Assembly: GCA_965205505.1 (NCBI GenBank)
Contig: CBDBHB010000009.1
Span: 2,240,001-2,304,000 of the forward strand
Direction: 5' to 3'
Source: Acidobacteriota bacterium
Lineage (GTDB): Bacteria; Acidobacteriota; UBA890; WLXD01
Length of the DNA stretch: 64,000 bases
In this document: piece after piece, positions 1 to 64,000 of the stretch
How positions within the stretch are numbered: the stretch's first letter is position 1
How the letters are laid out: each line of letters begins with the position of its first letter
Notes under the pieces: generated by a model
What the model was told of the DNA's origin: nothing
The model's database searches: none
Seen by the model: the letters and a program-made list of their open reading frames with translations, nothing else
Translations under genes and position numbers: made by a program

Positions 1-2
1 AC

Positions 3-182
3 CCGGATCACACTTATGAGATCGAGTCGGTATACGACAACCGCACTGATGCGCCGGTCGACGCTATGGCGGTGATGTACCTATACCACCATCCAGTCAG
101 CGGTCAGAACATGACCTATCCGCCGGCCCCAGGCGCAACGCCGCCGACCGGGACGGGTCCGCCGAATGGGCATCACCACTGA
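3..182 (+). CDS. 3' end of a gene running in from the left edge; possibly a copper-monooxygenase C-terminal-like domain
   Basis: Open frame PDHTYEIESVYDNRTDAPVDAMAVMYLYHHP...GHHH* ending at TGA 180-182; family guess rests only on the YDN...DAM pattern. Confidence 0.45.
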   Translation, partial: PDHTYEIESVYDNRTDAPVDAMAVMYLYHHPVSGQNMTYPPAPGATPPTGTGPPNGHHH

Positions 183-195
183 CCGCCCGCCGATC

Positions 196-265
196 GTTAC
201 CGTCGGGACGCACAGGGTTTGTGTGGTGTTGCCGGCCTTCAACGCCGCGAGCACGCTGAAAGCGC
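196..265 (+). pseudogene. Remnant of a glycosyltransferase family 2 N-terminus
   Basis: Translates to VTVGTHRVCVVLPAFNAASTLK, the typical GT2 start (VxxPxxN); no start codon and no continuation. Confidence 0.55.
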
Positions 266-388
266 AACGATCAATGGCCCGACATCCACATCAGCGACGG
301 GCCCTGATCTCCCGAGAAGCGCACCGGTAGCCGATATTCCGGAATGTGGGATGGGTCAGCGATGATCCGAGCCGCCGGAGACGCGGTC

Positions 389-1558
389 TTATTCGCGTCG
401 CCGGGAAAACCGCAGCACGTCGCCGCTGGCCCGTTCCTTGCGGAACCCGAGCAAGTGAAACATCTCGACGACGAGCCATCGGGCGACGCGCCGATCGACG
501 ATCAGTGTCTCGATCTGGTCTGGGTCGCGATGTACACCCGGCAACAAGGAGGCGAGTCGGTCGAGCCGCAGGGTGCGCATCCACGCCGACAGCTCGAGCC
601 AGAAAGGTCGCACCTTGCGCATCAGGAAGAAGCCATCGTCGCCCAGTCCTTGATACAGAGGCAGGAGCAAGCGAGCTTTTTCGGCGATGCGGATCTCGCC
701 CTTGTCGTCGCTCGCCACCAGCTCGCCGGCGCTGACGGTGGCGAAGTTCGCGTAGCCCGGACCCATGCAAAAGCCATCGTGAGCCATGATCGCGTGGCGA
801 TGGCGCACCTCCAGCACCGACGGCAGGTTGCCGGCGGCCTCGTGCAGCGCATCGAAGTGAGGTTGAAAGCCGCTGGCTGCCGACTGTGACAGGCAACCCG
901 CATTGACGAGGGCCAGGGTCAGGAACGCCTCGTGATAAACGATCGACTGCTGCCGGTCGTGCTGACCTGCCTCTACACCGACGGTGATGTGGCCGAGGTT
1001 GTTCATGTATTCCAGCAGCGCGCCGTCCACCTGTTCTTCGAGGCCGAGGATCACCGGCACCGGGAACCTCTGCGCGAAACGTCGGTTCCGGATGGTGTCG
1101 CCAATGCAGACGAACGGCTCGCCCGGTGCGGAGCTGGTGTGTAGGTCGAGAAAGACGACGGGGCCGGCAGCGCGTGCCAACTCCCGTTCGAGCGCCTCGA
1201 GAAGCTCGGCCTGCTGCGATTCTTCGACGGTTCGGGCGCTGAAGTCCGGTGCTCTCACCCTGGCCACACGCTCGAGAGACCAGATGCGGTTGAAGTCCTC
1301 TTCAACGAAGCGCTGGCCGAGCTCGTAGGCGGCGAGGTTGCCGGACAGCCCGACGAAACGGCCATGCAGCTTGGCGCCGTTGTCTTCCAGGCGCGCCAGC
1401 ACGTTGCGGAACGCCACCACGCCGGCGGGCTCGTTGCCGTGAATCACCGCGGCGACCACGATGGTGGGACCCGCGATGCCTCGATCGTACGCTCCCAGAA
1501 CACGCTCGAGCTTGGTTGCAACGGCGTTCTCGGGCACGGTGCTCGACGGAGTCCTCAT
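389..1558 (-). CDS. Succinylglutamate desuccinylase/aspartoacylase family protein (M14-like Zn hydrolase)
   Basis: HGNE Zn motif, DFNRIW, LDLHTSS, EAGQH; start placed at MRTPSS (ATG 1558) because the upstream ORF extension overlaps the amidase. Confidence 0.85.
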   Translation of the reverse strand: MRTPSSTVPENAVATKLERVLGAYDRGIAGPTIVVAAVIHGNEPAGVVAFRNVLARLEDNGAKLHGRFVGLSGNLAAYELGQRFVEEDFNRIWSLERVARVRAPDFSARTVEESQQAELLEALERELARAAGPVVFLDLHTSSAPGEPFVCIGDTIRNRRFAQRFPVPVILGLEEQVDGALLEYMNNLGHITVGVEAGQHDRQQSIVYHEAFLTLALVNAGCLSQSAASGFQPHFDALHEAAGNLPSVLEVRHRHAIMAHDGFCMGPGYANFATVSAGELVASDDKGEIRIAEKARLLLPLYQGLGDDGFFLMRKVRPFWLELSAWMRTLRLDRLASLLPGVHRDPDQIETLIVDRRVARWLVVEMFHLLGFRKERASGDVLRFSRRRE

Positions 1559-1662
1559 CGCATGGGAGGGTTGCGAGGTGTCAGCGCGTTCGGCAGTGGC
1601 GGTGGCGCTCAGACAGACCCTCGCTGCATCGGGAGGCATTCGGCGAACCGCCGCGTCGGAGT

Positions 1663-3219
1663 CTACACGGGTGAGCCGGGTGCAGTGATTGGCGGTGTCC
1701 GCACCCAGTCCGTTGTGCCCTCGAACTCGATGCCGGCGAGCAACACGTTGCCGTCGTCGCCGGCGCGACCGGCGATCTGCAGACCGATCGGCAACCCCCG
1801 GTCGAAGCCGCACGGAAGCGAGACTGCCGGAAGTCCGGTGAGGTTGAATACGCGGGTGAATCGGGTGAGCGCGGCTCGTACATCGACGACCCCATCGGGC
1901 AGCTCGACCGCCTCCGCTTCGAGCGGCGGCGCGATCATGGGCAGGGTAGGGCAGAGGAGCAGATCGACCTCTCCAAGCATGCGCTCGAGTTGGTGGCTGA
2001 GTAGCCGCCGCACGCCCAACGCCTGTGCGTAGCGGGCCGCCGGCAAGGCATCGGCCAAACTCAGGAAGCGGCGCGTCTGCTCCTCGTACTGCGTCGGAGC
2101 GGCGCGCAGCGCGGCGCCATGGACGACTCCCCCCTCTGCCAAGAAGATCGCGGTAGCGGCGGCATGCACGAAGCGCCACGCCTCCGGCAACGGCACGACG
2201 CATCGGCGGGCGCCCAAGCGCTCGAGTGTTACTGCGGCTTCGCGCACGGCTGCGGCGACGGCTGGCTGCGATTGGTCGCAGAGCTCGTCGAAGATCGCGA
2301 AGCGGCTCTCGGACAGTGGGCGGGCCGGCGCGGTAGCCGCAGGCGAGTCGAGCATCACGGCAAGCAGTACCGCGAGGTCTTCGCTACGGCGCGCCAAAGC
2401 GCCTACGTGATCGAGCGTCCAGGAAAACGGAAGCACGCCGCGGCGGCTGACCCGGTCGTAGCTCGGTTTGATGCCGGCAAGGCCGCAGCATGCCGCTGGG
2501 ATGCGAATCGAACCTCCGGTGTCGGTGCCGGTGGCGGCCGCCACCATGCCGGCAGCAACGGCGACGGCAGAGCCGCAGCTACTTCCTCCAGCAATGCGGC
2601 TCGTGTCCCAGGGGTTCAGCGTTGCACCCGCCGCCGAGACGGTACCGGTGACGCCGGTGGCGTACTCATGAGTGTTGGCCTTGCCGAGCAGCAAGGTGCC
2701 GGCCTCCGAGAGTCGACGAACGACCGTCGCGTCGGCGTCGGGGATCCAGCCGGCGAGCCGGCGCGACCCCGCCGACGTGGCGATGCCGGCCGTCATCAGG
2801 ATGTCCTTGTGCGCGATCGGCACTCCGGCAAGAACGGGCAGCTCGCCGTCGACCGACGACTCCAGGTGCGCCGCATCGGCGCGAGCCCGTTCCTCGGTGA
2901 TCGTGACGAAGGCATTCAGCTGTGGCTCGAGCCGGGCGATCCGCTCGAGGCAACGGTCGACGATCGTACTGGGGGCGATGTGCCCGGCGGCCACGCGACG
3001 GGCGATCGCGGCGATGCTCTCGTCGAACGACTTCGGCGCGTTCTCGATGTTCGCCGCGGGCGGCAGCGGAGCGCTACCGAAAGTCGCTTTTGGCGGCGTC
3101 GGAAATAGATCTAGCTCGGTATGCTCGACCTCGTCGAGGATCGACAGTGACTGCAGCGGTGAGGCGGCCGAGTTGGATGCTGTGCTCGCCTTGCCGCAGT
3201 ATCGTCGATTATGAGCCAC
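1663..3219 (-). CDS. Amidase signature family protein (GatA-like)
   Basis: HKD lysine, GGSSCGSA and GTDTGGSIRIPAA signatures, FNLTGLPAVSLP; start uncertain. Confidence 0.9.
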   Translation of the reverse strand: MAHNRRYCGKASTASNSAASPLQSLSILDEVEHTELDLFPTPPKATFGSAPLPPAANIENAPKSFDESIAAIARRVAAGHIAPSTIVDRCLERIARLEPQLNAFVTITEERARADAAHLESSVDGELPVLAGVPIAHKDILMTAGIATSAGSRRLAGWIPDADATVVRRLSEAGTLLLGKANTHEYATGVTGTVSAAGATLNPWDTSRIAGGSSCGSAVAVAAGMVAAATGTDTGGSIRIPAACCGLAGIKPSYDRVSRRGVLPFSWTLDHVGALARRSEDLAVLLAVMLDSPAATAPARPLSESRFAIFDELCDQSQPAVAAAVREAAVTLERLGARRCVVPLPEAWRFVHAAATAIFLAEGGVVHGAALRAAPTQYEEQTRRFLSLADALPAARYAQALGVRRLLSHQLERMLGEVDLLLCPTLPMIAPPLEAEAVELPDGVVDVRAALTRFTRVFNLTGLPAVSLPCGFDRGLPIGLQIAGRAGDDGNVLLAGIEFEGTTDWVRTPPITAPGSPV

Positions 3220-3301
3220 GCCGCGTCGGTCCTTCCGGGGTCATGTTGCAACCCCTTCCGCTACAATCAGTCGTCTGCTGCTGCCCGCGCGCCATGATGC
3301 C

Positions 3302-4486
3302 ATGACCGACGACCTCTACATTCGCGACGCTAGCTCGCTAGCGCAATTCGCGGAGCGGCTTCGGGGTGTAAGCTCGCTGGCGGTCGACACCGAGTTCATC
3401 CGCGAGCGCACCTACTATCCGAGGCTGTGTCTCATTCAGCTCGCGGCTCCCGGCCTGCTGGCGGTCGTGGATCCGCTGGCTGTCGATGATCTCGGGCCGC
3501 TGTGGCGCGTGCTCACCGCAGGACCGGAGCTCGTGCTGCATGCGGCCGGACAGGATCTGGAAATCATGCAACGGCTTGCCGGGCGGTTACCCGCGAGTCA
3601 CTTCGACACCCAGGTTGCGGCCGCGTTCCTCGGGTACGGCGACAGCATCAGCCATGCCAAGCTCATCGAACGAGTCGTCCGGGTCACCCTGAAACGCTCC
3701 GAAGCTTACACGGACTGGGCGCGGCGGCCGCTTTCGGATGAGCAGACCGAATATGCCCTCGACGATGTGCGCTACTTGCTCGAGTGCGCCGAGACGTTGC
3801 GTACGCAACTGGCGGAACGCAACCGGCGAACTTGGGTGGAGGAGGAGCTCGAGAGGGTGATGCGTGGCGTCAACGCCAGCCCGGATCCAGATCAGATGTG
3901 GCGTCGCGTGTCGGGTGCGAGATCGCTGACGGGCCGCGGACTTGCGATTCTCGCCCGTGCCGCCGCGTGGCGAGAACGCGAGGCGGTGCGCCGCGACATT
4001 CCGCGGCAGCGGGTGGTGGCTGACCGGGTGCTGATCGAGATCGCCCGTCGCGCCCCGAAACGGCAGGCCCAGGTCGAACGCCTGCGTGGGCTGCACCCGC
4101 GCGAGGCGCAACGGTCCGCGGCGACGATCGTCGCATTGGTTCGCGAGGCCCTGGAGTCGGACCCCACCACCTGGCCGGAGGCTCGTAAGCCGCGGCCCCG
4201 CGGCGGAGAGCAAACAGTCGAGATTCTGGCCTCGCTTCTGGATGCCGTGGTCCGCACCCGTGCCGCCGAGCTGGAGTTGGCTCCGCGATTGCTGGCCAAG
4301 CGAGCCGACTTGGAGCGGCTCGTGCGCCAGGAAATCGACGCCGACGCCAAGCAAGACGGCATCCCGGTTCTCGCGGGTTGGCGGCGCGAGAACGTCGGTG
4401 AACAGTTGCTGGCGTTGCTGCGCGGCGAGGCTCAGGTCAGTGTGGAACCAACCCAAGAAGGGTTGCGTCTGCGCCTCGAGAGCTAG
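3302..4486 (+). CDS. rnd: Ribonuclease D
   Basis: AVDTEF, RERTYYPRLCLIQ, FDTQVAA, TDWARRPLS, YALDDV; HRDC region; GWRRE tail. Confidence 0.95.
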   Translation: MTDDLYIRDASSLAQFAERLRGVSSLAVDTEFIRERTYYPRLCLIQLAAPGLLAVVDPLAVDDLGPLWRVLTAGPELVLHAAGQDLEIMQRLAGRLPASHFDTQVAAAFLGYGDSISHAKLIERVVRVTLKRSEAYTDWARRPLSDEQTEYALDDVRYLLECAETLRTQLAERNRRTWVEEELERVMRGVNASPDPDQMWRRVSGARSLTGRGLAILARAAAWREREAVRRDIPRQRVVADRVLIEIARRAPKRQAQVERLRGLHPREAQRSAATIVALVREALESDPTTWPEARKPRPRGGEQTVEILASLLDAVVRTRAAELELAPRLLAKRADLERLVRQEIDADAKQDGIPVLAGWRRENVGEQLLALLRGEAQVSVEPTQEGLRLRLES

Positions 4487-4760
4487 TGTCCTGAGTCAGA
4501 AATCCGTTGCATATTGTGGCGCGCGCCACCGAGTCGAATCCAAGGAGGCCCGACGACGGCGATGCCATGCGTATCGCAGAGGAGGGCCGACGCCGGAGGC
4601 GGCCGGCGTCGCGGCCACCCGGAGGGCTGGGTCGATATGGGGGCAATCTCAGCGTTGCGATTCGTCGACGATGGCCACCGCATCGCCATCCTCATCGCGC
4701 CTTGAGCTTGCCCCCATCTCGACCCAGCAATATGTAACGAACCTCTGTTACAGGACACAG
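4483..4760. mobile_element. MITE-like element (278 bp) with IS630-like CTAGTGTCC...GGACAC(T)AG ends and two inverted structured cores
   Basis: Imperfect ~30-bp TIRs (tgtcctgagtcagaaatccgttgcatattg versus the reverse complement of caatatgtaacgaacctctgttacaggaca); partial second copy at 63810-63933. Confidence 0.8.
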
Positions 4761-4790
4761 CAGGCCGTGGTGGAACTGTGGCGGGCCTGG
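4759..4790 (+). repeat. Short dispersed repeat (agcaggccgtggtgRaa.tgtggcgggcctgg), IS-end-like
   Basis: Near-identical to 55763-55794; shorter inverted copy at 38768-38786. Confidence 0.65.
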
Positions 4791-4807
4791 TTACGGCTCG
4801 TGACGCC

Positions 4808-6061
4808 CTACTGGCCTCGCGGCTTGGCCGTGCGAGTCCCACCGGACCGGCCGCTGCTGCGCCCGCCAGGACTGACGGAACCTTTCGATCCGCCGGAACG
4901 ACCACCGGAGCCCATCGAGCCTCCTGACCGTCTACCGCGCCCGCCGAAGATATTGCGGAAACCGCCGGGGGCGTTGTTGCTCAGTCCGACCCGAGCGTAG
5001 CCGCGGCCGGCGATGACGCGCCCGCCGTGGCGACCAATGTTTCGTCCGGGATAGAACTGCGAGCCGCCCGGGTAGTACCCGTACCCATAGCCGGTCCCAT
5101 ACCCGGTCCCATACCCATACCCATACCCATACCCGTAGCCGTAGTAGGAGCCGAAGCCGAACGGTGCGAACGCCGGACTCCAGTACCCGTAGCCGTACAC
5201 CGGGTAGTAGCCCGAGCGCCGCCGCCGACCTTCTTCCGTGTTCTCCTCACCATCAACGAGGAAGTAGTCGGGAAACGACAACGCCACCATGACATCGATC
5301 ACCGGTGCCGGGACGTCGGTTTCTGCCAGCCGCATCAGCAGCGAGGAATCCATGTCGAAGCCGGCGTTGGTTTCGATCAACGCTGCTTCGACCGCCGCGG
5401 CGTCGATAATGGCAACCGCCTCGATCACGTCGTCCACGTCGAACGGTGACGCCGCGGTCGATTGGCTGCCGGCGGTGGCCATGGCGTAGGAATCGAGGCC
5501 GAAGCGCGTCACGCTCCTGCCGGTCTCGTCGGCCACTCGCCGGTAGCGACGCACGAGGACCTCACGCTCGCCTTCGGCGTCGATCACCTGCACGTCAACC
5601 CAGCGGTTCGGCGTCGCCAGCAGCGATATCCCCGAGGCCTGGCGTGCCATCCCGTCCTCGCACTGCAGCGAGGCGAGGTTGAACAGCCGCTGGCGGTCGG
5701 CGGAGAACAGGGTGCGCTCGCTGCCGGTGCAACTGCCGTCGTCGACCGGACGGGCGGTGCCGTCGCCGTACACGGTGCGCGTATCGGCCAGCTCGCCGTC
5801 GATCAGGGTGGTGACTACGGCCGTTCGCGGCTCGGGGCCCGACTCCAGGCACACCATGCGCTCGCCGTCAGCGGAGCCGACGCCCCGGTCGTCCAGGCCG
5901 TTGATCAACTTCCAGCAACCGCTCCAAGCGGCCCACCCGTCGATCGGTGCGCTCGTCGCTTCCTGCGCCATTGCCGCAGCAGGTGCAAGCGCAATCAGGA
6001 CGGCGCCGGCAACGCACATCAAGCCTCGTAGCATCCGCTGCGATCGTTTCTTTTCCCGCAT
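4808..6061 (-). CDS. Secreted hypothetical protein with Cys pairs and a Gly/Tyr-repeat, Gly/Arg/Ser-rich tail
   Basis: Signal peptide (LIALAPAAAMA-Q), RBS ggagggg before ATG 6061, low-complexity C-terminus. Confidence 0.8.
   Translation of the reverse strand: MREKKRSQRMLRGLMCVAGAVLIALAPAAAMAQEATSAPIDGWAAWSGCWKLINGLDDRGVGSADGERMVCLESGPEPRTAVVTTLIDGELADTRTVYGDGTARPVDDGSCTGSERTLFSADRQRLFNLASLQCEDGMARQASGISLLATPNRWVDVQVIDAEGEREVLVRRYRRVADETGRSVTRFGLDSYAMATAGSQSTAASPFDVDDVIEAVAIIDAAAVEAALIETNAGFDMDSSLLMRLAETDVPAPVIDVMVALSFPDYFLVDGEENTEEGRRRRSGYYPVYGYGYWSPAFAPFGFGSYYGYGYGYGYGYGTGYGTGYGYGYYPGGSQFYPGRNIGRHGGRVIAGRGYARVGLSNNAPGGFRNIFGGRGRRSGGSMGSGGRSGGSKGSVSPGGRSSGRSGGTRTAKPRGQ
5074..5147. repeat. 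Coding hexamer tandem repeat (cccata/cccgta)n encoding (GY)n
   Basis: atacccatacccatacccatacccgtagccgtag; peptide YYGYGYGYGYGYGTGYGTGYGYGYY. Confidence 0.8.
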
Positions 6062-6071
6062 GACCCCTCCC

Positions 6072-6884
6072 TTAGAACTTGAACGCCACACCCGCGGTGG
6101 CGTGCAAGCCGTTCAAATCGATCGGCGCGAAGCCGACGAAGCTGTCTTTGAGATCAGCACTCGCCCAGTGGTACCGAGCATCGATGACCAAACCGATGGA
6201 CGGCGTGAGCTTGATATCCACGCCGGCAAAGGCGTGGGCCGCCGCGGTAAAGCCGTCTGAGTTGAACGTATCTTCAAAGATAGCGAAGTCGCGAAAGTCG
6301 ATGAACTCACCCGCCTGTTCCAGCTCATACCAGGTAAAGCCACCGCCGGCCCCGATGTAGGGGACAACAGTGTTCGGTACCCAAGCGTACTGGCCAACCC
6401 GCTGCCCGCGCGACCCCAGGTACCATTTCAGGCTCAATGTAAGCGGTACCTGCGTAAGCGCGGTCTCTTGCACGATCGGAATATCGTCCTGGTCGACGAA
6501 ATCCCGATAATCGGAGATCTTGCTCTTGCGGCTGTACTCCACGCCGAATACCAGATCGACCTGATCCGACAGCCGCATGCCGAAGTCGAACGCGATGATC
6601 CCGGCGTCGAAGTCGGAAGGCTCGAGCGTCAGATCACCGGTCAGGAAGTCGAAGATCTCGCCCTCGGCGCGATTGAAGGCGTAACCGCCGCGAATCCCCA
6701 AGGTGCTGTTCGGAGAACTGAACCTGAAATCAGGCCCCTGCGTACGGCCGCTGGGCTCGTCGTCGGGAGTGGCCGACGCGATGGCCGGAACCAGCAGAAT
6801 GAGCGAACAGAGCGTCGCCGCCCGCCAGCTGGTGGCGAGATGTCGGCGACCCCGGTTGAGCCTTTCAAACCAATCGTTGCGCAT
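6072..6884 (-). CDS. Outer-membrane beta-barrel protein (OmpA/OmpW-like barrel)
   Basis: Signal peptide, amphipathic strands (VVPYIGAGGG, AFAGVDIKL), C-terminal GVAFKF. Confidence 0.85.
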   Translation of the reverse strand: MRNDWFERLNRGRRHLATSWRAATLCSLILLVPAIASATPDDEPSGRTQGPDFRFSSPNSTLGIRGGYAFNRAEGEIFDFLTGDLTLEPSDFDAGIIAFDFGMRLSDQVDLVFGVEYSRKSKISDYRDFVDQDDIPIVQETALTQVPLTLSLKWYLGSRGQRVGQYAWVPNTVVPYIGAGGGFTWYELEQAGEFIDFRDFAIFEDTFNSDGFTAAAHAFAGVDIKLTPSIGLVIDARYHWASADLKDSFVGFAPIDLNGLHATAGVAFKF

Positions 6885-7198
6885 TGCCAACCTTCCTCCG
6901 ATCGGGGACACCTCTCGAGCCCTGGTGTTCGGCATCGAGTAATCCCATCAACCTCGATCCGATCGCTATGCTTTGCAAGCACCGTGCCGTCCGTGGGTTT
7001 CCCCCGCCGGTGCGTACGGGCCCCTGATGGCGGCGCGAGCGCGGCACCACCTGGCGCGCCTGTATCCGCGATGACCGCATATCGACGCCATTTTGGACAG
7101 TTGTCGTTATGTGAACGATTCTCAAGTCGCCCGCCGACCGCGGCCAGCTAAGGCCGCGCTGCTTTGAGTTTGGCGTTCCGTGACTCTAGTCTGCTCCG

Positions 7199-9427
7199 AT
7201 GTTGTCGACCGACCGACGTAAGTCCAACTCTAGTCTGCCACGCACGGCCTTCCGTGGTTGCCTGGCTGCGGCAATGCTGTTGTCGGCATTACCCGGACGA
7301 GGCGAGGTACCAGGGGCGAACGGCCCACGCGGTTTCCAGGCCCCATGGGGTGCCGCCATCGAGCGCGAGCTGCGCCTCGCGGCCATTCCCGACACCGACC
7401 GCTTGCGCACCATGGCGCATCGACTTGGCAGTGAGGCAAGGGTAGCGGGCACGCCAGCTGCAGCCCGCGCCGCCGGCGAGATCGCCGACCTCATGGCCGG
7501 CTGGGGCCTCGAGGTCTCGGTGCATGAGTACGACGTATTGTTGCCGCACGCGCTGTCGGCGCGAGTGGATCGCCTCTCGCCGCTGCCGCTGACGCTGGGG
7601 CTCGAGGAGGAACCGCTCCCCGAGGACACGGCCAGCGGTGTGAGCCAATATCCAGCAGTGGCGGCGTACTCGGCCGCTGGTGATGTCGAGGCAGGCGTGG
7701 TCTACGCCAACTATGGGAGAGAGGCTGACTTCGCCGCGCTGCGGGCGCTACGTGTCGACACTGTCGGCAAGATCATCGTGATGCGATACGGCCAGGTGTT
7801 TCGCGGCGCCAAGGTTCACAATGCCGAGGCGGCCGGCGCGGCAGCCGTATTGCTGTACTCAGATCCGTTGGACGACGGCTACTTCCGCGGCGACGTGTAT
7901 CCGATCGGTCCGTTCCGGCCGTGGACAGGTGTGCAGCGCGGCTCCGTGCGCACTGGACCACCGGGTGATCCGAACACGCCGGGCCGGCCCGCGACCGCTG
8001 GCGCCGCAGTAGCCGGCCAGCCGACACCTGCCACGCCCCTTACGTCGATCCCGGTCGTCGCTCTGGGCTACGGGTCGGCGGCGGAGCTGCTGCGACATCT
8101 GGTCGGCACCGAGGTCCCGGCGGGCTGGCAGGGGGCGCTGCCCTTCCGCTATCACGTCGGCGGCGCCGGTGTTCGGGCGCGCGTGCTCGTCGAGCTCGAT
8201 GAAACCTCGGTGCGGAGAATCCGCAACGTCGTGGGGACGCTTCGCGGACGCGAGCGGCCACAGGAGTGGGTAATCCTCGGCGCGCATTACGACTCCTGGA
8301 CGGTTGGCGCGGTGGACAATCTTTCGGGCACGGTGGCGATGCTGGAGGCTGCACGGGCGCTCGCAAAGCTGAGCGCCGCCGGCTGGCCGCCGCGTCGCAG
8401 CATCTTGTTCGCCGCGTGGGACGCCGAGGAGTGGGGCTTGATCGGTTCCACCGAATGGACCGAGGCGCATGCGGACCAGCTTCGCAGCTCCGCGGTCGCG
8501 TACATCAACCTCGACGGAGTCGTTGGTGGTCCCTACTTCTCCGCCACCGCATCGCCTTCTTTGCGCACGCTCATCCGCTCTGCGACGCGAGTAGTCGCGG
8601 ACCCGACGTTACCGACCACCAGCATCTACGACTCTTGGCGCCGGCGTGCGTCTATGTTGCCCAGCGGTGAGCCTCGGGTGCCACTACCGGCGGGTGGCTC
8701 CGACGACGCGACGTTCGCGGCTGTGCTCGGCGTGCCAACCGTCGGGATCGGATTCTCGGGAAGCTCGGGGATATACCACTCTGCCTACGACACTCACGCG
8801 TTCGTGGACCGATTCGGCGATCCTGGCTATCGTCAGCACCGCGCCGTAGCCGCCCTTGCCGCGGTCCTCTGTGGGCGGCTGGCCAGCGCAGACGTGCTGC
8901 CGTTCGACTACCGTGACCAGGCGGCAGAGCTGGCGACGGCGATGGGCAGCGTCGATGCTGCTATCGCCGGGCCCGGGGGAAATGCCCGTAGCGCCGGTAC
9001 CGAGCTCGTTTGGCGGGCTCTCGGCAGCTTGGCGGCGGCCGCCGGCGAGCTAGAGGCCAATACACGCCAGGTGCTGCAGCGAGCATCGGCCGGCGCGGGG
9101 CCGGTAGGATTGCAGCGGGTTAACGATCACTTGCTACGGGTCGAGAGGGCGTTTACCCGGCCTGGCGGACTCTCGGCACGCCCTTGGTTCAAAAACATAT
9201 TCTATGCTCCCTCTGGCGGCGATCTGTATGCTGCCGAGCTGTTACCTGGGGTTCAGCGCGCGCTCCGCCGTGACGATGATGGAGCGCTCGCCAGGGAGCT
9301 CGACGATTTGGCGTCATCGATTCGTGCCGCCGCAGTCGAGCTCGTGGCGTCGGCGGTGAGCCTGCGAGCTGCTGCTGATGCGCGCGTTGCCGCGAACTTG
9401 ATCCCCGGGCAGGCCTCCACTCAGTAG
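7199..9427 (+). CDS. M28 metallopeptidase, glutamate carboxypeptidase II type (PA domain plus TFR dimerisation domain)
   Basis: GAHYDSW, GAVDN, WDAEEWGLIGS, YINLD, GGSDD, YHSAYD, RPWFKN. Confidence 0.9.
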   Translation: MLSTDRRKSNSSLPRTAFRGCLAAAMLLSALPGRGEVPGANGPRGFQAPWGAAIERELRLAAIPDTDRLRTMAHRLGSEARVAGTPAAARAAGEIADLMAGWGLEVSVHEYDVLLPHALSARVDRLSPLPLTLGLEEEPLPEDTASGVSQYPAVAAYSAAGDVEAGVVYANYGREADFAALRALRVDTVGKIIVMRYGQVFRGAKVHNAEAAGAAAVLLYSDPLDDGYFRGDVYPIGPFRPWTGVQRGSVRTGPPGDPNTPGRPATAGAAVAGQPTPATPLTSIPVVALGYGSAAELLRHLVGTEVPAGWQGALPFRYHVGGAGVRARVLVELDETSVRRIRNVVGTLRGRERPQEWVILGAHYDSWTVGAVDNLSGTVAMLEAARALAKLSAAGWPPRRSILFAAWDAEEWGLIGSTEWTEAHADQLRSSAVAYINLDGVVGGPYFSATASPSLRTLIRSATRVVADPTLPTTSIYDSWRRRASMLPSGEPRVPLPAGGSDDATFAAVLGVPTVGIGFSGSSGIYHSAYDTHAFVDRFGDPGYRQHRAVAALAAVLCGRLASADVLPFDYRDQAAELATAMGSVDAAIAGPGGNARSAGTELVWRALGSLAAAAGELEANTRQVLQRASAGAGPVGLQRVNDHLLRVERAFTRPGGLSARPWFKNIFYAPSGGDLYAAELLPGVQRALRRDDDGALARELDDLASSIRAAAVELVASAVSLRAAADARVAANLIPGQASTQ

Positions 9428-9439
9428 TGGTCAACGAAA

Positions 9440-9729
9440 GACGGAACGGGCGATCCCCACGAACAGCCTCCACGCAGTACGGCCGTTGGCACCGGCCAAT
9501 CGGGCTCGGAACGAGGTCTGCCCCTTTCGCCAAGTTCACACCGGCCCGCGCGTGGCTTCGGAAACCCGACCAGTAAGCCTCCCGTCCGATGTGCAGTCGG
9601 GGCTGCGCCGCACATCGGTGTTACCGGCGCCCTGACGGACGAGCCATGTTGCGAAGCGGTATCGCCTGATTGTCGTAGCCGGACACCGCAGGCGCGCGCC
9701 GCGCGGCCATGAGGATCGCCCGAACCGCC
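9440..9729 (-). ncRNA. Putative ~290-nt highly structured non-coding RNA of unknown family
   Basis: Ends (9707-9729 and 9440-9462) form a 23-bp helix with 21 pairs, including G-U pairs that form only on the minus strand; several internal helices; TTGACA-N16-CATAAT directly upstream; no credible ORF. Confidence 0.7.
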
Positions 9730-9733
9730 CCTG

Positions 9734-9761
9734 ATTATGGCCGCGTGGCCGCGCTTGTCAA
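9734..9761 (-). promoter_or_regulatory. Sigma70-type promoter of the putative ncRNA
   Basis: Minus strand TTGACA (9761-9756), 16-bp spacer, CATAAT (9739-9734). Confidence 0.7.
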
Positions 9762-9842
9762 CCGGATGCTGCGCGGCGTTGTTCCGGGCCGCCGGATCCC
9801 GAAAGCGCCTTTGGTAAGGGGCTCTGTGGGCCGGTCGCCGCC

Positions 9843-9871
9843 TTGAGCTTTGCCTCATTTCCGGATATGAT
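9843..9871 (+). promoter_or_regulatory. Sigma70-type promoter of carD
   Basis: TTGAGC-N17-TATGAT about 55 bp upstream of the carD TTG start. Confidence 0.55.
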
Positions 9872-9924
9872 GTCAACTGCCGCCCAGTCCGCAGCAACCT
9901 ACCTAACAACACCGGGAGAGCCCT

Positions 9925-10458
9925 TTGCGCTTTGAAGTCGGCGACCATGTCGTCTATCCGAACCATGGCGTGGGGATTATCGAGGACGTCAAGCGGACCC
10001 AAATCGCGGGGCTCGATCAAGACTTCTACCATCTCCGGCTCTTCGCCAACGAAACCACGGTGATGGTGCCGGTTGGCAACTCCAAGGCGGTCGGGCTACG
10101 AAAGATCTTCGGTAAGACGCAGATCAGAAGGCTATTCAAGCATCTGCGCGACCCCGACTTCGAGACACATAGCAACTGGAAGGGCCGGTACAAGGAGAAC
10201 GCCGAGAAAATGCGCTCGGGTCATCTCTTTGAGATGGCGGACGTTCTCAAGAACCTACAGCACCTGACGCAGCGCAAGGCGCTCTCCTATCGCGAGAAGC
10301 GCATGTACGATCAGGCCAAGCATCTGATCATCTCCGAGATCGCCATGGTGCAGGGGCGTTCAGAGGAGATCGTGCAACCGGACGTCGAGGCGGCCCTCGA
10401 TGATTGTATCGAGGCGCGCAAGCAGTCCGGCGACCACGATCGCGCCAAGGCTTCCTGA
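9925..10458 (+). CDS. carD: CarD/CdnL family RNA-polymerase-binding transcription factor
   Basis: FEVGDHVVYPNHGVGII, VMVPV...VGLRK, NWKGRYKEN, LSYREKRMY; TTG start with ggag RBS. Confidence 0.93.
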   Translation: MRFEVGDHVVYPNHGVGIIEDVKRTQIAGLDQDFYHLRLFANETTVMVPVGNSKAVGLRKIFGKTQIRRLFKHLRDPDFETHSNWKGRYKENAEKMRSGHLFEMADVLKNLQHLTQRKALSYREKRMYDQAKHLIISEIAMVQGRSEEIVQPDVEAALDDCIEARKQSGDHDRAKAS

Positions 10459-10482
10459 GTCAGGCTGGCACGCGCACGTCTC

Positions 10483-10518
10483 GCTCCGGGCGACCGCCGG
10501 TCTCCCGGAGCTTTTTTT
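10483..10518 (+). terminator. Rho-independent terminator after carD
   Basis: gctccggg...cccggagc stem followed by a T7 run. Confidence 0.85.
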
Positions 10519-10583
10519 GTGCCGACAAGCAGCATCTCGTTACCTGCTAGGCTTGCGCACCCATTGACGCACCGGACAGGCAA

Positions 10584-11860
10584 ATGAGACGGCTCTCGCT
10601 GCCTACACAGATCGCTATCGGCATTCTCGTCGGCATTCTCGTCGGCGCGTTGTTCGCCGAGGCCGCCACGATGCTCAGGCCGATCGGCGATCTTTTCCTG
10701 CGCTTGATACGGCTAGTCGTCGTGCCGTTGGTGTTTTCCTCGCTGCTGGTTGGTACCGCTACCGTCGGTGATCCGAAGAAGCTCGGACGAATCGGCGGCA
10801 AGACCATGGCGTACTACCTGGCCACGACGGCCATCGCGATCACTATCGGGCTCCTGATTGCCAACATCGTTCAGCCAGGAGCTGGGATCGACGTCCAGGC
10901 CCAGGAGGAGCTGCTAGCCAACTTCGCGAGCCAGGCGGAGGGCTCGGCGGAGAATCTGCGGCAGCGCCCGAGTGTGATCGACACGTTGCTCCGGATCGTG
11001 CCGACCAACCGATCGAGTCGCTCGCCGCCGGCAACATGCTGCAGATCATCTTCTTCGCCATTCTCTTCGGCGTGGCCCTGACGCTCGTTCCCAAGAGGTC
11101 GCACCGGGAGTCGGTGCTCGTGTTCTTCGACGGTATCAGCGAGGCGATGATCCAGATCGTGCACATCATCATGCGCCTGGCGCCCATCGGGGTTCTGGCG
11201 TTGATCGCCGCAGCGGTGGGGCAGTTCGGGCTCGATATCCTGCGCATTCTGGCGCTGTACACACTCTGTGTCGTGGTCGGGCTGGGGCTGCACGTGGGGC
11301 TGATCTACTGCAGCGCCGTCAAATGGCTCGGCAAGATTCCGATCAAGCGCTTCTTCGCCGGCATCCGGCCGGCGCAGCTGGTGGCGTTCTCAACGTCGTC
11401 CAGCAGCGCCGCGCTGCCGGTGACGATGGACTGCACGGTTACCAAGTTGGGGGTGTCGGAGCAGGTCGCCGCCTTCGTGCTGCCCCTCGGTGCCACGGTC
11501 AACATGGACGGCACGGCACTCTATCAGGGGGTGGCGACGGTGTTCATCGCCCAGGTCTACGGCATTGAGCTCAGCATCGGAGGGCAGCTGACCATCGTGC
11601 TGATGGCCACGATCGCCTCCATCGGCGCTGCCGGCGTGCCGGGCGTGGGCATGATCACCCTGGCGATGGTGCTGGAGCAGCTCGGGCTGCCGCTCGAGGG
11701 CATCGCGCTGATTCTCGGCGTGGACCGCATCGTCGACATGCTGCGGACCGCGACCAACGTCACTGGCGACGCGTCAGCCGCAGTCGTGGTGGCTGCCTCC
11801 GAGGGGCAGATCTGGTACGACGAGGAGAACGACGAAGCGGCGGGCGCTGGCTTCGATTAG
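10584..11860 (+). pseudogene. gltP: Dicarboxylate/amino acid:cation symporter (GltP/GltT family), frameshifted near 11010
   Basis: Two overlapping ORFs; AFSTSSSSAALP, GATVNMDGT, DMLRTATN motifs; adding one C restores VPTNPIESLAAGNMLQIIF. May be a sequencing error. Confidence 0.8.
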
Positions 11861-11919
11861 GCCGGTGCCGACGGGCAACCCGGGCGCTCGGCACCCATGC
11901 TGCGCCCTGCCGCAGGCTA

Positions 11920-12444
11920 CTAGTCGATCGCCGGACGCAACACGGGCCGCAGCATCCACGTGCCGTTGGCCGTTCGCGACAGGCTCTGACCTACGTCCAT
12001 TGCGATAGTTACGTGGGTGGAGCCGTCGGTCTGCACGTTGAACGGGATCGCTACGGTGACCGACTCAGGATCGATCTTCAGCTTCTGACTCCGACCACCG
12101 GCGTTGATGACCGTGCTGTTGGCCTCGGAGAAACGCACGCGGATCTGTTGGTAGGTGCCCTTGTCGAGCCGGTTGGCTAGCGCCAGGAGCTGCTCGTTTC
12201 CGTCGAGGCCGAGAATCTCGTAGAGCTGGCTCCCGGCTGACAGCGTGATGAAGTTGCCCGAGTCGCTGTCGAGCACGTCAACGCCAATAATCTCCACTGT
12301 TACCTGTTGCGCGGTGGTCGTGAAGGTGGTTCCGGTGGTTGAGCCCGTCAGGAACACACCAAGCTGTCCTTGGTGTTCGACGCACCCAAGCCCGGAAAGG
12401 GCGAGCAGGCCGATCATGCAGATCGTCGGCGCATTCTTGCGCAT
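11920..12444 (-). CDS. DUF4382-like lipoprotein
   Basis: Lipobox LSGLGC; GTYQQIRVRF, MDVGQSL, WMLRPVL. Confidence 0.7.
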   Translation of the reverse strand: MRKNAPTICMIGLLALSGLGCVEHQGQLGVFLTGSTTGTTFTTTAQQVTVEIIGVDVLDSDSGNFITLSAGSQLYEILGLDGNEQLLALANRLDKGTYQQIRVRFSEANSTVINAGGRSQKLKIDPESVTVAIPFNVQTDGSTHVTIAMDVGQSLSRTANGTWMLRPVLRPAID

Positions 12445-12667
12445 CTCGGAACTCCCAGGTTGTCGAGCCAAGTACCCTTGCTGCGACTCGAAGTGCTGCG
12501 GCGGGGTGCAGCTTTGGCCGGTATCGGAGTGTGACTTCGGTGAGTTTGGCAGGCGGGCGAAAGCGTGAGCAAACCCAAAAAGCGGCCCGCTGGACAGGCC
12601 CGGCCGGAGCCCCTCAGCCGCGGTCCGTGCGTGCGCCGCTGCTGCGCTCGTCTGTCCCGAATGCGCT

Positions 12668-12696
12668 TTGACATGGCGCAGTACGGGACCTACCAT
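12668..12696 (+). promoter_or_regulatory. Sigma70 promoter upstream of tRNA-Met/tilS
   Basis: TTGACA-N17-TACCAT. Confidence 0.65.
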
Positions 12697-12774
12697 CCAA
12701 CGCCGGAAGGGCCCGCCGCGGCAGGTCCCTGGCGGCCGGCGTCCGGTCAGTCCCGCACACTGCGCGCCAAGCCT

Positions 12775-12847
12775 GGCGGTGTAGCTCAGTCGGCAGAGCA
12801 GGCGGCTCATATCCGCCGAGTCGGGGGTTCAAGTCCCTCCACCGCCA
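12775..12847 (+). tRNA. tRNA-Met(CAT), probably elongator
   Basis: GGCGGTG/CACCGCC acceptor stem, anticodon arm ggcgg-CTCATAT-ccgcc, T loop TTCAAGT; CCA not encoded. Confidence 0.92.
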
Positions 12848-12941
12848 CTTTTTAGAGTGCCCAGCGCCTGCGGCTGGCGCTCTCTGAACGTTGCGGCACG
12901 AGTCGCCAGGCGTCTCGCCGAGGCCCGGAACGAGTCGAATC

Positions 12942-13973
12942 ATGTCGGAGCCTGAGACAGCCGTGCTCGATGCGGTCACCGATGCGCTCGAGCGCCGTGG
13001 TCTGCTTCGGGGAATTCGCCACCTGGTGGTGGCGTGTAGTGGTGGTGGCGACTCCGTGGCGCTCGCCGACCTGATGGTCGAGCTGGCGCCTCGATTCGAC
13101 CTCACGGTTGCCCTGGCTCACCTGAACCACGGCTTGCGAGGCGCCGCCTCCGAGGCGGACGAACTCCACGTACGGGACCTCGCCCAGCGCTACGACGTGG
13201 CCTTCGAGACGGGTCGTCTCGATGAACCGGATGCCGCTGGCGGCGGACTAGAGGAACGGCTGCGTGATGCTCGGCATCGCTTTCTGACCGAGGTAGTCGG
13301 GCGAATCGGCGCCGATGCTGTGGCCTTGGGCCACACGCTCGATGATCGCGTCGAGACAGTCCTCATGAATCTGGCGCGCGGGTCCGGACGCCGCGGGTTG
13401 GCGGGTATGCGTTGGCGCAACAGCGTCGGCCGGCTGTTGCTTCTCAGGCCTATGCTCGGGGTGCGCCGAGAGGCGCTGCGCCGGTATGTACAGGGGCGCA
13501 GGGTGACCTGGCGCGAGGACCCGTCGAACAGCGACAGTCGCTTCACCCGGAACCGCGTCCGCGGCCTCGTGCTACCGGCGTTCGAGCAGGCCTTGCCCGG
13601 CGCCGTGGAGCGCATCGCACGAGCGGCAGAGCTACTCGATCAGGACAACGAGTGGCTCGAGGGCCTGGTGGATGACGCGCTGTCTCGAGCCCGCCGTAAC
13701 GACGCCTACCCTGGAGCCACGGCGCTCGATGTGGAAGTTCTGCGTAGCCTGCCGCCTGCGTTGGCCACGCGGGTTTTGCGGCGCGCGCTTTCGGAAGTGC
13801 GGGGAGGGCTGCGCGACCTGCATCGGGCGCATGTGGAGGCAATCGTCGAACGGCTGCTCACCGGCGTCGAATCGGCCCGTGATCTGCCCGGTGTGCGGGC
13901 CCGCGTCGAAGCAGGGCGACTACGTCTGATGCCGCTGCAGAACCGCCGTTTGGCCGCCCCGAACGGGTCCTGA
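12942..13973 (+). CDS. tilS: tRNA(Ile)-lysidine synthetase
   Basis: ACSGGGDS PP-loop, HLNHGLR, GHTLDDRVET, EDPSN...RNRVR. Confidence 0.95.
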   Translation: MSEPETAVLDAVTDALERRGLLRGIRHLVVACSGGGDSVALADLMVELAPRFDLTVALAHLNHGLRGAASEADELHVRDLAQRYDVAFETGRLDEPDAAGGGLEERLRDARHRFLTEVVGRIGADAVALGHTLDDRVETVLMNLARGSGRRGLAGMRWRNSVGRLLLLRPMLGVRREALRRYVQGRRVTWREDPSNSDSRFTRNRVRGLVLPAFEQALPGAVERIARAAELLDQDNEWLEGLVDDALSRARRNDAYPGATALDVEVLRSLPPALATRVLRRALSEVRGGLRDLHRAHVEAIVERLLTGVESARDLPGVRARVEAGRLRLMPLQNRRLAAPNGS

Positions 13974-14029
13974 GAGGTATGCAAACTAGCTAGCTCGGCC
14001 CGTTCGTGGTAGTGTACTCTGAAGGTATC

Positions 14030-15955
14030 ATGAACGCCGGAGCCGGTATTAAGCAGGTAGCGCTGTGGCTGGTGGTAATCGCCATCGCCATCGTGGTCTA
14101 CAACGTATTCAACGAGTCGGCCCTGCCCGACACCGAGATTCCGTTCTCGGACTTCCTCGACCGCGTCGAGGGCGGCGAGGTGGCGCGGGTGACGATCACC
14201 GGCGCGACGATCGACGGTGAGTTCGCGGAGAGCGGGCGCCCGTTCACCAGCGTGAGGCCGGAAGGCTGGGACGGTCTGGTCGACCTGCTTCGCGAGCACG
14301 GCGTCGGCATGGACGTGGAGGCTTCCGGCCAGAGCCCCTACATTGCCGCGCTGATCTCGTGGGCTCCGATGCTCATTCTCATCGGCGTCTGGATCTTCTT
14401 CATGCGGCAGATGCAGAGCGGCGGCAATCGCGCACTGGCCTTCGGCAAGAGCCGCGCGCGCTTGTCATCGAACCAACAGAAGAAGGTCACGTTCAAAGAC
14501 GTCGCCGGGGCCGACGAGGCCAAGGATGAACTGTCAGAGATTATCGATTTCCTGCGTGAGCCGCAGAAGTTCCAGCGCCTCGGCGGACGCATTCCGAAGG
14601 GTGTGCTGCTGATCGGTGCGCCGGGCACCGGCAAGACGCTGCTAGGCCGTGCCGTAGCCGGCGAGGCGAGCGTTCCGTTCTTTTCCATCTCCGGGTCCGA
14701 CTTCGTCGAGATGTTCGTTGGCGTCGGCGCCTCGCGGGTGCGTGACCTGTTCGAGCAGGGGAAGAAGAACGCGCCCTGCATTATCTTCATCGACGAGATC
14801 GATGCCGTTGGCCGTCACCGCGGCGCGGGTCTGGGCGGTGGTCACGACGAGCGCGAGCAGACGTTGAACCAGCTGCTGGTGGAGATGGACGGCTTTGTCA
14901 GCAATGAGGGCGTCATTCTGATGGCGGCGACCAATCGGCCCGATGTGCTCGATCCGGCGCTGCTGCGTCCCGGACGCTTCGATCGACGCGTCATGATCGA
15001 TCGACCTGATATTCGCGGGCGCGAGGGAATCCTCAAGATCCACAGCCGGCACGTGCCGCTACATGCCGATGTCGACCTGTCGGTGGTAGCGCGCAGCACG
15101 CCGGGATTCAGCGGCGCCGACCTGGAGAACCTCGTGAATGAGGCGGCGCTGGTGGCGGCTCGTTACGACCGCGACAAGGTCATGATGGAAGATTTCGAGT
15201 ACGCCAAGGACAAAGTGCTCATGGGAGCCGAGCGCCGCAGCATGATCATTTCCGACAGAGAAAAACGCATCACCGCCTACCACGAAGCTGGCCACGCGCT
15301 GGCAGCGCTGTTGCAGCCGAACGCCGACCCGTTGCACAAGGTGACGATCATCCCGCGCGGGCAGGCGCTCGGCGTCACCCAGCAAGTGCCCTTGGATGAC
15401 CGCCACAACTACAGCCTCAGCTACCTTGAGACACAGGTGAACGTGCTGCTCGGTGGACGCATCGCCGAAGAGATCGTCCTCAAGGAGAAGACCACCGGAG
15501 CGGGCAACGATCTCGACCGAGTGACCGATCTGGCCCGCCGCATGGTCACCGAGTGGGGCATGAGCGAACGTGTTGGCCTTCTGACGTTCCGCAGCGGTAC
15601 CGGCGAGGTGTTTCTCGGTCGGGACTTCGCGCAGCAGAACGAGCACTCGGAGGACACGGCGCGCGTCATCGATGAGGAGATCAAACGCATCATCGACGAA
15701 GGCTACGCTGCGACCACCAAGATGCTCACCGACAACCTGGAGCATCTGCATTCCATCGCCAAGGCATTGCTGGTTCGCGAGGTGCTGGATGCCGACGACA
15801 TCACGGCGCTCATCGAAGGCCGGCCGCTTCCGGATCTCGATTCCGACGATGGCCCGAAGGTACCGGTACGCACCGAGCCCGAGTCGGACAACGCGACCGA
15901 CGAGGATGCGACGATTGGAATCCCCGCGCAGCCGGCAGAAGGGCTCACCGGGTGA
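14030..15955 (+). CDS. ftsH: ATP-dependent zinc metalloprotease FtsH
   Basis: Two TM segments, [39 protein letters not shown]. Confidence 0.98.
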
Positions 15956-17190
15956 TCCCCTCGGCCGGGGCGGCATCTGCCCGGCCGCCGCGCGCTGGCA
16001 GCCAGTCGTCGCCACACAACGCCGTCGTACTGAAAGGCTTTGACCCGTTTCCCGAGCTGCCGGCCGGCAGCCCGGAGTCCGACCGGCTCGGCCTGGAGTT
16101 GGGCAGCTACATCATCCGGCTCGAAGGTGTAGAAGACGCGCTGTTCGAGTCGTTTCAACGCGCCGTGGGTCTGGTCGGCGGACGCTGCCAGCCAGCAGAT
16201 CGCGCCCCGGGCGTCGTCCACATTGCCCTAGGGATGCAACAGGTCGAGGCGCTCCGTAGTCAGCTGCTCGCGGCCCCGTCGGCCTTGCTGCGCGTCGCCG
16301 AGGAGATCGCCGGGGTGCTGCGCGCCTATCACCGCTGCGAGTTCACTCTGCGTTGCGGAGCCCGGAAGCTCCAGTGTGGTCCGAAGCCGCTCCTGATGGG
16401 GATCGTCAACTGCACCCCGGACTCATTTTTCGCGGGCAGCCGGCGACAGGGGGCGAGCGCCGTCGACCAGGGGATGCATATGGTTGACGAGGGCGCCGAC
16501 GTCATCGACGTGGGCGGTGAATCGACACGCCCCGGAAGCGAGCCGGTCGACGCCACCGAAGAGATCGAGCGCGTCGTGCCCGTGGTCGAGGCACTGGCTC
16601 GCAAGGTGGAGGTTCCGATCTCGGTCGACACTCGCCGTGGCGTGGTGGCTCGCGCTGCGCTGCAGGCCGGCGCGAGCCTGGTGAACGATGTCAGCGGTCT
16701 GTCTCACGACCCGGAGCTCGGCGCCGTAGTCGCGGAGGCTGATGTACCTGTGGTGCTCATGCACACGCGCGGCGAGCCGGGCAACATGGTTGAGCATGCC
16801 GACTATCAGGACGTGGTCGCGGAGGTGGCGCGCGAGTTGCGCGAGGCGCTGGCGCGCGCTCACAGCGCCGGAGTATCGGATGACGCGATCGTCCTGGATC
16901 CGGGCATCGGGTTCGCCAAGCGTGCCGCGCATAGCCTGACGATTCTGCGCCACACAGCCGCTCTGCGCTCCCTTGGGCGCCCGTTGCTGGTTGGCCCGTC
17001 GCGAAAATCCTTCGTAGGCGCCGTGTTAGATTTGCCTACGGAAGAGCGTCTGGAAGGCACCGCTGCGGCGGTAGCGGCGGCTGTGCTTTACGGAGCCCAC
17101 ATCCTCAGAGTTCACGACGTCGGCGCGATGCGTCGAGTCGTCGCAGTCGCAGCGGCTATCCGGTCCGAGGGCGCGGGATGGATTTCCTGA
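15952..17190 (+). CDS. folP: Dihydropteroate synthase with N-terminal extension
   Basis: [42 protein letters not shown]. Confidence 0.95.
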
Positions 17191-18023
17191 GCCAGTTCGA
17201 GTTACGCCACGTCGTCGACGTGCTGTTGGTGGCGTACGTGCTCTACCGGATCTTGATCCTGATCCAGGGCACGAGAGCCGTCCGCGTGGTGGTGGGATTG
17301 GTGTTGGTGTTCGTTGCCTACACGCTGGCCAACCTGCTGCAGTTGAGCACCGTCGTGTGGTTGCTGTCGAACGTATTCACGTACATCGTGCTCGCCGTGA
17401 TCGTGCTCTTTCAGTCGGAACTGCGCCGCGGACTGGCGCATCTCGGAGGCACTGCGGCGCTGCGTGGGCTAACCGCGGCGATTCCGACAGAGCCGTTCGA
17501 CGACATCGTCAGTGCCGCCACCGCGATGGCAGCTGAGCGCCGCGGCGCGATCATCGTTTTCGAGCGTGCTGTCGGGTTACAGAACTACATCGACCAGGGC
17601 ATTACGTTAGATGCCAAGATCTCGTTCGACCTCTTGTTCTCGATTTTCCACCCGGCGACGTCGTTGCACGACGGTGCAGTAATCGTGCGCGGCGACCGAG
17701 CCGCCGCTGCATCGTGCTTCCTCCCGCTGACCTCGAATCCGCGATTGTCGCGCGGCTTGGGCTCGCGTCATCGCGCCGCAATCGGCATCTCCGAGGAGAC
17801 CGATGCGGTCGCGTTGGTCGTTTCAGAGGAGTCAGGCAGCCTCTCGCTCACAGTCAGCGGCAAGATAACTCGGCGCCTCGACGCGGCGTCGTTGAGCCGC
17901 CGACTGCGCGAGCTGCTGGTGGTGGAGGAGGCCACCGGGGCCGAGCTCGAGGTCGAGGAACCGGCCGCATCGACCGAGCATCAGGCGGGACACGATGGGA
18001 CGCCGCAGGCGGTACACGAATGA
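17178..18023 (+). CDS. cdaA: Diadenylate cyclase CdaA
   Basis: Three TM segments, LHDGAV and GSRHRAA (DGA/RHR motifs), VVSEE. Confidence 0.95.
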   Translation: MDFLSQFELRHVVDVLLVAYVLYRILILIQGTRAVRVVVGLVLVFVAYTLANLLQLSTVVWLLSNVFTYIVLAVIVLFQSELRRGLAHLGGTAALRGLTAAIPTEPFDDIVSAATAMAAERRGAIIVFERAVGLQNYIDQGITLDAKISFDLLFSIFHPATSLHDGAVIVRGDRAAAASCFLPLTSNPRLSRGLGSRHRAAIGISEETDAVALVVSEESGSLSLTVSGKITRRLDAASLSRRLRELLVVEEATGAELEVEEPAASTEHQAGHDGTPQAVHE

Positions 18024-18994
18024 ACCCCATCGGTGCCGTCTGGGCAAACCTTCGACCGTTCGACAACCTTCCACTGAAGCTGATCTCGCTGGCGATGGCC
18101 CTGGGCTTGTGGAGCGTTGTACCCGATGCGGACGTACCGCATACCGTCAGCGGCGTGCCGATTCAGCTGCAGAACATGCCTTCCGACCTGGCGCGGCTCG
18201 ATTCCGCGTCGCTCACCGTCGATGTGACGGTGCGCGGCATGCCGGCGCGCACCCGTGATCTCACCCCAGGACAGCTGTCGCCGCGCATCGACATGTTCGG
18301 CGCCGTTGTCGGTGAGAATGTGATCACCCTGTCCGCCGGTGATATCGCCCGTCCGTTCGGTGTGTCGGTTGATCGCATCGAACCGGCGCGGCTCAGAATT
18401 CTGCTAGATGAGAAGGTGCGCGTCGAGCTGCCGGTAAACGCCGTGGTGGAGGGCAGTCCGGCCGCAGGCTTTGAGATCAGTGACAAGATCGTCGAGCCGA
18501 CGATGGTTTCGGTGGCCGGGCCGGGCTCGCGGGTTGCCGAGCTCACCAGCGTGTCCACCGAGATCGTCAACGTTGCCGGCCGCCGCGAGCCAATCACCGG
18601 AGAGGTGGCGGTGCTGACCGATGACCCGTTGGTCACCGTCGATGAGAGCGACAGCGTGACCATGACGATCGTCATCAGTGAGTCGGCCGTGCCTCGGCGG
18701 CTGGATGGCATCGCGGTAGAGATCGTCACCCAGGAGTACCGTGTCGTGGTGAACCCTGGGGAGATCGGGATCGTGCTGCGTGGCCCCCCGTCGTTACTGG
18801 ATAATCTTGGTGCCGACGACATCATTGCCCGTCTGGACGCCAGCGATCTTGCGCCGAGGCCGGAGGACTATCAGGTGGCACCACGCATCGAGTTCGTCGA
18901 CCCCTCGCTGTCGGACCGTATCGAGATCATGGCGATTACGCCTCAGAGCCGTATCGATGTCCACGTCTACGATCAACCGGCGGGATCGCAATGA
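18020..18994 (+). CDS. cdaR: CdaR/YbbR family protein
   Basis: NLPLKLISLAMALGLW anchor, YbbR-like repeats, lies between cdaA and glmM with ATGA overlaps. Confidence 0.88.
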   Translation: MNPIGAVWANLRPFDNLPLKLISLAMALGLWSVVPDADVPHTVSGVPIQLQNMPSDLARLDSASLTVDVTVRGMPARTRDLTPGQLSPRIDMFGAVVGENVITLSAGDIARPFGVSVDRIEPARLRILLDEKVRVELPVNAVVEGSPAAGFEISDKIVEPTMVSVAGPGSRVAELTSVSTEIVNVAGRREPITGEVAVLTDDPLVTVDESDSVTMTIVISESAVPRRLDGIAVEIVTQEYRVVVNPGEIGIVLRGPPSLLDNLGADDIIARLDASDLAPRPEDYQVAPRIEFVDPSLSDRIEIMAITPQSRIDVHVYDQPAGSQ

Positions 18995-20364
18995 CGGAAT
19001 TCGGCAAACGGACCATGGGCACACGGCTGTTCGGTACCGACGGCGTACGCGGCGTGGCGAACATCGAGCCGATGACCGTGGAGACAGCCGTGCGACTGGG
19101 TCGCTCCGCGGCACATGTGTTTCGCGGTGGCACGCACCGTCACCGTATCCTCATTGGCAAGGACACACGGCTGTCGGGCTACATGCTCGAGAGTGCGCTG
19201 GTGGCCGGCATCTGCTCGATGGGTGTGGACGCCATTCTCGTGGGACCGCTACCGACGCCCGGGATCGCCTTCGCCACCCGTGCGCTGCGCGCCGATGCTG
19301 GCATCGTGATCTCGGCGTCGCACAACCCGTACATGGACAACGGCATCAAGTTCTTCAATCGAGACGGGTTCAAGCTGCCCGACAAGCTCGAGGAGGAGAT
19401 CGAGGACCTCACCTTTACCGGCCGCATAGAGGACGTTCGCCCCACGGCGGACGCGGTCGGCAAGGCGTTCCGCGTCGACGACGTGGCGGGACGTTATCTG
19501 GAGTTCCTTAAGGGGACGTTGCCGCGCGGTTTCACACTGGACGGCATGCGCGTCGTCGTGGATGCAGCGCATGGAGCTGCCTATCGCGTCGGCCCAGACG
19601 TGATGGCGGAGCTTGGCGCGGACGTGATTGCTCTCGGCGCCGCACCGAGCGGCACGAACATCAACGACGGGGTGGGCTCGATGCACGTCGAGGCGGCCGT
19701 CGCACGGGTGCGCGAGGGTGTGGCCGATGTCGGCGTTTGTCTTGACGGCGACGCCGATCGGTGTGTGCTGGTCGACAGCGACGGCAACTTGGTCGACGGA
19801 GATCACGTACTGACGATCTGCGCGCGCGCTTGGAAGGAAAAGGGCGAGCTTCGCCACGATACGGTGGTGGCCACAGTCATGAGCAACCTCGGCCTCGATC
19901 TGGCGCTGCGCGAGATCGACGTGAAGGTAATGCGGACGGACGTTGGCGATCGCCACGTCGTTGCACAGATGCGCGACGGCGATTATTGCATCGGAGGTGA
20001 GCAGTCGGGGCACACCGTGTTTCTCGATTTCAATAGCACTGGCGACGGGCTGATCACGGCGCTGCAGGTGTTGCGCGTCATGCGCGAGACGGGGCGGCCG
20101 TTGGGTGAGCTCGCCGCATCCATGCAGCCGCTTCCGCAGGTGCTGAGGAACGTCGACGTGGCCGAGCGCCGCCCGATCGACGAGCTACCCGATGTGCAGG
20201 CGGCAATCCGCGATGCCGAGTCGAGCCTCGGCGACCGCGGAAGGGTCTTGGTTCGCTATTCGGGCACGCAGCCGATGGCTCGTGTGATGGTCGAGGGCGA
20301 GGATGCCGGCCAGATCGCCAGCCTGGCCAGTGATATCGTGAGCGCACTCGAAGCGTCGGCCTGA
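18991..20364 (+). CDS. glmM: Phosphoglucosamine mutase
   Basis: LFGTDGVRG, ISASHNP, DGDADR, GGEQSGH, VRYSGT. Confidence 0.97.
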   Translation: MTEFGKRTMGTRLFGTDGVRGVANIEPMTVETAVRLGRSAAHVFRGGTHRHRILIGKDTRLSGYMLESALVAGICSMGVDAILVGPLPTPGIAFATRALRADAGIVISASHNPYMDNGIKFFNRDGFKLPDKLEEEIEDLTFTGRIEDVRPTADAVGKAFRVDDVAGRYLEFLKGTLPRGFTLDGMRVVVDAAHGAAYRVGPDVMAELGADVIALGAAPSGTNINDGVGSMHVEAAVARVREGVADVGVCLDGDADRCVLVDSDGNLVDGDHVLTICARAWKEKGELRHDTVVATVMSNLGLDLALREIDVKVMRTDVGDRHVVAQMRDGDYCIGGEQSGHTVFLDFNSTGDGLITALQVLRVMRETGRPLGELAASMQPLPQVLRNVDVAERRPIDELPDVQAAIRDAESSLGDRGRVLVRYSGTQPMARVMVEGEDAGQIASLASDIVSALEASA

Positions 20365-20415
20365 GCCCGCCCGGCCGCCGCAGCGCCCCACCCGCTTCGA
20401 TGAGGTAGGCCTTCC

Positions 20416-21150
20416 ATGGCAGAACCGATGTTTCTGGGCGTCAACATCGACCACATTGCCACCGTCCGACAGGCGCGCCGTGCCCCGGAGCCTGATCCCG
20501 TACAGGCGGCGGTGCTGGCCGAGTTTGGCGGCGCCGACGGCATCACAGTGCATCTTCGTACCGACCGACGTCACATCAGCGACCGCGATGTCGAGTTGCT
20601 CGCCGCGACCGTCAAGACTCACCTGAACGTCGAGATGGCGTCTACCGACGAGATGCTCGAACTCGCTCTACGGTATCGACCTCACAACGTGTCGCTGGTG
20701 CCGGAGCGAGACGACGAGATCACCACCGAGGGCGGCCTCGACGTTGCCACCGATCCGGCGCGGCTACGCGACACGATACGGACGCTGCAAGAAGCGGACA
20801 TCGACGTGGCCATCTTCATCGACCCGGACCATCGTCAGGTCGACGCCGCCGGCGAGCTCGGTGTGCAGCAGATCGAGATCAACACGGCCGCCTATGCCGA
20901 CGCCAGCGAAGGGCGCGACCAGGCTGTCACATTGCGCGCGCTCGAGAAGGCGGCGGCGACTGCGAGGCATGCGTCGGATGGCGGCCTGCGGGTTGCCGCC
21001 GGGCATGGGCTCACCTACCGGAACGTCGGCGCTGTCGTGCAGGTAGCGCAGATCGCCGAGCTCAACATCGGGCACAACATCGTGGCGCGCGCGACCTTCG
21101 TCGGTCTCGCCCGAGCGGTGCGCGAGATGAAGGTGCTGCTGCGCCGCTGA
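20416..21150 (+). CDS. pdxJ: Pyridoxine 5'-phosphate synthase
   Basis: LGVNIDHIATVRQAR, TVHLRTDRRHI, TTEGGLD, AAGHGL, LNIGH. Confidence 0.97.
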   Translation: MAEPMFLGVNIDHIATVRQARRAPEPDPVQAAVLAEFGGADGITVHLRTDRRHISDRDVELLAATVKTHLNVEMASTDEMLELALRYRPHNVSLVPERDDEITTEGGLDVATDPARLRDTIRTLQEADIDVAIFIDPDHRQVDAAGELGVQQIEINTAAYADASEGRDQAVTLRALEKAAATARHASDGGLRVAAGHGLTYRNVGAVVQVAQIAELNIGHNIVARATFVGLARAVREMKVLLRR

Positions 21151-21229
21151 GGCATGTTTCTGGTGCACCCGAATCGGGGTGACGGCAGGGCGTTGGCATT
21201 CTCCGCTTATGCTAGAATCCGACCCGTGT

Positions 21230-21305
21230 GGGCGGTTAGCTCAGCTGGGAGAGCACCTGCCTTACAAGCAGGGGGCCACTGGTTCGAGTCCGGTACCGCC
21301 CACCA
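21230..21305 (+). tRNA. tRNA-Val(TAC)
   Basis: Cloverleaf, anticodon loop CTTACAA, encoded CCA. Confidence 0.97.
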
Positions 21306-21347
21306 TTTTTTCGCCGCCGGCGGCGGCGCGGTAGACGGCTTTTGGGC

Positions 21348-21425
21348 GGGGCCGTGGTGTAGCTTGGTTAACACGCCGGCCTGTCAAGCCGGAGATCGCG
21401 GGTTCAAATCCCGTCGGCCCCGCCA
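21348..21425 (+). tRNA. tRNA-Asp(GTC)
   Basis: Cloverleaf, anticodon loop CTGTCAA, encoded CCA. Confidence 0.97.
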
Positions 21426-21708
21426 GTCTTCCCGCTGAAATCCCAAGCAGTACCGGGTGATTTCGCGATTCCTCTGCCGCACGTGCTACGATCAATCTGG
21501 CGAAGCCCTACGTCGGGCTCGACAAGCCGCGCCGCCTTATCTACCAGGGCGCCGGCATCGAGGGCGCCGACGCTCATCACGCTCGGCAACAAGGGCTACA
21601 CGACGGCTACACAGAGTTTTCGGAAATCAATTAAGCCGTTTACTATTAATGACTTAGATGTCTACAGCTGCCGGCCTCGCACGCCGGAGACCGAGTGCGA
21701 TCATCCCT

Positions 21709-21829
21709 CTAGAAGACTAAAGCGGCGGTACGCGTTGGCCCGCCACTCACTCCGCCGCCCAACTTGAGCGGGAACCCCACGAACACGACGTCGTCTTCTC
21801 CAACGAGGTCCTCCAGAGGCATCGTCTCC
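21709..21829 (-). pseudogene. 3' remnant of a cyclase (kynurenine formamidase-like) gene
   Basis: ETMPLEDL...FVGFPLKLGGGVSGGPTRTAALVF* resembles the C-terminus of the intact cyclase at 33024-34073. Confidence 0.65.
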
Positions 21830-22108
21830 GGCAGCAGCTTCTTGAGCCGGCCGTTCTCGCGCTCCAGCTCCTTGAGCGGCCGCGCCTGATCCACTCGCAC
21901 CCCGCCGTACTCCTTACGCCACCGGTAGTAGGTGTTCTCGCTGATGCCCAGCTTCCGGCACGCCTCCGGGGTCTTGGCTCCTTGCGCCAGCTCGATCTCT
22001 GCCTCCCTGAGCTTGGTGATGATCTGCTCTGACTGGTACCGAAACCGGGGTGGGGTCAGAAGGCCTATGCTCGTCAACCGACGTGGTACTAACCGTGGGG
22101 TCAGGTCA
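21830..22108 (-). mobile_element. IS3-family remnant: OrfA fragment plus terminal inverted repeat(s)
   Basis: EQIITKLREAEIELAQG...CRKLGISENTYYRWRKEYGG...LKELERENGRLKKL; end reads TGACCTGACCCC on the minus strand from 22108; no OrfB. Confidence 0.85.
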
Positions 22109-22110
22109 AC

Positions 22111-22243
22111 TCGACGAGTACACGAAAGTGTTCAGTCACGGCGCTTCCGCGAGCGAGCTGTGGCCGGAGTTGTCGGTTCTTCTCGTGAGCGCTTTGGTCT
22201 TGTTCGGAATCGCCCGTCTCCTAGCCTGTCGCTGGAAAAGCTG
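22111..22243 (+). pseudogene. 3' remnant of an ABC-2 type permease
   Basis: LDEYTKVFSHGASASELWPELSVLLVSALVLFGIARLLACRW resembles the last helix of ABC-2 permeases; begins at the IS3 end. Confidence 0.45.
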
Positions 22244-22280
22244 CTGCTATAGTCGGTCGCATTCATTCGAGGATGCTGAC

Positions 22281-24821
22281 ATGACGCGAAACTCACGGTT
22301 CCGGCTAACGGTCGGGGCTCTTCTACTTCTCATCCTTCCTGTAAGCGTGCTGGCCCAGGGTCGCTATCCGGCGTCGAGACACGGCGGGAACTACATGCAC
22401 AACTTCTATTTCCCGCCGGCTCCCAGCGCGACCCCATGGGCTCCCGACTGGTCTCCCGACGGCACGTGGATCGCGGTGGCCATGAACGGGTCGATCTGGA
22501 GCGTCGATCCCGAGACCGGTCAGGCGCGCGAGCTCACCTACAACGAGAAGTATCACTCACTTCCGGATATCTCGCCCGACGGCAAGTGGCTGGTCTATAC
22601 GGCGGACGACGGCGGTCGAACGATCCAGCTGGAGATGCTGAACCTCGAGACCGGGGAGAGCTACGCCCTCACGAACGACGATCAGATATATGTCGACCCG
22701 GTGTTCTCTCCCGACGGCACGCGCCTCGCGTATGTATCCACGAAGCCCTCGGGCTACTTCAACGTCTATGTCCGCGGCGTGCGCGACGGCCAATGGGATG
22801 GCGAGGAGATCGCGATCACCGAAGACAACAACTACGGCAACGACCGTCTCTACTTCGGCGCATGGGATATGGCGATTACCCCGACGTGGCTCCCCGATGG
22901 GCGGGAACTCCTGTTCGTGTCGAACCGCAACATGCCCCTCGGCTCGGGAAACGTGCTGCGGGCGGCGGTGGCTCCTTCGAGCGTCGAGGAATCCCAAACC
23001 GTGCTTTCCGAGCAAACCCTGTACCGGACCCGTCCCGACGTGTCTCTCGACGGCAAGCGATTCATCTACGCGTCGACGGGTGGCTCCGCTGATCAGTTCA
23101 CCAACCTCTACGTCCAGCCCACGGTGGGCGGTGAGCCGTACAAGATGACGTTCTTCAGTCACGACGCTTTTCATCCGCGGTTTTCACCGGATGGAGAGTG
23201 GATCGCCTACATCGGGAACAAGGAGGGTCTACCCCAGCTCGAGCTCCTTGAGACCTACGGGGGGGCCCAGAGGACGATCCACATCACCGATCGTCGCTGG
23301 CGCCGTCCGATGGGCGTGCTATCGGTACGGACCGTCGTGGCCGGATCGTCAACGCCCGTAGGCTCGCGGGTTCACCTGCGCGCGTCGGATGGAAAGTTCT
23401 ACGCGCCGACCACGGCCTATGCGCGCGGCTCCGGTGTTGGCGACGATATCTTCCATCACGAAGGCACGTTCCGCGTCGAGGTGCCGCCCGGGCCCGTGGA
23501 GCTCACCATCGTGAAAGGGTTCGAGTACTGGCCGCAGACGCTCGAGGCCGACATCGAGGCGGGCGAGGTGAGCCAGCTCACCGTCTCACTCGAGCCGATG
23601 ACGGACATGGCCGCGAAGGGCTGGTACAGCGGCTCGACGCATGTCCACATGAACTACGCCGGCAACCTGCACAACACGCTCGAGAATCTGATGATGATGT
23701 CGGAGGCGGAGGACCAGGACATCGTCAACGAGCAGGTGGCGAACAAGGACAACCGTATCCTCGACTATCAATTCTTCGTTCCCGGCGGCGGGCCGCACCC
23801 GCTGTCGACGCCCGACCGAATCCTCGTGGTGGGCCAGGAGTACCGGCCGCCGTTCTATGGCCACGTGTTCATGTTCGGCCTCGAGGACCATCTCATCTCG
23901 CCTTATACGACCGGCTATGAGGGTACCGCCATCGAGAGCCTCTATCCGAGCAACACGGACATGTTCCGCAAAGCGAGAGCGCAGGGAGCGACCGTCGGCT
24001 ACGTGCACGCGTTTTCCGGCGAGAACGATCCGCTCGAAGGCAATCTAGGCGGAGCCAAGGGGTACATGGTCGACGCCGCGCTCGGGACCACGGACGCGGT
24101 CGAGTGGTCGCAGGCGGGCCGTTCCGGCTTCTATCCGTGGTACGCGACGCTCAACAACGGCGTCCACGTCACCGCGACCGGAGGTGAAGACTCGATCAGC
24201 AACCTGCACTTGAGCAAGCTGGTCGGATCGGTGTGCACCTATGTCTACACCGGTGAGCGCGGGCTCGACATGGAAGCGTGGTTCGAGGGCTTGCGTGAAG
24301 GACGTGCGTTCGTCTCCACGGGACCGCTCGTCGAGCTGACCGTCGACGGGCAGATGCCTGGGGATCGGGTGGCGCTCGCTCCGGGGGGCGGAAGCGTCGA
24401 GGTCGAGGCGAGGGTGCGCAGCATCACGCCGCTGAAAACGATCCTCCTCGTTTACAACGGAGAGGTCATCGAGGAGTTCGCGCCGTCCGGGGAGCGCACC
24501 AGCTTCGACTTGAAGAAGTCCTATACCGTGAGCGAGAGTGGCTGGTTCCATCTTCGTGCCGAGGGTGACCCGGAGCAGCGCTTTCCGCTCGATGCCGTTT
24601 ATGCGCAAGGCTTAACCAATCCGATCTGGGTCGACGTCGGGGATCAGCCGGTGCGCGATCGTGCCTCGGCCCAGTACTCGGTCCGATGGATCGACAAGTT
24701 ACGGGAGATGGCCGAGGCGTGGCCCGGCTGGCGTTCGGACCGGGAGCGGGCGCACGTTTTCGCCCAGTTCGACGAGGCGCGGGCGATTTACCAACGGCTT
24801 CTGTCCGAAGCGCCTCGCTAG
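22281..24821 (+). CDS. Secreted TolB/PD40 beta-propeller fused to a CehA/McbA-family (PHP-like) metallohydrolase
   Basis: Signal peptide from ATG 22281, repeated PxxSPDG, GWYSGSTHVHM, GQEYRPPFYGH, GYVH, GGED. Confidence 0.85.
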   Translation: MTRNSRFRLTVGALLLLILPVSVLAQGRYPASRHGGNYMHNFYFPPAPSATPWAPDWSPDGTWIAVAMNGSIWSVDPETGQARELTYNEKYHSLPDISPDGKWLVYTADDGGRTIQLEMLNLETGESYALTNDDQIYVDPVFSPDGTRLAYVSTKPSGYFNVYVRGVRDGQWDGEEIAITEDNNYGNDRLYFGAWDMAITPTWLPDGRELLFVSNRNMPLGSGNVLRAAVAPSSVEESQTVLSEQTLYRTRPDVSLDGKRFIYASTGGSADQFTNLYVQPTVGGEPYKMTFFSHDAFHPRFSPDGEWIAYIGNKEGLPQLELLETYGGAQRTIHITDRRWRRPMGVLSVRTVVAGSSTPVGSRVHLRASDGKFYAPTTAYARGSGVGDDIFHHEGTFRVEVPPGPVELTIVKGFEYWPQTLEADIEAGEVSQLTVSLEPMTDMAAKGWYSGSTHVHMNYAGNLHNTLENLMMMSEAEDQDIVNEQVANKDNRILDYQFFVPGGGPHPLSTPDRILVVGQEYRPPFYGHVFMFGLEDHLISPYTTGYEGTAIESLYPSNTDMFRKARAQGATVGYVHAFSGENDPLEGNLGGAKGYMVDAALGTTDAVEWSQAGRSGFYPWYATLNNGVHVTATGGEDSISNLHLSKLVGSVCTYVYTGERGLDMEAWFEGLREGRAFVSTGPLVELTVDGQMPGDRVALAPGGGSVEVEARVRSITPLKTILLVYNGEVIEEFAPSGERTSFDLKKSYTVSESGWFHLRAEGDPEQRFPLDAVYAQGLTNPIWVDVGDQPVRDRASAQYSVRWIDKLREMAEAWPGWRSDRERAHVFAQFDEARAIYQRLLSEAPR

Positions 24822-24854
24822 AGCGCGCAGGCCTAATCGGGTGCCGGGTTCCAT

Positions 24855-25060
24855 GGCGCTACCGCAGAGGGGTGGGTGAGCGCCGCATGCGTCCCGTCAG
24901 AGCCGGCGAGATCCAACGGGAGGGCAGGGAATGCCCAGGCTGGAAGGTTCAAGAAGGAGGGTAGTAGCCCCAACGGTCACGATTTCGAACACCACGCGGA
25001 GTACGTGGCGCGGCTGGCGAGGGCTAGGTAGCGGAGCTACGGATCCGTCACCACCCACCG
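24855..25060 (+). mobile_element. Possible IS110-type non-coding left end (bridge-RNA-like) without a transposase
   Basis: Consecutive hairpins, one long stem with internal loops (tagccc...gggcta), then ggtagcggagcta; IS110 assignment is by recall only. Confidence 0.4.
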
Positions 25061-25076
25061 ATTCGTCGAGGCGCTT

Positions 25077-27221
25077 CTACGGATGTCGCCCACCGGTACT
25101 GCCTTGCTCGGCTACGTAGCGAATGTAGTGGCGCATCGCCAACAGCTCGTCGTCGGTGAGCTCGGGATAGGCTGGCATTCCGCGTGCCACGCGGCTGCCG
25201 TCGCGGACGACGGTCGCGAACGCGATGTCGGAAAGCACCACGCGAGAGGCTCTGAGATCCGGTGTTACACCGGCGGCAATCGCGCCTCTTCCGTGGCAGA
25301 GTTCGCACAGCCCAGAATATTCTGTGCCGCCCCGCAGCAGCAGGGTGGGGTCGACGTCGAAGTCGGCAGCTGCAATCGGTACCGGCACCACCGGCGGCGG
25401 CGATGTCGGTAGGCTGACCGCTCCGTCGAGGGAAAACGCCACAAGACGGCGTGGGTGTGCGCCGTACGCCCACCCATGCGAAGCTCCTTCGGCCCCCCCA
25501 CCGCCGCCATCACACCGCCCCAGCCGACCAGCAGAGCGACGTACTGGCGCCCGTTGATCGCATAGGTGATCGGCGGGGCGGAGATCCCTGAACCCACGTC
25601 GAAGGTCCACAACGTGGAGCCGCTCGCGGCGTCATGCGCCGCGAGCGTCCCGTCGACTCGTCCCTGGAACACCAGGTTGCCGGCGTCATCGTTCCGGGAT
25701 TCCAGAGGCCGCCTAGCGGAACCTCCCAGGCCAGTTCCTGGCGCACCGGATCCCACGCTTGCAGGGATCCGAGCACGCCGTCCGGCCTACTGGACCCTGC
25801 CAGGTTGTACCTGACCCCCACTCCGAGCCTTCCCACCGGTGAGTCCCAGGCTTCGAGGTCGATACCCTCGTCGCTGAACATCGTCGCCGTGTGGATTGTC
25901 GGCATGTAGGCCAACCCGGTGGACGGGTTGTAGGACATGGCAGGCCAGTTGTGGGCGCCGATCGGCCCCGGCGCGATCCGGGCCGGTCGATCATCGTACC
26001 GCGCGCCCGACACCTCGACGGGTCGGCCGGTCTCCAGATCGATCTCCGTCGCCCAGGTGACCTCGGCGAACGGTTCGGCCGAGATCAGCTTCCCGGTCTC
26101 GCGGTCGATCACGTAGAAGAAACCGTTCTTTGGGGCGTGCAGGATTGCTTTCACGTCGCGGCCGTCGATCTCGAGGTCGGCCAGGACGATGTCCATGTTG
26201 GAGTTGTAGTCCCACGTCTCGCCGGGCGTCGTCTGGTAGTGCCACAGGTACTCACCGGTATCCGGGTCGAGGGCGACAATGGAACACAGGAACAGGTTGT
26301 CGCCGCCCCCGGGGCTGCGGATCTTCCGGTTCCACGGTGAGCCGTTGCCGGTGCCGATGTACAGCACGTCTAGCTCGGCGTCGTAGGTGAAACCGTGCCA
26401 GGCGTTACCGCCGCCGCCGAACTTCCACCACTCGCCGGTCCAGGTCTCGGCGGCCATCGCCATGGCGTCGTTCTCGAACCCGTCGGCGGGGTTGCCGGGT
26501 ACGATCCAGAAGCGCCAGGCCTGCTCGCCGGTCTCGGCATCGTAAGCGGTGACGTAGCCGCGGGCGGCGCCGTTCTCGGTGCCGCCGTTACCGATCAGCA
26601 CCTTGCCCTTGAAGATCTTGGGGGCGCCGGTGATGTAGTAGTGGACGGCCGGGTCGACCGTCATGACGCTCCACAGCTCCTCTCCGGTGGTGGCGTCGAC
26701 AGCGTTGAGACGCCCGTCCCAGGTGGCGACGTAGACCTTGCCTTTCCAGAACCCGATGCCCCGGCTGTGGTCCCAGCCGGCCCGCATGCGATGGGCCGCG
26801 TGCCCGACGATGTCCGGGTCATACTCCCACAGCATCTCGCCGCTGGTTCCGTCGACGGCGCGCACGACGTTCATGCTGCCGATGAAGTACAGGATGCCGT
26901 CGACAACGAGCGGGTGGAAGTCAGGCCCCGATCGTTCGGCAGGTCGAGATACCAATCGACCGACAGGTCACCGACGTTAAACGTATTGACCTGGGTCAGG
27001 GGGCTGAAGCGCTGCTCGCTGTAGGTTCTCCCGAACGCCAGCCAGTTGTCGCCCCGCGACTCGTCGACCATGGCGCTGTCGTTGACCACGGTGGGCGACT
27101 GTGGCCTGCCGGATGATTGGGCGGCGCCGGGAGCTTGAGCGGAGCAGACCGCTCACACCATTGACGGCAGCAGCATCCACCGGCCACGGGTTTTCAGCGA
27201 TACAGACTCAGTGCGGTACAT
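25077..27221 (-). pseudogene. Quinohemoprotein (PQQ plus cytochrome c) alcohol dehydrogenase, disrupted
   Basis: GRTYSEQRFSPL, PQQ repeats, WDYN, GAHNW, C-terminal CELCH; in-frame TGA at 27153-27155 and frameshifts near 26920, 25685 and 25495. Confidence 0.88.
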
Positions 27222-27510
27222 GGGTAGCTGATCTCCGTTTCCGGGTGGTCTGCGCGCTAGTTCTCGTCAGGCAGTTGGGGTCGGCACTGACTCTATCCAC
27301 GAAACCGAGGCTCAACAACAGAGGCGGCGCGACGAGTGACTCAATCGGCGTGACTGTAAACTGGGTCCGTTGGCTTTGCCGCGCGCGTGGAACCAGCGGC
27401 GCTCGCCTGGCGAACCGCCGATCATCTCGTGACGAACTGGGAGACGATCGCCTGAGGGAGGCTGCTGCGGGTCGATGATCGTACGTGCACACAGGCAAAG
27501 GAAAGCAAAG

Positions 27511-28587
27511 ATGAACGGCAAGCTCTCGGTATCGTTCTCTCCAAGGCACTATCCGATCGTCGTGGCGGCGCTTGCATCGGTTGCGGCGGTGTCATCCTAC
27601 CCTTCTGTCCAGCAGGGCCAGGTCTCCGAGGCTGCACCGTGGGAGGTGCCCAGAACGTCGCACGGTCATCCGGACCTCCAAGGGAACTGGACCAATGCGA
27701 CGCTGACCCCCTTCCAGCGCCTCGCAGGCCAGGGACCTGTTCTCACGTGGGAGGAGGTCGCCGAGATCGAAGCCAGGCAGATCGAAATGGTCGCCCGAGG
27801 CGCTGCTCCGAGCGATCCGAACCGCCCGCCGCTTCCGGCCGGGGGTACGATTCCAGAGTGCATCCATTCGGCGACAGATTGCTACAACGAAGTCTACCGA
27901 GAGCCCGGTGAGCGGGTAGCGATCGTGAACGGTGAGCCACGGAGCTCGCTTGTCACAAATCCGCCGGACGGACGCGCGCCGGAGCTGACGCACGAGGGGC
28001 GTCGCCGGGTCGACAAGTATCGGGAGCTCAGGAGCCAGTTCGGTCCGTATGACCATCCGGAACTCCGCCCACCTGGCGAACGATGCCTTGTATCGTTCCA
28101 ATCAAGCGCCGGACCGCCGATGCTGCCCAACTACTGGTACAACAACAACTACACCATCGTACAAAATGCCGATCACGTGGTGATCATGGCAGAGATGGTG
28201 CACGACGCGCGGATCATTCGGCTCGGCGAGCCGACGGCGCTGCCGAAGGACGTCCGTCCGTGGTTCGGTGACTCATGGGGGCGCTGGGAGGAGGACACGT
28301 TGGTGGTCGAAACCACCAACGTGAATCCCGAGCACGCGTTCCGTGGTGTGAAGCCGTCCGCAAAACGGAAGGTGACGGAACGCTTCACCCGGGTGGACGA
28401 GGACACGATTCACTACGAGTTCACCATCGACGACCCGACGATGTACACGAGTGCCTGGGGTGGCGAGGTTCCTTTCGAGCGGTTCGACCAACCGCTGTAC
28501 GAGTACGCCTGCCACGAGGGCAACTACTCGCTCGCCAACGTGCTGCGCGGGGCCCGGTATCAGGAGATGGTGGAAGCGCAGAGATAA
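27511..28587 (+). CDS. Conserved secreted hypothetical protein
   Basis: Signal peptide, GHPDLQGNW, YNNNYTIVQ, GDSWGRWEEDTLVVET, YEYACHEGNY. Confidence 0.85.
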   Translation: MNGKLSVSFSPRHYPIVVAALASVAAVSSYPSVQQGQVSEAAPWEVPRTSHGHPDLQGNWTNATLTPFQRLAGQGPVLTWEEVAEIEARQIEMVARGAAPSDPNRPPLPAGGTIPECIHSATDCYNEVYREPGERVAIVNGEPRSSLVTNPPDGRAPELTHEGRRRVDKYRELRSQFGPYDHPELRPPGERCLVSFQSSAGPPMLPNYWYNNNYTIVQNADHVVIMAEMVHDARIIRLGEPTALPKDVRPWFGDSWGRWEEDTLVVETTNVNPEHAFRGVKPSAKRKVTERFTRVDEDTIHYEFTIDDPTMYTSAWGGEVPFERFDQPLYEYACHEGNYSLANVLRGARYQEMVEAQR

Positions 28588-28600
28588 TCTCTCGCGTGCG

Positions 28601-28720
28601 TCAGCGCTCCACCGTCTCGGCCTGTCGTCGGATGTAGTGGCGCAGCGCCAGGAGCTCCTTGTCGGTGAGCTCAGGGTACACGGGTATTCCGCGAGCCAGG
28701 CGGGAGCCGTCGCGTACCAC
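28601..28720 (-). pseudogene. 3' remnant of a second quinohemoprotein cytochrome c domain
   Basis: VVRDGSRLARGIPVYPELTDKELLALRHYIRRQAETVER* closely parallels VVRDGSRVARGMPAYPELTDDELLAMRHYIR near 25120-25215. Confidence 0.8.
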
Positions 28721-28800
28721 GGACGACAACGGGCTCCATCGATCCGGCGGGCGATCTCCAGGGCCTCATCTACTTTGATGCGACCGGTAGCTTCAAAATG

Positions 28801-30738
28801 TCACGGCTCTGGCAGGATGAGCATCTGAAGCTTCGAAGGTCGCATCCGATCGTGATAGACGCTGTTGCGCGCCGGTGCCATGTGCGTGTGATGACCGGGG
28901 CGCTCGCCGGTGTTCGGGTTGACATCGAAGAAGGGATAGTTGCTGCTCGACACGTCGAGTCGAATCCGGTGCCCCTTCTTGAACCGGGCGGCAATGCCGA
29001 GAAGATCGATCTCGATCTCGTAGATTTCACCAGGGACCAGGGGCTTTGCTGATGCCAAGCTGTCTCGGTAGCGGGCCCGAACGATGCTGTCCGCCAGCAG
29101 CATCGAATAACCGGCGGGTGCGTGAGGACCCGGGGGATGCACATCGACAAGCTTGGCGGTGAAGTCGGTGTCGACCGCTGACGAGGCTATCCAAAGGCTC
29201 ACCGTAACCGGACCGACGACGACGTCCTCCTGCAAAGGTGCCGTCTGAAAGACGAGCACGTCGCGGCGCGCTGCCAGCGGTAGATTGTCCTTGCAGGGGA
29301 AGAACCTCGTTGTATCGCACCGTTGGTCGTACGGGCCGGCCGGGCTCACGTTGTTGCCGGAGCTGACCTTCCCACCGATCGTCGGCACCGGATCGGTTGG
29401 ATCGAAGGTGAAGACAGATGGCTCGGCGACGGAACGCGGCGCTTGCAGATCGAGCCGGCCGTTCGGTTGCAGATAGTAGGCTCGAGACTCGGCAGCCGCG
29501 GGCGGCCAACCCCCGAGCGACCGCCAGCCGCCATCGTGTCGATGGCGGTCTTCCGTGTTACGAGAGCCATCTCCGCCCCCCATGACGAACACACGGACGG
29601 GCGGTTCGTCGGTGAAGCCGGTGTCCTTGCCACGCAACACGTGGTCGAACCAGCGTAGCTGCTCCGCCTCCAGATCGATTGCGGCGTCGACTCCGAAGTC
29701 GACCTCACCGCTGGTTCGCGGCCCGACACCATGGGTCCATGGACCGACCAGCAGGCGCTTCTCGCTCGATTGGATCGCCGAGAGCATCGAATAGCCCTTC
29801 AACGTGCCGCGCAGGAAGATGTCGTACCAACCGCCAACAAAGTAGACAGGGATGTCCGGGAAGTCGTCATAGTAAGGCTCGAAGGCATAGCCGTTCTGGG
29901 TCCAGTAGTCGTCGAGGGCGGAGTGATCGACCCAATCCTGGAACCAGCGCTGATAACTCGGCACCAGCTCCAGCGGCGACCCATGCGGCCGGTATGGGTA
30001 GGCCTGAAGCCAAGCCGCGAGGTTGTCATGCTGCAGAGCGGCCTGCAGGGCTGTCTTCAGAGCCGGTTGGCGATCGGCTTCCTGGCCGGTGCTAGCCAGG
30101 TAGAGCGCATAGGCGAGGTTGTGCCGGAGCGCGAAGGCGCCACCACTACCGGCACCGTCTAGCCAGTAATGAGAGCTACCGACACGCTGGAACATCGCTT
30201 TGAGGTGCGGTGGACGCTCCGCGGCCAGCGCATTCTGCGTGGCGGCGTAGTACGACGCTCCGAAGGTGCCGACGTCACCGTTCGAGAAGGGCTGCGCGGC
30301 TGCCCATTCCACGGTGTCGTAGCCGTCGGGCCCCTCGTTGACGTAGGCATAAAACTCGCCCTCCGAGTCGAATCGACCGCGGACATCCTGAGTCAACACC
30401 ACATAGCCGTGTCGCGCCATGGAACGCGCAGGCTCCTCGGAACAGCCATAGCCGACTGCGTCCGGGTTCCGGAACGACTTCCCGTAGGGCGTACGGCAGA
30501 GCAAAGTCGGGAACCGTCCATCGACCGCCCTGCCTCCACGAGCCGGCCGATAGATGTCCGTGGCCAGTCGGATGCCGTCCCGCATCGGCACCATGACATC
30601 GTGTGCGACGATCACATCGTCGTAACGTTCGGTCTGCTGCGGGGAGTAGGCATGCTCGGACCCGAAAACGGCGCTCGCCGCCCCGATGACAACGAGCCAA
30701 CCTGGCAACAGCTGCTTCCACGAGGTCCTCTGTCGCAT
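28801..30738 (-). CDS. CocE/NonD family serine hydrolase (peptidase S15)
   Basis: MRDGIRLATDIY, RTPY, QDVRGRFDSEG, GASY nucleophile, GWYD, GPWTH, PepX_C-like tail; signal peptide. Confidence 0.93.
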   Translation of the reverse strand: MRQRTSWKQLLPGWLVVIGAASAVFGSEHAYSPQQTERYDDVIVAHDVMVPMRDGIRLATDIYRPARGGRAVDGRFPTLLCRTPYGKSFRNPDAVGYGCSEEPARSMARHGYVVLTQDVRGRFDSEGEFYAYVNEGPDGYDTVEWAAAQPFSNGDVGTFGASYYAATQNALAAERPPHLKAMFQRVGSSHYWLDGAGSGGAFALRHNLAYALYLASTGQEADRQPALKTALQAALQHDNLAAWLQAYPYRPHGSPLELVPSYQRWFQDWVDHSALDDYWTQNGYAFEPYYDDFPDIPVYFVGGWYDIFLRGTLKGYSMLSAIQSSEKRLLVGPWTHGVGPRTSGEVDFGVDAAIDLEAEQLRWFDHVLRGKDTGFTDEPPVRVFVMGGGDGSRNTEDRHRHDGGWRSLGGWPPAAAESRAYYLQPNGRLDLQAPRSVAEPSVFTFDPTDPVPTIGGKVSSGNNVSPAGPYDQRCDTTRFFPCKDNLPLAARRDVLVFQTAPLQEDVVVGPVTVSLWIASSAVDTDFTAKLVDVHPPGPHAPAGYSMLLADSIVRARYRDSLASAKPLVPGEIYEIEIDLLGIAARFKKGHRIRLDVSSSNYPFFDVNPNTGERPGHHTHMAPARNSVYHDRMRPSKLQMLILPEP

Positions 30739-30926
30739 CTGATCTAGATCCCTCCGGCTGTAGGGAGTCGGGAATAGGCGCGTTGCGCCTACCAGCTAAT
30801 AGGAAGATGGTCCCTTTTCGCGCGCGATTATCCAGGTTGAGAGTGACTAGAAGCGATGAGGGGTTAAGTTGAAACACCCTGGGAAGCCCTGCCCGGCAGA
30901 AGTCGCGTACGAAGCCGAAGCAGCCG

Positions 30927-32705
30927 CTATGGTCTCATCTCCGCGCCACCGTCCAAGCTTCCCCTGATGGTCTCGCCTTCCATGATGACCGCTTCGGGTC
31001 GAATCTCGCGGATCTCGTAGCGATCCACCTCGAACAGGCTCCGATCGAGCACGACCAGATCGGCGAGCTTGCCTACCTCAATCGAGCCGAGCTGGTCCTC
31101 CATGCGAAGCTGATAGGCGCCACTCAAGGTATATCCCTTGATTAGATCCTCCAGGTCCAAGCGTTCGGTCATCGGCAGTCGTATCGGCGCAGCCTCGCCC
31201 TGTCGAGCGTACTGGCGGTTATGGCCGATCTGTATCCCTAGATAGGGGTTGGCGTTCTCCATTTGATTCAACCCCACAACGTCGCTGGAGAAGGTCACGA
31301 CCGCGCCATCTTCCAGGAGCGGTTGGACCAGCAACATCCTTTCGAAGCGAGGACCAAGCGCAGCAGCGGTCGGCGGTAGTTGGTTTCCAAGGCCGTGCCA
31401 TGTGGGCGTGTAGTTCGCAATAACGCCCAGCTGCTTGAAACGCGGATAGTCGGCTGTATCAATGATGTCCAGGTGGCAGACCGTGACCCGCGTGTAGAGA
31501 TCGCCGCTCAGCAATTCCCGGGCCGCCTCCACTGCATCGAGCGCAATTCGGACGGCCCGATCACCGACGGTATGCAAATGCAGATCGATCTCGGCCTCGT
31601 GTAACCGAAGAAGGAAATCGCGCAACTCTTCGGTGCTCAACAGCGTATTGCCCCGGTTGTCCGGGTCATCGCTGAACGGATCGAGCACGGCGCCGGTACG
31701 AATCTCATTGGTGCCGTCGAAGTGAATCTTGACGGTGTTGAAGCGCAGCCGGTCGCCGCCGTAGGTGTCGCGCAGGCGCAGTAGCTCTTCGACCGCTGCG
31801 TCCTCCTGACCGGGAAGGAAAATGTGATAGGTGCCTTCATAGCGGACCGGTAACTTCCCTGCCCTGTCGAGCTCGGCGAGGAACGAATAGACCATGTCGT
31901 TGTAGTAGCCATTGCCCCCATCGTAGAGCGTGGTGACGCCGTGGCTCGCAAGGTAATCCAGGAAGGTGACCATGCCTTCTTGGTAGACCTCCTTGTCTAC
32001 CTCAAAGAACTTGTATCTAAAGGGACGAAAAGCACTCTCCTTGATCCAGCCAGTAAGCTCACCAGCGGCGTCGCGTGTATAGAGCGCGAGGCCAGGCACA
32101 GGGTCGGGGGTGTCGCGGTCAACACCCATCAGTTCAAGCGCCTTCGAGTTGACCCAAATACTGTGGCCGATGTTGCCGCCCAACCAAACGGGTCGATCTG
32201 GCACGATCGCATCCAGATCGCTCTTATGAGGCCCATCCTTGCCGTCGCCATACAGGGTCACTGGCCAGCAACACATCACGATCCAGGGTAAGTCCGGATT
32301 CTCCTCTGAATACGCCTTCACGGCAGCGAGTATGTCTGCCTTATTGGTCCTCGGTAGCGATCCTGAAGGCCCGCTATAGCGACCCATATACCCGGGATGG
32401 GTATGGGCATCCACCAGACCGGGAATTGTCAGCTTGCCGCCGAGGTCATGGCGATCGGTATCGGGGCCGACGAAGCTCTGTGCACCAGCGTTGTCGCCGA
32501 CGTACACGAACCTACCGTTCTTGATCGCCACGGCTTCCGCCCAAGGCTGCGCATCGTCGACGGTAAAGAACTCACCGCCCTGCAAGACCAAATCGGCAGG
32601 ACCGCCAGTGTCGCCTGGCGACGCGTCCTCCGTTGAAGGCTGACAAGCCGAGAGGCTCAGGCTCGCCAGCAAAGCGATCAACAGCCGCGGCCTGGTTTCC
32701 GTCAT
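30927..32705 (-). CDS. Amidohydrolase_3 (YtcJ-like) lipoprotein
   Basis: Lipobox LSAC, PGLVDAHTH, HTVGDRA, SSD, GSIEVGKLADLVVL. Confidence 0.9.
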   Translation of the reverse strand: MTETRPRLLIALLASLSLSACQPSTEDASPGDTGGPADLVLQGGEFFTVDDAQPWAEAVAIKNGRFVYVGDNAGAQSFVGPDTDRHDLGGKLTIPGLVDAHTHPGYMGRYSGPSGSLPRTNKADILAAVKAYSEENPDLPWIVMCCWPVTLYGDGKDGPHKSDLDAIVPDRPVWLGGNIGHSIWVNSKALELMGVDRDTPDPVPGLALYTRDAAGELTGWIKESAFRPFRYKFFEVDKEVYQEGMVTFLDYLASHGVTTLYDGGNGYYNDMVYSFLAELDRAGKLPVRYEGTYHIFLPGQEDAAVEELLRLRDTYGGDRLRFNTVKIHFDGTNEIRTGAVLDPFSDDPDNRGNTLLSTEELRDFLLRLHEAEIDLHLHTVGDRAVRIALDAVEAARELLSGDLYTRVTVCHLDIIDTADYPRFKQLGVIANYTPTWHGLGNQLPPTAAALGPRFERMLLVQPLLEDGAVVTFSSDVVGLNQMENANPYLGIQIGHNRQYARQGEAAPIRLPMTERLDLEDLIKGYTLSGAYQLRMEDQLGSIEVGKLADLVVLDRSLFEVDRYEIREIRPEAVIMEGETIRGSLDGGAEMRP

Positions 32706-33023
32706 CGATCCTCCAGCCACTGTCTACCTCCCGGGATTTCCGAGATGACCCTGGTCGAGTCAGGCTCTTGGCTTGGTCAGTATCGGGACGCCTGGATACA
32801 ACCACCGATCGTTGGGCTCCTCAAGAGATTCGCTGCGCAAATAGCTGGCGTTTCAGCCCTGGCCAAGAAGCCTCAGCTGCCCGGCTCCTCTGCACGTGCT
32901 TCCGTTGCTTTGGCTCCGAGAGTCCGCGAGTATGAACGCTGGGAAACACCATTGAAGCCACTTGGCGGCCTGGCGATGGCCAGCTGCCGCAGTTGAGGAC
33001 GCAGCCCAACCTTGAGGTACGCA

Positions 33024-34073
33024 ATGCTACGCAAGTGTCTATTCGTGGGTTTGGTCCTGGCCGGCAACCTGAATGTGGTCGCGGCCCAAGAAGAACGGCC
33101 GGTCTCTCTGACCGAGCTCAGGAGTTGGGCTGAGGAGCTGTCCAACAAGGGTCGATGGGGTGCCGAGGACCGGCTGGGCACGCTCAATCTGATCACGCCC
33201 GCCATCAGACAGTCGGCTGCGGCGCTGGTCCGGGAGGGCATCGTCGTGTCCCTCGCACATGACCTGGTTCCCGGTGAGAATCAGAACGCCCTCCGGACGG
33301 GGATGACGCACGACCATGTCATCGACGTGTACGGACCCGTCACCTGGGGGCAGGATACGGTGAGCATCTTTCCCCATGGATATGCCTACTCCCACCTTGA
33401 CGCGTTGTCACACGCTGCCTTCGACGAGGCGTTCTACAACGGTTATGGAGTAGAGACCCTGACAGAATCGGGATCCGTCGTTCTTGGCGTCGACGTGATG
33501 CGAGACGGCATCGCCTCGCGTGGTGTACTGATTGATCTACCCCGCCTCGAAGAGGTCGAATACCTAGAGCCGCGAACCCTAGTGACTGTGGCGGATCTGG
33601 AGGCATGGGAGCGGAGCACCGGTGAACGCGTCGGCGAAGGCGACGTGCTCCTCGTGCGCACCGGCAGATGGGCCAGGGAAGCGGCTCAGGGCCGCTGGAC
33701 GCTGTATTGCCCTGGCGCCACGCTCGGCTCCGAGACGCCGATAGAAGAAGTTCTGCAACAGTGTCGGGAAGCTGATGAGGGTTCGGCCGGACTCCATCCA
33801 TCTGTTGCGCGCTGGCTGCGGCAGCGTGGGGTAGCGGCCGTAGGCGGCGACGGAGCCAACGAGCGCTATCCCACCCTTGTCGCGGGCATCTCGGATCCGT
33901 TCCACATGCTCACCATCGCTGCGATGGGAATGCCCCTGTTCGACAACCTTGATTTCGAGGCTCTCGCCCGCACGGCCGTCGAGATGAATCGGCAGACGTT
34001 CTTCTTCGTCGCCGCTCCTCTGCGAATCCGAGGTGGGTCAGGATCGCCGGTGAATCCGGTGGCGATCTTCTGA
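33024..34073 (+). CDS. Secreted cyclase family (kynurenine formamidase-like) metallohydrolase
   Basis: GRWGAEDRLGTLNLI, HGYAYSHLDALSH, RGVLID, GDVLLVRTG, PLRIRGGSGSPVNP. Confidence 0.9.
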   Translation: MLRKCLFVGLVLAGNLNVVAAQEERPVSLTELRSWAEELSNKGRWGAEDRLGTLNLITPAIRQSAAALVREGIVVSLAHDLVPGENQNALRTGMTHDHVIDVYGPVTWGQDTVSIFPHGYAYSHLDALSHAAFDEAFYNGYGVETLTESGSVVLGVDVMRDGIASRGVLIDLPRLEEVEYLEPRTLVTVADLEAWERSTGERVGEGDVLLVRTGRWAREAAQGRWTLYCPGATLGSETPIEEVLQQCREADEGSAGLHPSVARWLRQRGVAAVGGDGANERYPTLVAGISDPFHMLTIAAMGMPLFDNLDFEALARTAVEMNRQTFFFVAAPLRIRGGSGSPVNPVAIF

Positions 34074-34076
34074 ATG

Positions 34077-34207
34077 GGTACTGTCAAGTTAACTCGAAAT
34101 CGGCAAGAAACGCGTGACCCGTAGGACAGGAAACCCCTGGTAATCGGGCGTTTGCGGTCTGGGCGAGGCGCCCAAGCGGGCAAGAATCAGCTTAACTTGA
34201 CAGTACC
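34077..34207. mobile_element. 131-bp MITE with perfect 16-bp TIRs (IS4-like ends)
   Basis: ggtactgtcaagttaa ... ttaacttgacagtacc; non-coding interior; no clear target duplication. Confidence 0.75.
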
Positions 34208-34253
34208 TCCACCGGTGTCTGTACTTGCCTCGAATTCGGAAGGAGCTCGTTAG

Positions 34254-37244
34254 ATGAGCCGCGTTGCTTCGAGAGTGTTCGTTTCGCTTCTGATCATTGC
34301 CATCGTGCTGCTGACGGGTACACCCGCTAGATCGCAGGGAGACGGGTACTGGCAGGCAGTTGAGAGGATCCGCGACGAAGGCTTCAATCGTTCTCAGGTG
34401 ATCGATTATGCGTGGCACCTCACGGACGTAATCGGTCCGAGGGTCTCAGGTTCTGCCAACATGCGTGAGTCGCAAGAATGGGCTTTGAGCACGATGCAAC
34501 AGATCGGGCTCAGCGACGCAACGATCGCGCCTTGGGGCGAGCACGGTGTGAACTGGGACGTCGAATACGTTTCGCTGCACATGCTGGAGCCCGACTACCA
34601 GCCGTTGATTGGCTACCCACAGGCTTTCACCGCCGGGACCAACGGGAAGATCAGCGGCGAGGTCGTGCTTGCCGATATCGGAAGCAAGGCGGAATTGGAG
34701 GATTATCGCGGCCGTCTGCAGGGCGCAATCGTGCTCTCCACACCGATGCGGCAATACGGCCCACGATTCAAACCGGCCGCGATCCGTCACGACGACGGGT
34801 CGCTAGCGACGTTTGTCGAGGAAGGCGTGGACCGGAATAACGCTTTGCGGCGCGAGGAAGAGTGGACCCGAAATCCGCTGCGGCGTGAAGATCTCGGCGC
34901 CGATGAGCTGGAGGAGTTCTTCAGGTCCGAGGGTGTTGCCGTGGTTCTGGTGGCCGCCCAAGGCGGGGACGGCACGGTCTTCGTCACCGGTAGACGCGAC
35001 CGGTCGCCGGCATCGGTGCGCAATAGCCTTCCGACGCTGTACATCGCACCGGAACACTATGGCCGGATGTATCGTTTGGCCGCCGCCAACGTCTCGGTGA
35101 CGATGGAAGCGGAGGTTCGCATCCGCATCGAGGAGCGCGACAGCCAAGAATACAACGTGATCGGCGAGATTCCGGGCAGCGATCTGGCGCACCAGGTCGT
35201 CATGATCGGCGCCCATCTCGACTCCTGGCACTCCGGCACTGGCGCCACCGACAATGCTTCCGGATCGGCGTGTGTCCTTGAGGCCATGCGTATCTTGAAG
35301 GCCATCGGTGTGGCGCCGCGCCGCACGATACGAGTGGCGCTTTGGAGCAGCGAGGAGGGCGGGCTACGCGGCTCCCGCGCCTACGTAGCCGAGCATTTCG
35401 GGAATCCGCGAGACGGCATGAAGGCCGACTACGAGAACTTCTCTGCCTACTTCAACATGGACAACGGCACGGGCCAGGTTCGTGGAATTCATCAGCAGGG
35501 CAACCAATTCGTCGCGCCGATCTTCGAGGCGTGGATGAAGCCGTTCGACGATCTTAAGGTCGGCACCCTGTCGAACTTCAGCAATCGCGGCTCCGATCAG
35601 CTGTCGTTCGATGAGGCGGGGTTGCCCGGGTTCCAGATCTTGCAGGATCGCATCGAATACCGCACCCGCACCCACCACACGAACATGGATGTGTTCGACA
35701 AGTTGTTGCCCGAGGATCTGAAGATCAACTCGGTTGTTCTCGCCAGCCTCGCCTATCAGGCAGCGATGGTTGACGAGCGCATGCCGCGCAAATCGTTCAC
35801 TGATTGGCGGCCGCAGTTCGAGACTGTGCAGGAGGAGGTGTTCGGTGCCGGCAACACCTACACCAACGCGGTCGCGGACTACGACAACGATGGCGACCTG
35901 GACATCTTCGTGGGCTTCAATCAACGCGCCAACCGGCTGTACCGAAACGACGGCGGGATATTCACCGATGTGGCCGCGCAGGTCGGTGTTGCCGACAACG
36001 ACGTGACGCGGGCCGCGGCCTGGGGCGACTACAACGGCGACGGGCACCTGGATTTGTTCGTCGGCTTCGTTTCGCGTCAGGGAAGCTCGAGCAGGCTGTA
36101 CGAGAACACCGGCGACGGGGGGCAGTTCACCGACGTGACGGAAGCTGCCGGGCTCGAGATGACCGGTAGCTTTCGGCAGGTGAGCTGGGTCGACTACGAC
36201 ATCGATGGAGATGTCGACCTGTTCGTCGGTCTACGCGACAAACCAAACGCTCTGTACCGAAACGACGACGGCAGGTTTACGAACGTTGCCCAGGCTCTGG
36301 GTGTAGACGATCCGCGCCGCACCGTCGGCGCCGCGTGGCTCGATTTCGATGCGGATGGTGATCTCGACCTCGTGGTCGCCAACATGGACGGCGATGCCAA
36401 TGGCCTGTTTCGCAATGATCGTTCGCGCTTCGTCGACGTGGCCGCTCAGGCCGGTCTAGACCACGGCGGGCGAGTGCTTGGAAACGCATCGTTCGGCACC
36501 GTGAGGCCAGCGATTGCGGATTTTGACAGCGATGGGAAGCTCGACGTCTTCATGGCCAACTACGGACCCAACGGCCTCTTCCGGAACCTGGGAGACGGTA
36601 TGTTCGAGAGCGTCGCGCCACGCATGGGGCTGGCCATCGACAGCCGCTACGACACGGCGACATGGGGCGACTACGACAACGACGGCCGTCCCGACCTGTA
36701 TGTCAACGGTACCGTCAGCGGCGGCCGCAACTACCGTGACTACCTGTTCCACAACGACGGTGACCGGTTCACCGACGTCACGCCGCCGGTGGTCGGTGAT
36801 CAAGAGTCCGACCATGGCGCCCACTGGGCCGACATGGATGGCGATGGCGACCTCGATCTGGCGCTCACCGGCGGTTCCGCGGCGGGTATGCACTACGTGC
36901 TGCTGAACTCACAGGTTGACGAACGCGCCCGCAGATCGTTGCAGGTGCTCGTTCTCGACGCGGACGGCCGCTACACGCGTGCCGGCGCAGAAGTTCGGCT
37001 GTTCGATGCGGCGAGCGGCGCGCTGCTCGGAACGCGCATCGTCGACACGGGGTCCGGCTACAACTCTCAGAACGCCATGCCCGTGCACTTCGGGCTGGCG
37101 AGAGAGGCCCTCGTGGAGGTCGAGGTGACGACAATGACGCGACAGGGTCGAAGGCGTGCGCGACTGTCGGACATCGATCCGAGTGCCTACGGCGGTCGCT
37201 GGCTTGTCGTGAAGGTCGATGAGAACGGAGATGTAGGGCAATAG
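34254..37244 (+). CDS. Secreted M28 peptidase fused to an FG-GAP/VCBS propeller and ASPIC/UnbV domain
   Basis: GAHLDSW, GATDN, EEGGL, GSD, HHT, then repeated DYDxDGDxD units and SGYNSQN...HFGL. Confidence 0.88.
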   Translation: MSRVASRVFVSLLIIAIVLLTGTPARSQGDGYWQAVERIRDEGFNRSQVIDYAWHLTDVIGPRVSGSANMRESQEWALSTMQQIGLSDATIAPWGEHGVNWDVEYVSLHMLEPDYQPLIGYPQAFTAGTNGKISGEVVLADIGSKAELEDYRGRLQGAIVLSTPMRQYGPRFKPAAIRHDDGSLATFVEEGVDRNNALRREEEWTRNPLRREDLGADELEEFFRSEGVAVVLVAAQGGDGTVFVTGRRDRSPASVRNSLPTLYIAPEHYGRMYRLAAANVSVTMEAEVRIRIEERDSQEYNVIGEIPGSDLAHQVVMIGAHLDSWHSGTGATDNASGSACVLEAMRILKAIGVAPRRTIRVALWSSEEGGLRGSRAYVAEHFGNPRDGMKADYENFSAYFNMDNGTGQVRGIHQQGNQFVAPIFEAWMKPFDDLKVGTLSNFSNRGSDQLSFDEAGLPGFQILQDRIEYRTRTHHTNMDVFDKLLPEDLKINSVVLASLAYQAAMVDERMPRKSFTDWRPQFETVQEEVFGAGNTYTNAVADYDNDGDLDIFVGFNQRANRLYRNDGGIFTDVAAQVGVADNDVTRAAAWGDYNGDGHLDLFVGFVSRQGSSSRLYENTGDGGQFTDVTEAAGLEMTGSFRQVSWVDYDIDGDVDLFVGLRDKPNALYRNDDGRFTNVAQALGVDDPRRTVGAAWLDFDADGDLDLVVANMDGDANGLFRNDRSRFVDVAAQAGLDHGGRVLGNASFGTVRPAIADFDSDGKLDVFMANYGPNGLFRNLGDGMFESVAPRMGLAIDSRYDTATWGDYDNDGRPDLYVNGTVSGGRNYRDYLFHNDGDRFTDVTPPVVGDQESDHGAHWADMDGDGDLDLALTGGSAAGMHYVLLNSQVDERARRSLQVLVLDADGRYTRAGAEVRLFDAASGALLGTRIVDTGSGYNSQNAMPVHFGLAREALVEVEVTTMTRQGRRRARLSDIDPSAYGGRWLVVKVDENGDVGQ

Positions 37245-37361
37245 AATCGCGGCGATCACCTCCACCAACTAGCCTGCGTGCCCAGCACGTCGGGCGTGTT
37301 GCCGAGTCCGGGATGTCAGGGCCTCCTCGCAGGTTTTCGCCAAAGCAACAGGGAGAAACTC

Positions 37362-38672
37362 ATGAAGTTCGGTTCGTTCGGCTGCGTCGCGGGAGTCTTG
37401 TTGGTCGTCACCGCCGGGGTGGGAGCGGCGCAAGCGCCGGACACGCGGTATGTTCGCGCCGGAGCGGTCGTCGACGTGATGAACGGTCAGCTGCTACTCG
37501 ATCAGGGCATTGTCGTGCGCGACGGCCGCATCGAGTCCATCGGGCCGGCAGCATCGACGGCGGTGCCGCAAGGGGCCGCGGTCATCGATCTGTCTGCTGC
37601 CACCGTGCTGCCCGGTCTGATTGACCTGCACACTCACCTCACGAGCGACGGACAATCGCATGGCTACGCGGCGCTGGCGGTCTCCCAAACGCGGGCGGCG
37701 TTGAAGGGAGTGCGCCAGGCGAGGTTGACGCTCGACGCTGGCTTCACGACAGTGCGCAATGTCGGCGCCGCTGGCTTTACTGATGTGGCGCTGCGCGATG
37801 CCATAAACGACGGCGACTTTGTCGGGCCGCGCATGCTGGTCTCGGGACCGGCGCTCGGCATCACCGGCGGCCATTGCGACATGAACCTGCTGCCGCCCGA
37901 GTTCGACTTCGTCGGTGAGGGTGTCGCCGACGGACCGTGGGCCATTCGTCGGCGGATTCGTGAGAACGCCAAGTACGGCGTCGACCTGATCAAGTTCTGC
38001 GCTACCGGCGGGGTGCTGTCCAAGGGGACGACGGTGGGCGGCCTGCAGTACACCTTCGAGGAGATGCAGGCGATTGTCGACGAGGCCCACAAGTTCGGCT
38101 TCTTGGTCGCCGCTCACGCGCATGGCACCGAGGGAATCAAGCTCGCGATCCAGGCCGGCGTCGACTCCATTGAGCACGCCAGTATGCTCGATGACGAGGG
38201 GATTCAGCTGGCGATCGAGCACGGGGCGGCGCTGTCGATGGACGTGTACGTGTCGGACTACATCCTGACCTCCGGGGAGGAGGCGGGGATCCTGCCCGAG
38301 TCGCTCGACAAGGAGCGCCAGGTCGGCCGCGTGCAGCGTGAGAGCTTCCGGCGCGCCCACGCCGCGGGCGTGCGGATCGTTTTCGGGTCCGACGCCGGGG
38401 TATACCCGCATGGCTCCAACGGCCGTCAGTTTGCCTATATGGTGCAGTGGGGCATGACGCCGATGGAGGCGATTCAAGCAGCCACGATCAACGCCGCTCG
38501 TCTTCTGAAGCGGGACAACGAGTTCGGCGCGCTGGTCGTCGGTCGCTCCGCCGACCTCATCGCGGTCGCCGGCAACCCGCTCGAGAACGTGCGCACGCTC
38601 GAGAACGTGGGGTTCGTGATGAAACAGGGAGAGGTATTCAAAGACGAGCTGTCGGGATCAGCGTCCCGCTAG
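37362..38672 (+). CDS. Secreted amidohydrolase (Xaa-Pro dipeptidase-like)
   Basis: PGLIDLHTH, IKFCATGGV, AAHAHG, SIEH, FGSDAG; RBS ggag. Confidence 0.9.
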   Translation: MKFGSFGCVAGVLLVVTAGVGAAQAPDTRYVRAGAVVDVMNGQLLLDQGIVVRDGRIESIGPAASTAVPQGAAVIDLSAATVLPGLIDLHTHLTSDGQSHGYAALAVSQTRAALKGVRQARLTLDAGFTTVRNVGAAGFTDVALRDAINDGDFVGPRMLVSGPALGITGGHCDMNLLPPEFDFVGEGVADGPWAIRRRIRENAKYGVDLIKFCATGGVLSKGTTVGGLQYTFEEMQAIVDEAHKFGFLVAAHAHGTEGIKLAIQAGVDSIEHASMLDDEGIQLAIEHGAALSMDVYVSDYILTSGEEAGILPESLDKERQVGRVQRESFRRAHAAGVRIVFGSDAGVYPHGSNGRQFAYMVQWGMTPMEAIQAATINAARLLKRDNEFGALVVGRSADLIAVAGNPLENVRTLENVGFVMKQGEVFKDELSGSASR

Positions 38673-38767
38673 TCCGCGGGTCGGCGCCATCGGCTGTAGA
38701 CGTTTATCGGCGCATCTTCGAAGTCAACGCTAGCGGCGAAGATCGTGTGGGAGTATGTGAGCCGCAT

Positions 38768-38786
38768 ACTTTCACCACGGCCTGCT
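38768..38786 (-). repeat. Short copy of the agcaggccgtggtgaaagt repeat
   Basis: actttcaccacggcctgct is the exact reverse complement of 55763-55781. Confidence 0.55.
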
Positions 38787-38803
38787 GCCAGGAGGAAAAC
38801 ACC

Positions 38804-40252
38804 ATGAAGCGTCTGCTGGTCCAACTCACAACTCTCACGCTCCTGCTTCCGGCAGCAACCAGCGCCCAGCAGGCAGAGTCCTACGATTACTGGCGTGCCA
38901 ACCGCAACATCATCCAGTACGGGCAGCAGGCGATCTTCATGTGCAATGGCCTGTTCACGTCGAATCGTACGCTCGAGCATGTTTTCGAGCAGGAGCTGGC
39001 CTATCTACGACAGCCGGTGGGTACCCCTGCAGGTGGCGACTACGTCGTCGACTGGGATCGTCGGGCAGTGGCGATCGGGACACCCGGTGGCACGCCGTTG
39101 ATGCGCGCGGCGTTCCGTGAGGGGCTGGGGTGCGTGATCATGGCGCCCGATCAGACCTTCGAGGATATCGACAGCCTACCGCTTCTCGACACGCCGGCGC
39201 CGTCTAGTGATCCAGCAACCATTGCGTGGCCCGATGGCGACATGGTTGCCGACGAGCCGTTCCCGCCGGAGCTCAACGCCGCCAGCTTGCAGGCCGCATC
39301 GGACTGGGCATTCGAGCGCGAGTCGCCCGAGCAGGTAACGCTGAGCTTGCTGGTTGTTCATCGCGGTCGGATCATCCACGAGCGCTATGCGCCTGGGGTC
39401 GAGATGACCACGCGCACACGCACCTGGTCGACCGCAAAGAGCATCGCGGTGACACTCATTGGCATGCTGGTGGACGAGGGCCGGCTACAGCTCGATGCGC
39501 CGCTCGGCTTCGATTGGCTTCCGGAGGCCGTCGACGCCGAGTCCGATCCGCGCGCCCAGATCACGTTGAGGCATGCGCTCAACATGTCGAGTGGCCTCAA
39601 CACCGTCGACAACGCCGGGTTCGAGTACGCCACCGGCTCCGGACAAGCCTACTGGGCCGGTGCCAGCTCGATCCGCGGCGCGCGGAGTCGCGGGCTGATC
39701 CGCGCGCCGGGGTCGCACTGGGACTACGAAAACTACGACACTCTGCTCGCCGTATACGCCATGAAGCTGGCGATCGGCGACGACCAGGAATACTTGCAAT
39801 ACCCGCGCAGCGCTCTTCTGGATCCGATCGGCATGCGCAACACGCTGCTCAGCGTGGATCGTTTCGGCGATTTCATCCTCAGCAGCCAGGTTTACACGAA
39901 CGCTCGCGACCTCGCCCGGTTCGGGCTGTTATACCTGCAGCAAGGCATGTGGAACGGCCGGCGGCTACTGTCTGAAGAGTGGATCGAGTTCACGCGAAAA
40001 CCGGCGCCATCCACCGCGGCCCGCGGCAACTTCTACGGCGGTCAGTGGTGGCTCGTGCCTGACAGTCGCACAGACGTGCCGAGCAACGCCTACTCGACGG
40101 CGGGAAACCGTGGCCAATACGCCATCGTCGTGCCCTCGCACGACCTGGTGATCGTGCGACGCGGCCTCGACTACGGGCGGCAGGGATTCAACAACTGGGA
40201 TCTGACGCGAGAGGTACTCAAGGCCTTCGGAACTGCTGCCGACGATGAGTAG
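38804..40252 (+). CDS. Secreted serine hydrolase, beta-lactamase class C-like
   Basis: WSTAKS (SxxK), YEN, ARDLARFG; signal peptide; RBS ggagg. Confidence 0.88.
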   Translation: MKRLLVQLTTLTLLLPAATSAQQAESYDYWRANRNIIQYGQQAIFMCNGLFTSNRTLEHVFEQELAYLRQPVGTPAGGDYVVDWDRRAVAIGTPGGTPLMRAAFREGLGCVIMAPDQTFEDIDSLPLLDTPAPSSDPATIAWPDGDMVADEPFPPELNAASLQAASDWAFERESPEQVTLSLLVVHRGRIIHERYAPGVEMTTRTRTWSTAKSIAVTLIGMLVDEGRLQLDAPLGFDWLPEAVDAESDPRAQITLRHALNMSSGLNTVDNAGFEYATGSGQAYWAGASSIRGARSRGLIRAPGSHWDYENYDTLLAVYAMKLAIGDDQEYLQYPRSALLDPIGMRNTLLSVDRFGDFILSSQVYTNARDLARFGLLYLQQGMWNGRRLLSEEWIEFTRKPAPSTAARGNFYGGQWWLVPDSRTDVPSNAYSTAGNRGQYAIVVPSHDLVIVRRGLDYGRQGFNNWDLTREVLKAFGTAADDE

Positions 40253-40269
40253 GCGGGAAGCCGGCGAGG

Positions 40270-41409
40270 TCAGACTCCACGCCGCGCGGCTCGCGGTTGC
40301 TGTTCACGACACACGATAGCGAAGAGGACTGCGGCGGCCAACGACGTGGTGGCGCCGAAGGCGAACGGCGCATGGGCACCGAACCGCTCCCAGAGCACTC
40401 CGGCGATCAGGCTGGCCACCAGGACGAGCACGCCGGTGACCGCCTGATACAGCCCCATGGCGGTGGCGATACGGCCGCGTTGCGCCAGGTCGCTTACGTA
40501 GGCACGGCCGGCACCGGCGAACGCTGCGGCGTAGAGCCCATACAGGGCCAACAGCGGTACGGCGTAACGCCGATCGTCGGCGATCGCAAAGCCGGCATAG
40601 ACCACGCCGGAGAGCACAAAGCCACCTAGCAGGACGCCGCGGCGGCCGATGCGGTCGGACAGGGATCCGGCAGGCAGCGCCGCGGCCGCGTAGGTGAGGT
40701 TGTAGATCACATAGAGGCCGAGGACACCCTCGGGTGACCACCCCAGATCGCGGGCGCGCAACAGCAGGAAGACATTGCTGCTGTTGCCGAGGGCGAACAG
40801 AGCAACGACCAGCAGAAACCGGAGGAGCTCAGGAGAGGCGTTGAGCCCGAAACCCGTCCCCGGAGATTCAGGCAGCGGCCCACGGATCTCGGCGACTCGG
40901 GCGAGCACCACGATCCCCGCAAACGCCGGGACGGCGGCGAGCAGGAAGAGCCCGGTGTAGCCCAGGCCGAAGGTGGAGAGCGCTACGAGCGCCAGCAGGG
41001 GCCCGATGACGGCACCCGTCGTATCCATGGCCCGATGGAACCCTAACGCCCTGCCGCGGTGCTCGGGCGCCGTGGAGTCGGCGATCAGGGCGTCGCGCGC
41101 CGGACCCCGCAATCCCTTTCCGGCGCGGTCGACCACACGAGCACCGAGCACCCAGATCCAGCTGGCAGCCAGCGCCAGCAGCGGTTTGGCGATGGCCGAC
41201 AACGTGTAGCCGGCGAGCGCGAACGGTCGGCGGCGCCGGGTGCGATCCGACAGCCAACCCGAGATTGCCTTGAGCGTGCTCGCCACGCTCTCAGCGACGC
41301 CCTCGATCAACCCGACGACGCTGATTGGAGCGCCCAGCACCTCGGTCACGTAGAGCGGGATGACGGCGTATAGCATCTCGCTGCTCAGGTCGGTGAGCAG
41401 GCTGACCAC
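40270..41409 (-). CDS. MFS transporter
   Basis: About 12 TM segments, GWLSDRTRRRRP, GSLSDRIGRR; true start probably ~70 bp further upstream, abutting the OPT stop. Confidence 0.9.
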   Translation of the reverse strand: MVSLLTDLSSEMLYAVIPLYVTEVLGAPISVVGLIEGVAESVASTLKAISGWLSDRTRRRRPFALAGYTLSAIAKPLLALAASWIWVLGARVVDRAGKGLRGPARDALIADSTAPEHRGRALGFHRAMDTTGAVIGPLLALVALSTFGLGYTGLFLLAAVPAFAGIVVLARVAEIRGPLPESPGTGFGLNASPELLRFLLVVALFALGNSSNVFLLLRARDLGWSPEGVLGLYVIYNLTYAAAALPAGSLSDRIGRRGVLLGGFVLSGVVYAGFAIADDRRYAVPLLALYGLYAAAFAGAGRAYVSDLAQRGRIATAMGLYQAVTGVLVLVASLIAGVLWERFGAHAPFAFGATTSLAAAVLFAIVCREQQPRAARRGV

Positions 41410-41477
41410 GCCCAGCTTTCGGACGTCAGGGCCGATAGGCGGCGGCGCGGTGGCGGTCTGATCCGTCGCGGTTGGCT

Positions 41478-43499
41478 TCAGCGGCGGCCCACCGAGACGC
41501 GGTACATGGCGTAGGCCAACGCGCTCAGGCCGACGAATCCGGGCCAGCCGCCCAACGGGGCCGTAGCGACGCGGAACATGTCGGCGCCGAAGACCGGCGA
41601 CCAGCTCGACAGCATGATCGGCAGTGCGAGCCCGATACCGATGAGCGCCTCACCGGTGATCATGCCCGAAGCCAGCAGCAGGCCGCGCAAGGATTGCTTT
41701 CCCCCACTCGCCACCGAGGCGCGTTCCGCTGCCCACCAAACGAGACCGCCAATGAAGATCGAAGTGGTGAGCTCGAGCGGCAGGTAGATGCCGACGGCAA
41801 CCGCCAGAACCGGCGTCCGGAAGCTTGTCTTACGCGCCTCGAGCGTCTTGTCGAGCACGATGATCAATGCTGCGACCACCGCGCCGATTATGATCATTGT
41901 CCAGGGCAGGCCACCCTCGAATACCCCCGTCGCCACGCTGCTCATGAGGGTCGCCTGCGGTGCACTGAGCGAGTCGGGCTGCGCTGCTGTGGGTGGGCCG
42001 ATTCCGTAGCGCGCCTGTAGCAGGTACAACACCGGCATCATTACGAAGGCGGCTGAGACCACCCCCACCAATTCCATGACCTGCTGTCGCCAAGGCGTGG
42101 CTCCCAGCAGGTGCCCGGCCTTGAGGTCCTGCATCGTGTCGCCGGAAATCGCCGCCGCGCACGCCACCATCGCGCCAACGAACACGGCGGCGGGGGGCCC
42201 GATTGGATTGTCCGGTCCGAGCAACCAGAGCAGTATGAAAGACGTAAACAGAATCGTGGCGATCGTTACGCCGGAGATCGGGTTATTCGACGAACCGACC
42301 AGGCCGGCCATGTAGCCCGCAATGGCGGCGAAGAAGAACCCGGCGAAGAGCATCACCACCGCCAACAGCGCAGAGATCGCTGCCTGGTGGAGGACTACTT
42401 GGTACACAGCGAACATCGGGACGGCGCACAGGGCGGTGGCGATGAGCACGTAGTTCATCGGCGCGTCGCGCTCGGTCCGCACGGCGCGAGCCCCCGTGTC
42501 GGAGCGCGCAGCGCGGTAGGCGGCGATTCCGGAAGCAATTCCGCGACGCACGGGTCCGATGAGGTTGATGAGGGCCCAGAGACCGCCAATAACCATGGCG
42601 CCGACGCCCAGATAGCGGATCTGGCTGCTCCAGATGTCGTAGGCGGCGTCGACGGCGTTGCCGGCCGGCATCCCCGTCTGCCAGACGTAAATCGGGATGC
42701 CGATGAACCAGGCGATCACTCCGCCGGCAAAGACCACCGCGGCAATGTTCAAGCCGACGATGTAGCCCACGCCAACCAGCGCCGGCGAGAGATTGATGCC
42801 CAGAATCCAGATGGTTCCGAGGGCCCGGCCGCCGACCGTCAAGGTCCCGCTCCATAGGCCCATGCCGGCTTCGGCGAACTTCATCGCTGCGCCGCCGAGG
42901 GCCCCGAGCCCGAGAGCGCGGATACTTCTGCGCTGCGTCTTCTCGTCGGCCCCCTCGTCGATCAGGCCGGCGGTCTCTGCGTCGGCGCCACGCACCACGC
43001 CGCCGGTCTTGAGTACCTCGGCGGTGGCCACGCCTTCTGGGAACCGCAGTTGCTCCTCGACCACCAGGGCGCGCCGCAGCGGGATGCTGAAGAGCACGCC
43101 TACAACCCCGCCGACGGCGGCGACCGCGGTCACCTGCCAATAGTCGAAAGACTCCCAGTGCCCCATCAGCACCAGCGCCGGAATGGTGAAGATGACACCG
43201 GCAGCCAGCGACTCACCGGCCGAAGCCGCCGTTTGGACTAGGTTGTTCTCGAGTATGTTCGAGTTGCGGAAGCCACGCAGCACCGCCATCGATACCACAG
43301 CAGCCGGAATCGATGCCGAGACGGTCATGCCGGCGAATAGCCCGAGGTAAGCGTTGGCACCGCCCAGAACGATGGCCAGCAGGATCCCGAGAACAACACC
43401 CTTGAGGGTCAGCTCCGGCAATCGTACGGACGCCGGGACGACGGGCGCTACCGTGCCGCGAGAGTCGAGGCTCTCGGGCGATGCGGGGTCGTTGGGCAT
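41478..43499 (-). CDS. OPT family oligopeptide transporter
   Basis: NAYLGLFAGMTVSASIPAA, ENNLVQT, LRFPEGVATAEVL, GSSNNPISG, APQATLM. Confidence 0.93.
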   Translation of the reverse strand: MPNDPASPESLDSRGTVAPVVPASVRLPELTLKGVVLGILLAIVLGGANAYLGLFAGMTVSASIPAAVVSMAVLRGFRNSNILENNLVQTAASAGESLAAGVIFTIPALVLMGHWESFDYWQVTAVAAVGGVVGVLFSIPLRRALVVEEQLRFPEGVATAEVLKTGGVVRGADAETAGLIDEGADEKTQRRSIRALGLGALGGAAMKFAEAGMGLWSGTLTVGGRALGTIWILGINLSPALVGVGYIVGLNIAAVVFAGGVIAWFIGIPIYVWQTGMPAGNAVDAAYDIWSSQIRYLGVGAMVIGGLWALINLIGPVRRGIASGIAAYRAARSDTGARAVRTERDAPMNYVLIATALCAVPMFAVYQVVLHQAAISALLAVVMLFAGFFFAAIAGYMAGLVGSSNNPISGVTIATILFTSFILLWLLGPDNPIGPPAAVFVGAMVACAAAISGDTMQDLKAGHLLGATPWRQQVMELVGVVSAAFVMMPVLYLLQARYGIGPPTAAQPDSLSAPQATLMSSVATGVFEGGLPWTMIIIGAVVAALIIVLDKTLEARKTSFRTPVLAVAVGIYLPLELTTSIFIGGLVWWAAERASVASGGKQSLRGLLLASGMITGEALIGIGLALPIMLSSWSPVFGADMFRVATAPLGGWPGFVGLSALAYAMYRVSVGRR

Positions 43500-43544
43500 G
43501 CTGGCTCGGTCGGGAGTCTGGATGCGGGCAGATTCGCGACCCTA

Positions 43545-45386
43545 TCAGCTGCCCTCCAGCTTCTCCACCAGCGTGTCGAGAGCGTCGCCCAGCGAAGCAG
43601 CGATCTCGTAGACGGCGCTATGGCCCTCGACGATCGCATAGGCTCGGCTCGAGGCGTCAGGCTCGGCGCTCGGGATCTCGCCGCCAAGCTCGATGTTGGC
43701 CACCGACGCACCGTCGATGGATGCCTGGAGCCGATAGCGCGGCGACGCCAGACCATAGGCTGCTAGATCAGGGGCGTTTTCCGACCACTCCGTGGTGACC
43801 CCCTCCATGCGCAGGTAGTTGAGGTCCCACATTAGATCGGAGACGTCGCTGGTCTCTATCGAGCCGCCGTCGGCAAGCGACCAGTCGCTGTCGTTCTTGC
43901 TCAGCGAATAGTGCCGGTCGGCCGTCTCGATGCGGATCTCGTCGAGATCGGCCTGAGTGAACTCGATAAGCGTCTTGGCGCGTAGCTCGAAGAGATCGAC
44001 GTTCAGATCAAAGGTGTCATCCGTCGGCACCAAGTAGACGGTGTCGTCGAGTGAGGTGCTTACATAGGCAGCCTCGACTTCTTCGACGTCCTCGTCGCCG
44101 GCTTCCGAAAGCGGTACGATCGACCGAGTGCCGCCGGTGCGAATCTCGATCGTCTCGACGACGGCGCTGTCTTCGTCGCCGTTCGCGCTCATACCGACCG
44201 TGACGATCGTCTCGTCGAGAGTGGCTCCGGCGCTAGCTGCGGCGAACCCCTCGGCGCGCAGATCCTCGAGCGCGCTGAGCAGTCGCGATACCACCGACGA
44301 GTCGGCGTCGAGCTGCCGGGGCTCGGTGATTTTCCAGTCGCTGCCGTCACGCTCGAGGCGAATCGGAGCGGCACCCGCCCGCTGCACCATGAGCGTGCGG
44401 ACGCGCGCTCGCGCCAGCACGATGACCTGTTTGTTGCGCAGCCCGTCGACGGTCGCAGGCACGTCATCGAGCAGATCGCTCTCGACGACGAACACCGACG
44501 TGCCGCCGGCTCGCATGGCGTAGAAGCCTTCGTCGTCGGGTGCCGCAATGCCGATGACCAGGCCGTGCGACGCATCGTCTTCGGTTCGCAACGTGATCGT
44601 CGCGGTCGGCTCCACGAGCCCGTATTCGCCCAGCTGCGCCGGTGTGGGCTCGGCGTCGATCAGGAACGACGTCGCCTCGGCGGTGTGCAGCGTCGACAGC
44701 AGGTCGTCGATCGTATCGCCATCGGCACGACCATCGAACGGTGCTGTAGCCCGCCACTGTAGCTCCTCGTCGTCCCCGGTCGCGGCCTCGAGAGCGGCGT
44801 GAAACGTGCCGCGCGACAGGTCGATGCGGCGCACCGCATCCTCATCGAACACCAACACCGACTTGTTGCGCAGGTCGAAGAGCGACTTGTCGAGCGCATC
44901 CTTGAGGCCGCGCACGGCGCTGTGGACATTGCCGCCCTCGCCGACCGTTACGTAGACGTTGGACCCGACTGGCGTGTCGTTGCCGACCGCCAAGATTGCG
45001 CGTTCGCCGTCTGACAACTCCAGGGTGACCCGTGCAATCGGTTCTGCGAGCCCGTAGGGAGCCAGGTCGTCGGCCGCCTCCGAGATCAGGCGCTCGTGCT
45101 TGCCGCTCTCCAGGCGGTCCACCATTGAGTCGATCGCAGCACCGTCGGCGGCAATCGTCACCGGAGCCACGATGCCCCACTCTCCGTCGACCTTGGTAGC
45201 CCGCAGGGTGCCGGCGGAGGTAGTGAGCTCGACCGCCGTCACCTGATCCGACTCGAAATGCAGCAGCAACTCTTCCTGGCGCTCGGTCTCCTCGCGCTCC
45301 GCTCGCCCCTGGACCTCGTAGAAGTACACAAAGCCGCCGACGAGGACCAGCACGACGGCCATGATCAACGTGTTGCGGATCTGCAT
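43545..45386 (-). CDS. DUF4340 domain protein
   Basis: N-terminal TM, repeated YGLxxP units and DLRNK; last gene of the Gld-like operon. Confidence 0.8.
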   Translation of the reverse strand: MQIRNTLIMAVVLVLVGGFVYFYEVQGRAEREETERQEELLLHFESDQVTAVELTTSAGTLRATKVDGEWGIVAPVTIAADGAAIDSMVDRLESGKHERLISEAADDLAPYGLAEPIARVTLELSDGERAILAVGNDTPVGSNVYVTVGEGGNVHSAVRGLKDALDKSLFDLRNKSVLVFDEDAVRRIDLSRGTFHAALEAATGDDEELQWRATAPFDGRADGDTIDDLLSTLHTAEATSFLIDAEPTPAQLGEYGLVEPTATITLRTEDDASHGLVIGIAAPDDEGFYAMRAGGTSVFVVESDLLDDVPATVDGLRNKQVIVLARARVRTLMVQRAGAAPIRLERDGSDWKITEPRQLDADSSVVSRLLSALEDLRAEGFAAASAGATLDETIVTVGMSANGDEDSAVVETIEIRTGGTRSIVPLSEAGDEDVEEVEAAYVSTSLDDTVYLVPTDDTFDLNVDLFELRAKTLIEFTQADLDEIRIETADRHYSLSKNDSDWSLADGGSIETSDVSDLMWDLNYLRMEGVTTEWSENAPDLAAYGLASPRYRLQASIDGASVANIELGGEIPSAEPDASSRAYAIVEGHSAVYEIAASLGDALDTLVEKLEGS

Positions 45387-45390
45387 TTTC

Positions 45391-47004
45391 CTACCTGCGC
45401 CGTCTGAGCCAGACCAACATGCCGCAGAACAGGATCAGCTCCGGCAGCAACAGCACGGCGATGTAGAAGACAGCCTGGCTCTCGTTGGCGGTCAGCATGA
45501 CGCGCGAAGCGCGTGTTTGCCGCGGCCTGATCGAGATCAATTGTTCCTCGCCCCCCAACCAGCTGATCGCGTTCAAGAAGAGGTCCTGGTTGAAGAAGTT
45601 GTTGATGTAGCGATTGCTGATCCACTCGGAGTCGCCGAACACCACCAGTCGCCCCTCGAGATCTGAAGGAGCCTCCTCGGCGGAGTCGGCATCGGTGCTC
45701 GACGCTGTTATCTCGCCGCCCCGGGCAGTGGCGATGAGCGGCGGTGTCCAGTCGAGCGCCGCGCCTGTAGCGGTTGCCGCTACCCCCACGGCGAGCGGAC
45801 CGCCCCGCTCGTCACCGCGTTCGACCTCGCCGCTGCCGAACAAGCGTTCTAGGTCGGTCTCTGCCCACGAGCTGGAGCTCGTCAGGGCGAGCTCATCGAC
45901 CACGATACCCTCGGGGGTATCCTCCGTCGCTGCCACGCTCCGTACGAGCTGGTAGATAGTGCGCTCACGGAAGCCGCTGGTGATCTCGTGTGTGCCGTAG
46001 TTGCCGACCACCGGCTCGACGCCCAGGGTGGCCCCGGCGAACAACTGGACGAACTCTTCGATGATCACGTCGTCCCCGAGCGTGACGCCGCGCTCAGCCA
46101 GCAGCGGGCGGAGCTCGTCGCCTTGTTGGGGATCGATCAGCACGATCGCCTTGCCGCCGCGCCGCAGGTAGCGCCCAAGCGTCTCGACCTCGCGCTCCAG
46201 GAGGGGCCGCTCGGCGCCGGCCAAAATGAGAACATCGGCATCGGCGGGCACGTCGGGGACGCTGGCCAACACCAGCGGCTCGAATTCATAGCCCTCGTTG
46301 TCGAGCGCCGCCTTGGCGAGACCGAAACCTCTCGGGGCGGTCGAATCGTCCGGGTCGAGCTCATCGTGCCCGGATACGTAGTAGGCCACCTTGCGTCTCG
46401 CTGACGTGAGTCGGATCAGGGTATTGATGATTCCGGCCTCGTCGATCTCGGTGATCTTGGCGGTCTCGTCGCCGGCCGTGATGTGCAACGTTCCATACTG
46501 GCTGATCTCGTACGTCTGGGCGACCTCGGGGCTCTTGTCCGGATCGATGAACTCGTAGCTGAACCGCGATGACACCGCGGCGATACCGTCGAGCAGGTCG
46601 CGCGTGGCTCCCTCCTCACCTTCGCGGTAGAAGCCGCGCGCCATGACGTCGACCTCGAGCCCGTCAAACAGCTGGGTCGTCTGCGGCGCCAGCGAGAAGA
46701 CGCCCTGCTCAGTGACATCCCAACGCCACGACCGCTGGGCGGCGAAGTAGTTCACCGCCACGATGACCGCCAGGGTCAGCAGCGTGTACACGACGGCGTT
46801 GGTGCCGTGCTTGGCTTGCCGGCCGCTGACCGACTCCTTGAGCGAGTCGATGTGAGTAAACAGGTACAGGGCCAGCATCATGCCGCCGAGAATCAGGTGC
46901 GCTAGCACGTACACCGACGACCAGTTGCCTGAGAGCAGACCCGAAAGCAGCCCGAAGACGAGAACAATGACGCCGAGCGGGCCGAACGTCCGATAGTCCC
47001 TCAT
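45391..47004 (-). CDS. GldG-like ABC auxiliary component
   Basis: WDVTEQGVFSLAPQT, FIDPD, SGHDE, LVVFGDS, NQDLFLN, ISIRP. Confidence 0.88.
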   Translation of the reverse strand: MRDYRTFGPLGVIVLVFGLLSGLLSGNWSSVYVLAHLILGGMMLALYLFTHIDSLKESVSGRQAKHGTNAVVYTLLTLAVIVAVNYFAAQRSWRWDVTEQGVFSLAPQTTQLFDGLEVDVMARGFYREGEEGATRDLLDGIAAVSSRFSYEFIDPDKSPEVAQTYEISQYGTLHITAGDETAKITEIDEAGIINTLIRLTSARRKVAYYVSGHDELDPDDSTAPRGFGLAKAALDNEGYEFEPLVLASVPDVPADADVLILAGAERPLLEREVETLGRYLRRGGKAIVLIDPQQGDELRPLLAERGVTLGDDVIIEEFVQLFAGATLGVEPVVGNYGTHEITSGFRERTIYQLVRSVAATEDTPEGIVVDELALTSSSSWAETDLERLFGSGEVERGDERGGPLAVGVAATATGAALDWTPPLIATARGGEITASSTDADSAEEAPSDLEGRLVVFGDSEWISNRYINNFFNQDLFLNAISWLGGEEQLISIRPRQTRASRVMLTANESQAVFYIAVLLLPELILFCGMLVWLRRRR

Positions 47005-47009
47005 TCGCC

Positions 47010-47783
47010 CTATCTCCAGCGCAGCGACTCGAGCGAGCGCTGCGAAAGAAAAAGTCCGATGGCCACGAGGCTCAGGTAGTAGATCACGTCCTCCGCCTTC
47101 ACCAGGCCGCGCATCAGGTCACTGGAATGGTCGGTAATCGAAAGGTAGCGCAGCACGGCGCCGAACGGCTCGCCAACGGCGTCGGCGGGCCACGAGATCA
47201 GCAATAGCATCAGCAATAGGCCGCCGGCGAGAACTCCGGCGACTATCTGGCTGTCCGTCAGTGTCGACGTGAACAGGCCGAGGGCGATCGCCGACAAACC
47301 GATCAGCAGCAGGCCGAGGTAGCCGGTGAGGATCCGTGGTATCTCGGGGTCGCCGAAGTACATCAGCACCAAGGGGTAGACGAAGAACAGCCCAAGCAGC
47401 ACGAGCAGAAAGCACGCTGCACCGAGGAACTTGCCGAAGGTGATCTCGAGGGTGCTGATCGGCGAGGTCAACAGCAATTCGTCGGTGCCGCGGGCACGCT
47501 CCTCGGCGAATAACCGCATGGTCACCAGCGGCATGATCAAAATGAACACCACGGTGACGTTGCCCAGCAGGCGCGTGATCACCATGTCGTTGAGGTTCAT
47601 CTGCTGCATCATGTCGGGCCGTTGCATCGACGAGTAGATCGCCACGAAGCGGGAGAACTGCGCCAGCATGTTCCAGAACATGAAGCCGGTGATCAGCAGG
47701 AAGCCGGCGAGCACGACGTAGGCGATGGGCGACAGGAAGTAGGCCCGCAGCTCCTTGTAGGCGAGCGCCCAGACGTTGCTCAT
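47010..47783 (-). CDS. GldF-like ABC permease
   Basis: KELRAYFLSPIAY, TMRLFAEE...GTDELLLTSP, GKFLG. Confidence 0.88.
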   Translation of the reverse strand: MSNVWALAYKELRAYFLSPIAYVVLAGFLLITGFMFWNMLAQFSRFVAIYSSMQRPDMMQQMNLNDMVITRLLGNVTVVFILIMPLVTMRLFAEERARGTDELLLTSPISTLEITFGKFLGAACFLLVLLGLFFVYPLVLMYFGDPEIPRILTGYLGLLLIGLSAIALGLFTSTLTDSQIVAGVLAGGLLLMLLLISWPADAVGEPFGAVLRYLSITDHSSDLMRGLVKAEDVIYYLSLVAIGLFLSQRSLESLRWR

Positions 47784-48661
47784 TCCCCACCTCCGTTATC
47801 GTTGGTCGGCGACGCGCCGTGGTGGCCGGCGGTGAGCTCGTTCTCCTCGGCCACGTCGCCGGCGCTGGCGGTCGACTCGTTGTTCTCGGCCACGTCCTCG
47901 GCTCCGTCGGCCGCAGCCTTCGCGTGCTCGTCGGCCGCGGCCTCGTCCTCGACCACGTCGCTGGTAGTGACTCGTAGGAACACCTGCTCGAGGTCCTCTG
48001 TCGCGGTCAACGAGTCGGTCGTATCGTCGGCAACGATCTGGCCGCGCGAGATGATCACGACCCTGTCGCACAGCTGCGTCACCTCGGGGAGGATGTGTGT
48101 CGACAGGATCACGGTGCGATCGCTGGCCAGCGACTTGATGAGCTTGCGGATGCCGATCACCTGCTTGGGATCGAGTCCGATGGTGGGCTCGTCGAGCACG
48201 ATTACCTCGGGCTCGTGGACGATAGCCTGGGCGATGGCGACGCGCTGTTTGTAGCCCCGCGACAGCGTGCTGATCGGGTGTGAGGCAACGTCGGTGGTTG
48301 CCGTGGCTTCAAGAGCGCGATCGATCGCGGCCCGCCGTTGTGCTCTGCCGACCCCATTGATCGCTGCCACGAAATGGAGGAAGGCGCGCGGCGTGAACTC
48401 GGGATACAGGGGCGGATTCTCCGGAAGGTAGCCGACGCGTTTCCGTACTTCCTTAGCCTCGTCGAATACGTCGAACCCGGCCACCCTCGCCGTGCCGCTT
48501 GTGGCCGGCATGTACCCGGTAAGAATTCGCATCGTGGTGGTCTTGCCGGATCCGTTCGGGCCCAGGAGTCCGAGGATCTCGCCGCGGGAGGCCGTGAAGC
48601 TCACGTTCTGGATCGCAGCGTGACGCCCGTAGAATTTCGTTAGCTGTTCAACCTCGATCAT
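47780..48661 (-). CDS. GldA-like ABC ATP-binding protein
   Basis: GPNGSGKTT, LSRGYKQR, VLDEPT, STH; acidic tail. Confidence 0.92.
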   Translation of the reverse strand: MIEVEQLTKFYGRHAAIQNVSFTASRGEILGLLGPNGSGKTTTMRILTGYMPATSGTARVAGFDVFDEAKEVRKRVGYLPENPPLYPEFTPRAFLHFVAAINGVGRAQRRAAIDRALEATATTDVASHPISTLSRGYKQRVAIAQAIVHEPEVIVLDEPTIGLDPKQVIGIRKLIKSLASDRTVILSTHILPEVTQLCDRVVIISRGQIVADDTTDSLTATEDLEQVFLRVTTSDVVEDEAAADEHAKAAADGAEDVAENNESTASAGDVAEENELTAGHHGASPTNDNGGGE

Positions 48662-48787
48662 CGCGTATTTCGAACACCTTCCAAGTCAGACTGATCGCGA
48701 GGGGCGACACCGCCAGAACGGGCGGCGAGGCGCAGCGGCATTCGCGCGCGTCAATAATCCTAACAAACCGTTGCTACACTTGCATCC

Positions 48788-50854
48788 GTGAGGTTTTCGG
48801 TTTCCCGCTGGACGATTCCGCTCGCGGTGGCGCTTGTCGCCGTCGGCGTCACGGGTCTGCCGGGAGCCGAGCGCTCGCATGCTCTGACGGCGCTACTCGG
48901 CGCTTTGCTTCTGGCGGTTGCGGCCGGCTGGTATTGGACCTTGGACGCGCGCGCCCAGCCGGAGCCGCTCGCCAAGACGCGCGTCGCGGGCGTGGCGTTG
49001 TCCGGCCTCGTGCTGACGCTGCTCTACCTACTGCTGGTGGCGGCCCTCGGACTGCCGTCGGGACTGGCGCGGTTCCTGTACGCAGTGTGTCTCGGCGTTG
49101 CGGCGATTGCTTTGGTGGTGGCGCTGTCGGTGGCCATCGACTTGGCGCAGCTAACCCGGCTACGCGCCGCCCGCTATCTGGCGACCATGCTCTTGGTCGG
49201 GGTGGCGTTCACGCTGGTGGCGACGGTGGCGCGAGCTCACCCGGGCACCGAGCCAATGTCCTTCACCGACCCGGCTCTGGCGCAGGCGGCGCTCGTATTG
49301 CTGGCTGCCCTGCTCGCCTACATCGCGCCCACCGAGTGGGTCTTCGTTCTCGATACGCGACAGCGGTTGGCAGTGTTCGTCGGCTGGATCGTAGCGTTAA
49401 TGCCGCTGTCCGGCGCGATGGCGGTGGCTCGCCTGGTTCCCTTGGAGCATCAGCACCTGCTGGTCGAGTTCGTGCGACTGGCGGCGCTGCTCTGCATCGT
49501 CTACCTGGTAGTCGTTCTGGCAAGGGCAACGCTGGCGCTGCCCGGAGCACGTGCCTACGAGCGCAAGGTACGCGACCTCGATGCCATCTATGACTTCAAC
49601 CTCACCGCCGGCTCGGCGTTCAACTCGCAGGAAATGCATTCCGCGGTGCTCGATTCAATGCTTGCCGTGTCGGAGCCCGACGTGGCGGTATTGGTGGAGC
49701 CCGATGCCGATAGCTCTGGCTGCTCGTGTGTTCTGTTGCGGGTCGATGGTTCCGGAAAGCACGTGTATCGATTCAACAGCCGTACCCCGTGGCTGGCGCT
49801 GGCAGAGCGCTTCACCGACCGCCGGCCGGTGGTTGTAGTTGATCATCGCAAGGCGCCGCCGGGGGTACTGGTGCGGATCTGGGAGCCGGAATCCGGCAGC
49901 TCGGTAATCGTTCCGGTGATTCCGCACGAGGGTGCCCCGCGCGCCGTCCTGATCGCCGGCCGCTTCGAGACCTACGCCTTCGATCAGGGAGAGGTACGTA
50001 GCCTCGCGGGGTTCGCTAACCAGGTCGCCCTGGCGATGGATCACGCACGATTGCTGCGCGACACAGTGGAGGCCGAGCGCCGGCAGCGCGAGCTCGAGAT
50101 TGCCCGCGAGTTTCAGATGAACCTGCTGCCGACCGAGCCGCCGGAAGTTGACGGCTTCGATATCGCCGCACGTTCCGAGCCGGCAACCGAGGTCGGCGGT
50201 GATTATTACGACTACCTGACGTTACGGAACGGCAACCTGGGCATCGTGGTCGGCGACGTCGCCGGGCACGGCATGCGCGCCGGGATGCTGATGGCGATGG
50301 CCAAGAGCGCCATCTACACGCATGGCCAATCCGACGAATCACCCACCGTGCTGATGGAGCGTCTCAACGAGACCCTGCTGCACATGTCTGCCGACAACCA
50401 GTTCATGACGATGGTCTTCTGCGAGCTCGATCAGGGCAACCGTTCGTACCGCTATTCGAACGCCGGGCACCATTACCCGCTGCACATTCGTCATGGCTCG
50501 GGAACCGTGGAAGAACTGGAGTCCAACGGTCTTCCGCTGGGCATGCTGCCGCGTGCTCCGGGCCCGTTCATCGAGCGCGACCTGAACCCGGGAGATGTGC
50601 TGGTGTTCTATTCCGACGGGGTTGTCGAGGCGGGCGAGAGCGCCGGCGAGATGTTCGGCGTCGGACGACTCGGCGAGGTGGTACTTGCGAACCGCACGCG
50701 GGATGCAAAGACTGTAGTAGAGGCCGTCTTCCGCGCGGTCCGCAGGTACAGTGGGGACGAGCCCCTTGCCGACGACGCTACGATCGTCGTCCTACGCGCG
50801 TTGCAAGACCAACCCCTGATGGAGGCAAACGATGCTCAGACAGCGCACAGCTAG
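48788..50854 (+). CDS. Membrane-anchored GAF plus PP2C/SpoIIE (RsbU-like) phosphatase
   Basis: About 8 TM segments, GAF region, EVGGDYYD, GDVAGHG, NAGH, YSDGVVE, DDAT. Confidence 0.9.
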   Translation: MRFSVSRWTIPLAVALVAVGVTGLPGAERSHALTALLGALLLAVAAGWYWTLDARAQPEPLAKTRVAGVALSGLVLTLLYLLLVAALGLPSGLARFLYAVCLGVAAIALVVALSVAIDLAQLTRLRAARYLATMLLVGVAFTLVATVARAHPGTEPMSFTDPALAQAALVLLAALLAYIAPTEWVFVLDTRQRLAVFVGWIVALMPLSGAMAVARLVPLEHQHLLVEFVRLAALLCIVYLVVVLARATLALPGARAYERKVRDLDAIYDFNLTAGSAFNSQEMHSAVLDSMLAVSEPDVAVLVEPDADSSGCSCVLLRVDGSGKHVYRFNSRTPWLALAERFTDRRPVVVVDHRKAPPGVLVRIWEPESGSSVIVPVIPHEGAPRAVLIAGRFETYAFDQGEVRSLAGFANQVALAMDHARLLRDTVEAERRQRELEIAREFQMNLLPTEPPEVDGFDIAARSEPATEVGGDYYDYLTLRNGNLGIVVGDVAGHGMRAGMLMAMAKSAIYTHGQSDESPTVLMERLNETLLHMSADNQFMTMVFCELDQGNRSYRYSNAGHHYPLHIRHGSGTVEELESNGLPLGMLPRAPGPFIERDLNPGDVLVFYSDGVVEAGESAGEMFGVGRLGEVVLANRTRDAKTVVEAVFRAVRRYSGDEPLADDATIVVLRALQDQPLMEANDAQTAHS

Positions 50855-51947
50855 CCGCAGATCGATTACCCCTTGGGTCGCGGGCTTGGCTGCGACGGCA
50901 CTGATGCTCGCGTCCGGGGCGCCGCCAGCGGGCGCTCAGAGCCTATCCGGGCCGTCCGCCGGAGAGTCAATCGCCGACTGGACGGCTCGCTGGTTCGAGG
51001 GTCCGGTGTCGCTGATCGCGACGGGCGAAGAGGGGGAGATGTTCAATGCTCTCGCCACAACGCAGGAGCGCCTGCAGTTTATCAGGCTGTTCTGGGAGCG
51101 CCGCGATCCGCTGCTGCGAGGTCCACGCAACGAATACCTCGACGAGTTCGAGCGCCGACTCGCGTATGCGATGGAGAACTTCGAGTCACGCAGCGAACCG
51201 GCCTGGGAAACCGCTTTCGGTCAGATGGTCATGCACTTCGGTCTCCCGGACCGTACCCGCCGTGAGGGTTCCTACCCAGACGGGCTTTCCAGTCGGCCGC
51301 CCATTCTCTGGTCGTACGACGAGCAGCATCCGGGCCTGGAGCCTAACGAGATGCTGCTGTTCGTGTACCGCGCCGGTCGCTGGAAGCTGATGCCGCAGCA
51401 GCCCATCGGAGTATCTGGGATTCCGGTGCAGGCGCGGCTCGCTGAAGCACGTTCCTTGCTACCTGGCATCCCGGCGGGGTATCAGCAGGCTATCGAGCTG
51501 GCCATCGATCGCTCCCTGGTCAACCCGGTCAACTACCAGGCGGCAATTAGCGACGTGCGCACCGCAGTTCTGCTTCCGGACGCCCAGATCCCGTTCGGAT
51601 GGTCGACGCGGCAGGCCGCGGCGGCGGGTGGCAAAGTGGGCATCGAAATCGAGCTGACCTTCCGCCTCGACTCGTTGGTCTTTCATCTCGTCGAGGGTGC
51701 GTTCACCACCGACATGGTCATCGATGCGCAGTTGCTGAGCGGCGATGAGCCTTTGGCGTTGGCCTCGGAGCGGGTGGTGATAACCGTTCCGGAGGCCGAG
51801 ATGGAGGGTCGTCGCCAAGAGGTCGTGCAGCGCACAATCAACATGCAAGCAGCACCGGGAGAATACACGCTCGAACTGATGCTGCTGGACCAGCTGCTCG
51901 GCTACCGCACGGTCTACCGGGAAGATCTCCAGGTGAGGTCGCCATGA
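50832..51947 (+). CDS. GWxTD domain protein (degenerate motif)
   Basis: FIRLFWERRDP...NEYLDEFERRLAYA...AWETAFG...FGLPD; signal peptide. Confidence 0.8.
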   Translation: MLRQRTASRRSITPWVAGLAATALMLASGAPPAGAQSLSGPSAGESIADWTARWFEGPVSLIATGEEGEMFNALATTQERLQFIRLFWERRDPLLRGPRNEYLDEFERRLAYAMENFESRSEPAWETAFGQMVMHFGLPDRTRREGSYPDGLSSRPPILWSYDEQHPGLEPNEMLLFVYRAGRWKLMPQQPIGVSGIPVQARLAEARSLLPGIPAGYQQAIELAIDRSLVNPVNYQAAISDVRTAVLLPDAQIPFGWSTRQAAAAGGKVGIEIELTFRLDSLVFHLVEGAFTTDMVIDAQLLSGDEPLALASERVVITVPEAEMEGRRQEVVQRTINMQAAPGEYTLELMLLDQLLGYRTVYREDLQVRSP

Positions 51948-52948
51948 GGCTCGAGGCGGGCGTCCTGGGAATCTTGAATACCTTGTAGCCGCTCCCAGTT
52001 ATCTTCGAGGAGCTGCAACTCCTCGAGAAAGTCGACATCGATGCCGGCGCCGCCGTGTGCCACAGGCACAAGCCGGGTGCCTTTCTCGGCACGCAGTGCA
52101 CGAGCGCCATGTTGCTCGATCCGATGCCGTGTGACGAGCGACGATAACGCGTAGCGGAAGGTGCGCCCGAGGCGTCCGCGGATACCGCCCCGCCGTCCGA
52201 TCTTCTCCATCTCCTTGGCGACCGAGAGAATCAGCGTGTCGATCAGCGCGGCGGGAGCGCGCGTGCCGAGCCACGAGACGACGACGCGCAAGAGGCCGAG
52301 CAGGGCGCCAAGTTGTTCCTGCTTGCGCACGCCATAGATCTCATCCAGGAGGCGCAGCCGATGAAGCCGCGAGGGTATCGCCAGGTTCAAGCCGCTGGCC
52401 CGGCCGGACATCTCGCGCAGATGAAGACAGGTGCGCCGGAAGAACGGCATGTACTCGGCGTAGGCCTCTTGCAGGGCGACGCCGTGAAAGAAGTCGGCCT
52501 CGTCGACCTGCCAGCTACAGCTCGCCAAGAAGCTGCGAAGGGCGGCTGCCGTGGTCAACGGATGATCGCCGAAGAGCAGCAGAACGGGCTCATCGGGCTG
52601 CGGATCGATCTCCGTATAGGCCGCCGACAAGTTGGCTACCAGCGTGGCCCCGGGACGCTGCACCAACGGGCGGAAAGCGTAGCGTGATGGGATACGGCGC
52701 AACGAGTGCTCCGGAGCCAGGATCCACATGCGCCGCAGGCCGCATGCCTCGAGCGTATCGAGCAGATATTCGATCACCAGCCGACCACGTAAGCGTAGGA
52801 ACGCCTTGTTCTCGATCGGCACCTCAGGCTCGTTGCGTCGGAGTCGTTCGGCGCGCCGGCGTCGCCGTCGCTCGGAGACGGAGTTCGAGCCGGCCAACAC
52901 CAGGACCTTGAGGTCCGACGTGAACGGGGCGGGTATGTGGTCGACCAT
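51914..52948 (-). CDS. Nucleotidyltransferase-like (MobA/NTP_transf_3) protein
   Basis: VLVLAG, ENKAFLRLRGR, LFGDHP, DVDFLEEL. Confidence 0.7.
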   Translation of the reverse strand: MVDHIPAPFTSDLKVLVLAGSNSVSERRRRRRAERLRRNEPEVPIENKAFLRLRGRLVIEYLLDTLEACGLRRMWILAPEHSLRRIPSRYAFRPLVQRPGATLVANLSAAYTEIDPQPDEPVLLLFGDHPLTTAAALRSFLASCSWQVDEADFFHGVALQEAYAEYMPFFRRTCLHLREMSGRASGLNLAIPSRLHRLRLLDEIYGVRKQEQLGALLGLLRVVVSWLGTRAPAALIDTLILSVAKEMEKIGRRGGIRGRLGRTFRYALSSLVTRHRIEQHGARALRAEKGTRLVPVAHGGAGIDVDFLEELQLLEDNWERLQGIQDSQDARLEPHGDLTWRSSR

Positions 52949-52986
52949 GTGGCGATTATAGCGTCGAAGCGAACAGCTGATGCTGC

Positions 52987-53264
52987 TAACAGGGTGCTGA
53001 AGAACTCTGGTGGGTCTGGCGCGTGGGTCTTGCTGGCGAGATCAAGGAAGAGGGACGATGGCGATGCCAGGGGGCATCGTCGAGGAGCTCTGACGCTGAG
53101 ATCGTCGGCAACCCCCACGCGCCCTACGGGTTACGGCGTCGTGGGGCCACCTGCGGCGTTGGCCCTCCTGGACGATACAACGAGCATCGCCTGCGTCGCG
53201 CTGCCTTGCATCTGGCCCCACGACGCCATAACCAGACCCACCAGAGTTTTTCAGCACCCTGTTA
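52987..53264. mobile_element. MITE-like element (278 bp) with 33-bp IS5/IS1182-like TIRs and two inverted structured cores
   Basis: taacagggtgctgaagaactctggtgggtctgg ... ccagacccaccagagtttttcagcaccctgtta (1 mismatch in 33). Confidence 0.85.
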
Positions 53265-54029
53265 AGGCTCCGGCTGGCGCGCCGTCGGTCTGATCGGCGC
53301 TCGCTGTGCCAGCACCTCGCGCGTATAGGACGGTGCGGCCTGGATCTCGCAAGCGGCGAAGCGCGACAGCATCAGGCGGATCTCGGCGTCCACCCAGTTG
53401 GTCGGCAGCCTCCGCGGCACCGCTGCGGAGGTGACCTGCAGGCTCTGCCGGTCGACGATCTGGTACTGGCGCCGAGTGTCGAGCCGCCCGTCGGAATCCA
53501 GGAAGACCGCGTGCATGAGGCCGGAACGGCAGAGCAGTCGATGGCATTCGCGGGCGAACTGGCGGGCGAGCACGAACGGCAGCCGCGAGAGCACGTTCCA
53601 TGAACAGATCGCCGAGTAGCTACCGTCCTCGAAAGGTAGCCGCTGCTGGCGGAGGGTGTCGGTCGAGAGCGTCAAAGGCGTGATCTCGAGTGGTCCGAGT
53701 CGTCGGGCCTCACGCGTGAACAGATCGTAGCAGCTGACGTCGAACCCTCGACGGGCCCAGAACTGGATGTTCTCGTTGTTCGTGGGCCCGAGATCGAGGA
53801 TGCGAGCCGGGGCAGCCGAGGCATCCAGCGCTCCGGTCATTCGCCACAGCAGATTCGAAGGATACGCGCGGTTGGGGAGCAGGTCATCCTCGGAGCGCTC
53901 CGCAACGTCCAACGTCGCGGTCGCGAAGTCACGCGTACGGAGGTCGCGCGGGCCCTTCACATCGACGGAATCGGCCACCGTCAGCGGCCCGCCACGCTCG
54001 ACGTCGATGGGCCGTCGGGCGCAGCCCAC
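53262..54029 (-). CDS. Class I SAM-dependent methyltransferase-like protein
   Basis: ILDLGP, LPFEDGSYSAICSW, CHRLL; start uncertain. Confidence 0.7.
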   Translation of the reverse strand: MGCARRPIDVERGGPLTVADSVDVKGPRDLRTRDFATATLDVAERSEDDLLPNRAYPSNLLWRMTGALDASAAPARILDLGPTNNENIQFWARRGFDVSCYDLFTREARRLGPLEITPLTLSTDTLRQQRLPFEDGSYSAICSWNVLSRLPFVLARQFARECHRLLCRSGLMHAVFLDSDGRLDTRRQYQIVDRQSLQVTSAAVPRRLPTNWVDAEIRLMLSRFAACEIQAAPSYTREVLAQRAPIRPTARQPEP

Positions 54030-54148
54030 ACCATCATGCCGGTCAGCAGTAGTGTCGGAACCGCAGCCGCGGCGCCTCGCGCGTTACCCCCGCGCTGAGC
54101 CATCCCCCTCATGCGATCAAGGATACCAGCCGACGTACTGTTGGTCGC

Positions 54149-54907
54149 TCAGCGCTCTCGCGGAATCGCAGTGTCCATACCGAAGAGGTCTTGGAGCGCG
54201 GCCACCTCTTCGGGGAGGAGCCGGAAGGCCTCGTGTTCTCCGGCGAGCCACTCGCGGAGGTCGAACGACTCGCGCATCAGACCGGAGTCCGAATGATTCA
54301 GTTTGTTGAGCAGAATATGGACCATCTCGTGAGCTGCGGCGCGAGCGACGACGAGCGGCGCCAACGCTGGCAAGAAGGTGCCGCACTCGGCAGGCGCGAG
54401 TAACTCGATCGCCGCATCGGGCTCCAGGCCGGTGGCTTCTGCCTGGGCGCGCGCGCGCGTCGCCTCCCGACATCGCAGAACGGCTTGTTGGCGGAACCAT
54501 AGCGCCTGGCGATAGAAAACGAAGCAGTTGCGGCCGACGCCGGTATCATCGTGCGGCGCCAAGCCGATCACGTTCGACGGACCGTGGAACCACCGGGTGC
54601 CGTCGGAGGCCAGGATCAGGAAGCGCAGCTCGCCCGGCTGCAATCGGCGGCGCGGCGAGTCGTCGAGCACCCAACGCATTTCGAGACCCGCCTGCGAGCG
54701 AAATACCGCCTCGATCTCCGTCTGGATCGTCGCCAGCTCGTCGCGCGAGATCAGTTGATGGTCGATCAGGTAGACCACAAGGTCGCCCGTTGCGCCTTGT
54801 TCCTCGGGCTCTGCCGCGAGCGTCGCCGGAGCACCGCCGATGAGGAGGAGCACCGCCAGAGCCCCACACAAAGCCTGTGCACCGAGTGTCGTGGAGTTCT
54901 TGTACAT
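54149..54907 (-). CDS. Secreted protein with a zinc-metalloprotease-like HExxH motif
   Basis: Signal peptide; AAHEMVHILLNKLNHSDSGLM. Confidence 0.7.
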   Translation of the reverse strand: MYKNSTTLGAQALCGALAVLLLIGGAPATLAAEPEEQGATGDLVVYLIDHQLISRDELATIQTEIEAVFRSQAGLEMRWVLDDSPRRRLQPGELRFLILASDGTRWFHGPSNVIGLAPHDDTGVGRNCFVFYRQALWFRQQAVLRCREATRARAQAEATGLEPDAAIELLAPAECGTFLPALAPLVVARAAAHEMVHILLNKLNHSDSGLMRESFDLREWLAGEHEAFRLLPEEVAALQDLFGMDTAIPRER

Positions 54908-55025
54908 AGCTATTCGCGGTTGCTGAGAGAGGAAGGATCGACAGCATGCCACTATAACATTCGACAAGTCGGGATGGCCGAAGTCGCGATGCGACCGCCA
55001 GTGAACTGGATCACGTGGAGCCGCA

Positions 55026-55400
55026 ATGAAGCTAGACCTACATGCCTACGACGCTGCCACGTTCGACTGCTACGGTACGCTGATCGACTGGGAAACCGGC
55101 ATCTCCGAGGCGCTCGGGCGCCTGTTCCGTCGCAAGAGTCCGGAGGTCGACGATCGGGCGCTGCTGCTTGAACGCGTCGGCCTTCCGCGCGAGCGCATTC
55201 TGCATGTGGCGCAGAGCCTTTTTCACGATGTCGCGCCGGCTCGCAGACTCGGATTCTCGACGGTCTGGGTGAATCGCCGCGGCGGTCGCCCAGGCGGAAT
55301 CACGCCGGTAGGGGATGCTGTCCCACATCTGGAGGTACCCGACCTGGCCACCCTTGCCGATCTAGCCGACGACGGAAACCCCATCGGACTCCCACACTAG
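55026..55400 (+). pseudogene. Haloacid dehalogenase (HAD) with a large in-frame internal deletion
   Basis: FDCYGTLIDWE and ILHVAQSLFHD...VWVNRR joined in only 124 aa; central cap and motifs II/III absent. Confidence 0.75.
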
Positions 55401-55706
55401 CTGGTGGTCACCGCGAATGCCGTTGTGGATGGCCCCCTCGATGATTTCCACACCCTTGCCCTGCACCAGCGCCCGGAACGCACCGGGGTCGGCGATGGCG
55501 TTGTCGCTCAGCACGTCACGGGTGATCTGCAGTCGCAGCGCAAACGCCGCACCGTCGTCGCCGGTAACGTGAAAAGCGCACAGTGCCTCGTCGTGCTTGT
55601 CGCCCTCGGTCGGTGGATCCCAGTCCGGGAGGTCAAGACGTATGCGAAAGGTCTGCTGTGTAGCGCCGTCGACGAAGATCCACGGCAGCCGCGGGGGTTT
55701 CTTCAA
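55362..55706 (-). CDS. Small hypothetical protein
   Basis: Protein-like ORF (WIFVDG...FALRLQITRDVL...HQLVWE); TTG start is a guess. Confidence 0.5.
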   Translation of the reverse strand: MKKPPRLPWIFVDGATQQTFRIRLDLPDWDPPTEGDKHDEALCAFHVTGDDGAAFALRLQITRDVLSDNAIADPGAFRALVQGKGVEIIEGAIHNGIRGDHQLVWESDGVSVVG

Positions 55707-55751
55707 CGTGGTCGGGTCCCTATGGTGTCGGTTACTTGACGCGTCGAGGCG

Positions 55752-55794
55752 CACGGCCTGCTAGCAGGCCGTGGTGAAAGTGTGGCGGGCCTGG
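55752..55794. repeat. 22-bp CTAG-centred palindrome plus a copy of the dispersed repeat
   Basis: cacggcctgCTAGcaggccgtg, continuing gtgaaagtgtggcgggcctgg as at 4759-4790. Confidence 0.65.
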
Positions 55795-55916
55795 CGACAG
55801 GGTCTTGCGAGGGGGAGGCGCCTAGACTATCACCGTGTCGGAGGTGGCGCGGCATTCGGAGCGCCGTCGCTGGCGAGCGCCTCATCAGCAGCGAATGGGC
55901 GCCGGTCGCGACGCTC

Positions 55917-57191
55917 TCATGCAGCCCGAATCAGCCGTACGATGGCGCCAAAGGTGGGGCGCTTACCCGACATCAGAAGGGTGAACCGGAACATCTTGGC
56001 GGCCACCCATACCAGCGCCAACGTGGCGGCCAGCAGCAGCAGGATGCCCAGCCAGATCTCCCATAATGGCGGTCGCAGCACGTTAATGCGTGCCAGCATC
56101 ACCAACGGCGTGGCGGGTGGGAACAGCGAGATCAGTCGGGTGACCAGGGTTGCCGGGTTGGTGATCGCATAGAACACGAACATCAGGCTCAGCACCATCG
56201 GCATGACCAGCGGGAAGGCGATTTGCTGGAGCTCTTCCGACGACGTGCAAGTCGACGCCGCGGCTGCTTAGATCACCGAATAGAACGTGTAGCCGAGCAG
56301 GTACAAAACGGCGAAGTAGAACAGCAGGGTCGGGTCGAGGAACTCCATCAGGTCGGTGCCCTGCATGGCCGCGCCGACCGCCAACGCCGGCAGGATGAAC
56401 AGCCCTACGAGCATCGACAGCAGGACCCATATTGCCAGCTGTAACAGGCTCGCGGCGAGTACACCGAGGATCTTGCCGGAGATGAACTCGGTCGAGGTAA
56501 CGGCGCCGAGAATGAGCTCGATCAGCCGGGTCGACTTCTCCTCGATGATCGAGTTGCCCATTTGTTGCCCGCCGATCAACAGGGTGATGTACAGCAGCAT
56601 TGCCAGCACGAAAGTGCTCATGTAGGCACGCAGGAAACCGCCCTCTTCTTCGCCCTCGGCGGAAACCGTGATGGCCTCCAGGTCCCATGAAACGAGAGCG
56701 TTGACACGATCCGACTGCAAGCCGCTGCCTTGCAGATAGTCTTCCAACGCGACCCGCCGAACGGCTCGTTCCAACGCGCTCGTGATTACGATGTTGCCTG
56801 TTGCGCGCGCGTAGTAACGTCCCCGGATGCCGAGCTCATCGTCGGGCTCCAGGAGCAGGTAGCCGTCAAGGCTCTCATCGACGATCTGCTCCTGCAGCGA
56901 CGTGCGCGCCACCGCCGCCTCGCTCTCGGATAACGACCGCACCGCGATGATCTCGAGCGTGAAGTCGTCGATCTCGCGGAGGCGATCGGCAATCTGCGTG
57001 CCGCTCCCAGTACCGACGTCGGCGACGACGATCCGGAGCTGCTCCACGTCTGCCCGCGCCAACAGGTTGGGAATGAACACCCACATGCTCATGAAGAAAG
57101 GTACCAACAGCGTCCCGACGATGAACCACTTGTTGCGCACCTTGGCGATGAACTCGCGCCGGGCGATGTTGATCACCTGCGTGGCGCTCAT
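55917..57191 (-). pseudogene. ABC-2 permease (NatB-like) with premature stop
   Basis: IARREF, IIEEKSTRLIE, GKILG; in-frame TAA at 56268-56270, after which the frame continues AAASTC...SLFPPATP to 55917. Confidence 0.85.
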
Positions 57192-58159
57192 GATGTATCT
57201 GCCTCGCGCACCAGCTCGCCCTCGTCGGTCAGCACCATGTGCGCGTGGTCGTCGGTGCCGGGTCCGACCTTGTCGAGGAAGATCTCCTCCATCGACGGTT
57301 GTTCGGCGCTGAACGACCGCAGCGTGACGCGATCGAGCAGTTCCCGAAGCAGCCCCTGCGTGTCCGCTCCCGTCTGCATCTCCAGTCGTGCCGATTGCCC
57401 GGAATCATTCACCTTGGCCACGCCTGGCAGGTCGCTGAGCGCGCTGCTGGGCCCGTCGTACTGGATGGCCAACGTGTTGCGCCCGTGGGCTGCTCGCACG
57501 TCGCTCAGCGCTCCGTCGAGCACCAGATTGCCGCGATGAATGACGGCAACGAAGTCGCACATGGCCTCCACCTGCTCCATGCGGTGCGACGACAGGATGA
57601 CGGTGCAGCCGCGCTCACTCTGCTCCAAGATCAACTCTTTCAGCAGCCGTGAGTTCAGCGGATCGAGCCCCGTGAACGGCTCGTGGAGTACCAATAGCTC
57701 AGGCTCATGAATAACCGCGGCGGCGAACTGCACTTTCTGCTGCATCCCCTTGGAAAGCTCGTTGGTCGTCGACTTGGCGCGGTCACCGAGATCGAGGCGC
57801 TCGAGCCATGCTGCGGCGCGCCGATTCGCCTCGCCGCGACGCAAGCCGCGGATGGTTCCCAGGAACGCGAGTTGTTCCTTCACCTGCATCTTCGGATAGA
57901 GGCCGCGCTCCTCGGGCAAGTACCCGACGCGATAACGAACCTCGAGCGGGTCTCTTGCCCCGAGCAACCGAACCTCGCCCCGGTCCGGCACGTAGATACC
58001 CAGGCAAGTGCGGATCGTCGTGGTCTTGCCGGAGCCGTTGGGTCCCATGAGCCCGAAGACGCTGCCGGCAGGCACTTCCAGGTCGAGAGAGTTGACGGCG
58101 GCGACACCGTCGAACTGCTTGACCAGGCCGATCGTCCGCAGTGCGGGAGGGTCACTCAT
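57188..58159 (-). CDS. ABC ATP-binding protein (NatA-like) with Walker B Asp-to-His change
   Basis: GPNGSGKTT, LSKGMQQK, LLVLHEPFTGLD (expected DEP). Confidence 0.88.
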   Translation of the reverse strand: MSDPPALRTIGLVKQFDGVAAVNSLDLEVPAGSVFGLMGPNGSGKTTTIRTCLGIYVPDRGEVRLLGARDPLEVRYRVGYLPEERGLYPKMQVKEQLAFLGTIRGLRRGEANRRAAAWLERLDLGDRAKSTTNELSKGMQQKVQFAAAVIHEPELLVLHEPFTGLDPLNSRLLKELILEQSERGCTVILSSHRMEQVEAMCDFVAVIHRGNLVLDGALSDVRAAHGRNTLAIQYDGPSSALSDLPGVAKVNDSGQSARLEMQTGADTQGLLRELLDRVTLRSFSAEQPSMEEIFLDKVGPGTDDHAHMVLTDEGELVREADTS

Positions 58160-58322
58160 GGGCGGACGGTAGCGTCGCCCGTCGGCGCCTACAAGCCAGC
58201 TTCGCTTGGCCGGCCGTACTCACCGCTGGGCGGTTTATGGCGAGGTCCAAGCGGCCAACGGAGAGATGGCCGGAGATGCTGCGCGTTGCATCCCCGGCCA
58301 GTGCTGTTTGGAAGCCGCGATC

Positions 58323-58937
58323 TCAGCCGCTGGCTTGCGCGCGAAGGCGCTCGACCTCGTCCCAGTTGACGACGTTCCAGAAGGCGGCAATGTAGTCGGG
58401 TCGTCGATTCTGATAGTTGAGGTAGTACGCGTGCTCCCACACGTCCAAGCCCAGGATGGGTGTATGTCCCTGCATGTGGGGAGAATCCTGATTGGCGGTC
58501 GAATAGCACTGCAGCGCACCGTCGCCGTCGACTACAAGCCAGGCCCAGCCGCTGCCGAAGCGCGTCGCACCGGCCTTTGCGAACGCATTCTTGAAAGCGT
58601 CGAAGCTACCGAAAGCCGCGCCGATTGCCGCGCCCAGCTCGCCGCCCGGCTCGCCGCCGCCATCGGGGGACATGATCGACCAGAACAGCGAGTGGTTGGC
58701 GTGGCCGCCGCCGTGATTGCGAACGGCGCCACGGGCGCCCTCGGGGGCCGCGTCGATGTTGCCTAGCAGCTCCGGTAGGCTCATTGCCTGCAGGCTGTCC
58801 TGCCCCTCTAGTGCGCCGTTGAGGCCGGCGACGTAGGCAGCGTGGTGCTTGTCGTGGTGGATTTCCATCGTTCGTTCGTCGATGTGTGGCTCGAGCGCAT
58901 TGAAAGCGTAGGCCAGGTCAGGTACTTCGTGGGCCAT
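58323..58937 (-). CDS. sodA: Superoxide dismutase, Mn-type
   Basis: [36 protein letters not shown]; RBS ggagg. Confidence 0.95.
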
Positions 58938-59053
58938 TGAGGTTTCCTCCGTCAAGAAACGCGTGGGAACAGCGCTCCGGGTCAGCTGAACCTTCGACCT
59001 CTGGCTCCAGAGCAACAATCTGGCATCGTCTCATATCCGCACGCTAGCGGCGA

Positions 59054-60736
59054 TCAGCGATTCAGGGATGCTGCGCGAGCGGCGCCGAACTCCGATCCCT
59101 CCGACCACACAGGCCAGTCGGTGCCCTCGCTGAGGTTGAAGCCGACGGTGAAGAGGGCGCGCAGGTCTGCCTCGGCTCCGGCCAAATTCCACGTCGAATC
59201 GAACTCGTCGCTCGGGCGATGGTAGCGCAGCGCTGCGTACTGCCGCCGAACCAGGTCTGAGTAGTCTGCGGGCCGGTCCACGAAGCGCACCCCGGCGTCG
59301 ATATACAACGCCGGAATACCGATCTTCGCGAGCGGAAAGTGGTCGGATCGATAGTAGAAGCCCTTGGCGGGTTCGGGGTCGGGGCTAAGCGTGCGCCCGT
59401 GCGGCTCGATGGCTTGCCGCAAGACTTCGTCGAGCTGCGAGTTTCCCAGGCCGATCACCGTGATGTCCTCGGTCGGCCCCCAGATATTGAGCCCGTCCAT
59501 GTTGATCGCCGCCACTGTGTTGCGAGGCGGCACGATCGGGTTGGCGGCGTAGTACGCCGCGCCGAGGAGGCCCTTCTCCTCCAATGTCGTCGCCACGAAG
59601 AGGTGCGAGCGGCGTGTCGCCCGTTGTAGCGACGCGTAGGCTTCGGCAACTTCAAGCAGCCCGGCCACCCCGGTAGCGTTGTCGAGCGCGCCGTTGTAGA
59701 TCCCGTCGCCCGCGATGCCGGCATCCTCACCCAGGTGGTCCCAATGCGCCGTCCACAGGATGTACTCGTCGGCGGCGGTGACATGGCGTCCGCGTAACCG
59801 CCCGACGACGTTATGGGAGGCAATACGGCGCAGGTTGTTGTCGAGATGGATCGTCGCGGTCGCGCCCAGGTCTACGGGCTCGAAATCGGCACTGGCTGCC
59901 GCAGCAATCGACACCGTCAGGCTGAGTCCGGCGGCGCTGAATAGCTCATCGGCGGCGCGCTGCGAGACCCAGCCCTCGAAGCGCGATGGTGCCGGCTGGT
60001 CCGCCGGTGTCGGTAAGCTGAACTGCGGGCCTGTCCATGAGCTGCGCACCACATCCCAGCCATAGCCGGCGCCTTCCGTATCGTGGACAATGATCGCGCC
60101 GGCAGCGCCTTGCCGTGCCGCCTCCTCGTACTTGTAGGTCCAGCGCCCGTAGTACGTCATGGCGTCGTCGCCGAACTTGCCGGGTACCGGTGGGTCATTC
60201 ACCAACACCACCACCACGGCGCCCCGCACGTCGCGCTTGTAGTCGTTCCAGTGCTCTTCGGGCGCCACTACGCCGTACCCAACGAATACCAACGGTGCTG
60301 CTAAATCGATGGAGGGCTCCTCGTGAAGGGTCCAGGCGACGAAGTCGTCACCGTAGGTCAACTCGTCGAGCTGAGCCTGCGGAGCGACCCCGCCACTCCG
60401 CGGCATGCGGAGCGCGGCGGTGGCTGCGTCGACGGTAATCTCGGCCACCGGAACACGCTGCAACCAGGTGCGATTGCCGTCCGCATCGGCATCGCCGAAG
60501 GGCTCGACCCCGATCCGGTCGAGCTCGCCTTGAAGAAAGCCGATGGTGGTCGCTTCCCCTCGACCTCCCGGACCTCGGCCTGCGAAGTCGTCCGAAGCCA
60601 GCGTCCGCGTCAGGCGGGAGATGTCGGCCGCGGTGATTGTGGCCGAGGCACGATCGGCGTCGGGCGCCCCACACGCTCCGACGAGCAAAGGCAGGGCTGC
60701 CGCCAGCAGAGCCCGGCGGCGGGCTGTCGGGCTCAT
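59054..60736 (-). CDS. M28 aminopeptidase lipoprotein with PA domain
   Basis: Lipobox VGAC, TYYGRWTYKYEEA, TAHWDHLG, NGALDNA, EEKGLLG, RSDHF, YHRPSD. Confidence 0.92.
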   Translation of the reverse strand: MSPTARRRALLAAALPLLVGACGAPDADRASATITAADISRLTRTLASDDFAGRGPGGRGEATTIGFLQGELDRIGVEPFGDADADGNRTWLQRVPVAEITVDAATAALRMPRSGGVAPQAQLDELTYGDDFVAWTLHEEPSIDLAAPLVFVGYGVVAPEEHWNDYKRDVRGAVVVVLVNDPPVPGKFGDDAMTYYGRWTYKYEEAARQGAAGAIIVHDTEGAGYGWDVVRSSWTGPQFSLPTPADQPAPSRFEGWVSQRAADELFSAAGLSLTVSIAAAASADFEPVDLGATATIHLDNNLRRIASHNVVGRLRGRHVTAADEYILWTAHWDHLGEDAGIAGDGIYNGALDNATGVAGLLEVAEAYASLQRATRRSHLFVATTLEEKGLLGAAYYAANPIVPPRNTVAAINMDGLNIWGPTEDITVIGLGNSQLDEVLRQAIEPHGRTLSPDPEPAKGFYYRSDHFPLAKIGIPALYIDAGVRFVDRPADYSDLVRRQYAALRYHRPSDEFDSTWNLAGAEADLRALFTVGFNLSEGTDWPVWSEGSEFGAARAASLNR

Positions 60737-62811
60737 CGCTCCATTGTGGGCGCCGTCATGCCGCGATCAGGGCGAAGCTGGAACGTCACCGATAGTGACC
60801 GTGGTGGCCCCAGCAACAGAACCGAGGTGCGCCTGACCTCGAGGGGCTCGTCGAGCAGGTTCTGCCCTCGAAGGCCGAGCGACAGTTGCTCGGAAAGGTG
60901 CCAATCGAGCGACGCGTCGACGGAGCTGCCCGACGCCAAGAGCAGCTGGTTACGATCGTCCTCGAACTGGTCGCCAGCAACGTGCAGGCCGATCAGAGCG
61001 CCCCATCGGTCGGCGGTCCAAGCGAGCGATCCTCGTAGCCGATAGCCCGGCACCTGCGGCAACCGATTACCCACCAACGACACCAGCGGCTGTCCGGATA
61101 CGACGGGGTTCTGATCGATGCGGGTGCCGATCAACGAGGTGACCAGGTTGGCCGCGAACCCACCGCGCTGCACCGAAGCGTCGATCTCCACTCCGCGCAC
61201 GGTAGCGGCGCCGAGGTTCCGTCGCTGGCGCAAGATCAGCGTCGACGTAGCGCCGACAGTCGCATTGACCACCGCGTCGCGCAGCCTATTCCAGTAGCCC
61301 GTGATTCCGACCCTCACTCGACCCCCGGCGGTAGGGCTGCCCGACGACCAATCGGCCCCGATTTCGGCACCAGTGAGGCGTTCTTCGGTGAGCTCATCGT
61401 TGGCGCTGGTCGAGACGTTGCCGACGCGGAACTGGCGATACAGCTCGTTGAGCGTTGGTGCGCGAAACGATCGATACCCCGCGGCCCGCAGCCTCCACTC
61501 GCCCCCTGGGCTGAAGACCACGCCGGCACGCGACGAGACAGTGGACTGCGATCGAGATTCTGCGTTCGGGTCGCGCGGGTTGTTGTGCCATCCGTCGCCG
61601 CGCAGGGAGGCGTCCAGGTGCCACGAATCTCCGACGCGTGTTTGTGCGGAAACGAAGAGTCCGCCGACGTTCTGGGTGCCGCCCGGGTCGCGCGAGAATC
61701 CCGCCAGGAGAACATCCTCGCGGCTAACCCCGCCGACCCGCCGCCAGTCGAGTCCGGCCCCCAGCACCAGACCACCGCCGTACTGACGCCAGGCGTTGGC
61801 GCCAATACCCGTTTCCCAGGATGGAACTTCTTGGTCCAGTACCGCCAGCTCACGCGAGCGAGCCGCGATCACGCTCGAGAACCGACTGCGAAACCGCTGT
61901 CGGCGGGCGAATCCGGCGAGCCGATGTCCATTGGTGGCGGTGCCGCCGCTATAGGACAAACTGGCGCCGAATGCGCGCGTCGAGTTGGTCTGCTCGGGGG
62001 TGCCGTTGTTACGAGCCTCGTGGAAGACCTCGAGCCCGGCCAGCAGCCCGGGCGCGAGGCGTACGCGTAGCATCGCCGTCTGGTGACTCGTCGCTACGTC
62101 TTCATCCACCGGTCCGCGATCCGCCTCGCTCACGGCGATGTAGCCGCGCGTGTCGAACGCGTCCGCGGCCAGGATCAGGCCGCGCTTCGAATTGCCGGCG
62201 CTCAGCGCAAAGCCGCCACGGAAGGTCGACTGGCTACCGCCGAGCCCGTGCACCTGGATGCTTGCGCGGCTCGCCGGCGGCGTCCGCGCCACGATCTGCA
62301 CTGTACCGGCAAGGGCCTGGTTACCGAACGCCCCCGAGGCTCCACCGAGCACTATCTCGACACGCTCGATGAGGAGAGATGGCGTGCGGCTCCAGTACAC
62401 CCAGCCGCCGAATGCATCAGTCAGCGGCAGCCCATCGAGCAAGAGAAGTGCGCGGCTCGTACCGCTGGGGGACACGCCGCGCAGGTTCAAACCTTGCGAC
62501 GTAGGGTGGGCGGCACGTGCCGGGCTACGCCGTAGCAGGCTGAACTGTGGCGCCCAACGAAGCGCCTCGTCGAGTCCCAGCGCCGGGCGCTGGCGAAGCT
62601 GGTCGGAGGATACGACGATCGCGTGGGCGGAGATCTCCTCGAGGTCGAACGGACGGCGCGTCGCAGTGACCGTGATGATCTGCTCTACGCGTTGCTCGGG
62701 CGGTGCCTGCTCTGTCTGTGGGTCCTGCGCCGACAGGGCAGGCGCGGCCAGCGTCAGAACACCGAGCACGAGCAGCGCGACAAATCGCGCCGGCTGTCGG
62801 TTGATTGTCAT
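60733..62811 (-). CDS. TonB-dependent receptor
   Basis: Signal peptide, ITVTATR TonB box, NLRG, IERVEIVLG, FRAPTLNELYR, NLLD, PRS. Confidence 0.92.
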   Translation of the reverse strand: MTINRQPARFVALLVLGVLTLAAPALSAQDPQTEQAPPEQRVEQIITVTATRRPFDLEEISAHAIVVSSDQLRQRPALGLDEALRWAPQFSLLRRSPARAAHPTSQGLNLRGVSPSGTSRALLLLDGLPLTDAFGGWVYWSRTPSLLIERVEIVLGGASGAFGNQALAGTVQIVARTPPASRASIQVHGLGGSQSTFRGGFALSAGNSKRGLILAADAFDTRGYIAVSEADRGPVDEDVATSHQTAMLRVRLAPGLLAGLEVFHEARNNGTPEQTNSTRAFGASLSYSGGTATNGHRLAGFARRQRFRSRFSSVIAARSRELAVLDQEVPSWETGIGANAWRQYGGGLVLGAGLDWRRVGGVSREDVLLAGFSRDPGGTQNVGGLFVSAQTRVGDSWHLDASLRGDGWHNNPRDPNAESRSQSTVSSRAGVVFSPGGEWRLRAAGYRSFRAPTLNELYRQFRVGNVSTSANDELTEERLTGAEIGADWSSGSPTAGGRVRVGITGYWNRLRDAVVNATVGATSTLILRQRRNLGAATVRGVEIDASVQRGGFAANLVTSLIGTRIDQNPVVSGQPLVSLVGNRLPQVPGYRLRGSLAWTADRWGALIGLHVAGDQFEDDRNQLLLASGSSVDASLDWHLSEQLSLGLRGQNLLDEPLEVRRTSVLLLGPPRSLSVTFQLRPDRGMTAPTMER

Positions 62812-63797
62812 GAGATCTGCCTCGACGTGCTTGTGGGGAGGAGTGCGGGGAGCGTGTGGAGGTCGAGGTTCCCGCCCGAGAGGACCACGACCACACGGCT
62901 GCCCGATTTTAACGGTAACCGGCGTTCTAGGAGAGCGGCAACCGGAGCGGCAGCTGACGGCTCGATAAGCAGCTTCGCTCGTTCGAGCACGAGCCCAAGG
63001 GCTTGACGGATCTCGTCGTCGGATACCAGTGTCACCTGCTCGACGAAACGCTGTGCTGCCTCGAGGTTCAGATGCCCGACGAACGGCGGAGCCAGCCCAT
63101 CGGCGATCGACTCGACGTGCTCGAGCCGCACCGGCTCACCTGCCGCAATTGCTGCGGTCATCGTTGGCGCGCCTTCGGGCTCGACCGCGAACATGCGGGT
63201 ACCCTTGCCTAGCCCACCGCAGACCACCCCCAGACCGCCACAAAGGCCTCCGCCGCCAACCCCACACACGATCGCTTCCGTTTCGGGCATCTGCTCGTCG
63301 ATCTCGAGGCCGAGTGTGCCGTGGCCGGCGATCAACATCGGATCATCGAAGGGGTGTAGCAGGGTGAGGGAGCGCTCGTGGCGTAGTTCCTCGAGCTTCT
63401 CGAACGCGGCGTGCACGTCGCCATGCAGGACCACCTCGGCCCCGTAGGCTCGCGTCGCTGCAACTTTGCTCGCAACCGCCGTTTCCGGCATGACCAAGAC
63501 CGCGTGTACGCCCGCGGTGCGTGCTGCAAAGGCGACACCCTGGGCATTGTTGCCGGCGGAGATCGTTATCACGCCGGCATCGCGCTGCTCCTGTGAGAGC
63601 GTGGCTATGCGATTGAGGGCGCCGCGTGGCTTGAACGAGCCGGTCTTCTGCAGGCACTCACACTTGAGCCACACTTCGAGGCCGGTGCGCTCGGAGAGCG
63701 TGCGCGACGAAAGCAGGGGTGTGCGGTGCAGGTAGGGCTGAACCCGGGGTACCGCCGCCCGGACATCGTCGATTCCCGGCAGCTGCAGATCGCTCAT
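62808..63797 (-). CDS. PLP-dependent threonine/serine dehydratase (catabolic-type, no ACT domain)
   Basis: LQKTGSFKPRG, SAGN, GVGGGGL, VEP, LSGGN. Confidence 0.92.
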   Translation of the reverse strand: MSDLQLPGIDDVRAAVPRVQPYLHRTPLLSSRTLSERTGLEVWLKCECLQKTGSFKPRGALNRIATLSQEQRDAGVITISAGNNAQGVAFAARTAGVHAVLVMPETAVASKVAATRAYGAEVVLHGDVHAAFEKLEELRHERSLTLLHPFDDPMLIAGHGTLGLEIDEQMPETEAIVCGVGGGGLCGGLGVVCGGLGKGTRMFAVEPEGAPTMTAAIAAGEPVRLEHVESIADGLAPPFVGHLNLEAAQRFVEQVTLVSDDEIRQALGLVLERAKLLIEPSAAAPVAALLERRLPLKSGSRVVVVLSGGNLDLHTLPALLPTSTSRQIS

Positions 63798-63809
63798 GGG
63801 GCGGGACAG

Positions 63810-63933
63810 TAGTGTCCTGTAACAGAGGTTCGTTGCATATTGTGGCGCGCGCGCCTGAGTCGAAACCAAGGAGGCCCGACGACGGCGATGCTGAGGGTAT
63901 CGCAGAGGAGGCCGACGCCGGAGAGGACACTAG
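63810..63933. mobile_element. Internally deleted copy of the IS630-like MITE at 4483-4760
   Basis: tagtgtcctgtaacagaggttcgttgcatattg, one core copy, then aggacactag. Confidence 0.8.
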
Positions 63934-64000
63934 CAGGTCGCTGCACGGTTCGCCGTGCCGCCGTATACTGGCCACGGCCTGGCGCGACACCGCGCCCGCA

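Follow-up and report, generated by a model that had tools for sequence, protein, structure and literature searches.

A covarying two-rod cassette in type II MITEs of an Acidobacteriota genome, carried on ends from at least four transposase families

Type II MITEs (defined in PMC10969869) such as RUP of S. pneumoniae, which is attributed to IS630-Spn1 (PMC2229807), are described in the sections of these sources available to us as elements of less than 500 bp with IS-like TIRs, a TA duplication, no transposase, an intergenic position, many copies and stable stem-loops. The elements reported here share all of these features, but a single interior is combined with the ends of four transposase families and shows covariation among genomes that bear the labels of several phyla, and the same sections of PMC10969869 and PMC2229807 describe no shared interior of that kind. 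A second relevant system is ERIC (also IRU or RU-1) of enterobacteria, which those sections report to alter mRNA decay at the 3′ ends of genes (PMC2229807, PMC10969869). CIR elements of Caulobacter, as far as that part of PMC2229807 describes them, also consist of two independently folding arms and a linker, but they are about 110 bp, lack TIRs and are defined by a GANTC site. REP and BIME sequences (20–40-nt tagged palindromes with an HUH (Y1) transposase) differ in size and in IS-type ends; both they and CIR are set apart by description. No account of the present cassette family was found in a literature search whose scope stopped at subscription journals, ISfinder and supplements; among the latter, the MITE catalogue that accompanies bioRxiv 2024.01.18.576219 could contain the elements as sequence entries.

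The window, a 64-kb stretch of DNA analysed at its full length, contains two full elements, E1 (4486–4758) and E2 (52989–53262), and one derivative. A first-pass annotation made from the sequence had proposed five copies of a conserved core, and all five (4541+, 4704−, 53043+, 53208− and 63867+) were found at the positions and on the strands it gave; its core pattern, run as a regular expression, recovers them among 54 matches genome-wide, and a covariance model (CM), which it had suggested, picks out the identical five modules. The annotation had given both elements a length of 278 bp and one plan of TIR, core, hairpin, inverted core and TIR. The lengths are indeed near-equal, but that figure counts target bases unevenly, and between the duplicated TA the elements measure 273 bp (E1) and 274 bp (E2). 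The plan holds as well, with the reservation that the two TIRs of E1 (4486–4516 on the + strand and 4728–4758 on the − strand) agree at only 24 of 31 positions; the 33-nt inverted arms of E2, which include the target TA, are 97% complementary.

Within E1, the CM and the fold place module 1, a rod hairpin with a C-G loop pair, at 4512–4620 on the + strand (core 4541–4595; CM 77 bits), and module 2, with a G-C loop pair, lies at 4624–4732 on the − strand (core 4650–4704; CM 112 bits, a near-identical copy being in the training set). Between them is the expected central 3-bp hairpin (4618–4626), whose loop is UNCG when read on the − strand and GNA when read on the + strand. In E2, module 1 (53015–53124, + strand; core 53043–53098; CM 98 bits, family in the training set) and module 2 (53128–53236, − strand; core 53154–53208; CM 99 bits, in the training set) both have a C-G loop pair and flank a central 3-bp hairpin at 53122–53130 with its UNCG loop on the + strand. 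Enclosing stems that differ in sequence while keeping their pairing had also been claimed, and by eye the two are complementary at 19 of 20 and 18 of 19 positions. Across their unlike ends E1 and E2 are significantly similar (blastn, 70% over 161 nt, E 2.7e-9), and their folding z-scores are −8.9 and −15.0, with none of 200 shuffles equal. The core at 63867 is present too, but its host is a deletion derivative of the E1 family (63812–63930, + strand) that keeps the left TIR, one core (63867–63920) and a short right tip. The conserved unit is thus real, but it exceeds the 55-nt core and is better described as a rod of about 105 nt and then a two-rod cassette of about 215 nt.

Both insertions occupy the TA within CTAG or CTAA, each on the stop codon of a gene: the left target TAG of E1 (4484–4486) is the rnd stop codon, and the right target bases of E2 are the TAA stop of an ORF at 53262–54029 on the − strand. 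When empty sites were sought in close relatives (G001–G004), both E1 and E2 proved to be missing at the orthologous positions. Read mapping of six sequencing runs not recorded as RNA contained no empty E1 allele, and the region 4400–4900 around E1 contained neither an intrinsic terminator nor a sigma-70 promoter consensus. At its right side E1 abuts, at a shared target, a remnant end of an IS1182-like-ended family (4760–4797, + strand); a remnant of that type is also found at the G004 site, and the family has left three short core-less remnants in the window in all, the others being at 38773–38787 (− strand) and 55762–55825. Elsewhere the window contains three tRNA genes (12775–12847, 21230–21302 and 21348–21422), a 38-nt coding repeat in five copies spaced 150–327 nt apart (35877–36706), which may encode part of an FG-GAP/VCBS-type repeat protein, and a Tyr/Gly-rich coding repeat at about 5030–5130 in the ORF at 4808–6091 (− strand), with 12- and 24-nt length variants among related samples.

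The elements are abundant in this genome, of which they make up roughly 0.9%. An iterated core HMM found 367 cores (E<0.05) that group into 210 clusters, and on the reversed genome it made one hit, at E about 1. Among the cores are 138 head-to-head pairs, nearly all 54–56 nt apart. The paired elements form families of 47, 40, 21, 8, 6 and 4 members, plus smaller ones, and the ends differ between families while the plan is constant: a TIR of about 31 nt, a rod of about 105 nt, a 3-bp hairpin, an inverted rod and a TIR. The cassette measures 213–224 nt in 68 two-module loci, of which almost all come from other genomes, and 54 of the 68 have UNCG as the central loop on one strand and GNA on the other; the core lies 55–60 nt from the element end in nearly all intact elements. 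The loop pairs of the two rods are C-G plus G-C in 41 of 58 scored and C-G twice in 12. Loci L047, L032, L080, L203 and L064 have IS5-type or IS1182-like ends and one intact module, the second arm being an outer stem around unrelated sequence.

Both ends could be located for 88 of the 138 pairs, the set used for all target-site and stop-codon counts. The reconstructed empty target is CTAG in 72 of these 88, TTAG in seven, CTAA in three and another sequence in six; a 2-bp TA duplication, rather than one of 4 bp, fits these reconstructed sites. Members of one family are about 96–98% alike, and of 30 insertion loci tried in G004, 20 were syntenic with this genome (14 empty, five occupied and one with ends only). 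The empty orthologous sites show that the elements have been recently mobile. A different dispersed repeat of about 370 bp, with several full or partial copies 84–98% identical and no core hit, lies near G000:C9 2198085–2198456 (G000 being this genome), beside one IS630 copy.

The first-pass annotation had called the ends of E1 IS630-like and those of E2 IS5/IS1182-like, and the labels IS630 for E1 and IS5 for E2 were borne out. This genome has two copies of a 1190-bp IS630 whose right end shares its 16 terminal nucleotides with the left end of E1; its transposase scores 273 bits against NF033545 (cut-off 100). The ends of E2 match 1.3-kb IS5-family elements in other genomes of the phylum at 16 of 18 and 15 of 18 nucleotides, and the transposase of those elements scores 270 bits against NF033581 (cut-off 140). 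A cognate transposase for E2 was sought in this genome (96% complete, nine contigs) without a match to PF05598, PF13751 or NF033551, and no IS5/IS1182-type transposase with such ends was found there; PF13340 was absent from five genomes searched. In the commonest family here, 21 nt including the target are identical to the end of a 1.5-kb element with four copies in G011, for whose transposase IS1182 is the best family, yet under its cut-off (158 versus 270 bits). True IS1182 elements (375 and 277 bits) account for two more end types, a further one is similar to a second type of IS5, and the one-module elements have IS1380 ends. Autonomous IS630 (NF033545), IS5 (NF033581), IS1182 (NF033551) and IS1380 (NF033539) elements resemble the MITEs in the terminal 15–21 nt and in YTAR-type targets. 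The ends of IS701 match no element end, and long TIR-bounded intervals considered as autonomous parents looked, from their translations by eye, like chance pairings around ordinary genes.

None of the IS630, IS5, IS1182, IS1380 or IS701 loci scanned contains a CM hit to the module, and among 121 metagenome loci a single transposase match was found nearby, outside the element. Type I MITEs, which are internally deleted insertion sequences, could therefore be rejected as the class of these elements, as none of the IS loci scanned has a counterpart of the interior. E1 and E2 are type II MITEs: they are short, with TIRs, a TA duplication, dispersed copies, empty sites and a likeness to IS that is confined to the ends. 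The identity of these ends suggests that they are likely transposed in trans by IS630 and IS5 transposases. Of the earlier proposal that a structured module is mobilised by different transposases, one structured single-stranded module on the ends of different transposase families is therefore observed, and the mobilisation itself is read from end identity. The module is absent from G152 and five relatives, though G152 has IS5-type ends. A different MITE with the same IS5-type end begins at position 1501 of L193 (G228); it gives no CM hit, and a repeated palindromic motif of its own lies inside it.

Several observations bear on an exchange of ends. A tree of 76 cassettes implies 26 changes of end class, where 9 is the minimum and 51 the shuffled mean; the backbone of this tree is open, its well-supported clades mix end classes, the end label is more clustered than chance, and the classes are regular-expression labels among which GGGYCTGT, GAAGGGTGTT and other TAGTG types are tied to no transposase. 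Cassettes with an IS630-like end (labelled by motif only) and an IS1182-type end reach 87% identity, the cross-class median being 63%. This genome also contains full-length hybrids whose two ends are of different types, and in one metagenome locus an IS630 abuts an IS5-ended element at one shared CTAG. Likely, ends have been exchanged at such shared CTAG sites, in a manner that we infer as follows: all these transposases would favour the same YTAR sites, which would bring IS ends next to cassettes, and a cassette may then acquire new ends by deletion or recombination. As a separate observation, two of the six IS630 copies (G000:C9:263590-264779 and G000:C8:138044-139185) have a CTAG in common with an adjoining end of the IS1182-like-ended family, and the transposase of the latter copy is frameshifted (182-aa frame).

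The module is found well beyond this genome. In a sample of the phylum the CM found it in 35 of 121 genomes, and an exact-pattern scan of GTDB returned at least 119 loci. Among 80 listed loci most are titled Acidobacteriota, and the others are titled Gemmatimonadota, Bacteroidota, Myxococcota, Akkermansiaceae, Brocadiaceae and Spirochaetaceae, labels that are those of the MAGs. Five genomes with non-Acidobacteriota labels, one for each of these labels except Spirochaetaceae, were checked and contain 6–20 modules each on several contigs. A plasmid search with E2 gave ten weak hits, none covering more than 22%, and viral contigs gave two pattern hits with weak cores, none of the 119 matches to a loop-only pattern there having an enclosing stem.

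The fold of the module is supported by covariation, a check that the first-pass annotation had recommended. When 33 modules are aligned with MAFFT, double changes occur at 30 of 35 pairs and 88% of cells are paired, compared with 34–50% in slid controls on the same alignment; fitting 117 sequences, most of them from outside this genome, to the CM gives an alignment that leans towards the model, and in it 33 of 35 pairs covary. The most invariant columns (93–99%) are the loops, in which AAGG faces RACGC, and tandem G-A pairs. The latter flank a lone pair that flips between C-G (78 sequences), G-C (36) and another combination (1) in the 117-sequence alignment, below an apical GAT/ATC stem with a G-U pair that is conserved in 76 of the 117. 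Mismatches on the sense strand are biased (G-T 107 versus A-C 41; A-G 115 versus C-T 18). With RNA parameters the sense strand is the more stable one in 177 of 204 modules, whereas with DNA parameters this holds for 92 of 204 (and for 41 of 103 in a second set of modules). The mean predicted probability of the loop pair and the apical pairs is 0.82–0.91 as sense RNA and 0.14–0.58 as DNA (103 modules); the invariant G-C beside the AAGG loop is predicted neither as RNA nor as DNA. The module is therefore predicted to form its core on one strand as RNA, and poorly as DNA. DNA energy models may under-count sheared G-A pairs, so that this contrast is soft, and the central loop does not discriminate because UNCG on one strand is GNA on the other. 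RNA over single-stranded DNA is thus favoured by folding models, short of proof.

The reading to which we give slightly better than even credence is that E1 and E2 are gene-less MITEs, likely moved in trans by IS630 and IS5 transposases, and that they enclose a conserved two-rod cassette likely acting as a folded RNA in the read-through transcript of a neighbouring gene. The purine-rich G-A and AAGG/AACGC loops would bind a widespread host RNA-handling factor, or resist one (in decay or Rho-type termination). Such an effect could make insertion at the 3′ end of a gene harmless or mildly useful, and copies would survive there as donors. Because its rods are inverted, the pair would provide one in the sense direction whichever way the element is inserted.

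We rank this RNA role at gene 3′ ends above a role of the cassette as single-stranded DNA in transposition, which is a credible but distinctly less probable explanation. On the lagging strand or as an extruded junction, the cassette would fold and recruit a general host factor or join the ends, and so raise mobility with any transposase. This is the simplest account of why unrelated transposases carry the cassette; it explains the fixed geometry, that is, the narrow range of cassette length and of the distance from core to end, and the GNA triloop that the central loop would form as DNA on one strand in 54 of the 68 elements. Selection on active lineages only would also fit the weak depletion of private mutations described below and the absence of orientation bias in decayed copies. 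However, DNA parameters do not favour the sense strand, the covarying core is poorly formed with them, and the conserved G-U pair speaks against it as well. Furthermore, DDE transposases act on double-stranded ends, and their own IS manage without the module.

Genomic context bears on the RNA role at gene 3′ ends. By our own codon-model gene calls, 46 of the 88 full elements lie exactly on a stop codon, compared with 538 of 2443 non-coding CTAG sites (odds ratio 3.9, p 1e-9); 30 of 88 lie between convergent genes, and divergent regions contain 10 of 88 elements compared with 540 of 2425 CTAG sites. Target choice, or selection against insertions elsewhere, could also account for the excess on stop codons. 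In co-directional contexts, with module types matched across families by hand, the two orientations are equally frequent (24 versus 24), and the largest family alone gives 15 versus 5. The first-pass annotation had argued that an inverted pair offers one sense copy whichever strand is transcribed; the lack of overall bias in two-module elements is as predicted, but the counterpart expected of lone modules is weak or missing. In the 160-bp one-module family, 19 of 23 clear flanks on the sense side have a gene reading in, compared with 15 of 26 on the antisense side (p 0.07; 13 further flanks are unclear), and single modules in this genome have no lean (17 sense versus 21 antisense). This one-module family (L181:1462-1622 in G072, with relatives in G310 and G311) has been recently active, with near-identical copies, many of them on stop codons.

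Private mutations are about twofold rarer in the core (16 of 3760, or 4.3 per 1000) than elsewhere in the elements (180 of 21886, or 8.2 per 1000; p 0.008); an earlier run had given a 5–11-fold depletion relative to stems, TIRs and other positions, which was probably inflated by core-based copy selection and mixed subfamilies. The core rate equals that of the inner TIR and is not different from that of the outer stem, so that selection on resting copies is unsupported. Of two metatranscriptomes, one yielded a single 186-nt contig (depth 3.9) that matches a sister family; it may stem from DNA carry-over, and contigs cannot show transcription.

Alternatively, the cassette may have no function and descend from one old MITE, its copies kept alike by recombination and palindrome-templated repair, with CTAG hotspots as the places where its ends were changed at random. 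There are many chimeras and nested copies, orientation bias is missing in this genome, and compensatory changes of the kind seen in the stems are obtainable in this way, hairpin-templated repair being able to create them. Repair of this kind should remove mismatches, but no part of the module is more invariant than its mismatched loops, while the stems turn over; the single in-loop pair flips from C-G to G-C unbroken; and the pattern holds in genomes labelled as several phyla. We therefore consider this explanation improbable. Still less probable is that the module is a signal for reverse-transcriptase copying, or a catalytic or processing RNA, with copies rising through an RNA step as in SINEs or introns: the strand-specific RNA-like fold, the fixed length and the position right after stop codons would agree with it, but the ends match DDE insertion sequences, the target TA is duplicated, no ribozyme or intron family of Rfam matches the module, and the fold is a simple rod.

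Returning to described repeats, the first-pass annotation had asked whether the core belongs to a known RNA family or repeat. At gathering scores, Rfam 15 identifies only three tRNAs in the window; below threshold, its best scores are 15–20 bits (cut-offs 36–168), chance matches to miRNA and snoRNA families. For ERIC the answer is divided, as no whole-module match was found but one loop of the core is common to both. The comparison used 13 ERIC-like copies of E. coli K-12, which have no ERIC annotation in the record; a 20-nt stretch of one of them co-occurs with the word ERIC in 379 papers. ERIC, like the module, is a TA-ended rod hairpin that folds better on one strand (six of six K-12 copies folded), with tandem G-A near its tip, and its consensus in the available part of PMC2759123, read as the reverse complement, has CAAGGCGGC paired with GCCAACGC in the same register as the commonest module here. 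A descriptor of the proximal loop (AAGG facing AACGC), written after seeing both, fits four of the 13 K-12 copies and 131 of 338 modules, with no antisense match, none in 520 flank windows and two in 3900 shuffles. In contrast, ERIC consists of one rod only, of 127 bp, its TIR is 7 bp, and its middle is longer and different. The CM gave no hit in two copies, and HMM cross-searches found nothing in either direction, so that the element is not an ERIC. The two share a sub-motif in their sequences, which points to either descent or convergence.

The interior of a MITE is commonly regarded as decayed filler. In these elements it is the interior that is conserved and the ends that are exchangeable, over four DDE transposase families and genomes bearing the labels of at least six phyla. 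They make up a type II MITE superfamily with a constant, covarying two-rod cassette, on which ends from at least four transposase families are exchanged. The module itself is a well-defined structured motif that is absent from Rfam. A bolder possibility, which we hold only tentatively and think doubtful as a whole, is that the cassette is a structured RNA shared between phyla, distantly related to the ERIC core, that acts through a universal bacterial RNA-handling factor and behaves as a selfish non-coding module, taking its ends from any available transposase that targets CTAG or TTAA. If so, its ligand would also explain the conserved interior of ERIC. Since one loop of the module recurs in ERIC, what reads these repeats is testable directly in E. 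coli.

Follow-up and report, generated by a model that had tools for sequence, protein, structure and literature searches.

The gap between carD and the neighbouring M28 peptidase gene almost certainly holds a real, expressed and structured RNA gene of a new family. Within the window (the whole 64,000-nt stretch of Acidobacteriota DNA analysed here), an abundant, discrete RNA of about 290 nt is transcribed from this locus under its own promoter. Comparison of sequences makes it the founding member of a previously undescribed RNA family that is restricted to one order of Acidobacteriota. An RNA-polymerase-associated role, like that of 6S, Ms1 or CoRP RNA, is the leading guess for what this RNA may do, and we give it a probability of roughly one in three.

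A promoter scan of the minus strand returned a sigma-70 type promoter with 11 of 12 consensus matches, the same TTGACA-N16-CATAAT element that a first-pass annotation of the DNA had picked out. Two promoter-like sites were found between positions 9000 and 10200, compared with 0.3 ± 0.6 in shuffled sequences. The second is a carD-side site placed back to back with the RNA promoter, 82 bp from its -35 hexamer; CarD is an RNA-polymerase-binding initiation factor. The transcript would start with GGCGGUUCGGG at 9729 on the minus strand. The bounds of the gene follow from the promoter at the 5′ end and from the end of the closing helix at the 3′ end, just before a weak T-run, where a simple scan called no terminator. 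The RNA lies inside the 497-nt peptidase-carD gap, reads away from carD and toward the peptidase gene, and ends 10–13 nt short of the convergent peptidase stop codon, overlapping neither neighbouring gene. In this arrangement, no gene lies downstream on its strand. The gap had been described as free of ORFs, and in effect it is, although a 203-aa minus-strand ORF is listed at 9421–10032 and spans the RNA. We rejected this ORF as coding: it begins upstream of the promoter, other genera do not retain its AUG, and the lengths of the alignment indels are not multiples of three. A small protein encoded by a 28-codon AUG frame in genome G000 (hand translation) was also rejected: other genera lack the AUG, and G004 has a 4-nt indel. 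The features of the locus are collected in Table 1.

Table 1. Positions in the window of the RNA gene, its predicted structural parts and its flanking features.
Feature	Position	Strand	Evidence
RNA gene, ~290 nt	9440..9729	(-)	R1 match 9435-9729, 290.1 bits; four RNA-library contigs, 0 mismatches
-35 hexamer TTGACA, RNA promoter	9756..9761	(-)	promoter scan; GGTTGAC invariant in 9/9 aligned family genomes
-10 hexamer CATAAT, after 16-nt spacer	9734..9739	(-)	promoter scan; ATAAT-like hexamer kept at same alignment position
carD-side promoter-like site TTGAGC-17-TATGAT	9843..9871	(+)	9/12 matches; block conserved in alignment of gaps
carD, CarD RID + CarD_C domains	9925..10458	(+)	ORF list, Pfam
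M28 peptidase with PA + TFR-dimer domains, convergent with RNA	7199..9427	(+)	ORF list, Pfam
Weak T-run after closing helix	9431..9439	(-)	clear U5-U7 run in other genera
RNA-library contigs	9446-9720, 9457-9720, 9456-9713, 9465-9715		0 mismatches
Closing helix P1, 5′ strand, RNA positions 1-19	9711..9729	(-)	13 pairs, 98.1% cells paired, 3 changed on both sides
Closing helix P1, 3′ strand, RNA positions 272-290	9440..9458	(-)	MFE fold, RNAalifold, 12-sequence pair counts
P2 5′ strand UGGCC	9705..9709	(-)	98.3% paired; G-U to G-C changes in 6/12
3′-strand family signature UGGA then GGCUG (= P2 3′ strand)	9464..9471	(-)	GGGAGGC in nearly all relatives
Rod 5′ strand, P3-P5b, RNA positions ~26-88	9642..9704	(-)	per-sequence cofolds, 12/12
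Rod 3′ strand (P5b, P5, P4, P3) + side hairpin P10, RNA positions ~180-257	9473..9550	(-)	cofolds
Apical branched domain: P6, hairpin P7, P8 arm, P9 hairpin	9551..9641	(-)	helices 5-8 of 12-sequence count

The sequence of the RNA is partly present in 14 metatranscriptome runs from seven studies, and eight runs from two of these studies contain 65–90% of its sampled words; runs X9–X14, with a word share of 0.30–0.40, were left out of the expression and habitat evidence. Four runs, two per study, were mapped as assembled contigs on positions 8900–10500. Each gave one contig of 258–304 nt, with a word depth of 70–100 and no mismatches. The contigs reach to within 6–25 nt of the predicted 9440–9729 at each end, in agreement with the ~290-nt transcript anticipated by the first-pass annotation, with the limits that strand, exact ends and true levels cannot be read from assembled contigs and that a chimeric loose end is attached to three of the four. 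Positions 8900–9439 (540 nt) and 9764–10033 had no contig cover in any of the four runs, and carD was covered once, at a depth of 5.9. DNA contamination would also have covered the flanks, so the contigs derive from RNA. These data bear on a possible cis-acting role, as leader, antisense RNA or long UTR, for either neighbouring gene, which the tight, conserved adjacency to carD and the closely spaced promoters might suggest. However, the RNA reads away from carD, stops before the peptidase stop codon and has no downstream gene on its strand, the contigs cover the RNA alone, and homologous members of the family are found in unrelated contexts. A cis-regulatory element is thus largely refuted, and very improbable.

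We searched 61 related genomes at the DNA level and found full-length copies in the same genus, with 88–95% identity, and partial matches across the family; the order peptidase-gap-carD was kept in all nine loci found this way. Alignment of the gaps showed an invariant GGTTGAC -35 box, a conserved -10 hexamer and several near-invariant internal blocks. Changes in the 5′ and 3′ arms are matched (C to U where G becomes A; UU to CC opposite GG), and clear U-runs follow the 3′ arm in more distant genera. A covariance model built from a MAFFT alignment of nine long-form sequences, R1, detected one copy per genome (286–300 nt, 192–302 bits) in 10 of the 11 genomes of the family. The sole miss was a genome of 71% completeness, where the position directly upstream of carD is taken by another gene. 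Seven loci came from a metagenome scan: two new variants (one of them found twice), two duplicates of known genomes and two chance coding matches. A degenerate-pattern scan of genome contigs returned at least 117 stretches, and among the 80 loci listed seven were real, all from known genomes; with so degenerate a pattern, the outcome carries no information on other phyla. All 12 distinct long-form loci have a divergent carD ~200 nt upstream of the RNA and a convergent peptidase gene on its downstream side; the linkage to carD also holds in three sister-family genomes. Conservation ranges over four genera plus the sister family. Of the 21 carD-bearing genomes of the order, 8 are without such an RNA upstream of carD.

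RNAalifold predicted 71 pairs on the plain MAFFT alignment of nine sequences, and 22 of them keep pairing through two-sided changes. When all 12 distinct sequences were used, 24 of the 71 pairs had changed on both sides, as compared with 12.9 ± 2.0 in shuffles (0/500 reach 24) and 4–11 with slid partners. The share of paired cells was 91.5%, versus 86.2% in shuffles and 34–47% with slid partners. The 12-sequence alignment was fitted to the model and is hence favourable to it, with the MAFFT-only count of 22/71 serving as an independent check. A single sequence gives a weaker signal. The minus-strand fold has an energy of -148.9 kcal/mol (z = -2.0; 7/200 shuffles as good) and the plus-strand fold a z of -0.28 (72/200 shuffles as good). 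This comparison favours the minus strand, the orientation originally proposed, and the predicted single-sequence fold is weakly better than chance, which on its own is weak evidence. The case for a real RNA is made by conservation, covariation and expression, and not by the fold of one sequence. The marginal z of -2.0 is compatible with GC-rich intergenic DNA that folds by chance, or with noise in transcription. That reading, whose probability we consider negligible, has already been refuted by occurrence in four genera and a sister family, by compensatory changes, by the conservation of the promoter and by the abundant contigs of transcript size from two studies.

The predicted architecture is a near-continuous rod, P1-P2-P3-P4-P5-P5b-P6, with P7, P8-P9 and P10 as branches. 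The ends of the RNA were said to pair, and by hand count they do so at 21 of 23 positions; the MFE fold reproduces this terminal helix. Its inner end, AUGG/UCGU, is not conserved, and a 5-nt 3′ bulge followed by UGGCC/GGCYG is found instead. Further in, seven of the nine pairs of P5 have changed on both sides among the 12 sequences, and the P8 arm, CCGGUAA/UUACUGG, has 100% of its cells paired and four of seven pairs changed on both sides. The P9 hairpin has a conserved AGCCCCGAC loop, the apical domain also contains an internal copy of GGGAGGC, and the P10 hairpin is closed by GAACG/CGUUC and contains a conserved GGGGCAGACCUCGUUC block. Six helices had been named in the first-pass annotation. 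The terminal helix, CCGCGCGG/CUGCGUGG (74.5% of cells paired and part of the rod in 12/12 sequences) and CCGAUGUGC/GCACAUCGG (89.7%) were retained. The other three, GCGGUGUC/GAUACCGC, GGCGCCGG/CCGGUGCC and UGGUCGGGUU/AGCCCGAUUG, with 60%, 78% and 69% of cells paired, compete with better-supported helices and show covariation no better than shuffles (199/500 as high), and we dropped them.

Column counts fail where the genera align poorly, and those regions were therefore tested sequence by sequence. Columns 26–61 pair with columns 246–273 in 12/12 sequences, forming 15–21 pairs at -27 to -39 kcal/mol, compared with only -12 to -20 kcal/mol when the two are folded apart. Columns 72–88 pair with columns 185–203, also in 12/12 (8–11 pairs), with sequences that are quite different between genera. 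In every sequence the own partners lie above the shuffled mean; 18–27 of 200 shuffles were as good in three sequences, and 0/200 in the three most divergent. A 6S-like bubble at columns 72–88/185–235 was considered and rejected, as the stretches left unpaired by RNAalifold pair together in the cofolds of 12/12 sequences. Refolding the G000 RNA with only the well-supported helices enforced gave a structure with 73% of nucleotides paired at -146.2 kcal/mol, no more than 2.7 from the unconstrained optimum.

Near-invariant nucleotides (AACACCG, the AGCCCCGAC loop, GGGAGGCUUAC and GGGGCAGACCUCGUUC) cluster in the model at the junctions of the apical domain and P10. A loop-to-strand pseudoknot, GCCCC:GGGGC, is possible in this RNA: one sequence has two C to U changes in the loop, where wobble pairs would stay. 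Such features could mean that the fold itself is active, making this a ribozyme, a sensor of ligands or metabolites, or an architectural RNA, and the ~90-nt apical domain and P10, with several covarying helices meeting at these junctions, are consistent with that. On the other hand, the pseudoknot lacks the covariation that would prove it, nothing indicates a substrate or ligand, and paralogs swap the whole apical domain and keep their ends, so that the ends seem to carry the conserved function. We consider an activity of the fold itself improbable. The conserved single-stranded loops, together with the RNA's own promoter and a U-tail in most genera, could also suit a trans-acting sRNA that base-pairs with mRNAs, possibly that of carD. 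But 290 nt with ~73% of nucleotides paired is atypical for a seed-pairing sRNA, neither neighbouring gene is overlapped, and the complementarity to the carD leader, judged by eye, is 7 nt only and not conserved, making this quite improbable.

The RNA belongs to a wider family defined by its ends. The same end module recurs in 24 members: a closing stem whose sequence is free, then a CCCNGGCC:GGCCG helix with a bulge conserved on the 3′ side, and GGGAGGC, which does not vary. We defined membership by P1, the CCCNGGCC:GGCCG helix with the 3′ bulge (A)UCGYGG, GGGAGGC on the 3′ strand and an own sigma-70 promoter, and the 290-nt RNA has all of these with the minor variant UGGAGGCUG. GGAGGC is invariant in the long-form alignment A1, and the signature motif is present in 24/24 members laid out. 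Around the shared module, member interiors range from 106 to 515 nt. GGGAGGC and the adjoining bulge stay invariant even where the pairing register changes, for example in the 106-nt forms.

The ~180-nt relatives were found with R1 itself, which, from long forms alone, recovers short forms: matches of 26–46 bits at the ends of the model were obtained in 9 of 15 sister-family genomes. These RNAs are 179–183 nt long and have TTGACA-N17-TAxxxT promoters, A-rich upstream tracts, rod-like folds and U6–U7 tails. They fall into two paralogous types, a and b, with up to two main paralogs per genome. Folded separately, type a has 54 pairs, 17 of them covarying, and type b has 55 pairs, 28 of them covarying. 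Both types have arms on either side of an internal loop whose sequence is invariant (~12 × 9 nt in type a), and the conserved central-loop motifs of these ~180-nt forms are not present in the 290-nt RNA. Type b lies upstream of a gene for an HtrA-like protease and type a is convergent on a redoxin gene. A second covariance model, R2, was built from the short forms only. It found short forms in 5/5 sampled sister-family genomes and, among 139 other Acidobacteriota, three borderline matches only (20–22 bits). In a focused R2 search, G005, which belongs to the same taxonomic family as the genome with the 290-nt RNA, showed a clear 181-nt form at 77.6 bits. R2 also weakly re-finds the long locus in four of five genomes (E 0.0025–0.14).

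At the long end, a second locus in G000, G003 and G007 encodes paralogs of 458–515 nt with type-b-like ends and an interior packed with GCAA-capped hairpins and GGA-rich purine linkers; the G000 copy measures 463 nt (contig 9, 1583140–1583602). Forms of 106 nt are also present in the family, and G011 has up to four members in one genome. The carD-upstream gaps of the sister family contain a 336–352-nt member in three genomes from two genera, which R1 did not find. It has a GGTTGACA promoter, a GGGAGGCCG motif and a GGCCGACAGGGGCCGAC block like that of the 290-nt RNA, with the closing stem replaced on both strands relative to it. The linkage to carD thus persists across two families, with a different gene on the other flank. 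Seven other sister-family carD loci, from five further genera, have no such element. Besides carD, we found no conserved protein-gene neighbour of family members, and members also sit in unrelated genomic contexts.

Our next question was whether any known RNA class could account for the 290-nt RNA. Covariance-model searches with Rfam 15 (4227 models) returned three tRNAs only at gathering score in the whole window. At E ≤ 10, positions 9300–9950 gave two chance matches to miRNA models only (E 2–3.2), and the comparison with 6S and other families envisaged at first pass thus yielded no family match even at this threshold. RNase P, SRP RNA and tmRNA, whose hallmarks had been reported missing, are encoded elsewhere in the genome, in line with that report. 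Acido-1 and Acido-Lenti-1, which are named in PMC2864571 and included in Rfam, did not match the RNA. Literature searches of open-access text found no prior description of the RNA. The consensus drawings of PMC2864571 could in principle show a related motif that never entered Rfam.

Two further classes, Csr sponges and Y RNAs, were considered through their partner proteins. Neither CsrA (PF02599) nor Ro60/TROVE (PF05731) was found in G000, which is 96.3% complete, and we rejected the CsrA-sponge and Y-RNA readings on these grounds; the missing partners weaken both readings for G000. Rfam Y-RNA and Csr families gave no match. These results bear on a broader alternative, in which the RNA would be a scaffold or sponge for some other protein (a nuclease, a chaperone or another RNA-binding protein), the end module being the binding site and the interiors paralog-specific cargo. 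The constancy of GGGAGGC and its bulge despite changes of register points to sequence-specific recognition, the interchange of interiors around a constant end module fits as well, and the hairpins and linkers of the 458–515-nt paralogs resemble known protein sponges. Against it stand the missing CsrA and Ro60/TROVE genes in G000, the presence of about four GGA triplets in the 290-nt RNA (hand count), and the fact that carD is the sole conserved protein-gene neighbour. We regard a protein partner other than polymerase as somewhat unlikely, though close behind the polymerase reading.

For the polymerase-associated role, the distribution of 6S RNA is central. The Rfam 6S model, RF00013 (gathering score 46.4 bits), matched 0/26 genomes of the order, as compared with 24/35 and 95/139 other Acidobacteriota, including one example with 72% GC. 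Five genomes of the order had no sub-threshold 6S matches at E ≤ 10 either, and at the same threshold RF00013 did not match positions 9300–9950, the G000 genome or the ~180-nt relatives. Conversely, R1 run on 20 canonical 6S loci gave 0/20 matches at the 6S position. Elsewhere in the phylum, 6S is found just upstream of rny (RNase Y), without its own U-tail (three RNase Y proteins were identified by Pfam, and a fourth locus has the same layout by ORF). The rny loci of five genomes of the order contain neither 6S nor a family RNA. Direct homology to 6S was rejected, given no sequence or model similarity either way and no shared synteny. Other families are low in 6S matches too (f20, 0/10; f30, 1/9).

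A role at RNA polymerase is the best single hypothesis on three grounds: no 6S was detected, the short relatives are 6S-like and the linkage to carD is deep. We also counted in its favour a precedent from PMC9130861 and PMC11077062, that lineages without 6S have polymerase-binding RNAs of their own, of ~300 and 516 nt. Several observations were counted against it: the RNA has no central bubble and no 6S-model match, and R1 is blind to true 6S; as many as four family members occur in one genome, with interiors of 106–515 nt, unlike 6S; G005 has both a short and a long form, so that the long RNA is a paralog and not the 6S replacement itself; 6S matches are absent from f20 and almost so from f30 too, and 8/21 carD genomes have no RNA beside carD. 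If the hypothesis holds, the RNA would act in trans as a protein-binding RNA, with the transcription machinery as its likeliest partner. It would be a lineage-specific counterpart of 6S, Ms1 and CoRP that binds RNA polymerase, as holoenzyme or core, through the end module and the rod, and the apical domain and carD linkage might adapt the carD-linked paralog to a CarD-related aspect of initiation. A more specific version is unlikely: the order may have replaced 6S with a modular family whose ~180-nt members are the 6S equivalents, while the carD-linked 290–350-nt member may bind polymerase or CarD and tie CarD supply to the state of the polymerase pool via the back-to-back promoters.

Large bacterial RNAs with a complex fold and an obscure role are rare, and several later represented new biology. 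The present family occurs in a poorly studied phylum, in an order without detectable 6S and beside the gene for a polymerase-binding initiation factor, and its relatives of 106 to 515 nt form a natural ‘deletion series’ separating the constant end module from exchangeable interiors. Polymerase binding, if true, would add a further class of polymerase-regulating RNA to 6S, Ms1 and CoRP, the first one linked genetically to CarD. If the partner is another protein, the invariant GGGAGGC module would mark a new RNA-protein system. In both cases the family can go to Rfam as it stands, and annotation of these genomes would improve.

How does this RNA compare with known systems? In Y RNAs the two ends form a conserved stem, the interior is variable and a U-run stands at the 3′ end; Ro60 is usually encoded next to the RNA. 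Csr sponges have repeated hairpins with GGA motifs. The family shares the end-paired stem, the variable interior and the U-run with Y RNAs, but differs in that G000 has no TROVE/Ro60. The 458–515-nt paralogs are like the CsrB/RsmZ sponges, whereas G000 has no CsrA and the 290-nt RNA has few GGA. With 6S RNA, the 290-nt RNA has in common that it is stand-alone and abundant, has a strong housekeeping-type promoter and pairs its ends in a long closing arm. The canonical 6S has a large central bubble that mimics an open promoter, binds the sigma-70/sigma-A holoenzyme and templates pRNA synthesis. The ~180-nt relatives match 6S in size, and their two helical arms enclose a conserved internal loop at the centre; that loop, at ~12 × 9 nt, is smaller than the canonical 6S bubble. 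Bacillus has two 6S paralogs per genome, like the two main ~180-nt paralogs here. Unlike 6S, the 290-nt RNA is ~110 nt longer (286–300 vs. 160–200 nt) and has no central bubble, its family has up to four members per genome with interiors of 106–515 nt, and the neighbour is carD and not rny.

According to PMC9130861, the binding partner defines both 6S (the holoenzyme) and Ms1 (the core polymerase), and Ms1 is an RNA of ~300 nt with a central bubble, extra short terminal hairpins and a HAD hydrolase neighbour, traced by synteny. Compared by description, the 290-nt RNA resembles this actinobacterial RNA in its size, its 6S-less lineage, its high degree of structure and its conserved synteny. It differs in the bubble and the terminal hairpins, both of which it lacks, since its ends pair together, and in its phylum and neighbours. 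CoRP of Corynebacterium glutamicum, described in PMC11077062, is an abundant intergenic RNA of 516 nt from a lineage without 6S and Ms1; it lies between tRNA genes, and cleavage splits it in two. Its binding to polymerase was established by experiment, which shows that an RNA with this property can be large and have no relation to 6S. At the level of these descriptions, CoRP and the 290-nt RNA are both long and lineage-specific, with polymerase binding a hypothesis for the latter. Since CoRP binds polymerase at 516 nt, according to the same source, size alone is no objection to a polymerase role for the carD-linked RNA.

The conserved GCCCC loop of P9, a hairpin in the apical domain of the target RNA divergent from carD, is complementary to a conserved GGGGC in the region of P10, a side hairpin of its rod. 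The two segments could form a pseudoknot, and in one relative, two C residues of the P9 loop are replaced by U, for which pairing with G is still possible. In the 106-nt members of the end-module RNA family, the GGGAGGCGAUCGUGG sequence is retained but paired in a shifted register, suggesting that this motif is recognised by sequence, and not solely as a helix.

Coordinates of the RNA features and of the second carD-like gene
Feature	Genome	Location	Strand	Basis
Candidate pseudoknot strands	G000	window 9586-9618 and about 9510-9520	-	complementarity
106-nt family member	G011	L207:1501-1606	-	
106-nt family member	G012	L208:1501-1606	-	
106-nt family member	G015	L200:1501-1606	+	
Second family member (long paralog)	G000	contig 9, 1583140-1583602 (L219:1141-1603), outside the window	+	
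Counterpart of long paralog	G003	L221:1146-1603	-	
Counterpart of long paralog	G007	L220:1128-1642	-	
Second carD-like gene	G005	contig 5, 1587187-1587687 (L255)		

Each of the two paralogous ~180-nt short forms has its own conserved neighbor genes. Type a (L047, L048, L058) is convergent with a ~103-aa redoxin/AhpC-like gene, while type b (L056, L059, L052) is followed ~240–270 nt downstream, on the same strand, by a gene for an HtrA-like (trypsin-PDZ) protease. The long paralog found in three genomes (458–515 nt) has type-b-like ends and a U7 tail, and its interior contains many GCAA-capped hairpins (CCCGCAAGGG) separated by purine-rich GGAAG/GGAGG linkers. It looks like a protein sponge, although the G000 genome has no CsrA gene.

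The carD-upstream gaps of genus g7 (L246, L250) are 390–440 nt long and lack the family hallmarks. Long conserved blocks are common to both gaps, which come from two genomes of one genus; they may reflect another RNA or just the close relationship of the genomes. In G005, a divergent carD-like gene, with 49% identity to CarD of the window, is present in addition to the carD adjoining the RNA.

In other Acidobacteriota (L062–L065 and others), rny, encoding RNase Y, lies directly downstream of the canonical 6S gene on the same strand, and this 6S has no U-tail of its own. Such an arrangement suggests that canonical 6S is co-transcribed with rny and then processed. Within the phylum sample, the Rfam 6S model matched one of nine genomes in family f30 and none in families f20 (0/10), f7 (0/4), f8 (0/3) and f24 (0/3). 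Additional divergent variants of 6S, or RNAs that take its place, may be concealed in these families.
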